Shown here in pieces: positions 1 through 64,000 of a stretch of 64,000 nucleotides of DNA. Position numbers and translations under genes: made by a program. The number at the start of each line of letters is the position of its first letter. Position 1 is the first letter of the stretch. Source of the stretch: Vitrella brassicaformis CCMP3155 (Eukaryota > Protista > Chromerida); assembly GCA_001179505.1 (NCBI GenBank), contig CDMY01000646.1, positions 62,001 through 126,000 on the forward strand, in the 5' to 3' direction. The notes under the pieces are model-generated. The model ran no database searches, had not been told where the DNA came from, and was given only the letters and a program-made list of their open reading frames with translations.

Positions 1-425
1 CACACGCACACGCGGGGAAGAGAGAAGGCTCTTGACTGTCGACGTCTGTCTGCCTGTCTGTCTGTCTGTCCCGAAGAGCACTGACCGAGCCAGAGTGCCA
101 CACTTTCATAAGAAAACAAGTGCAAAGGATCCACAACCTGCCCATAGGGACTGACAAACCGCACGAGTCGGTTGGGCTCCAACCCATGCGGCCCGAACTT
201 CTCCCGTACGACGACCATCGTGTCCTCCACACTGGCCCGTAGTGGAAAGCGGCACACCTCTGCGTGGCCCTTGTAGTGCACAAGGACGTGGTCGCCCCCG
301 CGGTTGTTACACCTGGGAGATGGCTTCTTGGGATAAGCAGGCCCCTTCCACGCAGGGCAAGACGATGGGCAACCGGCGACGTCGAACACGTCACGCCATC
401 CCAGAATAGGAAGGGGCCTCCACAT
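1..425 (-). CDS. Hypothetical protein exon running off the window start (possible small beta-grasp/ubiquitin-like fold)
   Basis: Stop-free minus-strand frame from ATG at 425 to the window edge: MWRPLPILGWRDVFDV...DHVLVHYKGHAEVCRFPLRASVEDTMVVVREKFGPHGLEPNRLVRFVSPYGQVVDPLHLFSYESVALWL. It reads as protein-like but has no recognisable motif. Confidence 0.3.
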   Translation of the reverse strand, partial: MWRPLPILGWRDVFDVAGCPSSCPAWKGPAYPKKPSPRCNNRGGDHVLVHYKGHAEVCRFPLRASVEDTMVVVREKFGPHGLEPNRLVRFVSPYGQVVDPLHLFSYESVALWLGQCSSGQTDRQADRRRQSRAFSLPRVCV

Positions 426-1068
426 TGGCAGTTAACTCAGCTCTCCACAGTTGACAATCTTGTCCACGCTGACACTCGAAGGAATGAGCTTGGCAGAGGA
501 CCGGGACTCTAAGGAAGCGGCAGTAGGAGAGCAATGAATCAGTCGCTTGCCGAGAGATCTTGATCTTGGTCAGAAGAGCCTCTCCCATGGGTCGTGAGGC
601 CTCGTTGAGGAGAGATCTTGAGAATCACGACGCCGACAGACGCCGATCGGCATCTGCGCGCTTGGCTCGCAGTCGACAGGGCTGATTGTTGCTTTGGTGG
701 CTCAGAGGGCGCTCATTTTTCTACTTCCCCCTTCTGGCTTCTGTACACTTGCCATGGCTCTTGCTGGGCGACAGCGCCCGTTCTTGTGTATGTAGCCGGA
801 ATCGGTGTTTGTCAACGTTCTACAAGGCAGCCAGTGCTCTCTGTTGCCATCTGTTTGTCCGCCGGTGCCAGTGCAGGGCGGGGTAGACAGGCCGTGTGCA
901 TGCTTTGCATGTACATGCTGCTAGTTTAGTGCGTGAGACAACAGGATCCCTCCGGGGTTACAGACACGAGTCTCGTTAAACACACTAACCAACCAACCAG
1001 TGCAGAGAGAATACGACAAGCAGAGGCCGGCAGGTGGCTCACACACACGCTCTGAGGGAGAAAGATCC

Positions 1069-3125
1069 ATGGCAAGGATGGCGGATGTCGTGACGCCCAT
1101 CATGGGCAAGTCGTACAATGAGGACGGCAGCCACTGGCAGCAGGTGCCTGCCGACACACTCAGACAGACAGACAGACACGCTTGCCGGCATCCCTTGCTG
1201 CATTCACTCATTCACCTTGTGATTTGCTCTGTGCTGCAGGGTGCGGCGCGTCTGTGGCACTCAGTGGTGTCCGAGGGGCTCATCAAGACGCTCGTGGAAG
1301 AGCGGCAGAGAGGCAACAAAGGCCCCGTGTGGGCCCTCGACTGCGGGTAGGTTGGCACGCCACACCTGTGTCTTGACTTTCGTGTGTCGGCTCGATTGCT
1401 TGGACCGTGCAGGTGTGGTCACGGCAAGGCGTCCGACGGAATGATGGCGGCCGTCCTCAAGGCCATGCAAGAGCACCGAGATGAGATCGGCGGCAATCGG
1501 TGTCTGTGTGTCATCCACAACGACCTGCCATCCAACCACTGGGCAGAGCTCTTCAACACGGTCAATGCGCCGTCGGGCTACGCCGCTGAGGGGCCGCCGA
1601 GAGCCATGGCCTTTGCGTCCGGGAAGACAATGGTGAGGAACGGGGAGGGGAGGGCAACACGGGCGGCATTCATCGACTGTGTATGTGTGTTGTCTGCAGT
1701 ACGAGCGTCAGGCGCCCGACGAGAGTCTCCACTTGGTGGTCGCCATCAACTGCACACACTGGTACTAGTGTAGTGTGCATCTGAATGTGTGTGTGCGTGT
1801 CCATCCATCCATCCATCCATCTGTGTGTGTGTGTATGTGATGCACACACAGGATGGCTCACCAGCCGAGGCCCTTGTCTGATGGGCTGGTCTTCCAGTGC
1901 TCGACTGACACAGAGACCATACAAACATGGTTGCAGGTAGGTATGGCCCCCCCCCCCCCTTCCCCCCCCNNNNNNNNNNNNNNNNNNNNNNNNNNNNNNN
2001 NNNNNNNNNNNNNNNNNNNNNNNNNNNNNNNNNNNNNNNNNNNNNNNNNNNNNNNNNNNNNNNNNNNNNNNNNNNNNNNNNNNNNNNNNNNNNNNNNNNN
2101 NNNNNNNNNNNNNNNNNNNNNNNNNNNNNNNNNNNNNNNNNNNNNNNNNNNNNNNNNNNNNNNNNNNNNNNNNNNNNNNNNNNNNNNNNNNNNNNNNNNN
2201 NNNNNNNNNNNNNNNNNNNNNNNNNNNNNNNNNNNNNNNNNNNNNNNNNNNNNNNNNNNNNNNNNNNNNCCCCCCACACACAGTGTGCCTGTCCATTATT
2301 CTGGGGGCTCGGTGCACTGCAGGTCAAGCGGCTCGAGTGGGAGTCGTTTCTGCGCCACCGGAGTGCCGAGCTGGTCAAGGGCGGCCGCATCTTCGTGTCA
2401 TGGTACGAGTACGTGGGCAGGGAGGACGGCGGCTGGTTCAGGGCCATCGACAACGTCGTGAACGTCATGGCTGACGAGGGCTAGTAGACCCCCATATCAC
2501 ACACACGCACACAGTGAATGCTGTTGCTGTGTCAGGGTGTCTCGCGAGACGGCGAGCAAGGCGTCCCTGCCGTTTGTCTTCCTCCCTATGTCCAGTTTGC
2601 TGCAGCCGTGGGAGGGCGTCGACGACCGGCCCACGACGAGTGGCCCACTGCCCTCCCCCGCCCCACACACCGAGCTGCCGCTGCAGCTGGAGGCCATGTG
2701 GACGGGAGAGAACGAGATTTTCCTGCATGCCTACAACACGAGAGTGGCCTCCGGCCAATGCCACGAGGGTGAAGCCACCGAGATAGTATTCGACGAGGTG
2801 AGCAAACAAACACAACACTGACACACAGACCTGATGGATGACGTGTGTGTGTGTGTGTGTGCTTTTTGAATGTGTGCAGCTCGTGACGTCGGCCCGCGGC
2901 TGGACGGAGGGCATGGTCACCCCCTTCATGGCTGACGACTGCAAAACAGCAGCAGCGTCGGGCGGCCTCGAAGGTCACAATCCCGCTGATGCAGCTGATG
3001 GCGCCGTTGCGGCCAAGGTCAAGCAGTTCTACATGACACTGAGGAAGGAGTTTGTGCGTGTATTCGGCAACCGGCCGGACCCCCAGGGCATCAAGTGGCA
3101 TGTGTTCGTCATCAGGAAGGTCTGA
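1069..3125 (+). CDS. SABATH-family SAM-dependent carboxyl methyltransferase (Methyltransf_7-like), multi-exon
   Basis: Spliced exons give MARMADVVTPIMGKSYNEDG..., ALDCG|CGHGKAS (SAM motif DxGCxxG), HNDLPSNHWAELF (cf. NDLPxNDFNxLF), YERQAPDESLHLVVAINCTHW (cf. FYxRLFPxxSLH...HWLS) and WESFLRHRSAELVKGG (cf. FLxxRAxELxxGG). The junction at about 2480-2537 is ambiguous. An intron spans the first N-gap. Confidence 0.85.
1970..2269. other. Assembly gap (300 N)
   Basis: Run of 300 N flanked by poly-C. Confidence 1.
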
Positions 3126-3963
3126 CGGATGGATGGATGGGTGGATGCCAAGAAGGTCTACTACACACAGCCGTGTGTGCGTCACGGTGGATGGTGTGTG
3201 GGGCCCTGTAGAGAGGCCAACGGTTTTTTCAGCCTGTAGCCGCATTGGGCAGCCGCCTGCCCAATGGTTTTTTCGGCCAATGGTGATGGTGTGTGGTGCG
3301 CACCAAGGCTGCGTGGGCAGACAAGTCGTATAGCCGGGTGATGTGATGCGGTGGGTTCGTAGTGCGAGTGTGTGTGCATGGTGGGCGGCGCCGCTGGAAG
3401 ATACGCCAGGCCAGGCGGGCGCTGAGCATGGTGCTGGCATGTTTGTCGCGTGATTGAGGGAGGGTTGGTCGATTGACGCAATTCAGGAAATGAGAGACCG
3501 ACGGACTCTGCCTGTATTCCCCGGTGGGGGGGAGGGGAGTGTATGTGTGTGTGTGTGTCTGTGTGTGTTCACTTAGGTGAGTAGGTCCGTCGTTGCGAGA
3601 TAGATTCTGCTGCCTGCGTTTGGTCAGACCGGCACACATCAATAGCTCCATGCGACAATACACATGCGTTAGGCAGGGCAGACATACAGGCGTCTACCGA
3701 CCGACATGAATGCAAGGGTCGTTGAATGTCTCAGCGACGCACACACACCCACACACACACATTCATATCAAAGCACAAAACGCCACGCCCTACGCCACAC
3801 ACACACACATGCTCACCACCCAAGCCGCCCACCCAAGCCGCCCATCCATCCATCCAGCCATCCAGCCATCCGTCCGTCCGTCCGTCGAACATCCCTAATT
3901 TCTCTATCCGTCGGGGAGTCGGCCGTCATCCGTCAGCTCGACAGCTACACAGCGGGCAGCTGC

Positions 3964-6900
3964 CTACAGGGTGACGTCGGAGAGGCCGTCCTGCGCCCAC
4001 AAAGGCAGCCGGATGTGCACGTCACTGACGAAGGTGTAGGCCTTCTGGCCGCCCTCGGGGCTCATGTTCGCTGTGGTGGTTGTGTCGGAAGAGCCTTGGA
4101 AGCTGCTGGTGCTGCCGATGGTCGAGCTGATGGGGTTGCCCTCGATGATGGTGGTGCTCTTGCCTCGCGTCACAACCTGCACCCACACACACCCACACAC
4201 ACACAGACAGACAGACAGAGAGACACATGTGTGTATGTGTGTGGTGGGGTGGGATCCGTTGTGATGTGTTGTGTGGCGTTGTGTGTACCACGCTGCTGCC
4301 GGGTGTCTGCTGCTCCGCAGTCTGCCCGCGCTTCTTCAGCGACAGGCCTGCACACACGGTTGCAAGAACGAACACGTGCATCTCTCCTTCAATGGCCATA
4401 TATATTTGCTCACCGAGTACGCGCTTTCGGTGGTGCTGCGCCTCGCCGGCCGAAATGTCGATCTGAGACACCGTGATGGGCCTGCGCCACCCCACTGTGC
4501 CGCCAGTATTGCCGTCGTTGTTGCTATTATCGCTGTTGAAGGGGAACCACACCACGGGCGATTTGCTGGCCTTAATGGGGGGCCGGTAGCTATAGGGGCC
4601 CTCTGCACCGCCGTCTGTGTCTGTGTGGGAGGCGGTGAGGGTCAGCGGCTGCTTCATGCTTGACTCCTCGGGGTGTTCGGTGGCGCCAGTATTGCCCTTT
4701 TCGTTGCTGGCGTGATGATGGCTGGCGTAGCCATGGGTGTGCTGATTCTGGCGGCATGAGACGCAGCTCTCCTGCTCCTGGAGGCCGATCTGCTTGTTGA
4801 TGCGGTCGAAGACGGTGTAGAATTTGCAGAAGAGGGGCAGACCCATGATGTACACCTTACCTGTGCGCCACACACACACACAAACACACACACAGGGGGG
4901 AAGCGGGTGTTTTGTTGGTGTGTTGGTGCTCTCTCTGCCCGCCCACCGACCCATATTGGAACTGTCCATGTCGAGGGAGATGAAGGCCGGCACACACACG
5001 GTCGTCGACCGCCTGAGGACACACACATACACACATTCATCCATCCATCCATCCATAAGTGCCGAAAGCGATGTTTGGGCACTGCGCAGAGTCTGTGTGT
5101 CTCTCTCTCTGTGTGTGCGACTGACCGCTTAGCCTTTCTGGGAAAAAGGACCCCCATGAGGCCGTCAAACTCCTCTACCTCTGCCGGGAACCTTCCTGCA
5201 CACATATATACACACGCACAAGTGGATGGATGGATGGAGAAGAGCACCTGAGTTCCGGCCCACGTACCCATGTAATATTCTGGCCCCAGACAGATCTCCT
5301 TCCCGCCCAGCTTGGCACACAAATCGGGGTACTTGTCCAAGCTGTCACACCCCTGCACACACACACACACACACCCCTGTGAGTGTGTCTGTGTGGGTCA
5401 ATGGCCTCATGCACTGGCCTCGTCGATCCCGTCGCTGTTGGGCGCGTAGAGGGAGAGTTCCTTCAAGAGGTGGTTGACGGCCGATTCAGGCCCTGTCAGC
5501 AGCGATGTGCCCGTGTCGATCACAGCGCTACACACACACACACACACACGCGCACACACACAAGGGGGGGAAGGAGTGATGCTCGCGGGTCATTCTTGCA
5601 GGTCAGGTGTGTGATACCCGCAGTGGTTGCCGTTTGCGTCTTCCTGGTGGCAGGCTATGTCTGTCTTGGTGCCATTGGGGCTGCGCAGGAAGAGCCGGGT
5701 CATGCTCGTCGCCCAGTGCACCTTCCCCTCCACTGGCAGCCTGCACACACACACACACACACACACACGGGCAGATACAGGCACGTGTGTGTGGAACAGC
5801 ATTGGGGGGTGCGCTGACTGTTTAAACAGCTCGGGGCATTTCATATGGCTGTCGTCATTCCACGTCAGATACCCTGGAAACGAGATAAAGAGAGAGAAAG
5901 AGATCATCGAGCATAACATATGCGTGCACAGGTATACACACTGACCAGGCGGTGTTTCGACAGCGAGGGTTTCGGCGAGTCCGAGTGCGGGGCTGGGGGT
6001 CGGCACCGCCAACTCCCCCGCCATCACCACCGTCTTCTGCTTCACTGCCAGGGGTCTCGCGGCCGTCTGCAGAGACCTGTCTATGCAGAAACCCACTGTG
6101 TCCACCTGTCCACACACAAAAGTCCGTGTGCGTGTGGCAAAGGCACGGGTGCTGTTGCCGCACCCACCCCCATTTTGGACAGAATGTTGTCGCGGTCGGG
6201 TCGGCTCCAGGGCATGCCGGCGATGGCCGTGATGTTGGCCGCCTCCAAGGCGCCAACTGCACACACACGGGGTGGTGTTGTATGCGTGTGTGTGTGTGTG
6301 TGTGTGATGTGTCAGGACTTGTGTGGTCTTGTATCTGCCAGATGGGCATGTGGTGGTCCGTTTCCATCGGCTTGCACTTGGCCTGCCCCTGCCGAGCCAG
6401 CAGTGCCGACGAAGGGGGCGGACAGCTATCAGGCAGCACCACCTACTCACACAGACATACAAACACATGGACAGATAGATGTCCACAAACATGCGTGTGT
6501 GTGTCTGTTCAGGGCCCTCACTCACCCTATCGAACCCCTTGATGGCGTACATAGTCCCGCTGCCAAATTTGACGAGCGCTTCGCTCTGCGTGTCGCCGAC
6601 ATCACTGCAAACAGACACATCCATCCATCCATCCATCCATAAGGCGCCGGCGTACCACGGGCGGTAGGTTCGCGAGCAGCTCGAGTTGTACCGGCTCCCC
6701 GAGCAAGAAGTGCAGATCGTTGAACTGACCATCAGGTCAAAACTCCCCGTGTCAAACACGCAGTTGAGGGCCTGCGGGGGATCTCCCACCGCCAAAGACC
6801 CTACCATCACGGCATTCTCGATGTTTCTCAGCTGCTGCCGCACGGGCGAGAGGTGGCGATGCTCGTCCTTTCCGTCTTTTCCAGCCGCCTTGGGCTTGGC

Positions 6901-7077
6901 GGACATGACGGCCGGCGAGATGGCACCGTGGCCGACGGGATGTTCTACCAGCCGGGAGGCGTCGTTTTGAGGGAAGATGCATGAGGCCAGGACGGCGCAC
7001 AAGAGCGCTGCTGCTGCTGTTGCTGCCGGCCACATCCACATCACGCGATACGAGTGTATTGGCGAGAGATCTGGCAC
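3964..7077 (-). CDS. Secreted pepsin-family (A1) aspartic protease with a long C-terminal extension, multi-exon
   Basis: N-terminal hydrophobic signal (WPAATAAAALLCAVLASC). First catalytic motif VFDTGS (Asp codon 6751-6753), flap region FGSG, second motif AVIDTGTSLL (Asp 5515-5517), and IMGLPLFCKFYTVFDRINKQIGL. A further stretch of low-complexity residues follows, ending at the stop at 3964. Confidence 0.9.
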
Positions 7078-7204
7078 GCAGCCACCCGCAGCAAAGAAGT
7101 GATGAACGAGAACGTCAAAGGGGACCGTTGAATGGCTCCGCTGGCTTCGCGCTCAGAAAAACCGATGAAAGTTCGTAAATTCTTTGGAGAGGATGATGAG
7201 GTTT

Positions 7205-7650
7205 GTCAGTTGGTCTGCGTGCATTGACCCCAGTGACACAACATTATGTATGAACTGGATGGATGGTCAAGTCCTCTGCCTCTAACAACGGCAGCATGAG
7301 TGTTCGCAAAGGAACACGCAAATATAATATGTAGACAGCGGTGTGCACCGCCTCCCTCCCGCCCCACTGCCCGACACGCCCAACACAGAGGCGGGAAGGA
7401 ACGGACGGACGGACACCCAGACAGGCAGACAGACACACCCAAAACAGACCGACAGCCAGCCGGGCAGGTGGGCGGGCAAGGGAAGGCATAGCCCACCACG
7501 GTGATTGCTGACCTGTGTGGTGGTTGTGTTGATGAAAGCTGCTGTTTGAGCGTGAGCATCTCCCGCCTCAGCGGCGCCTCCGCCTCGCGCATCCGACGCA
7601 ATGCGCCGGCTCTCTCCTGATCTACACCAGCTGACCTGCACACACACACC
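7205..7650 (-). pseudogene. Orphan copy of exon modules shared with the 36.7-43 kb kinase-like cluster
   Basis: 7205-7380 aligns by eye with about 36721-36905 (gtcagttggtctgcg...caaatataa(t/a)atgtag(a/g)cagcg...ccgccccactg). 7505-7640 is nearly identical to about 42207-42342 (gctgacctgtgtggtggttgtgttgatgaaagctgc...gctgacctgcacac). Confidence 0.65.
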
Positions 7651-7994
7651 AGCCACATGTGTCTGTGTGGCCTTCTTTCCCTCTTCCCCCGCTGGGGGTG
7701 CCTGTAGATAAATGCGTCTTTTCTGGCTAAGTCCATAAACGGAGTAGGCAGTGCTGTGTGCGTTATGTTCTTTTGCGCTAGTTACTTAGTCAGTCAATCG
7801 TCTGTTCCTGTCTGCACTATCCCTGTCTGCATGTGAGAGCATGACAAATACAGTTCCATGAGGAAATGATGAACAGGCAGTGCTGTGCTGGACCAAATAG
7901 CAGCGAAAACTGTGAAGAAACACATGATACAAAGCCCCTAGCGTCGTCTTGCCAACCAGTCACTTTGGAAGACAAGAACATGGACACACACGGT

Positions 7995-8912
7995 TCACTC
8001 TTCCTCCTGGGTTGCCTGGTGTCGGGACTCAGACTGCCCCTCGCGGGCAGTGCCACTAACGCTATGCGGGTCCCTTGCTGGCTCCTTGTCCGCGTCGGGG
8101 GCCTGCTTGTCCGCGCTGGTGACTGACGACAACACACACACACACACACACGCACACACAGAGAGAAATAGAGAGAGAGTGTGTCCTGTCACATTCATTC
8201 CTTTCATCGACTGTCTCTCACGTCACGCGTCCCTTGCCGGATCCGTGTCCGCGTCGGTGGCCTGTGCCCTGCCATGACAGACGGCCACACACACAACCAG
8301 AGAGAGAGAGAGAGAGGCGTCACGTCTATGACTGCCCATTCAGCTTGCCATGTATAGCGTACCTCATTCGAGCGTCCTCAAGCAGTAGCACATGCTGCTG
8401 ACAACGATTGGTTGTCATCGGTCTTTCCCCTGCACACACACAAACACAAACATCTGTCCTAGCTTTTGTCTGTCTGCGTCTGCTCGAGTGTGTATCATTC
8501 ATTCATTCACGTGTCGGTCACGTACAGGTCGCCGAGGAGCGTGCTGTCATCGGCATCCTCATATCCGATGATTATCACGTCACGGGAAGCACCCCAGACC
8601 CGTGATGTGGAGGAAGTCCCTGAGATGACCAATGGTCTGGAACCGGTCAACCTCCACCGCACAAGTAACACCGATCTCGAGGGGGCCGGAACCGGCAGTA
8701 TCGTCGCTGAAACTGAAAAAGCGAGTGTCCTCCCTGCACCTCCGGGGGCGTGACATGATGCCTCCCATGTCCGGCGACCTTTTCTCCTTGCTTTTTTCAC
8801 ACGGGCAGATCCGCCTCGTACTGGGACTGCAGACACACATAAACAGGGCCTTGACCGGGAAGATCACGTGATCTCTGGACAGCGCGTGTGTTGCCTCACC
8901 TGCTGAATCATG
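7995..8912 (-). CDS. Small multi-exon hypothetical gene or pseudogene (possible degenerate ubiquitin-like segment)
   Basis: Putative exons include EVDRFQTIGHLRDFLHITGLGCFP / RDVIIIGYEDADDSTLLGDL (joined only by a frameshift near 8580), AQATDADTDPARD, and the last exon KQAPDADKEPARDPHS...QEEE*. Splice sites are plausible but not certain. Confidence 0.3.
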
Positions 8913-9119
8913 TTATTATTCTGGCAAGCAACGCGAGTTTTGAGCCAAGGGCCTCACATATGCAGCCATGGTTCACATAATGCGCAGCGGAGATCTGAAG
9001 CGGGATGTCCTCCAGTACAGAGTCCTCTGATCGCGAGCTGAGCTTGCGGCGCCCCCCCCTTCTCCCTCTCTCTCGTCCATCCCCTCTGATTCATATCTGT
9101 TGGCATTCAGTCAGGCACC

Positions 9120-11894
9120 ATGCAGGACTCGTCGACGACCAGCCTCCTCCACTCGGTGACCTTCTCATGCGACGACTACAAGCGGCTGCCGCCGTCCAAC
9201 CGAGAGTGCCTGCTCACGGACGCCAAGCGACTGGCGGGCAAATACGAGGAGCCTCAGGGCAAACCGAGCCTCGAGGAGCCTCGAGGACGTCCTCGAGGCG
9301 GTGCTCTTCACCAGAGATGAATTCTCGCAGCTGACGCCCATGGACAGGCAGGAACTACTCAGGAATGCACTCATACTCCACGAGAGAGGTCAGGGAGGGC
9401 GGGGAGTGTGGTCTGTGAGGGGCGTGGGGGGAGATGAGATGAGAAGAGGTGGTCTGTGGCCGTGCTGCGGTGCGTGTGGTGGGTTTGGTGCCCGGATGTG
9501 GCGCGGAACGAACGTCGGTACCTGTCTCGTGTTCGTGTGTGCGTTGCTGTGTGCAGGCCAGCGTCTGAAGAAAGAGGAGCTCCCATCGGAGAACAACAAC
9601 CACCCCGCCGAAGCTGTACGCGTACGCACACCTACACCGCACACCTGCACAGACGCACACATACAGACCAAGAGCGGTCAAGACGTGCCAGCGCCTCCAC
9701 CCCACAAGCGAGGTCCCCCTCCCAAGCGTATCGCTGACTTCCCGCCCGACGAACAAGGCAAACCGAAGCGGCACCGGATAGCTGTCAAGGACTTCTTGGA
9801 AGGAGATGCCGGCGCGCCAAGCAGCAACTCATCAGAGGCTGGTGCTGCTGATGACGAGCGTCAAGTGGTGCTCAACGACTGCTCGGTGGGCATCAGCTTT
9901 CCCGCCGACACGAATGACGTCAGCGAGCGTTTGGTTTGTCGGATTCTGCGGCGGAACATCACGGGGCGTGGCGTGTCGAGGCTCATCGACAAGGGGGCGG
10001 ATGCGGTGCTGAAGGTGGGACTCCCGGGCGTGAAGGTGCCAAGCAACCGCCCCTGGTGGGCCAAGAAGGTCAATCACGGGACATCTCCTGAGTTGCGTCT
10101 GCTTCAGTTGGCGATTGACGATCCCACAGGCAAGCCAACAAGGCAAGAACATCATGTGTGTCACTTTGCGATTGTGGTATCTTGATTGCCGTTGCCATCA
10201 GGCGGATGCCCTGGCCTCAAGGGACACATGAGCAGCACGAAGGAGGCTGCAGTCCAACTTGTTCTTCCCCTGTGGCCATCTCGCGAGCGACAGAGGGAGG
10301 TCCTCGAAGCGCTCATTGCGGGGGGAGCACCTATTGACAAGAAGTCGATCACAACTGCCTTCCAGAAGGCCAACCACACCGCTCTCGACACGTTTCTCAG
10401 CCACAGACACCTCGCTGACGACCAAGCGCTCTTCTTCATTGATGAAGACCACAGGCCTTGCCCGCCCAAGGACGTCTATGAGCAGTACTTCGACGCTCTT
10501 CTCCCGTGCATTCGCCGACTGCTCGAGCACGACAGCAGCCTGGCGACCGAGGAGTTGCATAACGAATATCTGCCCATTCACTCAGTGGCTAAGCATGCGT
10601 CTTTCACCAAGAACTTCACAAGTCAGCCGGCATTCTCAATCACACACACGCACTGACAGTGTGACTAAGTGTGTGTTTGACTTTTCAGTTGGTTTCTGTG
10701 AGCTGCTCTACGAGTTCGGCTCCCCACTCAACAGTAAAGAGGACAGCGACTACGACGGTTATGGAATGAGGCCGATCGACCAGGCAAAAGGCGCCGACGA
10801 GCCCTGGTTACTGGAGTTCTTGTGCAAGCGTCTGCCAGCTAGTGTGCTCGTGAGGAGAGGCCCTGAGCTGATGCGCTGTTTCAGTGGTGACGCTGAGTGT
10901 GCTCAACGGCATGCTCGTAAGGAAGCGACCCAGGCATTGGAGAAACGTTACAAGAGGAGGGCAGAGGCGGCCAAGGAGAAGATCCGACTGCTGTTGCGTG
11001 CCGGCGTGGCACTGCCTCTACCAGCTGCCCACATCGCTACCACCAGGAAAGGCGATCCAGCGCTCAAGGCAGCCAACCGTGAGCGCCAGGTGATCAAGCG
11101 TGAGTATGTGGGCGTCCTCAACCGTATCCGTCATGACGTCATGAACACCGTCAACGCTGCACTCAGGCCTCAACGTGACTTCGCCGCTCTGCTCACCCAT
11201 CTGCTGCCCCTCGCGCCTCACAATGACGGCCCCCCTGATGATCCCGTCCCCTCCATCCTCCATTTCGGCCCAGAAGAGGCAGCGGCGATCGCCTGGCACA
11301 TTGCGGCATTGTGCTTCGATATCGACACTGCTCACCAGACCGTCAGCGACATTCAGCTCCGCTCCCACAGCAGACTCGGCCATCGCATCCACACGGCAAT
11401 GGACCACTTCGTCGCCTCTGCTGTGTTTCACGCCAGCGGCAACACAGCGGTGGTCGGCGGGAGGCACGAGGAGGACGGCCAGGTGGTGCATGCCCCACCA
11501 CTGCAGTGCTTCGCAATACGGGGAGAGGAGGGTGGGCAGCCTCGTGTGTTGGGTCTACGGGAGGTGGTGCACAAGGCACGGCTTGACGAAGCGACGGAGC
11601 ACTGCCTGAGGGGTGTGGTCAAGGGCTTTCACGAGCACCTCGGCGATGCAGACTGTCACTTCGAGTGGGACGGGCTGGGCTTTGTCGACGATGCGGGGGA
11701 GTTCGTCTCGATGGCCGACTGCTTTGCCGTGCCTGAGATTGAAGGTGGGATCGAGGACGAGGGGGAGAGAGGATGATGAGGACGGAGGTGAGGATGAGGA
11801 TGAGGACGAGGACGAGGATGAGGATGACAATGAGGACGGCAATGGCGATGATGAGGTTGACGATGAAGATGGTGATGAGTCGATGTCTGATTGA
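9120..11894 (+). pseudogene. Member of a chromerid (Vitrella-type) expanded ankyrin-like protein family, carrying apparent frameshifts
   Basis: Segments LLQLAIDD...LPLWPSRERQREVLEALIAGGA, LPIHSVA, and the C-terminus LQCFAIRGEEGGQPRVLGLREVVHKARLDEATEHCLRGVVKGFHEHLGDADCHFEWDGLG, which I recall as typical of a large Vitrella family. Lesions: 10-bp tandem duplication at 9266-9285, TGA at 10183-10185 (removable by a GC-AG intron) and an apparent +1 shift near 11770 before a D/E tract. Confidence 0.65.
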
Positions 11895-12299
11895 CATCAT
11901 GAAGGAGCACGGGGAGGGGTCGGTGGGGGTACGTATGATGGCTTCCATGAGTGCATTGTTTCCCGTCACCGGTTGTCTCCACGGCTGTCTTTCGTTTGCA
12001 TGAAGCTGCTGGCCCTGTCTGGTACGGAGGCTTACCGTGTGGAAGTGCCTCTCTTTTTCTCTGCCCTGTCCCCTGCCTGCGTCTTGTGCAGTCTTGTGTT
12101 ATGTTGACCAATGCGCTCGATGCATGTGAGAGCGTGGGTGTGTCATATTGACTGATCCAGACGTATTTTTGCGTGTGCATCAGACGGTCGTCTGAGTGAG
12201 CGATGCGCATGGCGATTTAATGACTCTCCCCCTTTGTTGATGCAATCACCCTTTTAGCTCGCAATCGTCGCGAAGGTGTGGCCTGGAGTTATCGTCACG

Positions 12300-13974
12300 A
12301 TGTCACAAACAGCAACAACGACCATGGAGGCCCAGCCAACCAGCCTCATCGCTGCGCCGACAGCTGCAGTGCCAAAGGCGGCCAAGCCTCTCGCTGAGGG
12401 CAGGGCGACGCTCAAAGACCTGGCGGTGGATCTCGCATGTGCGGTGAGGCGTTGGTTGAGCAGCAAGTCGGGCAGATCTTCCTCAATCGCCCTTGTTTGT
12501 CGGTTGTTGGGTGTGTCAGTATCGTCTGGCTGATGAGTGGGGGATGAACGAGGGCATCTGCAACCACTTCACCATCGCGGTGCCGCAGGAGCTGCACCCG
12601 CACGGCCTCGCAGACGATGCGTTTCTGATCATCAAGTACACACGAACGGACGAAGCAAAGGCAGCGCATCCATCCATCGTGTCATCTCTCTCCGTCTGTG
12701 GCTGCAGGTACGGTACTTTGTGGAGCGAGGCGACGGCCAAGGACATGCTGCTCGTCAACACCAAGGGCAAGATACTCTGCGGTGCCCAGAACAGACACAC
12801 ATGAGTGTCGGAAATCACACCACGCCGAATTGATGTCATTTGGTCGGTCGTTCAGATTGGGGCACTGGGTGTGTGCAGCCGGTGGGCTACGCCAGCTCCC
12901 CCGCCAGCTGGGCGTGCGCCAGCTACGACCCCACGGCCTTCAACATCCACAAGGCCGTCCATCTCAGACTCGGTGGGTGGGAGAGAGAGACAAGGAAAGG
13001 AGCGCGAAGCAACGACCATTGGGTTCTCTCTCTGTCTGTCTCTGTCTGTAGGTTCTGCTGGTGCGGTGGTGCTGCATACGCACATGCCGTCGGTCACCAC
13101 TCTGAACGCGCTCAAACCTGAAGCAGGTAAGAGCCCACACACAGGACGCATTGATTCGACGGTCATCTCTCTGCATGTGTATGCTGGTTGGTCGGTCGGT
13201 CAGGTGGTCGCATCCTGCAGGTGCATCAGAACAGCTGCCGCTTCTACAACAACGTCGCCTATGACGAGAACTTCGGAGGTAGGCAGGCAGGCCCCCGACA
13301 CACACATACACACACACTCAGAATCGATCCCCTTCTACTCACTTGTTGATTGGTCGCCATGTAGGTTTGGCCGACGACACGAGCGAGGGCTGTGCGGAGG
13401 GCGACCGCATCGCATCAGTGCTGGAGGGACCCAGCCAACACAGGATCAGGGTAAATGACCGACCGACCGACCAACCGACGGACCCACCCACCGATACACA
13501 CCCACAACTATCTGTTTCAGGCGGCCTTCCTGAGAAACCACGGCATCCTCATCGTCGCCGAAAACCGTGAGCAGGCACAGACACACACACATACACAGGA
13601 CAATCCAACGGACGGAACTGTGTGTATTTGCTCTGACTGCGTGCGGCTTGTCTGACTGTGTGTGTCAGTGTGGGAGGCGATGGACGACCTGTATTACTTG
13701 GAGAGGTCGGCGCTGTTCCAGGTGGAGGCACTCAAAGCCGCGGGAGGCGACATGTCCAAACTAGCCATTATGGCCGACGAAGTCGCCATCGACACGTACA
13801 AACAGGTGTGTGGGTGGCCACCAGGACCAAGTTAGTTGTGCGTGTGGCGACCAATGCCGGCATGTGCGTGTGTGTCAGTGGGAGAGGTTCCGTGCCGAGG
13901 GGGGGTGGAAGCACTTCATCGCCCACAAGAGGCGGCTGCTCAGGAAGGACCCAGCCATCCACAACCTCCTCTGA
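12300..13974 (+). CDS. Class II aldolase/adducin N-terminal domain protein, multi-exon
   Basis: Exons give LAVDLACA|YRLADEWGMNEGICNHFTIAVP, FNIHKAVH, VVLHTHMP, HQNSCRFYNNVAYDENFGGLAD, AAFLRNHGILIV and DDLYYLERSALFQVEA. These match the family Zn-binding HxH and LxNHG motifs. Confidence 0.85.
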
Positions 13975-14481
13975 TGCACTCCGTCAGTCAGCCCCCCCTG
14001 GCAGCCAGTCAGTTTTGCCATCTGTGCAGTGTATCGCCGCTGTGTATGTGCGTGAGTCCGATACACTGCACAGACAGCGGCGCCCTTCTCTGTGGCGTTT
14101 GTCCCGCTCTCTGACTGGTGCAGTGGACATGTGTCTCTAGTGACTAGTGTGTGAGTGAATCTCTCGCTGACAGACACTGCTCAATGATTGACAGTATATA
14201 CGTATACATGATGTGTCCATGTACACACATTGACGCTGTACACATGCTGAGTCCGACACACCACATCACACACCACACACACATGTGGTAGCAGTAGAGG
14301 ATGGCTGTGATGGGGTGAGTGAGTCTCTGCGAGGCTTTTTCATCTCGCGTGAGGCGCAGCACACAGACAGACAGCGGCGCCGTAAGTGTGTACCATATCG
14401 ACAACGACAATGTCCCTGAACCACTCATGTGAATGTGTGTGCAGATCAGATCCACCAGTGATAGTTAACAATGCCATTCAC

Positions 14482-15282
14482 TCAGTCCATCTTTCGTGTC
14501 CTTTCACCATTGACCATCATCTTGCCCACCAGCCCCCTGGCCAGCAGCCTGAACACCTTGTACCCCCAAAACAGCGACACCAGCCACACCGTCGTCCCCC
14601 CCACTTTGATATACAGCGGCGTCGTCGGACACGTCACCGTACAAAACAGCAAAAACGGCGCAACCACAAAACGCGAGACCAGAAATGTCACGGCAAAGGC
14701 CAGAGAGAAGGCCTCGTACGCCGATAACCGCTTGTCGGTCTCCTGCTCCATCTGCAGCTGCTGCTTGGTGAGATGCCGTGTTGGCTCCGTCCGCGGCTTT
14801 GCAAAGTAGCGGCAGTTGAGGAACGGCGTTGATACCTCGGCGAGCAGCGTGCACATGCAGACCTCATAGCCGGACACGCGAAACAGCAGTACCCACAGCA
14901 TCCCGCTCGCAGTGGCCAGGTGGTGCAGCACAAAGTCCCAGTTGTTGCGGATAACAGCGATGAGCGTGTCGTAGAGGAAATACCCGCTGCTCACCTGCAG
15001 CAGCACCTTCTGCAGCGGCAGCAGCTCGGCACCGAAGCCATTGTTCTCGACAAAGAAGACCGTGGTGCATCCTGTGACGGCAATGGTGGCATGCAGGGTG
15101 GACACGACCTTGTTGGCGCCCTCGAGCTCGAGCTTCGGCCCGCCTGTGTGCTTGACGAGTGCGTGCAGGGCGGTCCACGTGGCACAGAGGGAGAGGACGG
15201 GCAGCCAGACGGATGTGTCGAGGAAGGCCAGCCACCAGTCGTCCGCGTCTGCCACACGTGCCATCACGATCTCTGCAGCCAT
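14482..15282 (-). CDS. TLC (TRAM/LAG1/CLN8) domain membrane protein, single exon
   Basis: 266-aa intronless ORF with several TM helices, VVSTLHA, GYFLYD, FVLHHL, LLAEVSTPFLNCRYF and FLVSRF, typical of TLCD/TMEM136-like proteins. Confidence 0.9.
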   Translation of the reverse strand: MAAEIVMARVADADDWWLAFLDTSVWLPVLSLCATWTALHALVKHTGGPKLELEGANKVVSTLHATIAVTGCTTVFFVENNGFGAELLPLQKVLLQVSSGYFLYDTLIAVIRNNWDFVLHHLATASGMLWVLLFRVSGYEVCMCTLLAEVSTPFLNCRYFAKPRTEPTRHLTKQQLQMEQETDKRLSAYEAFSLAFAVTFLVSRFVVAPFLLFCTVTCPTTPLYIKVGGTTVWLVSLFWGYKVFRLLARGLVGKMMVNGERTRKMD

Positions 15283-15503
15283 TCTCTCCTGATCGGCAGA
15301 TCAGAAATAAAGACAGGCGGGATGAATTAGAGGGACTCATCCTTCCGGGTCACTGTTTCACACCCTCTGGCACATCCGTCTCCCCGAGTCCGTCAGTCCG
15401 TCCGTCAATCTAGCTATGCACACTGCAATGCATGCATTGCAACCAACATCCTCCCTATCAGCTCTACCGTCCTGCACTCCTCCATCCATCCAGCCATGGC
15501 TAC

Positions 15504-16195
15504 CTAGTGGATGCTGTTCTGCGCCTTCACGGCCGACTTGCCGCCCCTGCTGCTGCCGCCGCTGCCACCGCCACTGCTGCTGCTGCTGCCGGTGGGTGGC
15601 GACGCGGCTGGTGCATCCTCCTCGCGCTTGCCGCCCTTGGGAGGGGGGCTGGGTGAGGCCTGTGCCTGTGCCTGTGCGTTGTGGGGCGTGTCGTTGGTCG
15701 TGCCGTTGTTGTTGGCAGTGTTCTTGACGTTGGTGTTGAGCTGCAACTTCTCCCGCGCCCATTTGATCACGCCCGGGATGCCACTCTGCACACACACACA
15801 CACAGAGAGAGAGAGTGTGTGTGTGTGTGGTGGTAGGGGGGTGGCTGAGGGGTTACGGGTGATTGTGTGGCCGCGCTGAGTATGCCGTCCAGCGTGGCTG
15901 TGTCGGCGATGGACTCGAGCACCGACTTCTCCACCCGCATCGCCCCCATACGGTCGGACGTGTGGGTGGGGGCCGCCTCCTTGCGACGCGCATTGCCCAG
16001 ACGCATCTTGACGACACACACACACACACACATGTCAACAGATGGATGGATGTGTGTGTGTGTGTGCGACGGACCAGTTTGAGCCACTCGTCGTGTGCGG
16101 ACTGGTTGCCGGTGATCATGATGGTGCTCTCGTAAGACGCACCGTGGGTCGTCTGGCTAGACAGTGTCCATGCTGCACACACCCATCCACACACA

Positions 16196-16254
<59 letters not shown>

Positions 16255-19053
16255 GGGGAGAGAGAGGGGGACATCCTTGTGTGTGTGTGGATCTCTGTGT
16301 GTGTGGGTCTCTCTCTCTCTCTCTCTGTGCGTGTGTGTGAGGGCCACATGCTTACAAGCGTTGTTCATGACGATATCAAGCGACCCCCGTGTGCACATGA
16401 TGCTCATGGTGGTGCTGCTCTCCAAACACGGCACCGCCAGCAGAAACGTCCCATGCAGGCTGTCCTCGCCCACACCGCCGCTACCGCCGCTACCGCTACC
16501 ACCCCCCTCCACCAAATGCGTCAGCCGGAAGACCCCCGAGAGTGTGCCGCCCTGCTTGGGGATGCCCAGGGTGGCCGGCCCCTTCCCTGCTGCGTCTGCG
16601 TCATTGCTGGTGCTGCTGCCGTCGGTTGTGGTTGAGGGCTTGGTGTTGTCGCGGAGGAGCTTGATGTCGGAGGAGCTCATCCCGGGAATCGGAATGGGCG
16701 GAATGGTGCAGCCTGATGGATGGATGGATGTGTGTGTGTGTGTGGGGGGGGGGGGGGGNNNNNNNNNNNNNNNNNNNNNNNNNNNNNNNNNNNNNNNNNN
16801 NNNNNNNNNNNNNNNNNNNNNNNNNNNNNNNNNNNNNNNNNNNNNNNNNNNNNNNNNNNNNNNNNNNNNNNNNNNNNNNNNNNNNNNNNNNNNNNNNNNN
16901 NNNNNNNNNNNNNNNNNNNNNNNNNNNNNNNNNNNNNNNNNNNNNNNNNNNNNNNNNNNNNNNNNNNNNNNNNNNNNNNNNNNNNNNNNNNNNNNNNNNN
17001 NNNNNNNNNNNNNNNNNNNNNNNNNNNNNNNNNNNNNNNNNNNNNNNNNNNNNNNNNNGGGGGGGGGGGGGGGGTTTGACCCTGGTTTGTTTCTTGGAAT
17101 TCGGCGCAGATGGACTGCATGAGCGCTTCGTTGAGGACGCCCTTGAGCACCACTAGGTAACGCATCAGCTCTATCGACAAGGCCTCTGCGATGACAGACA
17201 GACAGACAGACAGAGAGGGAGGGAGGGAGAAAGCCATTTAGGCTGTGTGTGACCTGTGTGTGTGTGTGTGCGTCATATACCAGTGGTGCTGTATTGGGAG
17301 TGCCACACGCGCCCGAAGGGATTGAATGTGCCGTAGATGGACACACTCACCGGGATGCCCAACGCCGCCAAACGCATCTTGGCCTTCACACGCACACAAA
17401 AACACACACACAGACGTGTCGGCTGCACACGCTGCACACACACGAGTCCACTCATCTCATAACTCACCTCGGCAAACGCCTCTGGCTGTCTGAAGGGCTC
17501 CACAGCACACCACGACAGATCGCCGCTACCCTGCCACACACACACAGAGACAGAGAAGGAGACGTGTGTGTGGTGGTGGTGATGGTGGTTCTGCACTCAC
17601 AAGTATGTTTGCCCTCTGGTTGTAGGCGAGCTCCTGTGCGGCCCGGCCGCTGAAGACGAAGGGCGAGGGCGTCAGGGTGTGCTTGCCAGCTGCCCATATC
17701 CGGGGCAAGTACGAGCTCTGCACATACGCACACACACACACACACACATCCATGTGGAGGGAGGGGTTCATCTGTCTGGTCTTGCTGAGTGAACTGACCA
17801 CTAGTTTGTGATGGAGGTCCACGACGCAGGCGTGAATGTCTGTGCGGTTGATGAGGTCGAAGAACTGAGCGTTGCCCACATACACGTCTGCACAGCCACA
17901 GCCACGCGGAAAACCCCCCACACCCATTCCATTGTGCTGTGCCTGTCTGTCTGCTTCTGTTTGGGTCAGTCAGTGGGCCGCTCACCGACACCCTCGGCGT
18001 CCTGCAGCTCTTTCTTGATGCCATCTGCCTCCTCCTGAGCGGATGGACGGATGAGCAGTGGGTGAGCTGTGTGTGTGTGTGTGGTTGTGACGTACCTGGT
18101 TGAACGCGAAGATGGCTTTGATTCTGAAGCGCTTGTCGAGGCTCAGTATAGGGGCCTGCTCGTATCTGACACACACACACAGATGAGCCACACAGATGAG
18201 CCACACAGATGAGCCACACAGGGAGGGAGGGAGGGAGGGGCTGTGTGTCTGTGTGTGTACCTGTTCCAGAAAGCCCCCCCAATCAGTGCGATGTGGGTCT
18301 GGTCCTGGAAACTCTGCAATAGCAACGAACCGTCCATCCATCCATCTGTGTGGTGTGTGTGGGTGTGGGTGTGGTGCCTGCAGTTTGTTGAGGAGCTCGA
18401 TGGCGGAGGGGTACTTGGGGTCCAGCCGCAGGGCGCCCTCGGCATAGGCACGGGCCTGACACACACACACACCACACAGATGGATGGATGGATGTGTGTG
18501 TTTCCCTACTTCTGAGAGTCTGCCCTTGGCCTTGTAGCAGTTGGCGAGGTTGACGTAGGTCGACGGATGGGCCTCCCCCTTCATGTACTGCAAACTCACC
18601 TGCACACATAGACACCCGCACCATTGTAGTCTGGATGGATGGATGGATGTGTGTGTGTGTGCGTGTGTGTGCCTGGACCTACCTCGAAGTATTTGATGGC
18701 CCTGTCTATGTCGCCGATGCGCATAAAGATGCCCCCCAATATGTCCGGCACGTCCTCGCCGCTCCGCAACTGGTACCAGTTCTCGAAGACCAGCTGCACC
18801 ATCCCAGACGAAATCGGCCCCCACTGTCAGCCCGTTGTGTGTGTGTGTATGTGTTTGTGACCTCCAGGTCGTGCATGAGGTCGGCGTATCGCCGCTCAGC
18901 GCCGTATGTGGGCTGGCATGCGTTGCGGATGTCCTTGTGGAAGGACACGAACACTTCGGTGTCGTGACCCGAGTAGCGAAGCAGCGCCAGGATGTCCTTG
19001 AGCGAACACTGAGTGCCCCTGATCAGTTGACGGCCACACACCACATACCCCCC

Positions 19054-19084
<31 letters not shown>

Positions 19085-20356
19085 TCTGTCTGACTGACCC
19101 CCATGTGATCTGGTGAGTAAGGGCATTCTTCCACGAGATCAGCGCGTCCGATGGGAAGTCGTAGACGTGGTCGGCGAAGGCCCCCCTGGCTGAGGGGAAG
19201 TGGGCAGCCGTCTTGTTGGCCACGCACCAGAGTCCGGTGATCTGGAAGGTGTCCTTGTAAGGCGTGGACGTGTGGAAGCCCCCGAGGGTCTCGAAGTAGA
19301 CCTTGACGGCGTGCAGGTTGAGCATGAACGACAGCGACCCGTGGATCGCCACATGAGGGTCCTGATAACACACACACACAGAGGGAGAGGGCGAGGGCAT
19401 GTGGTCCGTGTGTGTGTGTATCCACCCCACCCAAGCCACGGCTGACCCGAACGCCCTGGAAGTCGTCGGCGTCTTTGTAGGCCTTATCGCCGATGATCAT
19501 CATGAGCCGGTCCCCGCTCAGCGCACGGAGGCTGTTGACCAGCTGGAAGGCCCCCAGCGGCACCACGAACGACACCCTCTCAAACATCTCACCATACCGC
19601 TTGATCACGCGAATCACATTGGGGTCGCACAGCAACGGGTGCGCCGGGCCGTCACCGTGGGGGTCTGTCGCTGGTGTGGTAGTGCCGTTGGGTGTCGGTG
19701 TGTCTGTGTGTGTGTCGGCGACTTGTGAGTATCCTTCGGGGCATGAGGGCGGCTGCTCTGCTGGCTCGGCAATGGGGCGGCCGGTGTCGATGTCCACTGG
19801 CTGATACGCCCACGATAGAGTCATCCTGCAGACAGACAGACAGACAGACATGTGTAGGGGAGGGGGGGAAGGTCTCTCTCTTTCTCTCTGTGTCACTCTC
19901 TCTCTGTCTCTCTCTGTCTCTCTCTCTCTGTACCTCGAGATGATGTCCGAGTCCGTGAGGTCGGTCTCGCTCTGTTTGGAATAGAGGGTGGCTAACGCAC
20001 GGCTGAACTGCTTCTTGTTCACCCTGACACACACACACACACACACAGAGAGAGAGAGATGCGTGGCTGCATGCTCCGGTGTGTGTGTGGAGGGGTCGAG
20101 TGTATGTGTGTGTGTGTATCTGTGTGTGTGGTTGCCTGTATCCGTCTGTGACGAGAGAGTCCAGCACATAGTTGCAGATGGCTATGACGGGGCCGTCAGC
20201 ACCCAGACGACCACCTGGTACACCACAGTGTCTGTGTCTGTGTCTGTGTCTGTGTGTGAGCGGCGGGGGCTGGTACCTACCTTTGATTCTGAGGTCGATT
20301 TTGGCGGTCTCGTCGTTGCCGTCAAATATGGCGAAATCCAGCCACCCCTCCTGTCG

Positions 20357-20389
<33 letters not shown>

Positions 20390-21842
20390 CACACACACGT
20401 GCGCTCTCCCTCTCTGTCTGTGTCTGTGTCTGTGTGTGGGAGGGTTGGGCACCTGAATGAACTCCTGCAGCGAGGCATGGTTCTGGCAGAAGCGAATGTT
20501 GGCCTGACAGACACGTCAACACGTGTGCAGTGAGTGCATCGTTCGTGTGTGTCCGGCGTACCTCAGCGAGGTCCGTGTAGACGTATTGGAAGGGGCGGGG
20601 CGGCAGACCCAGCGACTCCCACAGATCCTACACACACACAGCCATCCCCCNNNNNNNNNNNNNNNNNNNNNNNNNNNNNNNNNNNNNNNNNNNNNNNNNN
20701 NNNNNNNNNNNNNNNNNNNNNNNNNNNNNNNNNNNNNNNNNNNNNNNNNNNNNNNNNNNNNNNNNNNNNNNNNNNNNNNNNNNNNNNNNNNNNNNNNNNN
20801 NNNNNNNNNNNNNNNNNNNNNNNNNNNNNNNNNNNNNNNNNNNNNNNNNNNNNNNNNNNNNNNNNNNNNNNNNNNNNNNNNNNNNNNNNNNNNNNNNNNN
20901 NNNNNNNNNNNNNNNNNNNNNNNNNNNNNNNNNNNNNNNNNNNNNNNNNNCACCCCCCCCCCCCCCCCCCACACACGCACACACATATCGACACACACAC
21001 AGACACAACAGGGGCTTCCCGTCTTGGCCCACCGACCCACCTTGTATCGCAGCAGTGCCCGCAGCAGCAGAAAGGTGAACTTGCCGTGACCTGAAGGAAG
21101 GAATCAACACGACAACAAAACACACACAACGTGACACGTACGTGCGCACAACACGCCTTGCATTGCTCCCCCTCCTCTCCCCTGCTCTGCGTATGTCTGT
21201 GTGTCTGCTCAGGTAGGCACCTACCTGCGCCGATCTCTATGATGCGGACGGGCTGCGATTTGTCCACCCCAGCACACTGACACCAACACCACACACACAC
21301 GAACACACGAACACGCCTGCACCTGTGTGTGTTGGCATGGCATTGGGTGAGGGGTGTGTGGTGTGTGCGTACCGCAAACCAATCGCGGAGGTGGTTCGTG
21401 ATCAGCCTCCCATACGACTGAGCCAACCTGCACGCGTCAACACACACAAAGGGCATCTAGGGGCGTGTGTATGTGTGTGGAGTGTGTGAATTCCATCCAT
21501 CCCCACCGTGAGTTGCTCGTCACGAAGCTCGGCACTACGTTCTGCGTCCACGCAGCTATAGCCATCTACACAACAGTCGGACCAGTCCACACACATGGAT
21601 TGATTGATGAGTGCATCGTAATGGGTTCCTGTTTGTCCTCCACACCCTCACTGGTAGTATGTAGCCCGGGTACTACCTACCTTGGCATAGTAGCTCTTGA
21701 GAAGCTTCCACATGAGGCTCTTGGGCAGCGGCGTCCGCTCCTCCAGCACGAACTTGCTGTCGGGCTGCTGCTCAACCGGCATCTCGCCGCCCGATGACGC
21801 CACCTGCGTCACGGGCATCACGATGCCCTGCGGCGACGCCAT
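15504..21842 (-). CDS. Multi-domain protein: SAM-dependent methyltransferase (MidA/NDUFAF7-like superfamily) + TPR + Gfo/Idh/MocA-like oxidoreductase domain, >20 exons
   Basis: N-terminal part: SLMWKLLKSYY, VRIIEIGAG|SGKFTFLLL, YVYTDLAE, WLDFAIFDGN, AICNYVLDSL, MMIIGDKAY, HGSLSFMLNLHA. TPR part: LGGIFMRIGDIDRAIKYFE..STYVNLANCYKAKG..ARAYAEGALRLDPKYPSAIELL. Then THIALIGGAFW..RFRIKAIFAFNQEEA..FFDLINRTDIHACVVDL..RIWAAGKHTLTPSP. The gene spans two N-gaps. Confidence 0.8.
16759..17058. other. Assembly gap (300 N)
   Basis: Run of 300 N flanked by poly-G. Confidence 1.
20651..20950. other. Assembly gap (300 N)
   Basis: Run of 300 N flanked by C-rich tracts. Confidence 1.
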
Positions 21843-22000
21843 CGCCCCGACGAGTGGCCCTCTCCCGCTAAGACCACACAAAAGCTCGCAGATGGTTTGG
21901 CGAGGAAATCGAGGCGGCCAGGGAGGAGGGGACGAGAGCGGCAGGAGAAAAGCAGCGACGAGAAGCGTACGCGGGGAATTGCTGGGCTGTGCGACGAGAG

Positions 22001-22665
22001 ATGGACGCAGGTGTGGCGAAGCCTCAGTCGAGTCTTCCTCTGCAGATCTTCATCTACTTCGATGGGTATTGGTCGGCCCTCTACTTCGCCATCGAAGTAC
22101 TCCTCTTCACTTACAAAGGTCAGTCAGTGACACCACACGGATGGATGGACTCTGTGGATGGATGGATGGATGGATGGATGGATTGATGGTGTGCAGGGGT
22201 GGTGTTGCGCTACCCGCCCTCGACGTGGCCGGGGGAGTTCACCATGGTGGTGCTGTTCGCAGTGTTCCAGAAGATACGACTATACCTCGGTCAGCACAGA
22301 CACACACAACACACACACAAGTGTGTGCACCGACGGCCGGTTCTACGGGGTGGTGTGTGTGCAGGGACGGCGGGCAACAAGACGGAGCAGCTTGGGGGTA
22401 TTCTGTGGTTTGTGTTGCTGACCATCCCCGTGGTGCTCATACTCATGTACCTCCTCGAGTTCCAAGTCTACGTGTACGTACGCCTTATCCATCCATCCAT
22501 CCATCCATTCCCATCCCACAGGGGCGATGTGTGTGTGCGTGTGTGTGTGGATCAACCAGGTTGCGGTTCGAGGTGTTTCTGGCGATTACGGGTATCTGTT
22601 TCGTTGGGGTAGAGTTCTTCCTGGCACTCATAGCGGCATGCTTCTTCACTAGAAGGGCCGTCTGA
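22001..22665 (+). CDS. TMEM216: TMEM216/TMEM17-family ciliary transition-zone membrane protein, 4 exons
   Basis: Spliced product: SSLPLQIFIYFDGYWSALYFAIEVLLFTYKG|VLRYP...QKIRLYLG|TAGNKTEQ...EFQVYV|LRFEVFL... It is collinear with TMEM216 (SSTPLEILFFLNGWY..LFIFLYKG..IRLFFGTKGN..QTYVLRLE). Confidence 0.85.
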
Positions 22666-22950
22666 TGGATGATGGATGGATGGATGGATGGATGGACAGA
22701 TAGCTGGCCACACATGGATGGACTGGATGGAGGGTGTTCCACAGACACCTACGTGTCTAGAGCAGCACAATGTGATAAATACTCTTTTGTCGGCATGTTG
22801 GAATCACATATTGCAGGCAGGAGCACATACACACACATATACATAACACAGTGGTGCGCGCCTCAAGCGCACTCATGTGTCAAACCTCGCTTGCAAACCA
22901 GACAGACAGAAGACGCGGCAGATCCCTCGTCAAAATCCATATAGCCAGGG

Positions 22951-25900
22951 CTATTGCCATCTGCCCGGGCTAGGTGGATGATGGTGATGGTGGGGCATGG
23001 GCATGGGTATGTCGGGCTGCTCAATCAGGTGCCGGAAGAGACACTTGACGTCTCTCTGAATATCTGAGCACACACCACACACCACACACACACACACACA
23101 CACAAACATCCATCCGTCCATCCATCCATCCATCCAGATTTGCCAGATGTGTGTGTGAGTCGGCAGGGCGCCCAACCGGCTTGCAGCTGCATGTTGGTCT
23201 GCATTTGTCTCTGCAGCGAGGCCTCCAGCAAACGGACCTCCTCCAAATCAACAGCCAGACCCTTCAGCTCCTGCACAACCATTCGAGTAAAGAGTCGAGC
23301 AGACGTCCCCACACATGCCCGCCAGCCCATCTCCTCTCGTCTCACCCGACATATCTCGGTGTCGTCCGGCAGTTTCTGCAGTGCCTGCATCCACATGTCT
23401 CGCCACTCGTCCTCCTCACTCGGCTGCCGCTCACCCTCACCCCCGCCCGTCCCGCCGCCCCATGCACACGCACCCCCTCCAGTAGTGTCTACTGCCGGAC
23501 CGACATCTGGCGGGTCGCTGGCCAGGCCCATGTCGACCATAGGCGCCGAGTTCTGCGGGTTGTTGTGAGACCGGTGCGATCTGTCGGATGGGATGGGATG
23601 GGGCTGCTGAGCTCTCGGCCCCCCTCCCTGCTCAATGTCGTCCGTGATCGGGGGGCACTCCTCCGTCATCTCCGTCAGTGTCCGTGTGGTGTGGTACTTG
23701 AACACCGACAAAGATGGCTCGGGCGGTGCCTGCGGTCTCTGCGGCAGGGGAAGGGGCGGACTGTGTGGGGAGGACAGAGACACGGGCAGGTTGGTGGGCT
23801 CCAGGGATGGTGTGTCACTTGGTCGGACACATGGGTCAGCAGGGGGCAGCCGAGTGGCTGAGGGGGGAGGGGGTGGTGGGCGGGGAGGCAGCGCCTGGAG
23901 GGGCGGAGGCTGCATGCCGTGGATGGGCTCCTCCTGACATATCCACGAGTGACACATGAGATGTCGCTGTCTTTTTCCGGAGCGGATGGCTCACCACAAC
24001 AGTCACGGGAATCGTTCGCTGGGGTGTTTCGTCAGCATCGGACGCCATGCCAGAGGGCACCCCGGGCAGCGACACGCTCTCGTCCGTCATCGGCATGGGC
24101 GCCCAAGGTCTCTCCTTGTCGAATTTCATGCTCACGCTCTTCTTGAATTTCTTGGAGCTGTCCTTTCTGTCCGAGTCCTGGTGGCCCGTCTCGATGCCCA
24201 TGACAGTGGCCACATCCCGCGACTCCTGCCGCTCCTTCTTGGGCAGCATGGCCTGTCGAGAAGAGCTGCTGGGGGGCGCAGCGCCCACCGAGTAGCGCAG
24301 GGCGGTGCTGCCGGCTGTGTTGCGTCTGCCCGAGTCGCCGGTAGGCATGCGCATCGTCCGCCGGCGGCTGAGCGACTCGGTCATCTCGTCCTCCATTTGC
24401 TGAAGGAAAGTGGGAGAATGGAGCGCTGGTGCTGGTTGTCCTTTTTGTCTGTTTTGTACCATGTAGACTTCTTGGAATTTGTTGCCGATGATGGCGACAG
24501 GCAAAGCGATAAACTGCAAACACGTATATTTGCCTCCCGTCTCCACTCGTGTGTCATTTTCATCGGCCACTCACCAGAATTCCCGCGAGCATGGCTGCAG
24601 TGGCCACCACTTTGCCCCAGCCAGTCTGAGGATACACATCACCTGAGGTCATGAGGACAAGGAAAGGACACCTAAGACCCTTGGCGACGTCGATCGTACA
24701 CCTATGAAATCGCTGACCGTATCCGACGGTGCACATGGTCACCACAGCCCACCAGAATGTCGCTGGGATCGACGGAAAGAATCTAGGAGCGGGCAAGCGG
24801 CGGGATAAGTGCCTCCTCGTTCAGAGGTATTTGCCAGTGTCTGCAGTGTGCTCACTGTGAAGGCTCCACTCGCTTCTCGGCTTCGTACATGGCAGACGAA
24901 AACAGTATGATGCCTGCATGGCACGAAAGCGATATTCACCGACATTTCCCTGAGATGTGTGCCTTTCGTGCCGGTCAGGGGAGACATACCGATGGCGAGG
25001 AAGAAGACGAGGATCCACAACGCCTGGATGGACCTCTTCAGGCCCTCGCCCATCAGCTGACAACCAACACAGGGGAAGCCATTTCTTTGGCTGACAATCA
25101 CACTTGGCAAACCGATATAAGTCGCTCACCCGCAGGCCGACAGAGTAGCGGGACAGCTTGAATATTCTGAAGACGCGAATCAGGCGGACAACCCGCAACA
25201 CGCGAAAGCCTCCCAAAGCAAACTGACGAGCGACGAGACACTCATGTGCGCTTGCCGGTCCTTTCGAGGATGTGTGAGTGTTTTCCCTTCCATGTGTCTC
25301 ACCGAGGAGAGCATCAGCCTCACATAATAGGGAGCAAATGCCAGAAGGTCAAACCAATTCATCCAGCCTGCAGACTCAGGGAGACAGACACACACATACA
25401 CACATACACACATGTGCAGACCAGACAGACCGGTTGGTTCAGAGAGTTCGCCTACTTTACTCACTGGTGAGGAAGATTTTCAGCGTGTATTCCGGAACGA
25501 TGTTGACGACGCTGAGCCGCAGAACAAACTCGAGCGTGAAGAGCCCCACTGTGGTGCCCTCGATGGCCTCCCACACCCTCAAAGGCACCACATCATTCAA
25601 CTCGGGCATCGTCTCCTTCACACAGGCCGACCGATGTTTGTTCCTTCGCCCACTCCTCGTTCTGTGTCTGTCTGTGGTACTCACCAGCATGAAGGCTGTG
25701 ACCGAGACGGCGATCAGGAGCATGATAGCGATGGATATCACGGTGGCCACTTGGCTGCTGTCAGGCACCTCCAGCAGCAAATAGATGCGCTTCTTGGCTC
25801 CCTCTACCCGCAGCAGAAACTGCTGCCACTTGTTGTCTTGCAGCTCGGCCGTCAGCTCTCGAGTGGACAGGAACGTCGCGATGCGGCTGCGTGTCCACCT

Positions 25901-26116
25901 TTTGCTGCGACAGACACACAGAAGACAGTCACTCACGCACAATGTCTTGTGTGTGTATGTGTGTATCTGTGCCCACGAGGTTTGGAGGAATTTGCCATTG
26001 GGTGAGCATGGGTCCGTCTCAGTCGATGCCCGCGATGTCGGCGAGACGCTCTGATCCCGCTCTATCTGCGTCCGCAGCCTCTCGACCTGGTCACGCTGCA
26101 TAAACACCGCCGGCAT
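22951..26116 (-). CDS. Voltage-gated potassium channel, Shaker/Kv-like 6TM subunit with a long cytoplasmic C-tail (5' end uncertain)
   Basis: S1 region [19 protein letters not shown]2 FTLEFVLR, S3 [13 protein letters not shown]4 [22 protein letters not shown], pore [19 protein letters not shown]|DVYPQT, and S6 [16 protein letters not shown]. Confidence 0.9.
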
Positions 26117-26473
26117 CTTCACGTCAGGTGGGTGACGGCCAAGCGGTGCTCTGCAGAGTCAGAGGGGCCTGGTGGGTGGAGGAGATCAGGCAGGGCACTG
26201 CATGCGCCCTGATCCCGATACTCACAGCAGCAACAGCACTGCTACCTTGACAAAGTGTGCTGTGGCTGGACTGAATCCAAGAGTGTGCCGAAGGCGTCGA
26301 AAGAGCTCAACGGCAGACACGTCTGCATGCGGGGGGGGGCCAAAAAGAGCCCCCAGCGATCTTCCCGGAACCTCCCCCCCGGATCCTTCCGAAGCGTGAT
26401 AGCGCGTTGCAGTGGCCAATAGGTCCGTTGGTCGGCCCCTGACTCTGTTCTTGCCTCCCCTCTGGTCGCCAGG

Positions 26474-29156
26474 ATGATGAACACTCGTCGCATGATGGAG
26501 CGGCGGATAGAGAAAGAGCGCGACCGCGAGGCGCAGCTGGGCGGCATCGAGAAGATGCTCTTCGAGCAGGCACTCACCAACACGGCCGCTCGCAGCGATG
26601 CAAGGGTGGAGGCCATGAGGAGGCAGAGGCTGCGTGAGCAGGAGGAGACCGAACTCAGGCAGGACGCGCTATTCATTCAGGTGGGCGGGCCGCCAGACAG
26701 ACATACGGGCAGACGGGCAGACAGCAGGCAGGCATCATTGCATATATTGTTTCTGTGTCTGGGTTGTGTCTGCGATTCGTCAGCGTATGCAGGAGCAGGA
26801 GCGTCGTCAGAAGCTCACTGAGATGGAGGACAGACTCGCGAGGGTAGGCAGCGTCTGCACCGACAAGATCACGCCAGCTGCCTCTCCTTGTCTGTGTGCT
26901 CAGGAGCTGGAGCGTCGCAAGGCCGAGCAAATCCGCGAGTATCAGAACAGACAGAGGGTAGGTGCCGCCAAGGTATGTCGCACAACTGGTGCATGTGTGT
27001 GCGTGTCTGTGCTTGGCTGGAGGTGATCAATGGGAGCGACGAGATTCGTGACCTGAAGGCCAAGCTGGAGGCTGCCCGAGTCACCAAGGAGAGGGCGGCA
27101 CAGTTGCTGGAGCAGCAGATCAGAGAGGAGGAGGAGAGGGTGAGAGAGAGAGAGAGAGAGAGAGACCAAAACGGGTGGCACACCACATGTGTTCTCTGTG
27201 TGTGTTCCTCAGTGGCATGAGAGGGTGTTGGCTGAGCGGATGGAGGAGGAGCGGCTCAAGGCCCTCGAGCATGAAGTCGCCAAGGAACAGTCCACCGAAA
27301 ACGTCAAATACCAAACCAAACTGGTCAGTCTGTCGGCACCAGACTACCACTTCACGTATGCCTTTGCTGGGTACGTGTGTGTGTGTGTGTGTGTGTGTGT
27401 GATTGTGTGTGCAGATGCAGCAGGACCAGATCCGTCTTCGCGAGAAGGCCAAGGAGGAGTCGATGGCAGAGTACATCCGCGAGAAGGAACAGGTTGAACA
27501 AATCGTCGAGAAAATCAGACTAGAGGACCAGCGGTATGGACGTACACACACACTCGCCGACCCTCCCACACGCATTTGCCGACGCCCAACCACATGTGTG
27601 TGTGTGTGCAGTGAGGTGGAGGAGCGACTGGCCCGGCAGGCAGAGGCTCAGCGTGAGTTGGCGCTGTTCATCCAGCAAAAGGACGAGGAGAGGCGCATGC
27701 AGCAAATTAAGGAAGAGGAGGAACTCAGGTACACGAACACCCCACACACACCCGCACGCGCCACAGTGGCCGTCTGCACCTCCCGTTGTGTGTGTGTGTC
27801 AGGAAAATCGAGGAGTTTGCGCGCATGAAGCGTGAGCGTGAGGAGCGGATTGAGCGAGAGAGGAAACAGGTGACGATCAGACAGACAGACACCTATGGAC
27901 CTGCACCACAGGCACCCTAATATATCGGCCATGTGTGTGTCAGGCTGAGGAGGAGAAGAAGCGCATCCTCAACGAGCTGTGCAGACAGCAGGTCAACACA
28001 CATACACACACCACCGTACCATGACGTACTCATTATTCCCGTGTGTGTCTATGCTGTGTGCGTCCAGGCCGAGCGCAATGCCGAGAGAGAAGAGCTCGAG
28101 TATCTCCGAGACGAGCTATACAGGTGCCTATCGACAGGCAGGCAGGCAGGCAGGCATTTTTGTATTGCGTGTGTTGATCGGTGGGTCGGTTGGTGTGTGT
28201 CAGGGAGGAGCGTGAGGCGCTGGATCGCGCCAAAGACGAGGCTGCCCTCAAGAAGGCCATCGAAGACAGGTTCCAGATGATGAAGGCGTTCGAACAACAG
28301 GTCGGTCACACACCAACACGTGAATGTGAACTAGCACATGGCATACGGATGTTGGCTGTCTTGTTTGCCTTTGTGTGTGGCAGATGGCTGAGAAGGAGGA
28401 GCGGAAGCTGCAGCGGGCTGAGGAGGAACGCAAATTCAGAGACATCATGCTCGTAAGCAACCACACACACACACAGAGATCCAACACGCACCAGCCACTT
28501 CTCTGGTCATTCGAGTGACTGGCTGTCTGTCTTGTTGTGCGTGTTGGCCAGGCCAAGTTTGCTGAGGATGATCGCATAGAGCAGATGAACGACCAGAAGA
28601 GACGAATCAAGATACAGGAACACAAACGAGAGGTGCGGTAGGGAACTGACAACACACCACACCTGAACTACCCACCGTTCCACTGATGGTCCATATATCT
28701 GAGTTTGTGCAGGTGGAGCGTTTGGTCGACATCCGTCGCCAGATGTACCAGGAGGAGCGCGAGAACGAGCTGCGCGAACGGGCCAGGCTGCAGGAGGAAG
28801 AGGCACAGAAACAGAGGTCACACAAAGGCCGCAACCATCCCCCTTTCTCCGCGCACACACGCAGTCAACGACGGGGTGTGTATGTGTGTATGTGTTGTGG
28901 TTCAGGATCATCGAGGAGGAGAGGAAGCGGCTGCTCCGGGAACATGCGGCTGGACTCAAGGTGGGTAGAGGGTGGGCAGGCAGACGCCCTCACCTGACCG
29001 ACCAACACGATCAGAATCATATGGGTTTGCTGTTTACGGCATCCATCTGTTGTCCAGGATTTCCTGCCCAAGGGCACCTTGCAGAAGCGGGAGGACGTGG
29101 ACCTTCTGGACCAAGCTGCACAGGCCAAAGTCAAGGCCAGACGAGAGGCCAAGTAG
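26474..29156 (+). CDS. MNS1: Meiosis-specific nuclear structural protein 1 homolog (TPH-domain axonemal microtubule inner protein), multi-exon
   Basis: Coiled-coil exons with diagnostic segments SDEIRDLKAKLEAARVTKERAAQ, IMLAKFAEDDRIEQMNDQKRRIKIQEHKREVERLV and IIEEERKRLLREHA..FLPKGTLQKREDVDLL. Confidence 0.9.
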
Positions 29157-29425
29157 CCGTGTTGCTGCGGCGGTGGTTTGTGCTGACACATGAGGGTGTC
29201 AATGATTGTGACCGTCCTTGCGTGCATTGCCAAAGTGGTTACCTTCGGTCTCTGCCGATGTCTGTTCGTCTGTCCCCCATTGTGCGTGTGTGACTGACGA
29301 TAGCCTCCCTGTACATACCGAGTCAGACTTATGGCGCGCGATCGACATGCATGTGATCTTGCCCCCGCACCAAACCCAGCCGAGTCCGTGAAGTCATTCC
29401 GTTTTCTCTCTCTGGGAAGCACACG

Positions 29426-32400
29426 ATGCGAGGGCCCATTTGCTGCGCCTCCAGCCCCACCATGAGGGCCCAGCAACAACAACCCCCTCCCCCTCCCCTG
29501 CCAGCCCCCCAACGAGGTCTGTCGTGGGGGTGCACACCCATCCCCTCCAACCACAATGCAGCCAGGCCACGGAACACCGTGCAGCCACCGATCCAGGTGA
29601 AGAATACAGCCACTTTGCACTGCGGAGAAAGCGCTCCATGTTGGATGACATTGCGTGCAGGATGGCGATCAGAGCCATCGGCAGAGGAGGAGGGGCTGGT
29701 GCATTGACCCTCCCAACGAACAGACCCAGCCTCGAGCTCCTCCTCAATCGCCGCTGTGTGGCCCTCGTCCTATGGCCCCTCCGTTGCCGGTGGGTGAGGT
29801 TGCACTGGCAACAAAGACTGCATGGTTGCATGGTCCTGATCTGGCTTGATGCAGGCAGAGGAGGCGGGAATGGTCCGCCAGCGAGGTTTCGGCAGGGGGG
29901 GCTCGGTCAGTGTCCCTCACCTTCCCCCCGGACACCCGCAGCTGGTATGTACCCACTGATTCATCAGAATCATCACACCACGACCCATTTCTGTGCGTTG
30001 CCTCCTCTTTGTTCTTCCTTGCAGCCTCATTCTGTGCCAATTTTTCCCCCTGGCTTGCCGCCTCCCTCCACACCTCCCACCCCTATGGTGCAGCGACGTG
30101 TCCTCGGGTCGCTGTCGCCATTCGCCTCACCCATGCGGTCATTCACCCCTCAACCTCTTTCTCGGACGCCCAGTGTGCCGCACAACTTCCAGCTCAGGGC
30201 TTATCTTCGCTAGGCGGCACGCCATCCATCCCTATGGTCAACCCGCCGCCCCCCTCCACCACTGGGAAGGGCGGCAGCTTCGACTCTCTGAGCCCTCAGC
30301 CGTCGGTCATGCCTCCCTCCGGCCCCGTGACGCCCAAAATGATGGCCATGCAAGCGGCCGGGAGGTCGGCGCCTCCATTCATCCCGCCGTTGCAGCTGCC
30401 GCCTCATGCGCACGGCACTCCGCGGACCATGTCTCCCTTCTTCGGCCATCCTCCGCCGATGCGCAGAATGCCCATCCCCCACTGGCAGCCGATTGCCATT
30501 CCGGTGCATGGCGGCTACATCCTCGCCACGTCTCCCCTCGACAGCCCTCGGTTCAAGGACAAACACACGCAGACGGACGTCCTCATGAAGGCGAGGGAGC
30601 TGCTGGCGGGTCATGAGTCGCCCGTCACGTCGGTGATCCGGTCGCCTGCCCGTGGCGACGACAGGAGTGAGGTGCGGCAGGTCGACGAAAGTGGCGCGGG
30701 TCAGCCCTTTCTTGCAGCAAGCTTTGGAGTGCCAGACCGACAGCACGACGACCTCCCAATAGACCACGTGAGACGCAACACACGCACACACACCCATCCA
30801 TCCGCTGATCCGGCGCCGTTGACCCTTTGCTCTTCCTCTGTCGATGCAGAAGTCTCTCATCCCTCCCCTGGACCTGGAGGCCACCCAGCCAGTCCGCCAA
30901 GAGCGCCTGCCGACAGGGGATGACGAGGTCCCCTTCCAGCCTGGTGCGACGCCCGTCGCCCTTGCGGATGTGAGTGGGCCGCCCGCACAGCGGCGCGTCA
31001 GAGTGAAGGCCAAGGCCAAACCAAAGGCAAGGGCAAAAGCTAGGGCCAAGGCGAAGGCCGGCAAGAAGAAGAGAAAGGTGAAAGAAAGAGAGAGACACAC
31101 ACACCGCGGCACAGAACATACACGTACACTTAGTTCCTTGTCTGCAGAAGCCGTTTGTGCCCCGCGTGGCGAGTCTGAGTCTGTCGGCGAGGTATAGCAA
31201 GGAGCTTGAGAAGCTGTCCAAGAGCCAGGAGTCGAGGAAAGACGATAGCAAGGACAAGAGGCGGAAGAGCAGCGCCATGAACAGGTCGCAGTCGCTCGGC
31301 GCAGTGCTCGAGGCCAAGCTGCACGAGTCGAAGAAGGGCAGCCTCACGGACAGCAGCACCAACATCCTGGACAAGTTTCTGCCCGTCTTGGTGAGGACAA
31401 CGTGCAGAGAGACAGATGAAAGGATGTTTCATCATCGGATGTTCTCCTACTTTTTGTGTGTTGTGAATCAGGGAAGCTCCAAGAGCGGTCCGGCAGGCAG
31501 TCTGCTGGATGAGCTGACGCAGAGCACGTCCCCGCCGCTCGAAAAAGCACACAGGGTTGGCTTGACGCGAGTGCCGGTAGGCGAGACACACGGTGCCTGC
31601 CTGCCTGCCTGCAGTGAGAGTATAGGCATGTGTCTCACTCGCCTCTCCCTCCTGGCTGTCAGGTGCATGTTGCCCTGCCGCACTTCGCCGCGGCGAGCCA
31701 CGGGCAGCCTTTGGACGTGACTAGGTTTGTGACCACGGCCCTCAACCTGCTGCAGGCATCGCAGATCCACAACCCATCCGCACAGACACTCACAAGTAAG
31801 AAGTACACACACATATACACATGAAGCGTGCATGTCACGGCTGTGCTTGGCAGGTCTGTTTAATATTCTGGATGCGTCTGTCAAAGGTAGCTTGGGCGTG
31901 ACGGAGACGCTGTGCGCCATCGCCCTCCTCACAGAGGGACCCGCCATGCGCAGATTGCAGGGTAAGCTGAGGGGCACGTCCGTTGCATTGGATCGTGTGA
32001 TACATGTGTGTGTGTTCTTTCAGTAGTGTTTGAGACCCTTGACTGGCGGAAGGAGGGCTCAATCAGCCCCCACCAGTTCAGCATATTCATCAAAATGGGT
32101 GCGTGGGGTGGTGGTGAGTGAGAGTGTGCGGCGAACGAGTTACAGTGAGAAATGTGTCTCTGTGTGTGACTGTTCGTTCCCTCCAGCCGTGAACGTGTTG
32201 AGTGTGCCCGCCACCGATATCCCGCCCTTCCCGATAGCCACCAAGCTCTCTTTCCACGAATTCACACAAAGGTAGGTAGGTGATCGATCGCTCCCCACCG
32301 CGCGCTCGTCCATCCATTCATCAGCGTTCGTTCGTTTCTCTCTGTCCAGGCTATCCTTCCTGTCTGTGCCCGACCACATCAGCCAGGCCGCCCCCCTGCC

Positions 32401-32491
32401 CCTGCGTATGACCACCGTGCCGCCCCAGCAGCCCGTCATGCCACGGCCGCCGCCCACAGCACCGGCTCAGTGGCACTACACACATGCATAA
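29426..32491 (+). CDS. Pro/Ser-rich disordered protein with a C-terminal EF-hand pair (recoverin/CBL-like), multi-exon
   Basis: Long low-complexity exons and a KAKAKPKARAKA basic tract, followed by LFNILDASVKGSLGVTETLCAIALL..RRLQ..VFETLDWRKEGSISPHQF (helix-loop-helix spacing of two degenerate EF hands). Confidence 0.6.
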
Positions 32492-32859
32492 TGGACACCT
32501 CTCTATAAGCGGATACTGTACCTGCCCTGTATGTGTATGTGTATGTGTGTGGATGAGAGTAGAGTCTAGTCCAGGAGAAGACTGCCTCTCTGTCTGTCGA
32601 CTCCATGCTTTGCTTGAAAAACTAGTGAGTGCATCAAAGAAAGACCCTGATAAACAACAATGCACCCAGCAGGCACTCATACAATAACTAACGGCGTTTG
32701 GGAAGTCTCGATGGCGAGACAAACACATACACGGATACACACACTCACCCAGACACACAAGGCTACTTCTTTGAAACCGACACAACTTGAGCAAAGTCAC
32801 GAGAAGCCATTGATCATGGTCCTCAATATGATGCACAAGCCCCCCCCCCCCCCCCCCCC

Positions 32860-33159
32860 NNNNNNNNNNNNNNNNNNNNNNNNNNNNNNNNNNNNNNNNN
32901 NNNNNNNNNNNNNNNNNNNNNNNNNNNNNNNNNNNNNNNNNNNNNNNNNNNNNNNNNNNNNNNNNNNNNNNNNNNNNNNNNNNNNNNNNNNNNNNNNNNN
33001 NNNNNNNNNNNNNNNNNNNNNNNNNNNNNNNNNNNNNNNNNNNNNNNNNNNNNNNNNNNNNNNNNNNNNNNNNNNNNNNNNNNNNNNNNNNNNNNNNNNN
33101 NNNNNNNNNNNNNNNNNNNNNNNNNNNNNNNNNNNNNNNNNNNNNNNNNNNNNNNNNNN
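32860..33159. other. Assembly gap (300 N)
   Basis: Run of 300 N flanked by poly-C. Confidence 1.
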
Positions 33160-33214
33160 CCCCCCCCCCCCCCTCAACACACACATGCGTCACATGTCCG
33201 TCTCCATCGCCTAG

Positions 33215-35173
33215 CTATGCCAGTGCATAGGCCTCCAGTTCGTCGAGGTCGAAGTACCAGCCCCTGACACTTGCAGGGGAAAAGCCTGCCTGACTAATCG
33301 TCTCCCAGCCGGGCACGTGCACCTTGGCCCTCTCCCAGGTCGGCCAGAAGCTGGACGGCGCAAAGGCGTGGCATCGCTTCAGCGAGTGCAGCATCGCGAC
33401 ATTGACTGAAGGGGGGCGCTGGCCGGCCGACGAGGGGAGGATGCCCATGTCGAAGCCCGACACAACGAGGAGTGCCCTCACGGTGGTGCCCTTGGCTGTA
33501 ATGTCATCCTCCACACGCAGCTGTCGCAGCCCAGCAAGATGTAACTTACTGCCGCCGAGAAGGCCTTCCTCTTGTCGATACCCGGCCGGCCTCTTAAGCT
33601 TGAACAAAGCCGTCTTGGCTTCCACCTCGGACCCGTTGTCGGCCGTCACGTCGATCTGGCCAGCAATGGCCACGGCGAAGAGCTCCCCAGTGCCCTCAAC
33701 GCGACCCATGAGCAGCAGAGGCGAGTGGCCTTTGACTGCATCGAGAAACTGCGCCCATCGCCAGCCATCCACTGAGGCACGGTAGAGGCGCTTGATGGGC
33801 TCCCCCAGCCGTGCCGGAATCGCCCTTAGATGCGCCACATGAGGGTCGAGGTCGTCGGTGGCTTTGACTGTGTCCCATTCGGAGTTTCGGATGAAGTCAA
33901 TATGCTCCTGCGTGAGCAGCCAGTCTCCCTCTCCCGGCGACAGATAGACGCTCGAGTCGATGCCGAAGAGGTCCAGAGTTTCCCGGTACTCGCTGAGGTC
34001 GGAGGCGCCCATCGACTGACGCACATCCTCGATGCTTGGAGGCCGACTGCATGGACACACAGCACACGACATCCATCCAGGCAGTCAATCAGTCTGTGTG
34101 TCTAGGGCGTGGCTGCATGAGCGAACGTCTCACCTTTGGATGCTGGCTCGCACGGCGAGATCCACCACGCGGCGGACACAGTCGAGCGGACACACACTTG
34201 AACGATCATACCTGAAAGACAGACAGACACGGTGATGGTAGGCCAACGCATTAATGCGTACGTACGTGTTGAATCGTCTGAAGAAGTTGGAAGTCTCTCC
34301 GAGAGCTCGAGACGCCCCGACCGTCACTGTCACCTTCCAGGCGATCACATCGAGGGTCACCAGCTGATCAAGCCAACCAACGCACAATGGCATAAGCCAG
34401 CTGAGGCGCCTGTCCCGTGCCCTCTCACCTCATTGTCATCTTTGCTGGGCGATCTGAGCAGAGGTTTGATTGCCCGCAGGCGGCCCATGTCGGCTTCAGT
34501 GCTGTCTGTAGAACGGTCTCTTTGCTGGTCCGTGGGGACCCGCAAGAGCATGTTGACCCAATAACTGACATGACGGACAACGTTGATAGATAGCATCATG
34601 CAGCACGTTGTTGTGTGAAGACACCCACCCACTCTCTCACCCACCTGAATGGCAAGTCCCTCTTCTGTGCATCAGACAGACCCATGTCGTCGACGCTGAT
34701 GGCACCCTGCTCGTACCGCGTCAGCTTCTCGACCATCCTGATTTAACACATCCATTCAGCCATGGCGGCCACCAATCAACGGACACCCACGTGCCGTACC
34801 AGTTGAATGCTGGCGCGTACACCGGGAGGAACCAGCGGCCATGAGCATCACGGACGAATTCATCGTCGACTTGGCCAGAGAAGAGGGTCGCCATCACGCT
34901 GCCCTTGACGGCGCACAGTGTGGACCGCTTGACGCTGAGGCACTCGCCGCTGATGTTGAGATCAATCCACTGCGCCATCGTGCCCGCCGGCACCTCATGG
35001 TCGTCCACCAGACGGAGGGCAGGCGCCTTGACGGCTGGATCTGTCGATGAGATGAGGCTGCATCCAGCCGTCTTGTCGTCCTCAGGTGACCGAGATGCAT
35101 CGTTGCCACTCACAGTCGCTCGAGGAATACACGAAGGCCTGAAGGGGGCATAGCATCTGGCGAATAGCCTCAT
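33215..35173 (-). CDS. BTB/POZ (KCTD-type) + degenerate TLDc domain protein, multi-exon
   Basis: BTB: WIDLNISGECLSVKRSTLCAVKGSVMATLFSG....RDAHGRWFL. A second BTB-like segment begins LVTLDVIAWKVTV. The last exon has KRLYRASVDGWRWAQFLDAVKGHSPLLLM and ends FDLDELEAY (TLDc signatures). The start could also be ATG 34978. Confidence 0.75.
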
Positions 35174-35231
35174 CCTTGCCCTCGCGATCGCCAGATCTTC
35201 GCCTTTTTTCAGCTCGCAAGTGAATGACGAA

Positions 35232-36599
35232 ATGAGACTGGGCTTGTGGAGTCCGCTGCCCTTCCTATGCTTTGCGGCTATGCTCAAAATGGGATTTGCA
35301 GCTCTTTTTCGCGAGTCAACGGGTTCACGAGATGATCTATCGTTCGCAGTTCATCGAGGGCCACTGCCGCCACTACAGAGGCGTCGTGCAGCAGCAAGTC
35401 GACACCGAATGATGAAGATGCAGTCCATCGATGAGAGCATGTCATTGATCCCATCCGCCATCTCTGCCCACCTTGCTGTGCTGCTGGATCAACCGCCTGA
35501 GAGTCCCTACATGGCATCGCCTTCGTCTATCCCTCTCCCGTGGCAGCCGCTGTCCGTCGCCGTGTCGGCCGGCAGTGTGGCTGCTCCCGTGCTGGCATTC
35601 ATTCTCTATGTCATCTTTCGAGTGGCCACCTACTTCAGCGTTCAGGTGCTCACCACCAGGGCACTGCAAAGCATGGTCAGCTTGGAAGAGACCACCGGGA
35701 TACGGCCATCCATCCATCCTTCCTCATCTGTGTCCGTCGATTTCTCATCAGATCTTGCCTCGGAGCATTGTGGTCGAGATGGAGACTCGCGACGCAATCA
35801 ACTTCTACTACTACCCGCGCGACGTGCTGCGGGTCACCTGCCCGGGGGTGGACAGCGGCAACAGCCTCAAGCAGAAGGCCGTCACGGAAGGCGCCCTGCA
35901 GAACAGACTGCCGATCGAGCCGCGGCAGGAGGCCTTTGTGGACCTGAAGGTGCCTGATGGGTCGGTGGATTGCGTCGTGTCCACCGGGGCCATCTCGCGT
36001 CATGTGGGCGACCCGCTGCCTTTGTTGATGAAGGCTGCTGAGCTCTTGAGGCCGGGGGGACAGCTGCTGCTGCTCGAGCCCATCAGGGGCGGCGGACCGG
36101 TCAGACAGTCAGTCAGTGGCCCAATAGATGAATCCTGACGGATGGCATCATCTCTGTCTTTGCAGATCGGTGGGTTACGTGGTCTGCTTGGGTTCATTCA
36201 CTCAGTGACAGCCATCGGCAGCAACCCAGGGAGAGACCTGGAAGGTCAGCCGGCAGACACACACGTCAACACATATTGTTCCACTCTCTCTGCGTGCGCC
36301 AGGTCTGATGGCGTCGGAGCCTCTGTGTGATGTGTTTGACTACGAAGTGGTGCAGGAGGGCGGCAACATACTCGACCCATTCGTCGTCGCAATCGCAAAA
36401 AGGTGCGCACACACAGATCACACCCATCATGGTGCACACATTAGTTGTTTGCGTGCGCAGGAAGGAGGCTGTCAGAAGCGAAGAGGACGCACCTGTCGGC
36501 GAGAAGGTGCCCATCACAGCCGAGAGGCGGCAGCAACTGAAGAAGGCCAAAACACAGACAGCGGGCAAACGCGGCACTGGCAAGGGGAGAAGAAGATGA
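35232..36599 (+). CDS. Class I SAM-methyltransferase-like protein (Methyltransf_11 type) with an N-terminal targeting leader and a TM helix
   Basis: Signal-like start MRLGLWSPLPFLCFAAMLKMGFA and a TM helix PVLAFILYVIFRVATYF. The domain reads VVEMETRDAINFYYYP..VPDGSVDCVVSTGA..LMKAAELLRPGGQLLLLEP. Confidence 0.7.
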
Positions 36600-36719
36600 G
36601 AAACGGGGAGATGAGGGTGGGCAGATTTTCCTCCGTATGCTGTGTGCGGGTGAAACCATAAATGTGGAGCGATGGAGATTTTTCCCCGTTGTTGAGTGTA
36701 TCTGTTGAGGATCTTTGCG

Positions 36720-36930
36720 TGTCAGTTGGTCTGCGCGCATCCCAGAGACACATCATTATGCGATGAATGGTAAAGTCCTCTTCATTTAACAATGGCAGCA
36801 CGAACGCTCGCAGGAGCGAAGTGGCGCGTGAAGAGCAGACAACATCTCAGCAAATATAAAATGTAGGCAGCGTTCTTCACCGCCTCTCTCCCGCCCCACT
36901 GTCCCAACTGAGAGGCCTGGTCACGCCCTC
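36720..36930 (-). repeat. Dispersed repeated module (AAYILYL exon/repeat) with relatives near 7.3, 39.75 and 42.92 kb
   Basis: The shared core caaatata(a/t)aatg(t/c)ag(g/a)cagc is seen at about 7320, 36861, 39745 and 42912, always in the same orientation. Confidence 0.7.
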
Positions 36931-37850
36931 CGGCTTGTTTCCCGACATGCCACGGGATGTTGGGCCTCAGGCTAGGATCGAAGGCGCAGAGGCTCTCACT
37001 GGCGACGGTAAGCAGCTCAAGAGCTGTCCACTTATCGGTTCGGCAGCGGTATCTGATGCACACACAGACGGACACACGCATGGAGGTCAGGGGACGTGCC
37101 GTCACTTCCTTGGCTGACCTCTTTGCTACTACGGAGATGAGGGTCTCAATGTCGACATCGAATCATTTGCTTGACATGATGCAGCGCTCGGGTGTCTGTT
37201 CAAGGGATACACAGAGAGGGAGGGGCAACAGGTGCGAGGATGGCTTGGCCATTGCAGTCAGTGGATACGTTAAAGCGAGACCCGCCATGGAAGGGCCCCA
37301 ACTGCACATCGCGATCAAACATCTCAGCCAACAGAAGCAACTGAGTTGGATGGTGGGTGAATCAATCACTTACGGCGCTTTTGTCTTCGACCGACACAAA
37401 GAGGGTCGTGAATGGGCCGTGAGACAGGTTGCTGCCCTTCCTGCCGCCTGTGTGCTTCCACCTATATAGGCAGGACAGTAAGTAATGCAAAGCACATCGT
37501 CATTATCATCCTCGTACTGACACACGCACAAACGAATACACGTACATATCTTGTGTGAGCTCAAATCGTATGGCCCCCCGCTGCTGGGTGTGTGCGAAGG
37601 GGGAGTGATCGGGACCGCTGGGGTGGTGGGGAAGAGAGAGAGACACACACAGAGACGTCTATCTGCGCGTCTTCCATGTCTACCTTGATCGACGTGTCCC
37701 CTCCCAGACACAGCTTGAGCAAGTTATAGACGCGCTTGAATGTCATCTCAAGGGGGGAGCTCTCGTCACCTGCACACAGAGGAACATCAACACAAATGCG
37801 GCGATCCATCTATATGAACTATCACCGATGTGCTCACGCTGTATCTCGAC

Positions 37851-38300
37851 CTACACCGTCCCGTGCGACGGCTGGCGAAACCTCAGCGGCTGCCAGCTGC
37901 TGTAATCGTCGATGAAGTGCGGGTTGCGCATGGCCCAGGCAGCTACCACGGACATGTCGCCCTTCAGCCAGCCCCAGTTGGGCGGATTTCTTCTGAGGCC
38001 ATCGGGCGTGTAGGTGTGGCTCTGTGTGGTCTTGTCGTGGGCTGCCTGGCAGACGGCGGCGGCGATGGCCTTGGGGTCGGAGAAGGGCTCAAATCTGTTG
38101 ACCACGGCCTCAAACTCGTCGTCGAAGAGGTTCTCCGCGACGGCGTTGCTCACGCACAGGAGGAGATCGCCAGAATGAAGAAACTCCAGGCGGTACTTGT
38201 GCATGACCTGGCGAAGACAGCCGGGCGATGGGTTGGTGCGGTGGTAGCTGTCCGGAGGGCTGCTCAGCTGGCACGCGGCGTCAGCTGACTCAGCCGCCAT
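37851..38300 (-). pseudogene. PP2C (PTC7/SpoIIE-like) phosphatase C-terminal fragment lacking catalytic aspartates
   Basis: GDLLLCVSNAVAENLFDDEFEAVV..DPKAIAAAVCQAAHDKT..TP...GWLKGDMSVVAAW, compared with the PTC7 consensus GDxxxxATDGLFDNLF..GGKxDDITVVV. Confidence 0.55.
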
Positions 38301-38469
38301 GGAAGCCACACGGCCTCCATTCCTCTTTTTTCCACCTTGGCGCTGCTGTGGGTGACATAAAATCGCGTACATCTTGGCGATAGGGGCCTAGCCAGAAACA
38401 AGTCAGTCATGTCTCTGGTGATACATACGTGGTGGGCGATGTGTGAATGGATGACTGGATGGATGAATG

Positions 38470-38875
38470 GATGGATACCTATCTGAGGTTGAAGAGCGTC
38501 AATATGTGCTTCTCAAAGACGGCCAACGGCGGTCGCTCTATCTGCAGGATCACATACTCGTCTCCTGCCTTCCACAGGAGCATACACACATGACATCACG
38601 TGTATGAGTGGGGAGAGGGACATGTCTGTCTGTCTGTCTGTCTGTGTTGGCTGACCGACCTCGCAGATTGCCCTTGAAGACCGTGCCGTACACGCCAGCG
38701 CCCAGGCAGTAGTCGGGGCGGAAACAGTGGGTGGCATATTCCAACTCCTGATATGTATTTGGAGAGCACCCGCCACTGCCAATGGCGTGTATGGCATGTG
38801 CTCCCTCTATCTCCTCAACACCCACTTACGTCAAAGCGGTACTGCCATGAGTCGACGCACTTTCCCGAAGCCCAC
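38470..38875 (-). pseudogene. IRAK/RLK-Pelle-like kinase N-lobe fragment (inverted paralog of 49198-49675)
   Basis: WQYRFD|ELEYATHCFRPDYCLGAGVYGTVFKGNLR|GDEYVILQIERPPLAVFEKHILTLFNL matches the RLK F..EL..AT..F....LG.G.FG.VYKG pattern. The VAIK lysine is absent. Confidence 0.7.
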
Positions 38876-39858
38876 CAAGATGTGCTGCTCGAAGATGGCT
38901 GGCGGCACAAGATACACACAAGATACACACACACCACGTGTATGAGTTTTCCGCAGTAGACTCACAGGCGGGCCCCAGTGTCTCTGTACTGTGGGTGAAG
39001 ATGATGTCGTACAGCCATTCGATGACCTTTCTTGCCTTCTTCAGATATGAACTGGTGGACCAAGGCAATCACCAACACCAGGACAGGACGGAGATCAGCA
39101 CAATTGCCCAAGCCTGCACACAAAGGCGAAGAAAGGCATGAGCAGTCGTCGCTCGTAGGGCAAGGATGGAAGTCTTTGCGCTTTCTTTGATAGACACAAC
39201 TTCAAGGCCTTGAACATCAGCTGCAGCGGCTGCATTGGCCTTTTTGGCGAGATGCTCATGGTCTCCTCCGCCTCGTGGTTGATCCGCGGTGCTAACTTAC
39301 GGATGATCGTGTCGAGGCCGCCCAACAGCTGCGCACGAGTTGGGTAGGGGTCCAGCACGCAGAAAGGGGCAGAGATCTTATGGATGCCTGTGTGAACACA
39401 CACAGACAGACATGAACAGCAGTGTGCTGTCGTGTGGGTGCATGCCCTGCTTGTAGTAGTGGATCTCTTTCTGGCGCATGGCACAGTAGTGGGCCAACAC
39501 AGCCTTTAGGTCGTCCTTGGTCTGCTGAGTGAGGATGTCCTCCACAATCAGCTGCAAATAGAGCGACAACGCAAACACAGTGACGCACTTTCTGCGACTG
39601 ACCGTGGTGTGTGCGTACCTTGCTTGTAGTGATGTGTGTTCTGCTGCATCGCACACGAGTGGCATCATTCCCTCCACCCTAATCCCTCCCCCCAAGGCCC
39701 CCCCCCCTCGAGCAGTGCCGTGAATGCACTCATGCATATGCCAGCAAATATAAAATGTAGGCAGCAATATGATGGTGCTCGCCTCCCAGCTTCTCTGTCA
39801 GGCTCCTGGAGTAAAATATACGAGACACGTGAATGGAAGAAATGACACCGACAGTAGA

Positions 39859-41450
39859 TTAATGACCATTGTGCCCGAGGTGAATCTCGGCGCGCCCAAT
39901 TCGCCGCGTCGACGTGGAGACAGACAAAGAGACACAGACCGACTGACTAACAGGGGCGGTGGCGGGTTCGGGGGGGTTGGATCGCCACACGTGAGCGTGA
40001 TCTTGGGGGCTGCCGGGGCCGTGGGTGGACGGCCACAGCGGGGCAATTCGTTGTCGGTGGGGGGCGGTGGCGCGTTTGGGGGGGGTTGGACGGGGCGGCC
40101 CGCAGTATATGCTGCTTTTGCAATCTCTCGGAGCTCCTTCAGCGCCTCCTGCGCCGACGGCCGTCTGTCGGGGTCCTCCGAAAGGCACCTAGGAAGGGAT
40201 ACATCCACGGACGGACAGTCAGTCAGTGAGTCCATAAGTTCCTCTATGTGTGCGTGACTGAATCTGGCGGCCGACAAAAATATGCACTCACCGAAGCGCC
40301 ACATCGGCGACACGTGTGGCCGTCCTCGACGGCCACACATCGGATGCTGCCGAAGTGAGGGTCGCCCGTGTCAGCCTCTGGCCTCTCTGTGTATCCAAAG
40401 AGACATGCATCCCATGAGTGCATGTCGTATGACAACATGTATGTCTGTCTTGTATGTGCACACACGTGTCAACCTGCATACCTCGAATCTCTTCCCCGTC
40501 AGCATCTCCCTCATGACCGCCCCGAATGAGTACATGTCTGTCTTGGTCGTCACCCTACACCACAGAATGGCAGGAATGTTAAGTCATGGAGAAGGCATGC
40601 ATGTCTTGATTCAGTTGGCCTACGGCTTGGATGCCACGACTTCGGGCGCCATGTATACTCGTGTGCCTTCGGGGTGGCTCAGACGAAATGCTGCACCGAT
40701 CAATTCAAGATACTCACTTTTCACGCAGTGCAGCAAGAGAACCGCTGAGTACCTCCCGCCACTGCACTTACATTTGCCGGCGGTTAGCATTCGTGCACAC
40801 CCGAGATCACACAGCTTGGCCTGGCGCCCTCCCCTCGTCAGCAGGATGTTCTCCAGCTTGATGTCCAAATGAACTACCGAGGGCCGCTGGCTTGAGGGGG
40901 GGCCGTGGAGGGCGCACAGCCCTGTGGCCGTGTCGATGAGAATGGCGAGCCGGTCACGCCAGTATAACAGCTCCGAGGAGCTCTCACCTGCATCCGCACA
41001 GACAGACAGACAGACAGACAGACATTCGCTTACTCACTCCATCAGCCTTCGGTGCCTTTGCCCCAACTTACGTGGCCACAGACGGCTCGTCAGGCTGCCG
41101 CCCTCGAGCAGCTCGTACAGCGGCCCAACGTCCTCGCACACACCCAGTAGCATGCACACGAACGGATTCCTGCACACACAAACCACACCACGCCACAGCA
41201 TCTTCCACAGGCGCATGCATACGCACGCGTCTCCCTCTCTCTCTCTAATATCTACCTGATCCGCCTAGCCACCTCCAGTTCACGCCATAGTCGCCTCTGG
41301 GCATATACTTGAGTGCGGTTGGCGTCCCTGCCAGATAAACCAGCCCAAACCATCACAACGCAATAAAGGAAGGTGATCCAACCTTGTGGTCCATCTCATT
41401 TGTTCGTCTTTCCATCTACACCCGTTGCATATATTACCGAAACAGCCATG
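39859..41450 (-). pseudogene. IRAK/RLK-Pelle-like (TKL) protein kinase, near-complete but with a frameshift in the N-lobe
   Basis: HGCFGNI (about 41430-41450), TALK..RELEVARRIR|NPFVCMLLGVCEDVGPLYELLEGGSLTSRL, LLYWRDRLAILIDTATGLCALH..VVHLDIKLENILL..AKLCDLGCAR, GTRVYMAPE, TTKTDMYSFG and CLSEDPDRRPSAQEAL. Confidence 0.8.
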
Positions 41451-41592
41451 TCGGTATCACCATTGCGGAGGGATCTGAAGAAGACATGAGCCAACAGGTG
41501 GCACACAGCATGAGCCAGCCTTTCGTGCTCTCTCCCACCTGGGCGCATCCCACATGCTATCTGCACGGCAGTGTTGATCCACCGACATGTTT

Positions 41593-43390
41593 CTAGCTAC
41601 TGCACGTGTGCGCATTCTGCTTACCGTCGGGCAGCTCAGTCTTCTCCACACACGCCTCGCCCCCCACGCCCAGCACATGGCCGCTGCCACGTGCAGCTGC
41701 CGCCTCCTGCATGCAGAAAGCGAGAGAGCAACCGAGAGATACAACAGACGTGGACAGCAAGGATCTCTGTACTTGGTCTCCACGTGGCACCAACATCAGG
41801 TCGCCCGGGTCGCCTACACAGATCTGACCATTTGCGGCTGCCGAGCTGCTGCTGCCACTGGCTGGTGGTGGTGGTGGTGGTGGAGGCGGTGGCGGTGGTG
41901 AGCCATTGGTGTCATCCACGGTGAGGGACAGGGGCACAGAGGGAGCGGTGGTGTGGGCGGGGACAGCTGCTGCTGACGATGACCACGAAGAGGAAGGCGA
42001 TGGGTGAATCGGCTGCTGCAGTTGTATTTGTCGCTCGCTGGCCGCCTGGTGCAACTGAGTAAGACGGTGCTGCTCAGAGGTGAGGTCATCCCACAGCTGA
42101 GACAGCGACTGGAGATCCAGAAACGACGCACCATTGGCACTGACACGACTGCACCACAGACGACAGAAATGGGTGCACACGGCTGCTGTCAGTGTGTGTG
42201 TGTGGTTGCTGACCTGTGTGGTGGTTGTGTTGATGAAAGCTGCGGTTTGACCGTGAGCATCTCCCGCCCCAGCGGCGCCTCCGCCTCGCGCAGCCGACGC
42301 AACTCGGCGCCTTTCTCCTGCTCTGCACGCGCTGACCTGCACACATCAACATCCACATGACATCATCAGCGTCTCACCTGTGGCGTCTCCCGCCCTCTCT
42401 GCCTGGTTGCCTAGCTGACCTGGTCAGTACCGGTGCGCACCAAACCATCCCACCTTCCACGCCCACTTGTAGGTGGGAACACCACCCAGCCGATCGTCAT
42501 CCAGTGGTGCACATGAAACACACATCATTCGTCGGCTGCTGAGTCGTGTCGTACATATGTCGAAAAGGCCCACGTTGCGGACATCCTCGAGCCAGCACTT
42601 GACATCATCGAGGTGTCCGCTTCCACAAAATCCGGCAGTACTGACATAGCTGCCCCGGTACTTCGTTTCCGCGTTTGCACTGGTAGCCCCGCACCTCTGT
42701 GAGCCTGCCTTGTTGATAAAACGGTCGAACTTCGACAGAAGACATCTGCACACAAAGAGGAAGGGCAAGAGGAGTCTGTCAAACAACACCCCCACCAGCA
42801 AGCACGTGTGAGGCCGACTCACCCTGCTCGTCCCGCCGTCCCGCCCGTGACACTGTCGACACGAGCCTCGTTGTCGGCCGATCGAAGCATTTTCAAAGGG
42901 ATCAAATGCCAGCAAATATATAAAATGCAGGCAGCAATGGATCTGAAGGACAACGGAGAGACGCCAAGAAGGGGACTGTGTACACACACACAGAGACAGA
43001 TCTGCAAGCACATGGATGCAGACATAAGATTTGATTTCCAAGGCCGCCCCTCTGCGGCGCTTGCGGTAGTGCTGCTGGTTTTGGCGTTGCGTCGTCTTGA
43101 GGCCCGTGAGCCAACGCCGGTCCTGTTGGCCGCCCTCTCGCGAGCCCGCAGCGGGGAACGGCTCACCAGATGCTCTGTCAAACCGAGGAACGCCAACAAG
43201 GCCACTTGCACACACAGACAGACACACTCTCCACCCGTGTGTGTGTGTGTGTGTGTGTACGGGTCGGTGTGCTGTGGTGCGCTTACGGCGCTCTCGTGGT
43301 CTGGGCCGAAAAAGGCCGTGACGTCAGCAAACACATCCTGACATCCCTGGGGGTCCTGACGCTTCCACCTGTGTGTGTCCACACACAATT
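41593..43390 (-). pseudogene. Degenerate upstream exons of the kinase-like locus (coiled-coil exon, poly-Pro exon, AAYILYL-type module)
   Basis: Exon SARAEQEKGAELRRLREAEAPLGREMLTVKPQLSSTQPPHR (also present at 7.5 kb) and LDLQSLSQLWDDLTSEQHRLTQLHQ..PPPPPPPPPP. The frames are not cleanly joinable. Confidence 0.4.
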
Positions 43391-43799
43391 AAGGCACCAC
43401 ATGCATACGAAAGTAGCGTACGTATATGTGTGTGCACGCACGCATGGCATTTGTGTGTGTGTGTGTGTGTGTGCAGGGCTCGGCTCGGCTCACAGGCTAT
43501 CATTGACGCCCAGGCGGACAGTCTGAGCCGCACACGGGGGCGGCACACGAGGCGGGCCCTGCTGCAGGCCGCACACCGGAAAGCTGAAGGGGATCGCCCG
43601 CTTGCCATTCGCCTGCAGAAAGAACCAGTACTGCAAACCAGACACACACACCAGCACCAGGTATGTATTGTGTGTATGGCATGCTTGGGGTCTTTTCCGC
43701 TTGCGAGGACGATGAAGCGCCACAGGCGGCTGTGCGGGACGCTATCCGGCAGTCGTTGTCCCCTGCACACAGCAGCAAGACGACAAACACAGACAGATT

Positions 43800-46463
43800 G
43801 GCCGCTGGTTAAGCTCTGTCTGTCTGTCTGTCTGTCTGTGTGTCAGCCGATGCACGCACGTCGGATGCGCAGCTTGGTCCATTCCCCATTGAGTACGGTC
43901 CAGTGCTGAATGGGGAACACAGCCATACCTCGACTTTCTCGGCACCCGTCAGTTTCTTGCCATCTTCTGATGCGAACTGGTAGAGCAAGGCAATCGTCCA
44001 CACCAGCAGAGGGGTGATGATGCAGAACGCGGACAACGCGCCGATCGCGCAGTTCGTAGACGGTATGCACTGCCCCACAAGCGGCCAAAACTGCACACGA
44101 AGAGGAGGCATGACTGAATGTCCTTGGGATCGCTCCCGAGGATCTCCTCGGCCACATGCCCCTGCAGCAACGCACGCACACCACACCAACGGTGTTATGT
44201 AGACACGTTTGGCGTTGGTGTTGGTGGGGGGAAGAGAACCTCTGAGCGCCGGTGCCCCCTGATAACCGCCCTGCTGCTCCTGCTTGACAGCTGCGTGACA
44301 AGAGTGCCCGCTAGGTACCCCCACACCTGTACACATACACACACAGAGCACGCACACACACACACGCAGGCGGTCCAGCTCCTCTCTGTGCTGCTTGGTG
44401 ATGGTGTCCATCTGTGCCATGGCGGCCTTGTCGGCCTCCTCCCGCACCTGCTGGCTCACTCGACGCACACGGTCGTCGGCACTGCACACACACAGGGATG
44501 GGGGGACACAAGGGATGGTGCGTGTCAGTGTGTGCTGCTGTGCTCACGTCTTTTGCGCCTTTTTGATTGGCTTGTCTCTGTCTTTCATGAGGTCCTCGAG
44601 TGTGCTCCGCTGCACATTGGCCGCCTTCCTCTCCTTCTCAGCCATTTCTTCGACGCAGCCGCCTCAGTGGTCAACCTACACACACACACACACGGTGTGG
44701 GTGCATGGACGTTCGCCAATCAACCCGCCGTTTTTTTTCCGTTGGAATCTTTTCGCCGTACCAACGGATGTCACCCAGTCTTCCTCCATGAGCCTCAGCG
44801 TACTTCTTGCTTCCTGCCAACGGAGGTTGAAGGCATTGGGTGGCACACAGCACGTACCTCCCTGCTCGCTACCTGTATTTGCAAGCGCGTCCTAATGCAG
44901 CTGACGTCCATATGGCCACGTCCGTCGTCGTCTGCGCCAGACAGACAGACAGACAGACAGTCAGACAGACAGACATGCCGACTGCTGATGGATATGCAGC
45001 AAACAAAAACCATGGCATGTGCGCACACACCAAGGACAGCGGGCCAATCAGACCCCAGGGATGTAACAAATGCAGACACACGGCGCTACCTACCTGACAA
45101 ACCTAACCTAAACCACACCCACGCGCACACATGCATGCACGAAGACCTGTTGGCTGACTGACCAGCCACGACACGCAACTTGGTGACACGAAAACACCTC
45201 AGTGAAGCCCATCGGTGGGTCATTCCTTCAGCGCCGCCGGCCGCCATTGCCAGCGATGGTGTCGAGCACCTTTTGCAGATCAGTTCCCTTGGGCATGCTC
45301 GAATACACATTTGTCGCCACTATGAATTGATCTGCACCCATGCAATACACGCACAGCAGGCAGCCATGCAGACAGTGCGCACACACCGTCACCGACGCAT
45401 CGGTGCCTACCGCGTGTCTTCAGTCCCATGTCCTTGATGACTTGGCTGAGCTCCACCAGCAGCCCGCGGCCGTCTTCATCCACTGCATACATTACCTGCA
45501 CACACAGATGCACACACGCACACATACAAACATGCCTTCCTTGCTACATCCACGTAAGTCCTTGGCGGCAGTTTTTGCTGCCGACTGACCAGGGGGCAGT
45601 CCCACACGAGCAGGTCGTAGTGCATGCCGACCACCAGCGACACATCCCACGGCGCCTTCATGCGCGACTGCATCCAATCCAGCACCACACATTACAGGCA
45701 TGCCGTCGAATGGATGTGCGTGCCTGGCTGGCTGCCTGCCTGCCTGGCTGCCTGTCATCCTGCATTACCGCAAAGTATCCACACTGCATTGATGCGTATC
45801 CGGGCGACGCGACGCAATAAATACCCACACCCTCCAACGCCTGAACACACACACACAGACCCGCATCCTCCTCTGAGTGTCTCAGTGTCATTCGCCCACC
45901 TTCTGCATCTGCTGGCCGATCTTGCGCTGGGCGCTGAAGATGTCACGGTTGCCCCAACAGCGCAGGAAGAACGTAGGATTCTCATTTTCTTGGGCACGCA
46001 AGTCGCCCTCAAAGCACACAAACTACAGGAAAGCAATACAGAATGCATTGAGAGATCGCTGTGTGTGCAAAGCATCGGATGTGTAACCGGCGTGATGTCG
46101 AAACGTGTCTTGAGCGTCGTCAGGCGCTTCACGGCACTCCCTGTCAGCTGCTCCACTGCAGATGGGTCGGCCACGATCTCGCGAAGATCTTTGCCGTCAG
46201 CAGCCTGAAGGCAAGCACACACAGCAGCAACAAGTGAAGCAATGAACCAGGTTTGAACTGTTGGCTGTGCGCCTACCGTGAAGATGACCTCTGCACCCTG
46301 CAAACAAAATGGCCAACACGGAAGAGCACACGTAGCAAGGAACGGATGGAGTGCATGTTCCCTCTCTCACGTGAAAGGCCACACGTCTGCCCCGGAACTC
46401 CTCGAGGCTGCCTCTCATTCCGCTCCGCTTGACGCGCTCCAGCAACACCGCATTCTCAGCCAT
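43800..46463 (-). CDS. Hypothetical multi-exon protein(s) divergent from threonine synthase
   Basis: Joinable exons MAENAVLLERVKRSGMRGSLEEFRGRRVAFH|GAEVIFT|AADGKDLREIVADP..|FVCFEGDLRAQENENPTFFLRCWGNRD.., then KAPWDVSLVVGMHYDLLVWDCP, coiled-coil exons (QVREEADKAAMAQMDTITKQHREELDRL) and IALLYQFASEDGKK. No family was recognised. Confidence 0.45.
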
Positions 46464-46555
46464 GACGACACGGATCTCAAGGTCAGCGCCTCTCTCGGAA
46501 AAGATCTTCCCCCGCTTCTTTTGTGGCTGAGCTCGCGATCCACCGCTGCTGCGGC

Positions 46556-48628
46556 ATGCGGTACATCAGCACGCGCGGTTCGTCGCCAGCCGTGTCGTTT
46601 GAGCAGGCTTTGTTGAATGGCTATGCCCCGGACGGAGGCCTGTACGTGCCGGAGCACCTGCCGACCGTCACTCAAGATGACCTCAGGCGATGGCAGCCAC
46701 TCTCATTCCCAGATCTTGCTCTGGAGATCTGCAGCCTCTTCATCCCGAGCGGCGTGATCAGCAGGCAGGAGCTACGTCAGCTGCTGGGCAAGAGCTTCGC
46801 TGCATTCGCGTCGCCCGATAAGGTGGTGAACTTGTTGCACCTGCCTGGCAAAGATGACGGCAGGAGGGAGCAGCCGCATGTGTTCATCGCAGAGCTGTTC
46901 CACGGACCCACTCTCGCATTCAAAGATGTACGTGTGCACAGCTTAAGACGATTAATGGCATGCACGACGGCCGAGTGTGTGGGTGTGCAGATTGCCATGC
47001 GGTTTGTGGTGTTTCTGTTGGATTTCTTTCTCAGTCGGCGAGAGGGCGGGTCGTCACCCTCATCGCCACCGAGGCTGCACGTGGTGGTCGCCACAACGGG
47101 CGACACTGGTACGGACGGCATTCCAGATGCATCTCGTGCATCATCACATGGATGTGTGTGTGCGGTTGACAGGACCCGCAGCGGCGAGTGCGATAGAGGA
47201 GTGCCGCCATCTCGACTGTTGGTGCTTCTTCCCATACGGCAGCATTTCCAAACCACAGGAGCGACAAATGACCACCCTCGGTGAGCTGAGTGCGACTAAT
47301 CACTCCGAGGCTGCAGCCATGTGTGTGGCCTTTTGTGTGTGCGTTCGTCAGTGGGCGGCAACGTGCATGCCGTTGGTGTGCGTGATTGTCCGTTGGGCGG
47401 CGATTCGCTCGACGAGGTGGTCATCGAGCTGTTTGAGGACCGGGGGTTCATGCAGAAGGTGCCGCTGACCAGCGTCAATAGCATCAACTGGGGACGGGTC
47501 ATGGTAGGTACGCACACATTTCAAGTACACACACACGCATGACACAGAGTCTGTGCAGGTGCAGATTGTGCACTACTTCTGGTGTTACTTGCGGCTGTGC
47601 GACCACATTGCGGGCTACTCGGGCCTCATCGAGATCGGGCAGGAGGTCGTGTTCAGCGTGCCAACCGGCGGAGTTGGCAACATGTGTGCGGGCTACATTG
47701 CCAGGTGCATGCGGCTGCCGATCCACCGCATCGTCTGCGCCAACAACGCCAATCACGCCGTCACGCGGGCACTGAATGATGGGTGCTTCTCCCGAAAGGC
47801 AATGGTGGCCACCCACTCGTCCGCCATCGACATCGTTGTGCCATACAACTTCTGGCGGTGAGCCTCGACTACGTCGACACGTGTCCGTGATGCATCGTGT
47901 GTCTGTGTGTGTGTGTGTGTGTGTGTGTAGGGTGTTGTATCTGGCCAGTGGGTGCTCCGCGCAGCACATCCAGCAGTGGACGCGCCAGTTCTACGAGAGC
48001 GACCAGGGCGCACAGATCGACAGCGACACGCTCACGAGGCTCAGAGAGGGTGAGTGAGGTGGGCGAGGGCAGCTGACGCATCACGTCTGTGTGTGTTGAT
48101 TGCATCCTGCCTTTGGCCGCCTGTGCGTCTGCAGCTCTAATCGGCTGTGTGGTGTCTGACCAGGACACCCTCCTCACCATCAATGAGTGCTTTGTCAAGT
48201 GAGGGAGGGCCTGAGCTCACACCAAATTGTGCCCACCTCTCTCCCATGTCTCTGTCTGTCTGTCTGTCTGTCTGTCTGTCAGCAACGGCTATGTGCTCGA
48301 CCCACACACAGCAGTGGCGCTGTCAGCCTATCGGTCGCTGCAGCCCTCCCTGCCTCCCTCTCTGCCGTGCGTCGTCCTTGCCACCGCACACCCCGCCAAG
48401 TTCCCATCAGTCGTCCAGCGAGCCCTGCGCATCGACGACTACTCGGCCCTGCCCGCCAAGGCCCACCACCCGGCCATCGAGCGCATCTTCTTGCGGCTGC
48501 CGCGGCTGCGGCTGTGCAGTTTCGATGACTTCCGTGCGTACATACGGGCCGAGATGGAGGCGGTGGATGGGTATCGGGTTCGGGTGCGGCAGTCGAAGGA
48601 CGACAAGGTGCAGGGGGGCGGCTTCTGA
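46556..48628 (+). CDS. thrC: Threonine synthase (large fungal/proteobacterial-type, PLP-dependent), multi-exon
   Basis: MRYISTRG..GYAPDGGLYVP, ELFHGPTLAFKD (PLP Lys codon 46922-46924), ATTGDTG, SVNSINWGRV, FSVPTGGVGN, AIDIVVPYNFWR, YVLDPHTAVA and LATAHPAKFP. Confidence 0.97.
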
Positions 48629-48875
48629 CCGATTGATAGCATTTCTGTGTCGCGGCGTGTGCGTGAGGCGGCTGCCTGCGTGGTGTCTGTCACTTTGTCT
48701 GTGTGATGTGGGGATGTGTGGTGCTTGGAAGCCGGGAGGTTTTGTACGTATGGATTCGGGAGATTCGACCTGCGCGTTAGGGCGGTCGTAAAACGGGTGT
48801 CAATGAAAAATCGGCTCTGGGTGTCGCTGTTTTGCTGACGCCGAAGGACAGTTGAGTTGTTCTGACGCGAGCATC

Positions 48876-49452
48876 ATGAGCATGTACCTTCCCCCTTCCC
48901 GGCATCCCCCTGCATCCACAGGAGTTCGAATGCGTCACCCTCCCCACCACCAGGCCACCCGTCACGGCCACCCCACGGCCAGCAGTGCACACTATGGCCA
49001 TCTGCCAGAGAATGCGGCCACAGCGGCTACGCAGGGGCCCTCCCAGACGTTGCATCAGGTGTGTGGAGAGGGCAATGGGTCGTGGGAGGCCGCCATGAGC
49101 GAGGACCAGCAGTGCCGCCAGCACCACTCATGCTGTCAACACAAGACGCGCTGCCTGTGCGAAGAGGGCGAGGTCCAGATGTCCAGGGAGGCTCTGAGGG
49201 CTTCGGGAAAGTGCGTCCACTCATGGCAGTACCACTTTTACGTAAGTGGGTGTTGGAGATAGAGGGAGCACATGCCATACACGCCATTGGCAGTGGCGGG
49301 TGTATCTGTTTGTTATTGCATGTGCTCTCCTAATACATATCAGGAGTTGGAAGATGCCACCCACTGTTTCCGCCAGGACTACTGCCTGGGCGCTGGCGTG
49401 TACGGCACGGTCTTCAAGGGCAACCTGCGAGGTCGGTGCAGCCAACACACGC

Positions 49453-49485
<33 letters not shown>

Positions 49486-50573
49486 GAGACAGACATGTCC
49501 CTCTCCCCACTCATACATATAGAGTAATGCCGTGTGTGTATGCTCCTGTGGAATGCAGGACACGAGTGCGCGATCCTGCAGATAGAGCGACCGCCGCTGG
49601 CCGTCTTTGAGAAGCACGTGTTGACGCTCTTCAACCTCAGATAGGTATCCATCCATCCATTCATCCATCCATCCACCACGAGATGTGTGTCGCCTTGCTC
49701 GTCTGTCTGTCTGTCAGCTATTCATGCAGACATCCGTGTTTGGTCGCGCCGCTGGCCTGGGCCGTCGGCGGTCGGCATGGCTACCTCATCTACGATCGCG
49801 TGCCTGGCGGAGAGGCCGCCATCACCAACATGTACGCCGTGTCACTCGATGCCGTCAAGGACCGCCTCGCCCCGAACCGCCCCAAGCCTGAGGCCACCAA
49901 TACGGAAGCTGGCGGTGGAACAGGGGAGGCTGAGCTGGTGGTGCTGTGGATAATGCTGCTAGTGCTGTTGCTCCTGTCGTGTGTGGCGGCGCTCTGCTCC
50001 GCTGTGGGCAATCTGGTGGTGGTGTGCTGCTGTGCGGTGGCCCTGTTGGTGCCCTGGGGCAGTCCACCACCCGAGAAGACGGCCGAGAAGCACCAGTCCC
50101 GGCAGCCCCGACCCCCCAGGAGGCGTTACGTCTTGTGCCTCGGCCGCCCCCTTGTTCCTCACCCCTTCATCATCCAGCCACCGCCCCAGCGACAGGAGAG
50201 CCAGGCCTGGCCCAACTGCCCCTGCAAACTCGCCGACAGGGAGGCCCAGGAGGACTTCTTTGTCAAGAACAGGCTCCCCCGTGACATCAAGATTGCACCC
50301 CCCGTGTACGCCCCCCTCCCCACGCCCCCCCCAACACGCGCCTCACTCGGCTTGGCCGTCAAGGAGCTGGATCCCGAGCGCATGCGCAAGTACGAGGCCC
50401 GCAGCAGCCGGCCCTCAGGCGTGGCCGCACGGATGGCAGCCAAGGCGCCACCGCTGCGCCAGATCCAGCCAGAGTGGGTGGCCGAGACGCCGCAGAGGCC
50501 AAGGGGGGCCAGCGGGGGGTTCGGATCAGCCAGGCGGGGAAGGGTGGGGGGGTTCACGCCCAGACGGGCGTGA
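48876..50573 (+). pseudogene. Kinase N-lobe-only fragment joined to a hydrophobic TM segment and a Pro/Arg-rich tail
   Basis: WQYHFY|ELEDATHCFRQDYCLGAGVYGTVFKGNLR|GHECAILQ..LTLFNL|RHPCLVAPLAWAVGGRHGYLIYDRVPGG, then LVVLWIMLLVLLLLSCVAALCSAVGNLVVVCCCAVALLV. No C-lobe motifs are present. Confidence 0.6.
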
Positions 50574-51218
50574 GGGGTTCCCAACCAACACCGATCGATG
50601 GATGCCTAGTGAGTGCGTGAGTGGGTGGCTGTGGTTTGGGGCGTCATCCGCTCGTGTGCCTGCCCGCCTGGATGTATGATGGGGGGAGAATGTCTGTGTG
50701 CCCAATGTCTTGTGTGCACGTCTGGCCGTCTGTGTGCCCAATGTCTGGATGGGATTGTGCCGGCGGATAGGAAGAGAGAGCTGGTGTCTGATTTCGTCAG
50801 ACACATCACAGACGGAGAGACGGATTCCGTATTTTTCGTTTTTCCCTCTTTCCTCTCTTTTGTCTACACGCGTGGGTGTCATTGACGTGCGTTGATGCGT
50901 CGGTGTGGATTCGCACGCCGCCTTGGCCACTTTTTGCTGACCAGCACCGCACGCACCACACCATACCACACACCAGCCAAAGGGGGAGAGGGGGATGAGA
51001 GAGAGAGAGAGAGAGGGAGCGGAAGAGACCAACGCCCATCAGAAGGCAAAAAACAGACAAAAGAGAGAATTAAGGCCCACAAGAAGGCCGCCGACGAGAG
51101 GGAGGGAGGGAGGGAGGGAGGCGGTGTGAGCGCTGACACATAGCGTACATTCGATATTCGGGTAAGCTCAGGAAGTGTTGGTGGAAGTGGTGGTGGGGAG
51201 GGGTCTGGTTTGGCCAAG

Positions 51219-53510
51219 ATGGATGTAGACGAGGGTCAGGTTGGTGTTGGTGTGGGTGTGGGTGTGAATGAGGGAGAGAAGCCCACTCAACTGCGGCGTG
51301 TTGATCTGAATGGAGAGATGAGGGCCGTCATACTCTGGAAGCAGAGGTACCTGACCACCCACACACACATGTGATGCATGGATGCGTTGAGCGATCCCGG
51401 AGTGCATCTCTCTTGCTGTTGCTGTGTCTGTGTGGGTGGGGTAGGTGAGCAGACCAGCGGCGTCTTGACGAGGAGTCGCGAGGTCCTCTGTGCCTGACGA
51501 CCGCGACAAACGCCTCGACGACAATGCGCTCTTCCTCGAGGCCGCCTGCCACATCGACGAGTGCCGACACTCAGACGTCACCTGGCTCACCATCCACTCA
51601 GGTATGTCCTGCACACCGTCTAGCAGACAAGCAGAGAGAGATATACCCATCGGCACCTTCTCTCTCGTGTGCCTTCATTGTTGTATGTGCAGGTCTGGGC
51701 ATCCGCTATTCCCGCCGTCTCCGTGCGTTCAAGGTGTACTTCACCAACCGGTGGGGCCGCACCCACCACTCCAAGCGCATCTACCCCGTCGAGCCCCCCA
51801 CCCGGCGCGAGCTCGACGAGGCCATCGCCAAGGCCGTCATGGAGCGCAACGGACTCGCACAGCTGGTCGAGTCACTCGCCGACGAGCACGAGGTCCTCTC
51901 GCCCGTCCGCAAGGTCACCAAGAGGCCCGTCAGGATGCCCGCGGAGGGGCTGCCCGTCCTGCCCCCACGCAAGGCCAACCAGTGGGACGGTTTCGACGTC
52001 GAGCTGTCCGTGCAAGACACACCGATGCCAGACAGGCAGGTCGGAGGGGCGGCAGACGGGCAGGCCAACATTGGGGCGAGGCCGACCACCAGATGGCGGA
52101 TGCCAGTGGTGACGTTCAGGAGGGTGGGGGTGAGGATGCGGACAAGGGCGAGGGGGCCGCTGACCAGACGGGGGACGGCAGTGGCGATAAGGAGGGGCCG
52201 GAGGGGCAGGGGCAAGCTGATAGTGACAAGAAGGATGGACATCAAGTTGGTTGACGGTGACAAGAAGGATGACGCCGTAGAGGAGACCAGCAGGTAGAGG
52301 AGCAGCAGCAAGAGGAGGCGAGTACCGAAGCCAACTCTCACAAGAAGGTACGTCACCTGGACGCCCCCACACTCTCGATAACACCTGACATCGCTAAACA
52401 TTTCGTCGTCTCTTCAGAGTTGTCTGAGTGGTTCCCCTTTGTGTCGCCCCTCCCGCCCCGCACACGCACCACCGTCGGCGAGAAAGCCAGGGACATCACC
52501 GACCGCATCAACACCGACCTGCGCGGCCCAAAGCTCGGCATCAGGTGGCGCGAGGGCGGCTTCGTCGTGCTCAAGCAGGCCCTGCAGCCCTTCAGGCCCA
52601 TGGAGACGGTCGGCATCGGCCGCAGCCTGGACGGCAATCGGATCGAGGTGGCGGGGGTGAGGGTGGGCGCCATGCTCGACGCACTTCACGAGGCGTGGAA
52701 GGAAAAGCAGGAGGCACTCATCGCACAAGGTGGGTGGGAGAGAGAGGGAAACCCCACCTCAACGATGACGGTCATCTGTTTGTTGATGTGGTGTCATATT
52801 GTGTGTCTGCAGCAGCGAGGGCTCTTGAGGAGTCTGTGCCGATGCAGATAGACCAGCGTGGCTCGCGCAAGAACAAGCCAGCCCCACGCAAGTCGCCACC
52901 CAAGCCCCGCAGGCGCCGCGCGGCCCATAGAGGACTACCGCAGCAGCATCCAGTCCACACCCGGGCCAGACGGATCATCCATCCAAACGAGGCCGACCAA
53001 CAGAAACGCGCTGGCCTTCGTCCATCTCAGCCACCAGCACCCACCACCGGCAACAGTGACCTCCTGGAGGAGCTGAAGTCGTTCGGCCATTGGCCAGCCC
53101 GCAGCGCCTGTGCCCTCTCCGCCGACGAGAAGCACCCCACCCACCACCCACCACTCACCGCCACCACGAGAAGAGGCCCCCGCGCCCCCATATGTAGACA
53201 GACGGGGGAGGATGGCTGTTTTTTGTTTTTGTCCATGGTATGGATTGCTTTTGAGTCAGCAGCCATACCCGTTGCCTTTTCTTCTCCTTTGTCGTATTCT
53301 TTTCGTCCTTCCGTATGGTGCGGACGCTGCTTTGTCGTTTTCTTTTCGTCCCTCGTCCCTCCGTATGGTGCGGACGCTGCTTTGTCGTTTTCTCTTCGTC
53401 CCTCCGTATGGTGCGGACACTCCCTTTTCGTTCGTGTGAGTGGGTGTGGTGCGTCGGTGTCTACTCCCCGTCTGTCTACTTCTTATGTGCGTCGGCGGTG
53501 TTCTCGTTGA
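51219..53510 (+). CDS. Hypothetical nuclear protein with one or two AP2-like (ApiAP2-type) segments and an acidic linker (3' end uncertain)
   Basis: GLGIRYSRRLRAFKVYFTNRWGRTHHSKRIYPVEPPTRRELDEAIAKAV resembles the AP2 three-strand-plus-helix pattern. A second LGIRWREGGFVV segment and a basic NLS-like tract (RKSPPKPRRRR) follow. Frames are inconsistent at 52070-52350. Confidence 0.45.
53300..53418. repeat. Imperfect tandem repeat, three copies of ccgtatggtgcggac with 43-50 bp period
   Basis: The core starts at 53311, 53361 and 53404. The first two copies continue gctgctttgtcgttttc. Confidence 0.9.
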
Positions 53511-54277
53511 CCGAAACAATCGGTTGGTGGTGGTGGTGGTGGTGGTGCTTGTCGGGGGCGGGAGGTCGGTTGGTGGAGGGTGGGTGGATGGATGGATGGT
53601 GTCGGTCAGGGGCCTGGGTGAGTGCGGCTGGGTGCAGTGCGTGAGATGTGTGTGTGCATCCATGTCGACGATTGACTGACTGACTGACTGCGTGTTTATT
53701 GTATTTTTGGTCCACGGTTCATTCGACTTACTCACTCCACTCACCATGTGCTGTATATGGATGTATAGGCTTCCCTCACTGCACCCACAGACTCACTCAC
53801 TGCTCCTCTCCTGCTTTGGGGGTTTTGGATGCGGCCCGCTTCACACCACAGCCGACCTCCAAGACACACATGCGCACCATAAGCACACATGACTAGCTCC
53901 ACATTGTTAGTCCACCCTCATCTACAGGCTTCCTTCTGTCATCCAGCCGTTTTGCTTAGCGGCCCGCGACACGCCCACCCACCCAGGCACCCACATGCCG
54001 ACACGATGCACAGCCTTCTCCTGCTGCGCAGGAGCACTGCTCTTTCCGCCGCTGTTTTTCGTCGCTGGCCGCGTTTTTCCAGCCTCCGGCGGACACCACA
54101 ACTGCGCTTTCGACCCGCGACAGCTCCTTGTGCCGCCGCACACCTCTTTGTCTGATGTGTGGAAAGTGTTGTACGTATGGATCTGTAGATTCGGGCGGGC
54201 GTGACCGAGACCACACAACTTGCACTCGATAACGCTCGCGGTCGGAGACACTCACTCGTGGGCCTGGCAATCATGCA

Positions 54278-55270
54278 TCACACAGACGGGTCGCCGTACA
54301 TGCGGCACTGCGTCGTGGTGGCCTTGACGGCTTCCCAAATGCTCGCCTGAGCGGTGAACAGCGCTGTGTAGACCTGAGACACACACGTGGATGGACACAC
54401 ACACACACATGGATGGGCGTACGTATGAGACACGCGCAAAGGCGCTGACGTACTTACTTTGCCTGGGAAGACGCATGTGTAGGGGAAGTTGATCAAAGCA
54501 CACACCTGCACCCTGACATGCGAAGGCACAGAGAGAGGATGGGTAGATGCATCCCTGTCTCTGTCTCTCTCTGTGTCTCCGGCTCACTTGTACACGAAGA
54601 TGCACGCGCACAGGACGCCCATCAAAGTTGCGAGCACGCTGTTGATCATCGAAAACATGTTGTAACCTAAAACAGACACACAACCTCTGCATCCATCCAT
54701 CAATCTCCTGGTTGGTTGTCGCATTGACCTGTCTGTGCCCCNNNNNNNNNNNNNNNNNNNNNNNNNNNNNNNNNNNNNNNNNNNNNNNNNNNNNNNNNNN
54801 NNNNNNNNNNNNNNNNNNNNNNNNNNNNNNNNNNNNNNNNNNNNNNNNNNNNNNNNNNNNNNNNNNNNNNNNNNNNNNNNNNNNNNNNNNNNNNNNNNNN
54901 NNNNNNNNNNNNNNNNNNNNNNNNNNNNNNNNNNNNNNNNNNNNNNNNNNNNNNNNNNNNNNNNNNNNNNNNNNNNNNNNNNNNNNNNNNNNNNNNNNNN
55001 NNNNNNNNNNNNNNNNNNNNNNNNNNNNNNNNNNNNNNNNNTGGGCGTCAGGAACTTGTCGCGCATGGCCTTGACCTTCCGCCACTCGGTCTTGACCAGC
55101 CGCATCACCGCCTGTGTGAGCCGCTCTTGCCCCTCCGCGCCAGGGATGCTCACCATCCGATGCTGAACGACAGACAGATGGATGGATGGATGCATGGATT
55201 TATGTGTCTCTGTGTCTGTCTGTCTGTCTGTGGCTTGGTGTGTGTATGTGTGTGTGTGTGTGTGTGTGGC
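54278..55270 (-). pseudogene. 5'-truncated inverted copy of the secreted Cys-rich gene at 59270-60545
   Basis: Near-identical exons and introns (HRMVSIPGAEGQERLTQAVMRLVKTEWRKVKAMRDKFLTP; GYNMFSMINSVLATLMGVLCACIFVY; VYTALFTAQASIWEAVKATTTQCRMYG). Similarity stops in a CA repeat near 55270. Confidence 0.85.
54742..55041. other. Assembly gap (300 N)
   Basis: Run of 300 N. The paralog suggests about 226 bp of real sequence (59840-60065). Confidence 1.
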
Positions 55271-55283
55271 TGAGTGTGGTTGA

Positions 55284-55316
<33 letters not shown>

Positions 55317-55337
55317 TGTGTGACACTGTGTGTTCAG

Positions 55338-55496
55338 GCGGGTCAGAGGTTCGTGGGCCCCTGGATGCTGGAGAATCCTCTGGCCAGAAACCTCACCTTC
55401 ACGGCGGCGCTGGCGGTGTTTTCCGTGTTTGCTCACTACGGCGTGGACGAGCCGATGCGGGCATTCCTCAATCTGGGCAAGAGGGGCCACAAGTAG
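55338..55496 (+). CDS. Orphan terminal exon of a membrane protein (acyltransferase-3-like C-terminus?)
   Basis: Acceptor tgttcag followed by AGQRFVGPWMLENPLARNLTFTAALAVFSVFAHYGVDEPMRAFLNLGKRGHK*. No upstream + strand exons could be found. Confidence 0.4.
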   Translation, partial: AGQRFVGPWMLENPLARNLTFTAALAVFSVFAHYGVDEPMRAFLNLGKRGHK

Positions 55497-55867
55497 AGTG
55501 ACTGACTGGTCAACATGACATGCCCGTGTGGAGTGTGTGTGGGGGCTGCTGAATGGTCATCCCTGTTAAGTAGTCACAATGGCATGGCAGTCAATAAGCT
55601 GTACTACAAAGCTGTAATTAGCAATGTGTGTATTGGCCCGCCAGCGCGGGACCGAGCGAGCGAATACACACAGTTGCACCCACACACACACACCCTCACA
55701 CAGAGGAAGGAAGCTTGTCACTTCTTCAGAGACAAGCCTCCTCTCCCTTACCCCTTTCCAGGGCCCCCCACTCCTTATGCAGTCTCCTTTATACTTCCTC
55801 TCTTTTGGCACTCCCCAGCAAAATCAGGACAGGAGAGAGAGAGAGAGAGATCAAGTGTCTCTGCTGT

Positions 55868-57820
55868 CTACTTGGAAGGCAAAAATGCCGTCTGCTCGAG
55901 TGGGTTCTTGGCGACGGGCTCGGCTCGCCGGCGCCAAGAACCCACGAAGGAGAAGAAGACCAGCAAATGGCCGATGTGCACTGATGCAGTGCACGAACAA
56001 AAGGAGATGCACTGGAGGCGTACGTCTTGTGTGGTGTGTGCTCTACAGAACTACGGAATCCTTGATAGATATGGACCCCCCAGCTACGGAATGCCGGCCG
56101 CCTACCAACCTACCAACACACGAACTCTCCCACTCTCTGACTCACATGTAGTTCATATTGCGCGTAGATATGCCCTGCGGCGGCTGCACACACACATACA
56201 CACACACACACACGCACATAGCAGGGCTGAGGGAGACACGCATCGCGCCTCTGCCCATACCGGCTGAGCAATGAACTCCGTGGGGTACTCGTCAGGTATC
56301 GAGGACCTTGGCGGACTACCACCACCACCACTGCTGCTCAGCCGGGCAAACTCCTCCTGACACAGCACAACACACACAACGAATTACAAAACACAACGCT
56401 CGAACGCTCCCTCCGTCCGTTTGTCTCTATTCCACCTGTATGGTCTTGAGCTGGTTCATCATGGCCGCCATCGACACGGGTTCGACCGGACCAGCCCCAC
56501 TTCCACCGACCCCCCCTCCGCCAATCATGGGAGGCATCATCATCATGCTGCTGCTGTTGTTGACCATGCTCTTCGCACTGGGCGTACTCGGTTGCTGTGG
56601 CTGCTGGTGTGGTGACGTTGGCTGGGATATGGGGGTTTTCTGCTGCTGCTGCTGCTGCATGGGCTGCATGGGCTGCATCATCTGTGGGGGCATGCTCATC
56701 AGGGTGCTGGTGTTGTCTAGCTGGGGCAAGGCGCGGCCCTGCAGCTGCGCCAGGACCGTTGCCAGCATCTTGGTGCTCCTGCGGCGCCTACACACACCAC
56801 ACACACACACACACAGACAGACAGACAGAGAGAGAGTATGGTGGAAGTGTGTGTGTGCGCGTACCGATCCCCTCTAATTCCCTTTTCGGGGTCTCCGTCT
56901 TTGCCGTCGTCGCCCTTGATGGGCTCGTTGAGCAGCTTGGGCTTCTCCTCCTCTACGCGATCGAGGAACTCCAAATCACCCTGAACAGATGCACATTGAG
57001 ACGAGTCAGAGTATCGTGCGTGTGCGTGTGCGTGCGCGTGTGCGTGTGTGTGTGTGTGTGCGTGTGCTTTGCCGACTGCTTGTATCCTTGCGAGTATCTG
57101 TCCGATCCTCGAGGCCTCGTCAGCCTTCTCCCATGACTCCATCTCACCCTTGAGCATCGCCTGCTTCCACGCCGTCTTCACCTGACACACACATCACACA
57201 CACACACACACACACACATTGGTGTCTTTTGCACGTCTGCGTGTGTTGGGGGGAGAGGAGGGAGGGGGGGCTTGCCTGGAAGATGTACATTGAGAATCCG
57301 ACTTTGGCGACCAGGTCGCAGACGGTGAAGATGATGTCAAACAAGTCACCGCTCATGACGTCGAAGCCTACACAGAGACACAGAGGGACAGGGAGGGCCC
57401 TCTCTCCCTCTCTCCCTCTCTCTGTGTGTCTGCAACCCTCAGCACCTTCTGGGCCGATGAGCCAGGTGATGGGGAAGGGGATCCAGCTGAGCATGACCAC
57501 GAGCGCCGTCTTGCGCAGATAAGACGTCCCTGCACACATCCATATGGCCGCAGTGCACAGTGAAGAATGCCATCACACACAGACAGAGACAGGGACGGAG
57601 AGACAGAGCAATGAAGCCAATCGCCCTCCCCCTGGGTGTCTGCCGCCTGTGTGCTACACGACCGACCCGACCTTCGAAGAGGTTTTCTTTGAAATTGGTT
57701 GATTCCTGTATCACCAGGTTCATGGTGTAGATGACGATGCCGAAGAAAAACGCCCCGCAACAAAACACAATCATCTTGTAACCCCGCTCAGGAATGATAC
57801 TGAAGAGAAGAAAGAGAAAC

Positions 57821-57857
<37 letters not shown>

Positions 57858-58555
57858 ATCCACACACCCCCTCCTCACGCACACGCCCACACCCACCTGG
57901 CAAAAAGGGCGAAGGAGAGCATCATGAATGTCTGCAGGGTGATCTCGACCTTCCGATGGAACGCCCCCCCTCCCAACTCCACCAATTGGTAGGTAATCAC
58001 CGGGCAGGTCACACAGTACTGCACATACTTGGCCGTGTCCACCTCGAACCCGTTGTCGAGGCGGATGTTGTCCAGCCTGCTCAGCTGCACCAGGTTGAAC
58101 AGGCCCGTGTACAGCAGCATGAACGAGTTGACCGCCGAGCAAAAGTTGAAGCGCCGCTCTCTCTCGTTGGGCACGTTCGGGTCGGGCCGCTTGTTCCACA
58201 GCCACAGGCCGAACGCTGCAGATGGACGGACAGACAAAGAGCAGTTCTCATCCCTCCCCGCCCCCGCTGCACACTGCACGGCAAACCTGAGAAAAAGATG
58301 GTTGAGAAGATCCTGGAGCCCAACTGACCAGCAGAGAGAGAGAGAGGGAGAGAGACCGACAGGCGTACAGCACAAACATACCCCGTCCCCCCCACGGGAA
58401 CCTACCACTGCGTCGCTGAGGTCCATGGGGCTGCCATCGTCGTCCTCTTTCTCTGGCGCTGACGTCTGGCCATAAGCGCCGGCCATCATCACGCTGCAGC
58501 AAGCCACCACGCCACCCAGTAGCAACCACCACGGTGACCTTTGTGCACCCGCCAT
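55868..58555 (-). CDS. Type-1 (microbial) rhodopsin with a signal peptide and a long cytoplasmic C-terminal tail (3' end uncertain)
   Basis: Signal peptide MAGAQRSPWWLLLGGVVACCSVMMAGAYG. Helix 3 DTAKYVQYCVTCPVI, helix 6 MLSWIPFPITWLIGPEG, helix 7 TVCDLVAKVGFSMYIF with the DxxxK Schiff-base Lys (codon 57303-57305). The tail has helical and Q/M/P-rich segments. Confidence 0.92.
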
Positions 58556-59269
58556 CCTTGGGGGAAAGGGGAGGGAGGGACGATATCGGGGCCGGATTTG
58601 GGGCCCGGCCCGGATCGTCGCATGCGCGTCACCTTGCCGTCGGACTCTGGCTGCACTCGTAGACGTGCGGCGATCGCGACGTTTGCGGCCGCATGATGGG
58701 AGAAAAGTCACCAAATGGACGGGGAGGGGAGATATATCCCGGGAACGACGCCGCCGTCATCAAAAGTCGGGGTGGGCGTATTTAAATGGTCAGACCCCAT
58801 ACGGACAGATACAATCGTCACTTCGGGCTGTGTAGATGAGTTCTCGAGATACACTGTAGGTGAGAAGCACCATTGCTTGTTGCTTGTTGCTTGTTTTGTG
58901 TGAGTGAGTGAGTGAGTGATGTCGATGGGTGGGTGGCTGGCTGGTGATTGAATGGATGGATGGCTGCAAGTGCATGGTGAATCAATGAGTCTGTTTCTCG
59001 TGAGAACGTGCTACCTGTGTCTGTGTGGTGTCGACGCCTGTCTGTGTGTACAGGCGGTGTGTCAGGATTGTTTTGAGAAGTGCATGGCCTGGCCTCCATG
59101 CCGACAAATTGCGCTTAACACACTCTCCCGCTGAAAAGAGGTTGAGTGAGTGTTTGATTCAGACAAATGGATTCGTGCATGAATGATTAACAAACGTGTA
59201 CTGTACACACGCGTTCACTCTCCCTGATCGATCAATCAATTCATCAGTCCGTCGTCAAAACCAACAACC

Positions 59270-60545
59270 ATGACTCAACGCGCTCTGCTGCTGGCGTGTT
59301 ATTGGTGTCTCATCGCCGCTCTCAGCAGCGGCTGCGATGCCTATCAGCTACCTGAAGCAATCACGCAGGAAGTCTCGGCGGCACTCATGCGGTCAGGCCA
59401 AACACACGAATCTCACTGCAGCGTACTTCATTTGCTTGTCAATGCAGGAAGCATGGCTCAGGATACGTGGCGTACTTCCGAGGCATGCTGGCCGACCTGG
59501 GCAACTCGACCATGGACGACAGCAACGACCTGCACATCATGCCGCCTCTCGACGACACAGACGAGCGGCAAATCACTCTGTCACTCAAACCTGACGAACA
59601 AACCATCTACGTCAGCCACACACACACACATACACACACCAGGCCACAGACAGACCGACAGACAGACACAGAGACACATAAATCCATGCATCCATCCATC
59701 CATCTGTCTGTCGTTCAGCATCGGATGGTGAGCATCCCTGGCGCGGAGGGGCAAGAGCGGCTCACACAGGCGGTGATGCGGCTGGTCAAGACCGAGTGGC
59801 GGAAGGTCAAGGCCATGCGCGACAAGTTCCTGACGCCCAACCAGGCCCGATTCCAGGAGATCAACGCACTGGCCAAGCAGCTTCCCTTTGCCAAGGGAGG
59901 CAACGCATACAACAACCAGTAAAAATGGATGGATGGATGGATGGGTGGGTGGGACACGACACTGTGTGTGTGTGTGTCGGTAGGAACACTGACACTCCAT
60001 GTGGGAGTGCAGCCGAGTGCGAGCGCATGCAGGAAATCGTCAACAAATGCTACTTCATCCGAAACGGGGCACAGACAGGTCAATGCGACAACCAACCAGG
60101 AGATTGATGGATGGATGCAGAGGTTGTGTGTCTGTTTTAGGTTACAACATGTTTTCGATGATCAACAGCGTGCTCGCAACTTTGATGGGCGTCCTGTGCG
60201 CGTGCATCTTCGTGTACAAGTGAGCCGGAGACACAGAGAGAGACAGAGACAGGGATGCATCCACCCATCCTCTCTCTGTGCCTTCGCATGTCAGGGTGCA
60301 GGTGTGTGCTTTGATCAACTTCGCATACGCATGCGTCTTCCCCGGCAAAGTGAGTACGTCGGCGCCTGTGCGCGTGTCTCATAACGCCCATCCATGTGTG
60401 TGTGTGTGTCCATTCGCGTGTGTGTGTGTCAGGTCTACACAGCTCTGTTCACCGCTCAGGGAGCATTTGGGAAGCCGTCAAGGCAACCACGACGCAGTGC
60501 CGCATGTACGGGGCGCCACAAGTCTCCATGCTGCCTGGTTTGTGA
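59270..60545 (+). CDS. Secreted Cys-rich hypothetical protein, multi-exon (1-bp frameshift in the last exon relative to its paralog)
   Basis: Signal peptide MTQRALLLACYWCLIAALSSGCDA, then CGSAAECERMQEIVNKCYFIR, GVLCACIFVY, VQVCALINFAYACVFPGK and TTTQCRMYG. It has caggGAGC at about 60450 where the paralog has caggCGAGC. Confidence 0.75.
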
Positions 60546-61288
60546 GAAAGTGACGTTCGAACAGACACAGACAGACACACAGACGTTCGCAATGATGAGT
60601 GAATGAATGGTTGAGTCCGTGTACACGAATGTCCAACAGTCGCACTCTCTCCTGTGCCACGCGCCAAGAGCGATGGGCAGCAGGAAGCATGAGCTAACAT
60701 GCTTCCCACTGGTCATCGCCGTGACTGCGCAACAGGGAAGAGCACCGACGGCTACGAAGACATACCCGCACTCTCACACGCTCGTCCGTTCGTGGGCCTG
60801 CCTGCTGCTAGTCTGCATCTGGAGAGCTAGCTGCCTACACTGCACAAGACTGTAGCTGGCGTGCGGTGAGCGGTCTTTCTCTCGCGCACGAGCCCTCTCT
60901 ACGGACGCATTGATCACGCATCTATACCCTTCCTTCATTGTACTGTACTCATCAAAATCGACCCGCCACGCACCACCACTTACCCACTTACCCACCTCTG
61001 GATAAAAATCAAAACGGCCAGAGGTGTGCTTACACAGTTTAGTCACACACAGACGTACAGACAGGAATGTAGATACGGCAAGGCTATGTACACTCGACTC
61101 ACGTACGTACGGACCCACACCGGCAGCCCAGACAGACAGAGGCGGCCGACCGACGGACCGAGCGACCGACACGTGAACCTCTCAAACACTCTCCCCCTCC
61201 CCCGCCCCCCCCTGCCTTCTCTCTCTGTACACACCACGCACATCCATGCATGCACACATGTACGTATCTATCTACCTGTCTTCCTCGC

Positions 61289-62987
61289 TCATTCCCACGT
61301 CTGCGACTCGATCTTGGGCCCTCTCGCCCTCTCGCCCGCCACCCCATCCAACACGCCAGCACCAGCACCACTGCCCCCGCCATTAATGACGCGAGCCGGT
61401 TGCTCGGTCTCGGTGGGGTTGTAGGGCTCGTGTGGCTCCAGAGCTGACTCGTTCCTCAGGGCGTAGAAGGCCATGCACGCGTGCGGCGATGACGTCACGC
61501 TCACAGATGCGTGCAACGCCTGGTGGTGGTGATGGAGAATAGAGAGGAAAGAACAGATTGCATACGCCTCAGATATGTGTGTGTGTGGTGCTGGCTGACC
61601 TCCAGGTGTGCGTGGGCGGTTTTGTTATTGCACATGATGAGCGTGGGGATGTCGTCACAATAATCGTCACGCACCTGACACAAAGCACAGGAAACAAACG
61701 GCATTTGATCGACCTGCGCGCCCACGTGTGAATCTGGACATCCACACCTTCTGCGCCAGCAGGCCCCCGGCTTTCGTGTTTCGATGCCCGTCGGCCTCCA
61801 TGCTGCAGGCGGCACAGACAACCGACCACGACACACACATCCACACACACACGGCAGAGCCGATATACATTGTCATCCATCGTGCCTCCCTCCCCACGCA
61901 TTGACGGACATGATCTGGTCGGTGATGATGTGCAGTGAGGGGCAGCAGAGCAGCGGCACCTGCACCTCCATCTCACCAAACCGGTAAGTGGCCCCAGACT
62001 CCAACGCATTCAACGCCAGACGGGGAGACGTCTTGACACTCACCTGCACCAATCACCCCATCCAAACGCAGATCAGATTGATACTCAATCAACATGTGGA
62101 TGTGTGTGCAGTGCAGTGCACACTGACCTGCCAGCCCTGGTCGCACGCGTCGTTCAGCAACTCGAGCACCGCTCCCGATGGACAGTCGCAGCACCACACG
62201 AGCTGTGGACTCGACGAGGCGTACCACACCAGCCGGAATTTGTCAACCCACGTCAGGTGGTCGCCCACCCGCCGATGCCGCTCCCACACCGCCGGCACCA
62301 CACACTCGGCGTCTCCCACAGACACCGTCCGCGACGTGGCACGCGTCGAGGTCCTGTCGTCTTCTTCACCAATCATGCCATCCAACTCTGCACAATCGCG
62401 TGGCTCCTCCGGCCCGTCGGAGGCCGCGTCGAGCGTCTCGATGGTCGGGGCGGGCTGTGGCCTGGCGAGGCGCAGCGGATGGCGGTTCTCGCGTAATGGG
62501 TGCGTGACGGACGTGCCGTTGGCCTGCAGTGTGGATGGGCCGTACAGAGGGAGGCTCCGTAGAGTCGGCAAAGATGCCAGAAGGCCTGCAACAGAGAGAG
62601 ACATTGATGTGCCTTAAGCATGTCCACAGATGGCGGCAAGATCTGGTCTGGGCGCGATTGGCCGAATGTACCTCTGTTCATCAATCTGCGCCAGAACGTC
62701 TCAGACAGGAAGCGCCGCCCAAACCGGTTGCGGCGCACCAACACAGGCCACATGTCCATCTGACAAACAAACAAACAAACACACACACACACAGAATTGC
62801 CAATGCACACATGCTGTCTGTCATCGCTCGGCGAGTGTTGGCGCACCTCTGCTGTGAGTGAGAGGCCCGTGTTGCTGGTCTGCATAAGGACGAAGAGGTC
62901 CTTGGCGCAGAGGAACGCCAGCAGCTCGGTGAACAGGGCATCTGGCACGTGCAGGATGCGGTCGGATGGACCCGCTGACGAGCCCAT
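61289..62987 (-). CDS. F-box domain protein, multi-exon
   Basis: The N-terminal ILHVPDALFTELLAFLCAKDLFVLMQTS..MWPVLV matches the F-box consensus. The downstream domain is unrecognised. Confidence 0.7.
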
Positions 62988-63309
62988 CTTGCCGCCTCGT
63001 CGTCAAACCCGATGGGTCAAGATGGTGAACGTCCCTCACTCTGCCCGACGGCTGGCGCCAGCCAGGGCTACCAAGCAACCTTTGCCCGGAAGGCGAGCTG
63101 TGAGAGGAAGGCTAAGCTCGCGGGCGCCAGCAGAAGGCGGCGTCCTAGACATTCAGTATGTTCAATACGTGATCCAGAAGCAGGTTATGAAGAGATCTCG
63201 TCTGGTGATGCACACACAGGTGAGTGAGCGCGTTTCCTTCGTCCTGTGTTTTGCATCTCCTGTTGGCTGCTTGCACTGCAGACGCGTCCCATCTGACTGC
63301 GCTCACTCG

Positions 63310-64000
63310 ATGAAGACCTCCACATCAGCGGGGAGGCGGCTTGACCGCATTCATCGACACTTCTCGTCCACCAGTGCTGCCAGGAGGAATGACAAATCAG
63401 CCACTCCCATGGGCTGGCTGTCCATCGGTGACGTATCGACGGCCATCTACAAGCCAGAGCGGCCCTCCCTGGTGCCACGTGGACACCACCTTTTCGGAGA
63501 GGGCTCACACGAGGTGCTGGATCACCACCGGTGGATGCTGCAGAAGGACCTCTCCCAACAGGACATGTGCCTCATCGGTCGGTCAGCTGCACAAAACGGA
63601 CGGGCGGAACAACACCCACACGTGGATGAGATGACCTGATGCATTACACTCCCTTATCCCCTGCGCTTGTCTGACTCACAGGCCCTCCTGGCTCATTCAG
63701 ACGGGAGCTGGTTTTGCGGTTCTGTGAGCTGACGCAGCGGGAGGTGGAGTACCTGTGCATCTCGCGCGACACGTCTGAGGGTGATCTCAAGCTGAGAAGG
63801 GAGCTGGGCGGCAACGCCACCTACTACGAGCAGCAGGCCCCGGTGCGTGCGGCCATCCATGGGCGAGTGCTGCTGATAGAGGGGCTGGAGAAGGCCGAGA
63901 GAAACGTCCTGCCGACGCTCAACAACCTGCTCGAGGTGGCTGACACACACACGGATGAAGCCCACGCACGCCCATCTTGGTCATTTCTGCTCTCTGCTCG
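63310..64000 (+). CDS. VWA8: VWA8 (KIAA0564) AAA+ ATPase homolog, 5' part truncated by the window end
   Basis: HRWMLQKDLSQQDMCLIG|PPGSFRRELVLRFCELTQREVEYLCISRDTSEGDLKLRREL..EQQAPVRAAIHGRVLLIEGLEKAERNVLPTLNNLLE is collinear with the first VWA8 AAA module. The Arg-rich N-terminus resembles a mitochondrial presequence. Confidence 0.93.

What the first reader, a model, noticed from the sequence alone, without database searches (positions are those of the whole stretch)
55868..58555. Atypical signal-peptide microbial rhodopsin (helix-3 K-Y-V-Q-Y-C-V-T-C-P) with a large non-enzymatic cytoplasmic tail
Seen: a spliced 7TM protein with the retinal-binding DxxxK (Asp 57315-57317, Lys 57303-57305), a cleavable-looking signal peptide, and a tail of about 200+ aa made of a charged helical segment plus a Q/M/P-rich disordered region. 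Known: in bacteriorhodopsin helix 3 reads R82-Y-A-D85-W86-L-F-T89-T90-P91 with D96 further down. Here these positions align to K, Q, Y, T, C and Q, so the main counterion/proton acceptor and the donor are both neutral, W86 is Tyr, and T90 is Cys as in channelrhodopsins and enzyme rhodopsins. Inference: this is not a proton pump. The FNLVQL..DN....F.VD...TCP and IQES...ENL..G.S..R segments resemble, from memory, the rhodopsin modules of bestrhodopsins and their dinoflagellate/chromerid relatives. I see no bestrophin, cyclase or PDE domain here, so it may be a stand-alone sensory photoreceptor or channel that signals through its tail.
Basis: partly seen in the sequence, partly recalled or inferred. 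Interest (0 to 1): 0.85.

Follow-up and report, generated by a model that had tools for sequence, protein, structure and literature searches.

The report
Known Vitrella anion channelrhodopsin VbACR2
This 11-exon gene encodes, residue for residue, VbACR2 of the alga Vitrella brassicaformis, a blue-light-gated chloride channel that was expressed and measured in 2023, so the finding is real but already known.

Summary
A minus-strand gene of 11 exons (58555 down to 56142) encodes a 506-aa protein. It has an N-terminal hydrophobic leader, seven transmembrane helices, K-Y-V-Q-Y-C-V-T-C-P in helix 3, D257xxxK261 in helix 7, and a tail of about 236 aa with no known domain.

My spliced translation is identical (506/506) to GenBank CEM28120.1 / UniProt A0A0G4GF51 of Vitrella brassicaformis CCMP3155. 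Kojima et al. 2023 (Sci Rep 13:6974, PMC10147648) expressed residues 1-319 of this protein and named it VbACR2. They found that it binds retinal and absorbs at about 440 nm. It passes Cl-, Br- and NO3- passively in light, but not SO4 2-, Na+ or H+. They also discussed Gln128, Ala165, Gly184 and Asp257, and my model has those residues at those positions.

The recalled likeness to bestrhodopsins is not supported.

The closest relatives are six Chromera velia paralogues and one Alphamonas edax protein. All six Chromera proteins keep Gln at the BR-D85 position.

Only the tail beyond residue 319 is unstudied. The scan has already followed up other rhodopsin genes of this same genome.

The parts
58406..58555 (-). 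Exon 1: start codon at 58555, putative signal peptide (aa 1-28) and acidic extracellular linker (aa 29-47)
   Evidence: in frame, GT donor. Identical to CEM28120.1.
58287..58323 (-). Exon 2 (37 nt): first part of TM1
   Evidence: AG/GT borders. Needed to keep the frame. Matches CEM28120.1.
57897..58215 (-). Exon 3: end of TM1, TM2, TM3 with KYVQYCVTCP (aa 125-134; Gln128 at the BR D85 position), and most of TM4 (Ala165)
   Evidence: Pfam PF01036 positions 45-112. 100% match to P0001 residues 64-168. Residues checked.
57672..57799 (-). Exon 4: end of TM4, TM5 (Gly184) and the IQESTNFKENLFEG loop
57446..57529 (-). Exon 5: TM6 (LSWIPFPITWLIGPEG)
   Evidence: Pfam PF01036 positions 165-188.
57276..57367 (-). 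Exon 6: TM7 with Asp257 (57315-57317) and the retinal-binding Lys261 (57303-57305). It is followed by a GC-AG intron.
   Evidence: Pfam PF01036 positions 193-217..
57077..57181 (-). Exon 7: helix that continues TM7 on the cytoplasmic side (aa 271-305). Trp275 is invariant in the family.
56865..56980 (-). Exon 8: charged helical and acidic segment (aa 306-344). The published construct ends at aa 319, inside this exon.
56436..56787 (-). Exon 9: Q/M/P/S-rich low-complexity tail (aa 344-461), mostly modelled below pLDDT 50, and the start of a short helix (aa 450-469)
   Evidence: Contigs of run X1 lie on 56436-56510 and 56548-56728.
56261..56356 (-). Exon 10: rest of the short helix and a G/S/P-rich stretch
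   Evidence: A contig of run X1 joins 56356 to 56436, skipping 79 nt with GT..AG on the minus strand. That is exactly intron 9 of the model.
56142..56183 (-). Exon 11: last 13 codons and the TGA stop (56142-56144)
   Evidence: The 506-aa length equals CEM28120.1.

Best explanation
The gene is VbACR2 of Vitrella brassicaformis, a light-gated anion channel. Retinal is bound as a protonated Schiff base to Lys261, and Asp257 is the likely counterion. The BR-D85 position is a neutral Gln128, so there is no nearby proton acceptor, as in other anion channelrhodopsins. Blue light (about 440 nm) starts a photocycle that goes through a red-shifted P530 state and recovers in about 218 ms. During this cycle a passive pore for monovalent anions opens inside the 7TM domain. 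The published measurements show these steps. The following are inferred. The N-terminal leader is a cleaved signal peptide that puts the N-terminus outside the cell. The long C-terminal tail is not needed for gating. It most likely serves placement, clustering or turnover in the cell, as is thought (from my own knowledge) for the long tails of other algal channelrhodopsins. The likely role in the alga is light sensing by membrane-potential change in the flagellate stage.
For: The spliced model is identical over 506 aa to P0001, which is CEM28120.1 / A0A0G4GF51 of V. brassicaformis CCMP3155. PMC10147648 names CEM28120 as VbACR2. Its absorption and action maxima are at 440 nm. Photocurrents reverse near 0 mV. 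The reversal potential shifts by 65.6 mV when external Cl- drops to 9 mM, against a Nernst value of 71.2 mV. Br- and NO3- pass, but SO4 2-, Na+ and H+ do not. P530 decays in 218 ms. The residues the paper discusses (Gln128, Ala165, Gly184, Asp257) sit at those numbers in my model. The full protein scores 83 bits on Pfam PF01036, and the rhodopsin fold matches at Z about 26. The tail has no domain and is mostly low-confidence in the model. A spliced contig confirms intron 9, so the tail exons are joined as modelled.
Against: The measurements were made on a codon-optimised, truncated construct (aa 1-319) in mammalian cells, not in Vitrella, so the native role and location are unknown. The paper could not obtain pigment in DDM detergent, its spectrum was broad, and it detected no M intermediate. 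RNA support here is thin. Signal-peptide cleavage is not shown.
Confidence: 0.95

Rival explanations
1. It is a stand-alone sensory rhodopsin that signals through its cytoplasmic tail to a partner protein, and the channel current is secondary.
For: The tail is long (236 aa). Its membrane-proximal helix (271-322) is 33-46% identical in three Chromera paralogues, and a short helix at 450-469 is modelled at pLDDT about 65. The best structural matches include sensory rhodopsin II, but they are tied with pumps.
Against: The construct without residues 320-506 gives peak currents of 0.89 nA with near-Nernstian Cl- dependence. The tail has no recognisable signalling domain. The Q/M/P-rich part is poorly conserved.
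Confidence: 0.04
2. It is a relative of the rhodopsin modules of bestrhodopsins that has lost or never gained the bestrophin channel.
For: Bestrhodopsins do occur in dinoflagellates, which are also alveolates.
Against: There is no bestrophin domain in this protein or in the long relatives I scanned. The solved bestrhodopsin (7PL9, named) is absent from the top 60 sequence matches and the top 50 structure matches. Bestrhodopsins absorb at 661 nm and switch to 11-cis retinal, whereas this protein absorbs at 440 nm. No bestrhodopsin sequence was available for a direct alignment, so a remote link is not excluded.
Confidence: 0.03
3. It is a cation channel of the cryptophyte bacteriorhodopsin-like type (GtCCR/KCR).
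For: By single-sequence search with exon 3, the best solved match was GtCCR2, which shares YV-YC-TCP (E 0.021). It also has Tyr at the W86 position.
Against: The D-T-D motif of that family is Q-T-Q here. The published ion substitutions exclude Na+ and H+ transport. With the whole 7TM domain, GtCCR2 ranks below many pumps and sensors.
Confidence: 0.01

Closest known systems
VbACR2 (GenBank CEM28120.1), Kojima et al. 2023, Sci Rep 13:6974
   Same: Identical over all 506 residues. Same organism.
   Different: Nothing in the protein. The paper studied only residues 1-319.
Chromera velia paralogues Cvel_747, Cvel_26554, Cvel_23116, Cvel_13779, Cvel_15662 and Cvel_21152, and Alphamonas edax P014862 (the 'Colpodellida ChRs')
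   Same: 35-47% identical in exon 3. All share the TCP motif, Gln at the BR D96 position and the Lys (Cvel_26554's model lacks helix 7). The six Chromera proteins also share Gln at D85, and those with helix 7 share Asp at D212. Cvel_747, Cvel_26554 and Cvel_21152 share the helix after TM7, and the first two also have Q/M/P-rich tails.
   Different: Uncharacterised. The tails differ in length and sequence. The Alphamonas protein has Val at D85 and Asn at D212.
Cryptophyte anion channelrhodopsins GtACR1 and GtACR2
   Same: Light-gated monovalent anion channels with a neutral residue at the BR D85 position. GtACR2 is also blue-absorbing.
   Different: A separate branch in the published tree. The neutral residue is Gln here, and mainly Ser in other ACRs. 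Position 99, which corresponds to GtACR1 Glu68, is Thr here. Cl-, Br- and NO3- pass about equally here, whereas GtACR1 and GtACR2 prefer Br- and NO3-. No M state was seen.
CEL94649, the second V. brassicaformis channelrhodopsin-like protein
   Same: Same genome. Grouped with VbACR2 as a 'Colpodellida ChR' by the paper. Also a light-gated channel.
   Different: Absorbs at 550 nm, has Glu96, gave only 59 pA, and is suggested to be a cation channel. It was not among the 16 hits of the exon 3 search.
Bestrhodopsins (rhodopsin-bestrophin fusions, PDB 7PL9)
   Same: Type-1 rhodopsin fold. Associated with anion conductance. Occur in alveolates, among other groups.
   Different: In bestrhodopsins the pore is a fused bestrophin pentamer and the rhodopsins absorb far-red light. 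Here there is no bestrophin domain, and the protein with no other channel domain gives the current.

Membership tests
Microbial (type-1) rhodopsin, Pfam PF01036 | Profile match above the curated cut-off | tested here: met
   83.1 bits against a cut-off of 24.6, residues 93-271.
Microbial (type-1) rhodopsin, Pfam PF01036 | Seven-helix fold with the Schiff-base Lys in helix 7 | tested here: met
   Seven helices at pLDDT 79-94. Z about 26 to SRII and BR. Lys261 in DLVAK.
Microbial (type-1) rhodopsin, Pfam PF01036 | Binds retinal and absorbs visible light | not testable with these tools
   Published: maximum at 440 nm in SMA lipid particles.
Anion channelrhodopsin (functional class) | Neutral residue at the BR Asp85 position | tested here: met
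   Gln128. The paper calls Gln unique among ACRs.
Anion channelrhodopsin (functional class) | Passive, light-gated, anion-selective current | not testable with these tools
   Published: currents reverse near 0 mV, and the reversal potential shifts by 65.6 mV on Cl- removal. No Na+ or H+ transport.
Colpodellida/chromerid channelrhodopsin branch | Nearest relatives are chromerid and colpodellid proteins that share the helix-3 motif | tested here: met
   The top eight hits of an exhaustive search are Vitrella, Chromera and Alphamonas proteins. Motif table.
Bestrhodopsin | Rhodopsin module(s) fused to a bestrophin channel domain | tested here: not met
   Only PF01036 is found in the 506-aa protein, and the tail has no domain.
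Bestrhodopsin | Far-red absorbing state (about 661 nm) | not testable with these tools
   Published values are 661 nm for bestrhodopsin and 440 nm for this protein, so by the published values the feature is not met.
Cryptophyte BR-like cation channelrhodopsins (GtCCR/KCR) | Asp-Thr-Asp at the BR 85/89/96 positions | tested here: not met
   Gln-Thr-Gln.
Light-driven proton pump (BR type) | Carboxylate proton acceptor (D85) and donor (D96) | tested here: not met
   Both are Gln. Published currents reverse with voltage.

The most novel reading that the evidence does not exclude
The only unstudied part is the tail beyond residue 319. It has a membrane-proximal helix shared with three Chromera paralogues, a Q/M/P-rich disordered stretch, and a short helix at 450-469. 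The tail could set where the channel sits in the zoospore, cluster it, or tune its gating. Since Gln at the D85 position is kept in all six Chromera paralogues, the whole chromerid branch may be a distinct, Gln-type lineage of anion channels.
Probability: 0.15. Interest if true: 0.35.

Novelty: already known. Interest (0 to 1): 0.1.

Why it matters
It matters little as a discovery. The protein has a GenBank record, a name, an absorption spectrum, ion-selectivity data and a photocycle in the literature. The case does show that the first-stage reader can recover a multi-exon rhodopsin and its key residues correctly from raw sequence. What remains open is small: the native role of VbACR2 in Vitrella, what its tail does, and whether the Chromera paralogues with the same Gln are also anion channels.

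Tried and rejected
- **Word-index searches:** two searches found nothing beyond the protein itself. The first was limited to 153-488 aa and so could not see the 506-aa record. The exhaustive HMMER search was what found it.
- **Chance hit:** one hit of that search, P0009 (2378 aa), is a chitobiase/Fn3 repeat protein and is a chance match.
- **Solved structures:** I looked for a specific solved relative by sequence and profile and by fold. Pumps, sensors and channels are all nearly tied, so these searches do not place the protein in any subfamily.
- **Atlas feature search:** its three best clusters are named after a chlorophyte channelrhodopsin (ChR1/ChR2) chimera, an opsin family found largely in giant viruses, and ChRmine. 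This is a lead only.
- **Phylogeny:** I rely on the published tree.
- **Signal peptide:** no predictor was available.
- **RNA evidence:** no run on record as RNA holds the gene.

Full report
**Check of the observation**

Reading the minus strand of 55500-59000 shows a GC-rich eukaryotic gene whose introns are full of (TG)n, (CA)n and (CT)n runs. I built an exon model by hand and checked it by script. It has eleven exons, from the ATG at 58555 to the TGA at 56142-56144. Nine introns are GT-AG and one (intron 6) is GC-AG. Every junction is in frame, and the product is 506 aa.

The helix-3 string KYVQYCVTCP is residues 125-134.

Scanned separately, exons 3, 5 and 6 each hit Pfam Bac_rhodopsin at successive parts of the profile. 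The full protein scores 83.1 bits against a cut-off of 24.6.

**Identity**

A word-index search limited to 153-488 aa found nothing. An exhaustive HMMER search of 1.84 billion representative proteins with exon 3 (105 aa) returned 16 hits. The best was a 506-aa protein, P0001, that is 100% identical over residues 64-168. My spliced translation equals P0001 over its whole length.

The cluster look-up names P0001 as GenBank CEM28120.1 / UniProt A0A0G4GF51 of Vitrella brassicaformis CCMP3155.

**What is published**

A search for 'Vitrella' and 'rhodopsin' found Kojima et al. 2023 (PMC10147648). The paper expresses two V. brassicaformis proteins, CEL94649 and CEM28120, and names the second VbACR2. 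Its main results for VbACR2 are:

- Residues 1-319 were expressed in HEK293 and ND7/23 cells.
- The pigment absorbs at 440 nm in SMA lipid particles, and the action spectrum peaks at 440 nm.
- Peak photocurrent is 0.89 nA at -60 mV, and the current reverses near 0 mV.
- Lowering external Cl- to 9 mM shifts the reversal potential by 65.6 mV, against a Nernst value of 71.2 mV.
- Br- and NO3- pass about as well as Cl-. SO4 2-, Na+ and H+ do not pass.
- Flash photolysis shows a red-shifted P530 state that decays in 218 ms. No M state was detected.

The paper points out Gln128 at the BR Asp85 position, Asp257 as the likely counterion, and Ala165 and Gly184 as possible causes of the blue shift. My model has Q, D, A and G at those numbers. 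No later paper in the library mentions VbACR2.

**Relatives**

The next hits are six Chromera velia proteins (Cvel_747, 26554, 23116, 13779, 15662, 21152) and one from the colpodellid Alphamonas edax. They are 35-47% identical in exon 3. Weaker hits come from dinoflagellates and environmental samples.

In the family alignment and the residue table:

- The TCP motif and Gln at D96 are kept in all eight proteins, and the Lys in every protein whose model includes helix 7.
- Gln at the D85 position is kept in all six Chromera proteins.
- Asp at D212 is kept in every Chromera protein whose model includes helix 7.
- Alphamonas has Val at D85 and Asn at D212.
- The Cvel_26554 gene model lacks helix 7, probably because an exon was missed.

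**The tail**

The full protein has no Pfam domain other than the rhodopsin domain. The tail alone (270-506) gives nothing better than E 0.038.

In the AlphaFold2 model built on the family alignment, helix 7 runs on to about residue 289. Helices follow at 292-304 and 308-322. Residues 361-449 are below pLDDT 50. A short helix at 450-469 reaches about 65.

The low-complexity part is poorly conserved.

From my own knowledge, long tails without domains are usual in algal channelrhodopsins, so this is not odd for the class. Because the published construct lacks residues 320-506 and still conducts, the tail is not needed for gating.

**Transcript support**

No run on record as RNA holds the gene. 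One small run, guessed to be RNA (X1), has a contig that joins 56356 to 56436. It skips 79 nt with GT..AG on the minus strand, which is exactly my intron 9. The aligned part of the contig ends at 56261, the modelled end of exon 10. A second contig lies inside exon 9. The other runs, whose kind is not on record (probably DNA), hold the stretch unspliced. Exons 1-8 are supported only indirectly, by the fact that the protein built from this model folds, binds retinal and conducts.

**The bestrhodopsin idea**

Neither this protein nor the three long relatives I scanned (762-949 aa) has a bestrophin domain. The solved bestrhodopsin, 7PL9 (named in PMC10962995), does not appear in any of these lists:

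- the top 60 sequence matches
- the top 60 profile matches
- the top 50 Foldseek matches
- the top 50 VIA matches

Those lists are led by bacterial and archaeal pumps and sensors, with channelrhodopsins a little lower and all nearly tied. They confirm the fold and nothing finer. Bestrhodopsins absorb at 661 nm. I could not align a bestrhodopsin sequence directly, so a remote link is not excluded. Nothing supports one.

A single-exon search gave GtCCR2 as the best solved match, through the shared YV-YC-TCP string. However, the D-T-D motif of that family is Q-T-Q here, and cation transport is excluded by the published data.

**Verdict**

Its function is already shown by experiment: it is a blue-light-gated monovalent anion channel. 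Novelty is 'already known'. The scan has also followed up other rhodopsin genes on other pieces of this genome.

Noticed in passing
window 54294-55260 and 59617-60511: An inverted repeat of about 0.9 kb (96-98% identical) flanks the 4.36-kb segment that holds the whole VbACR2 gene. The left arm contains a 300-N scaffold gap (54742-55041). It may be a real inverted duplication or an assembly artefact.
   Followed up: partly
window 57182-57275 (minus strand): Intron 6, just after the exon that encodes helix 7, has a GC donor (GCAAGC...CAG) rather than GT. The GenBank protein requires this junction.
   Followed up: partly
window 56788-56864, 57368-57445, 57182-57275 (minus strand): Some introns carry (CA)n or (GA)n near the 5' end and (TG)n or (CT)n near the 3' end, and they fold back on themselves better than shuffles do: intron 8 z -3.9, intron 6 z -2.3, intron 5 z -2.0. 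Introns 3, 4 and 7 do not (z -0.7, -1.2, +2.3). Another first-stage note on this window flagged the same pattern.
   Followed up: partly
P0002, P0003, P0004, P0005, P0007, P0008 (Chromera velia): All six Chromera paralogues keep Gln at the BR D85 and D96 positions and Cys-Pro in helix 3, so they are candidate anion channels of the same type. None is characterised.
   Followed up: no
P0003 (Cvel_26554): The public gene model lacks the segment that encodes the end of helix 6 and all of helix 7, including the Lys. An exon was probably missed.
   Followed up: no
window 1970-2269, 16759-17058, 20651-20950, 32860-33159, 54742-55041: There are five scaffold gaps of exactly 300 N in the window.
   Followed up: no
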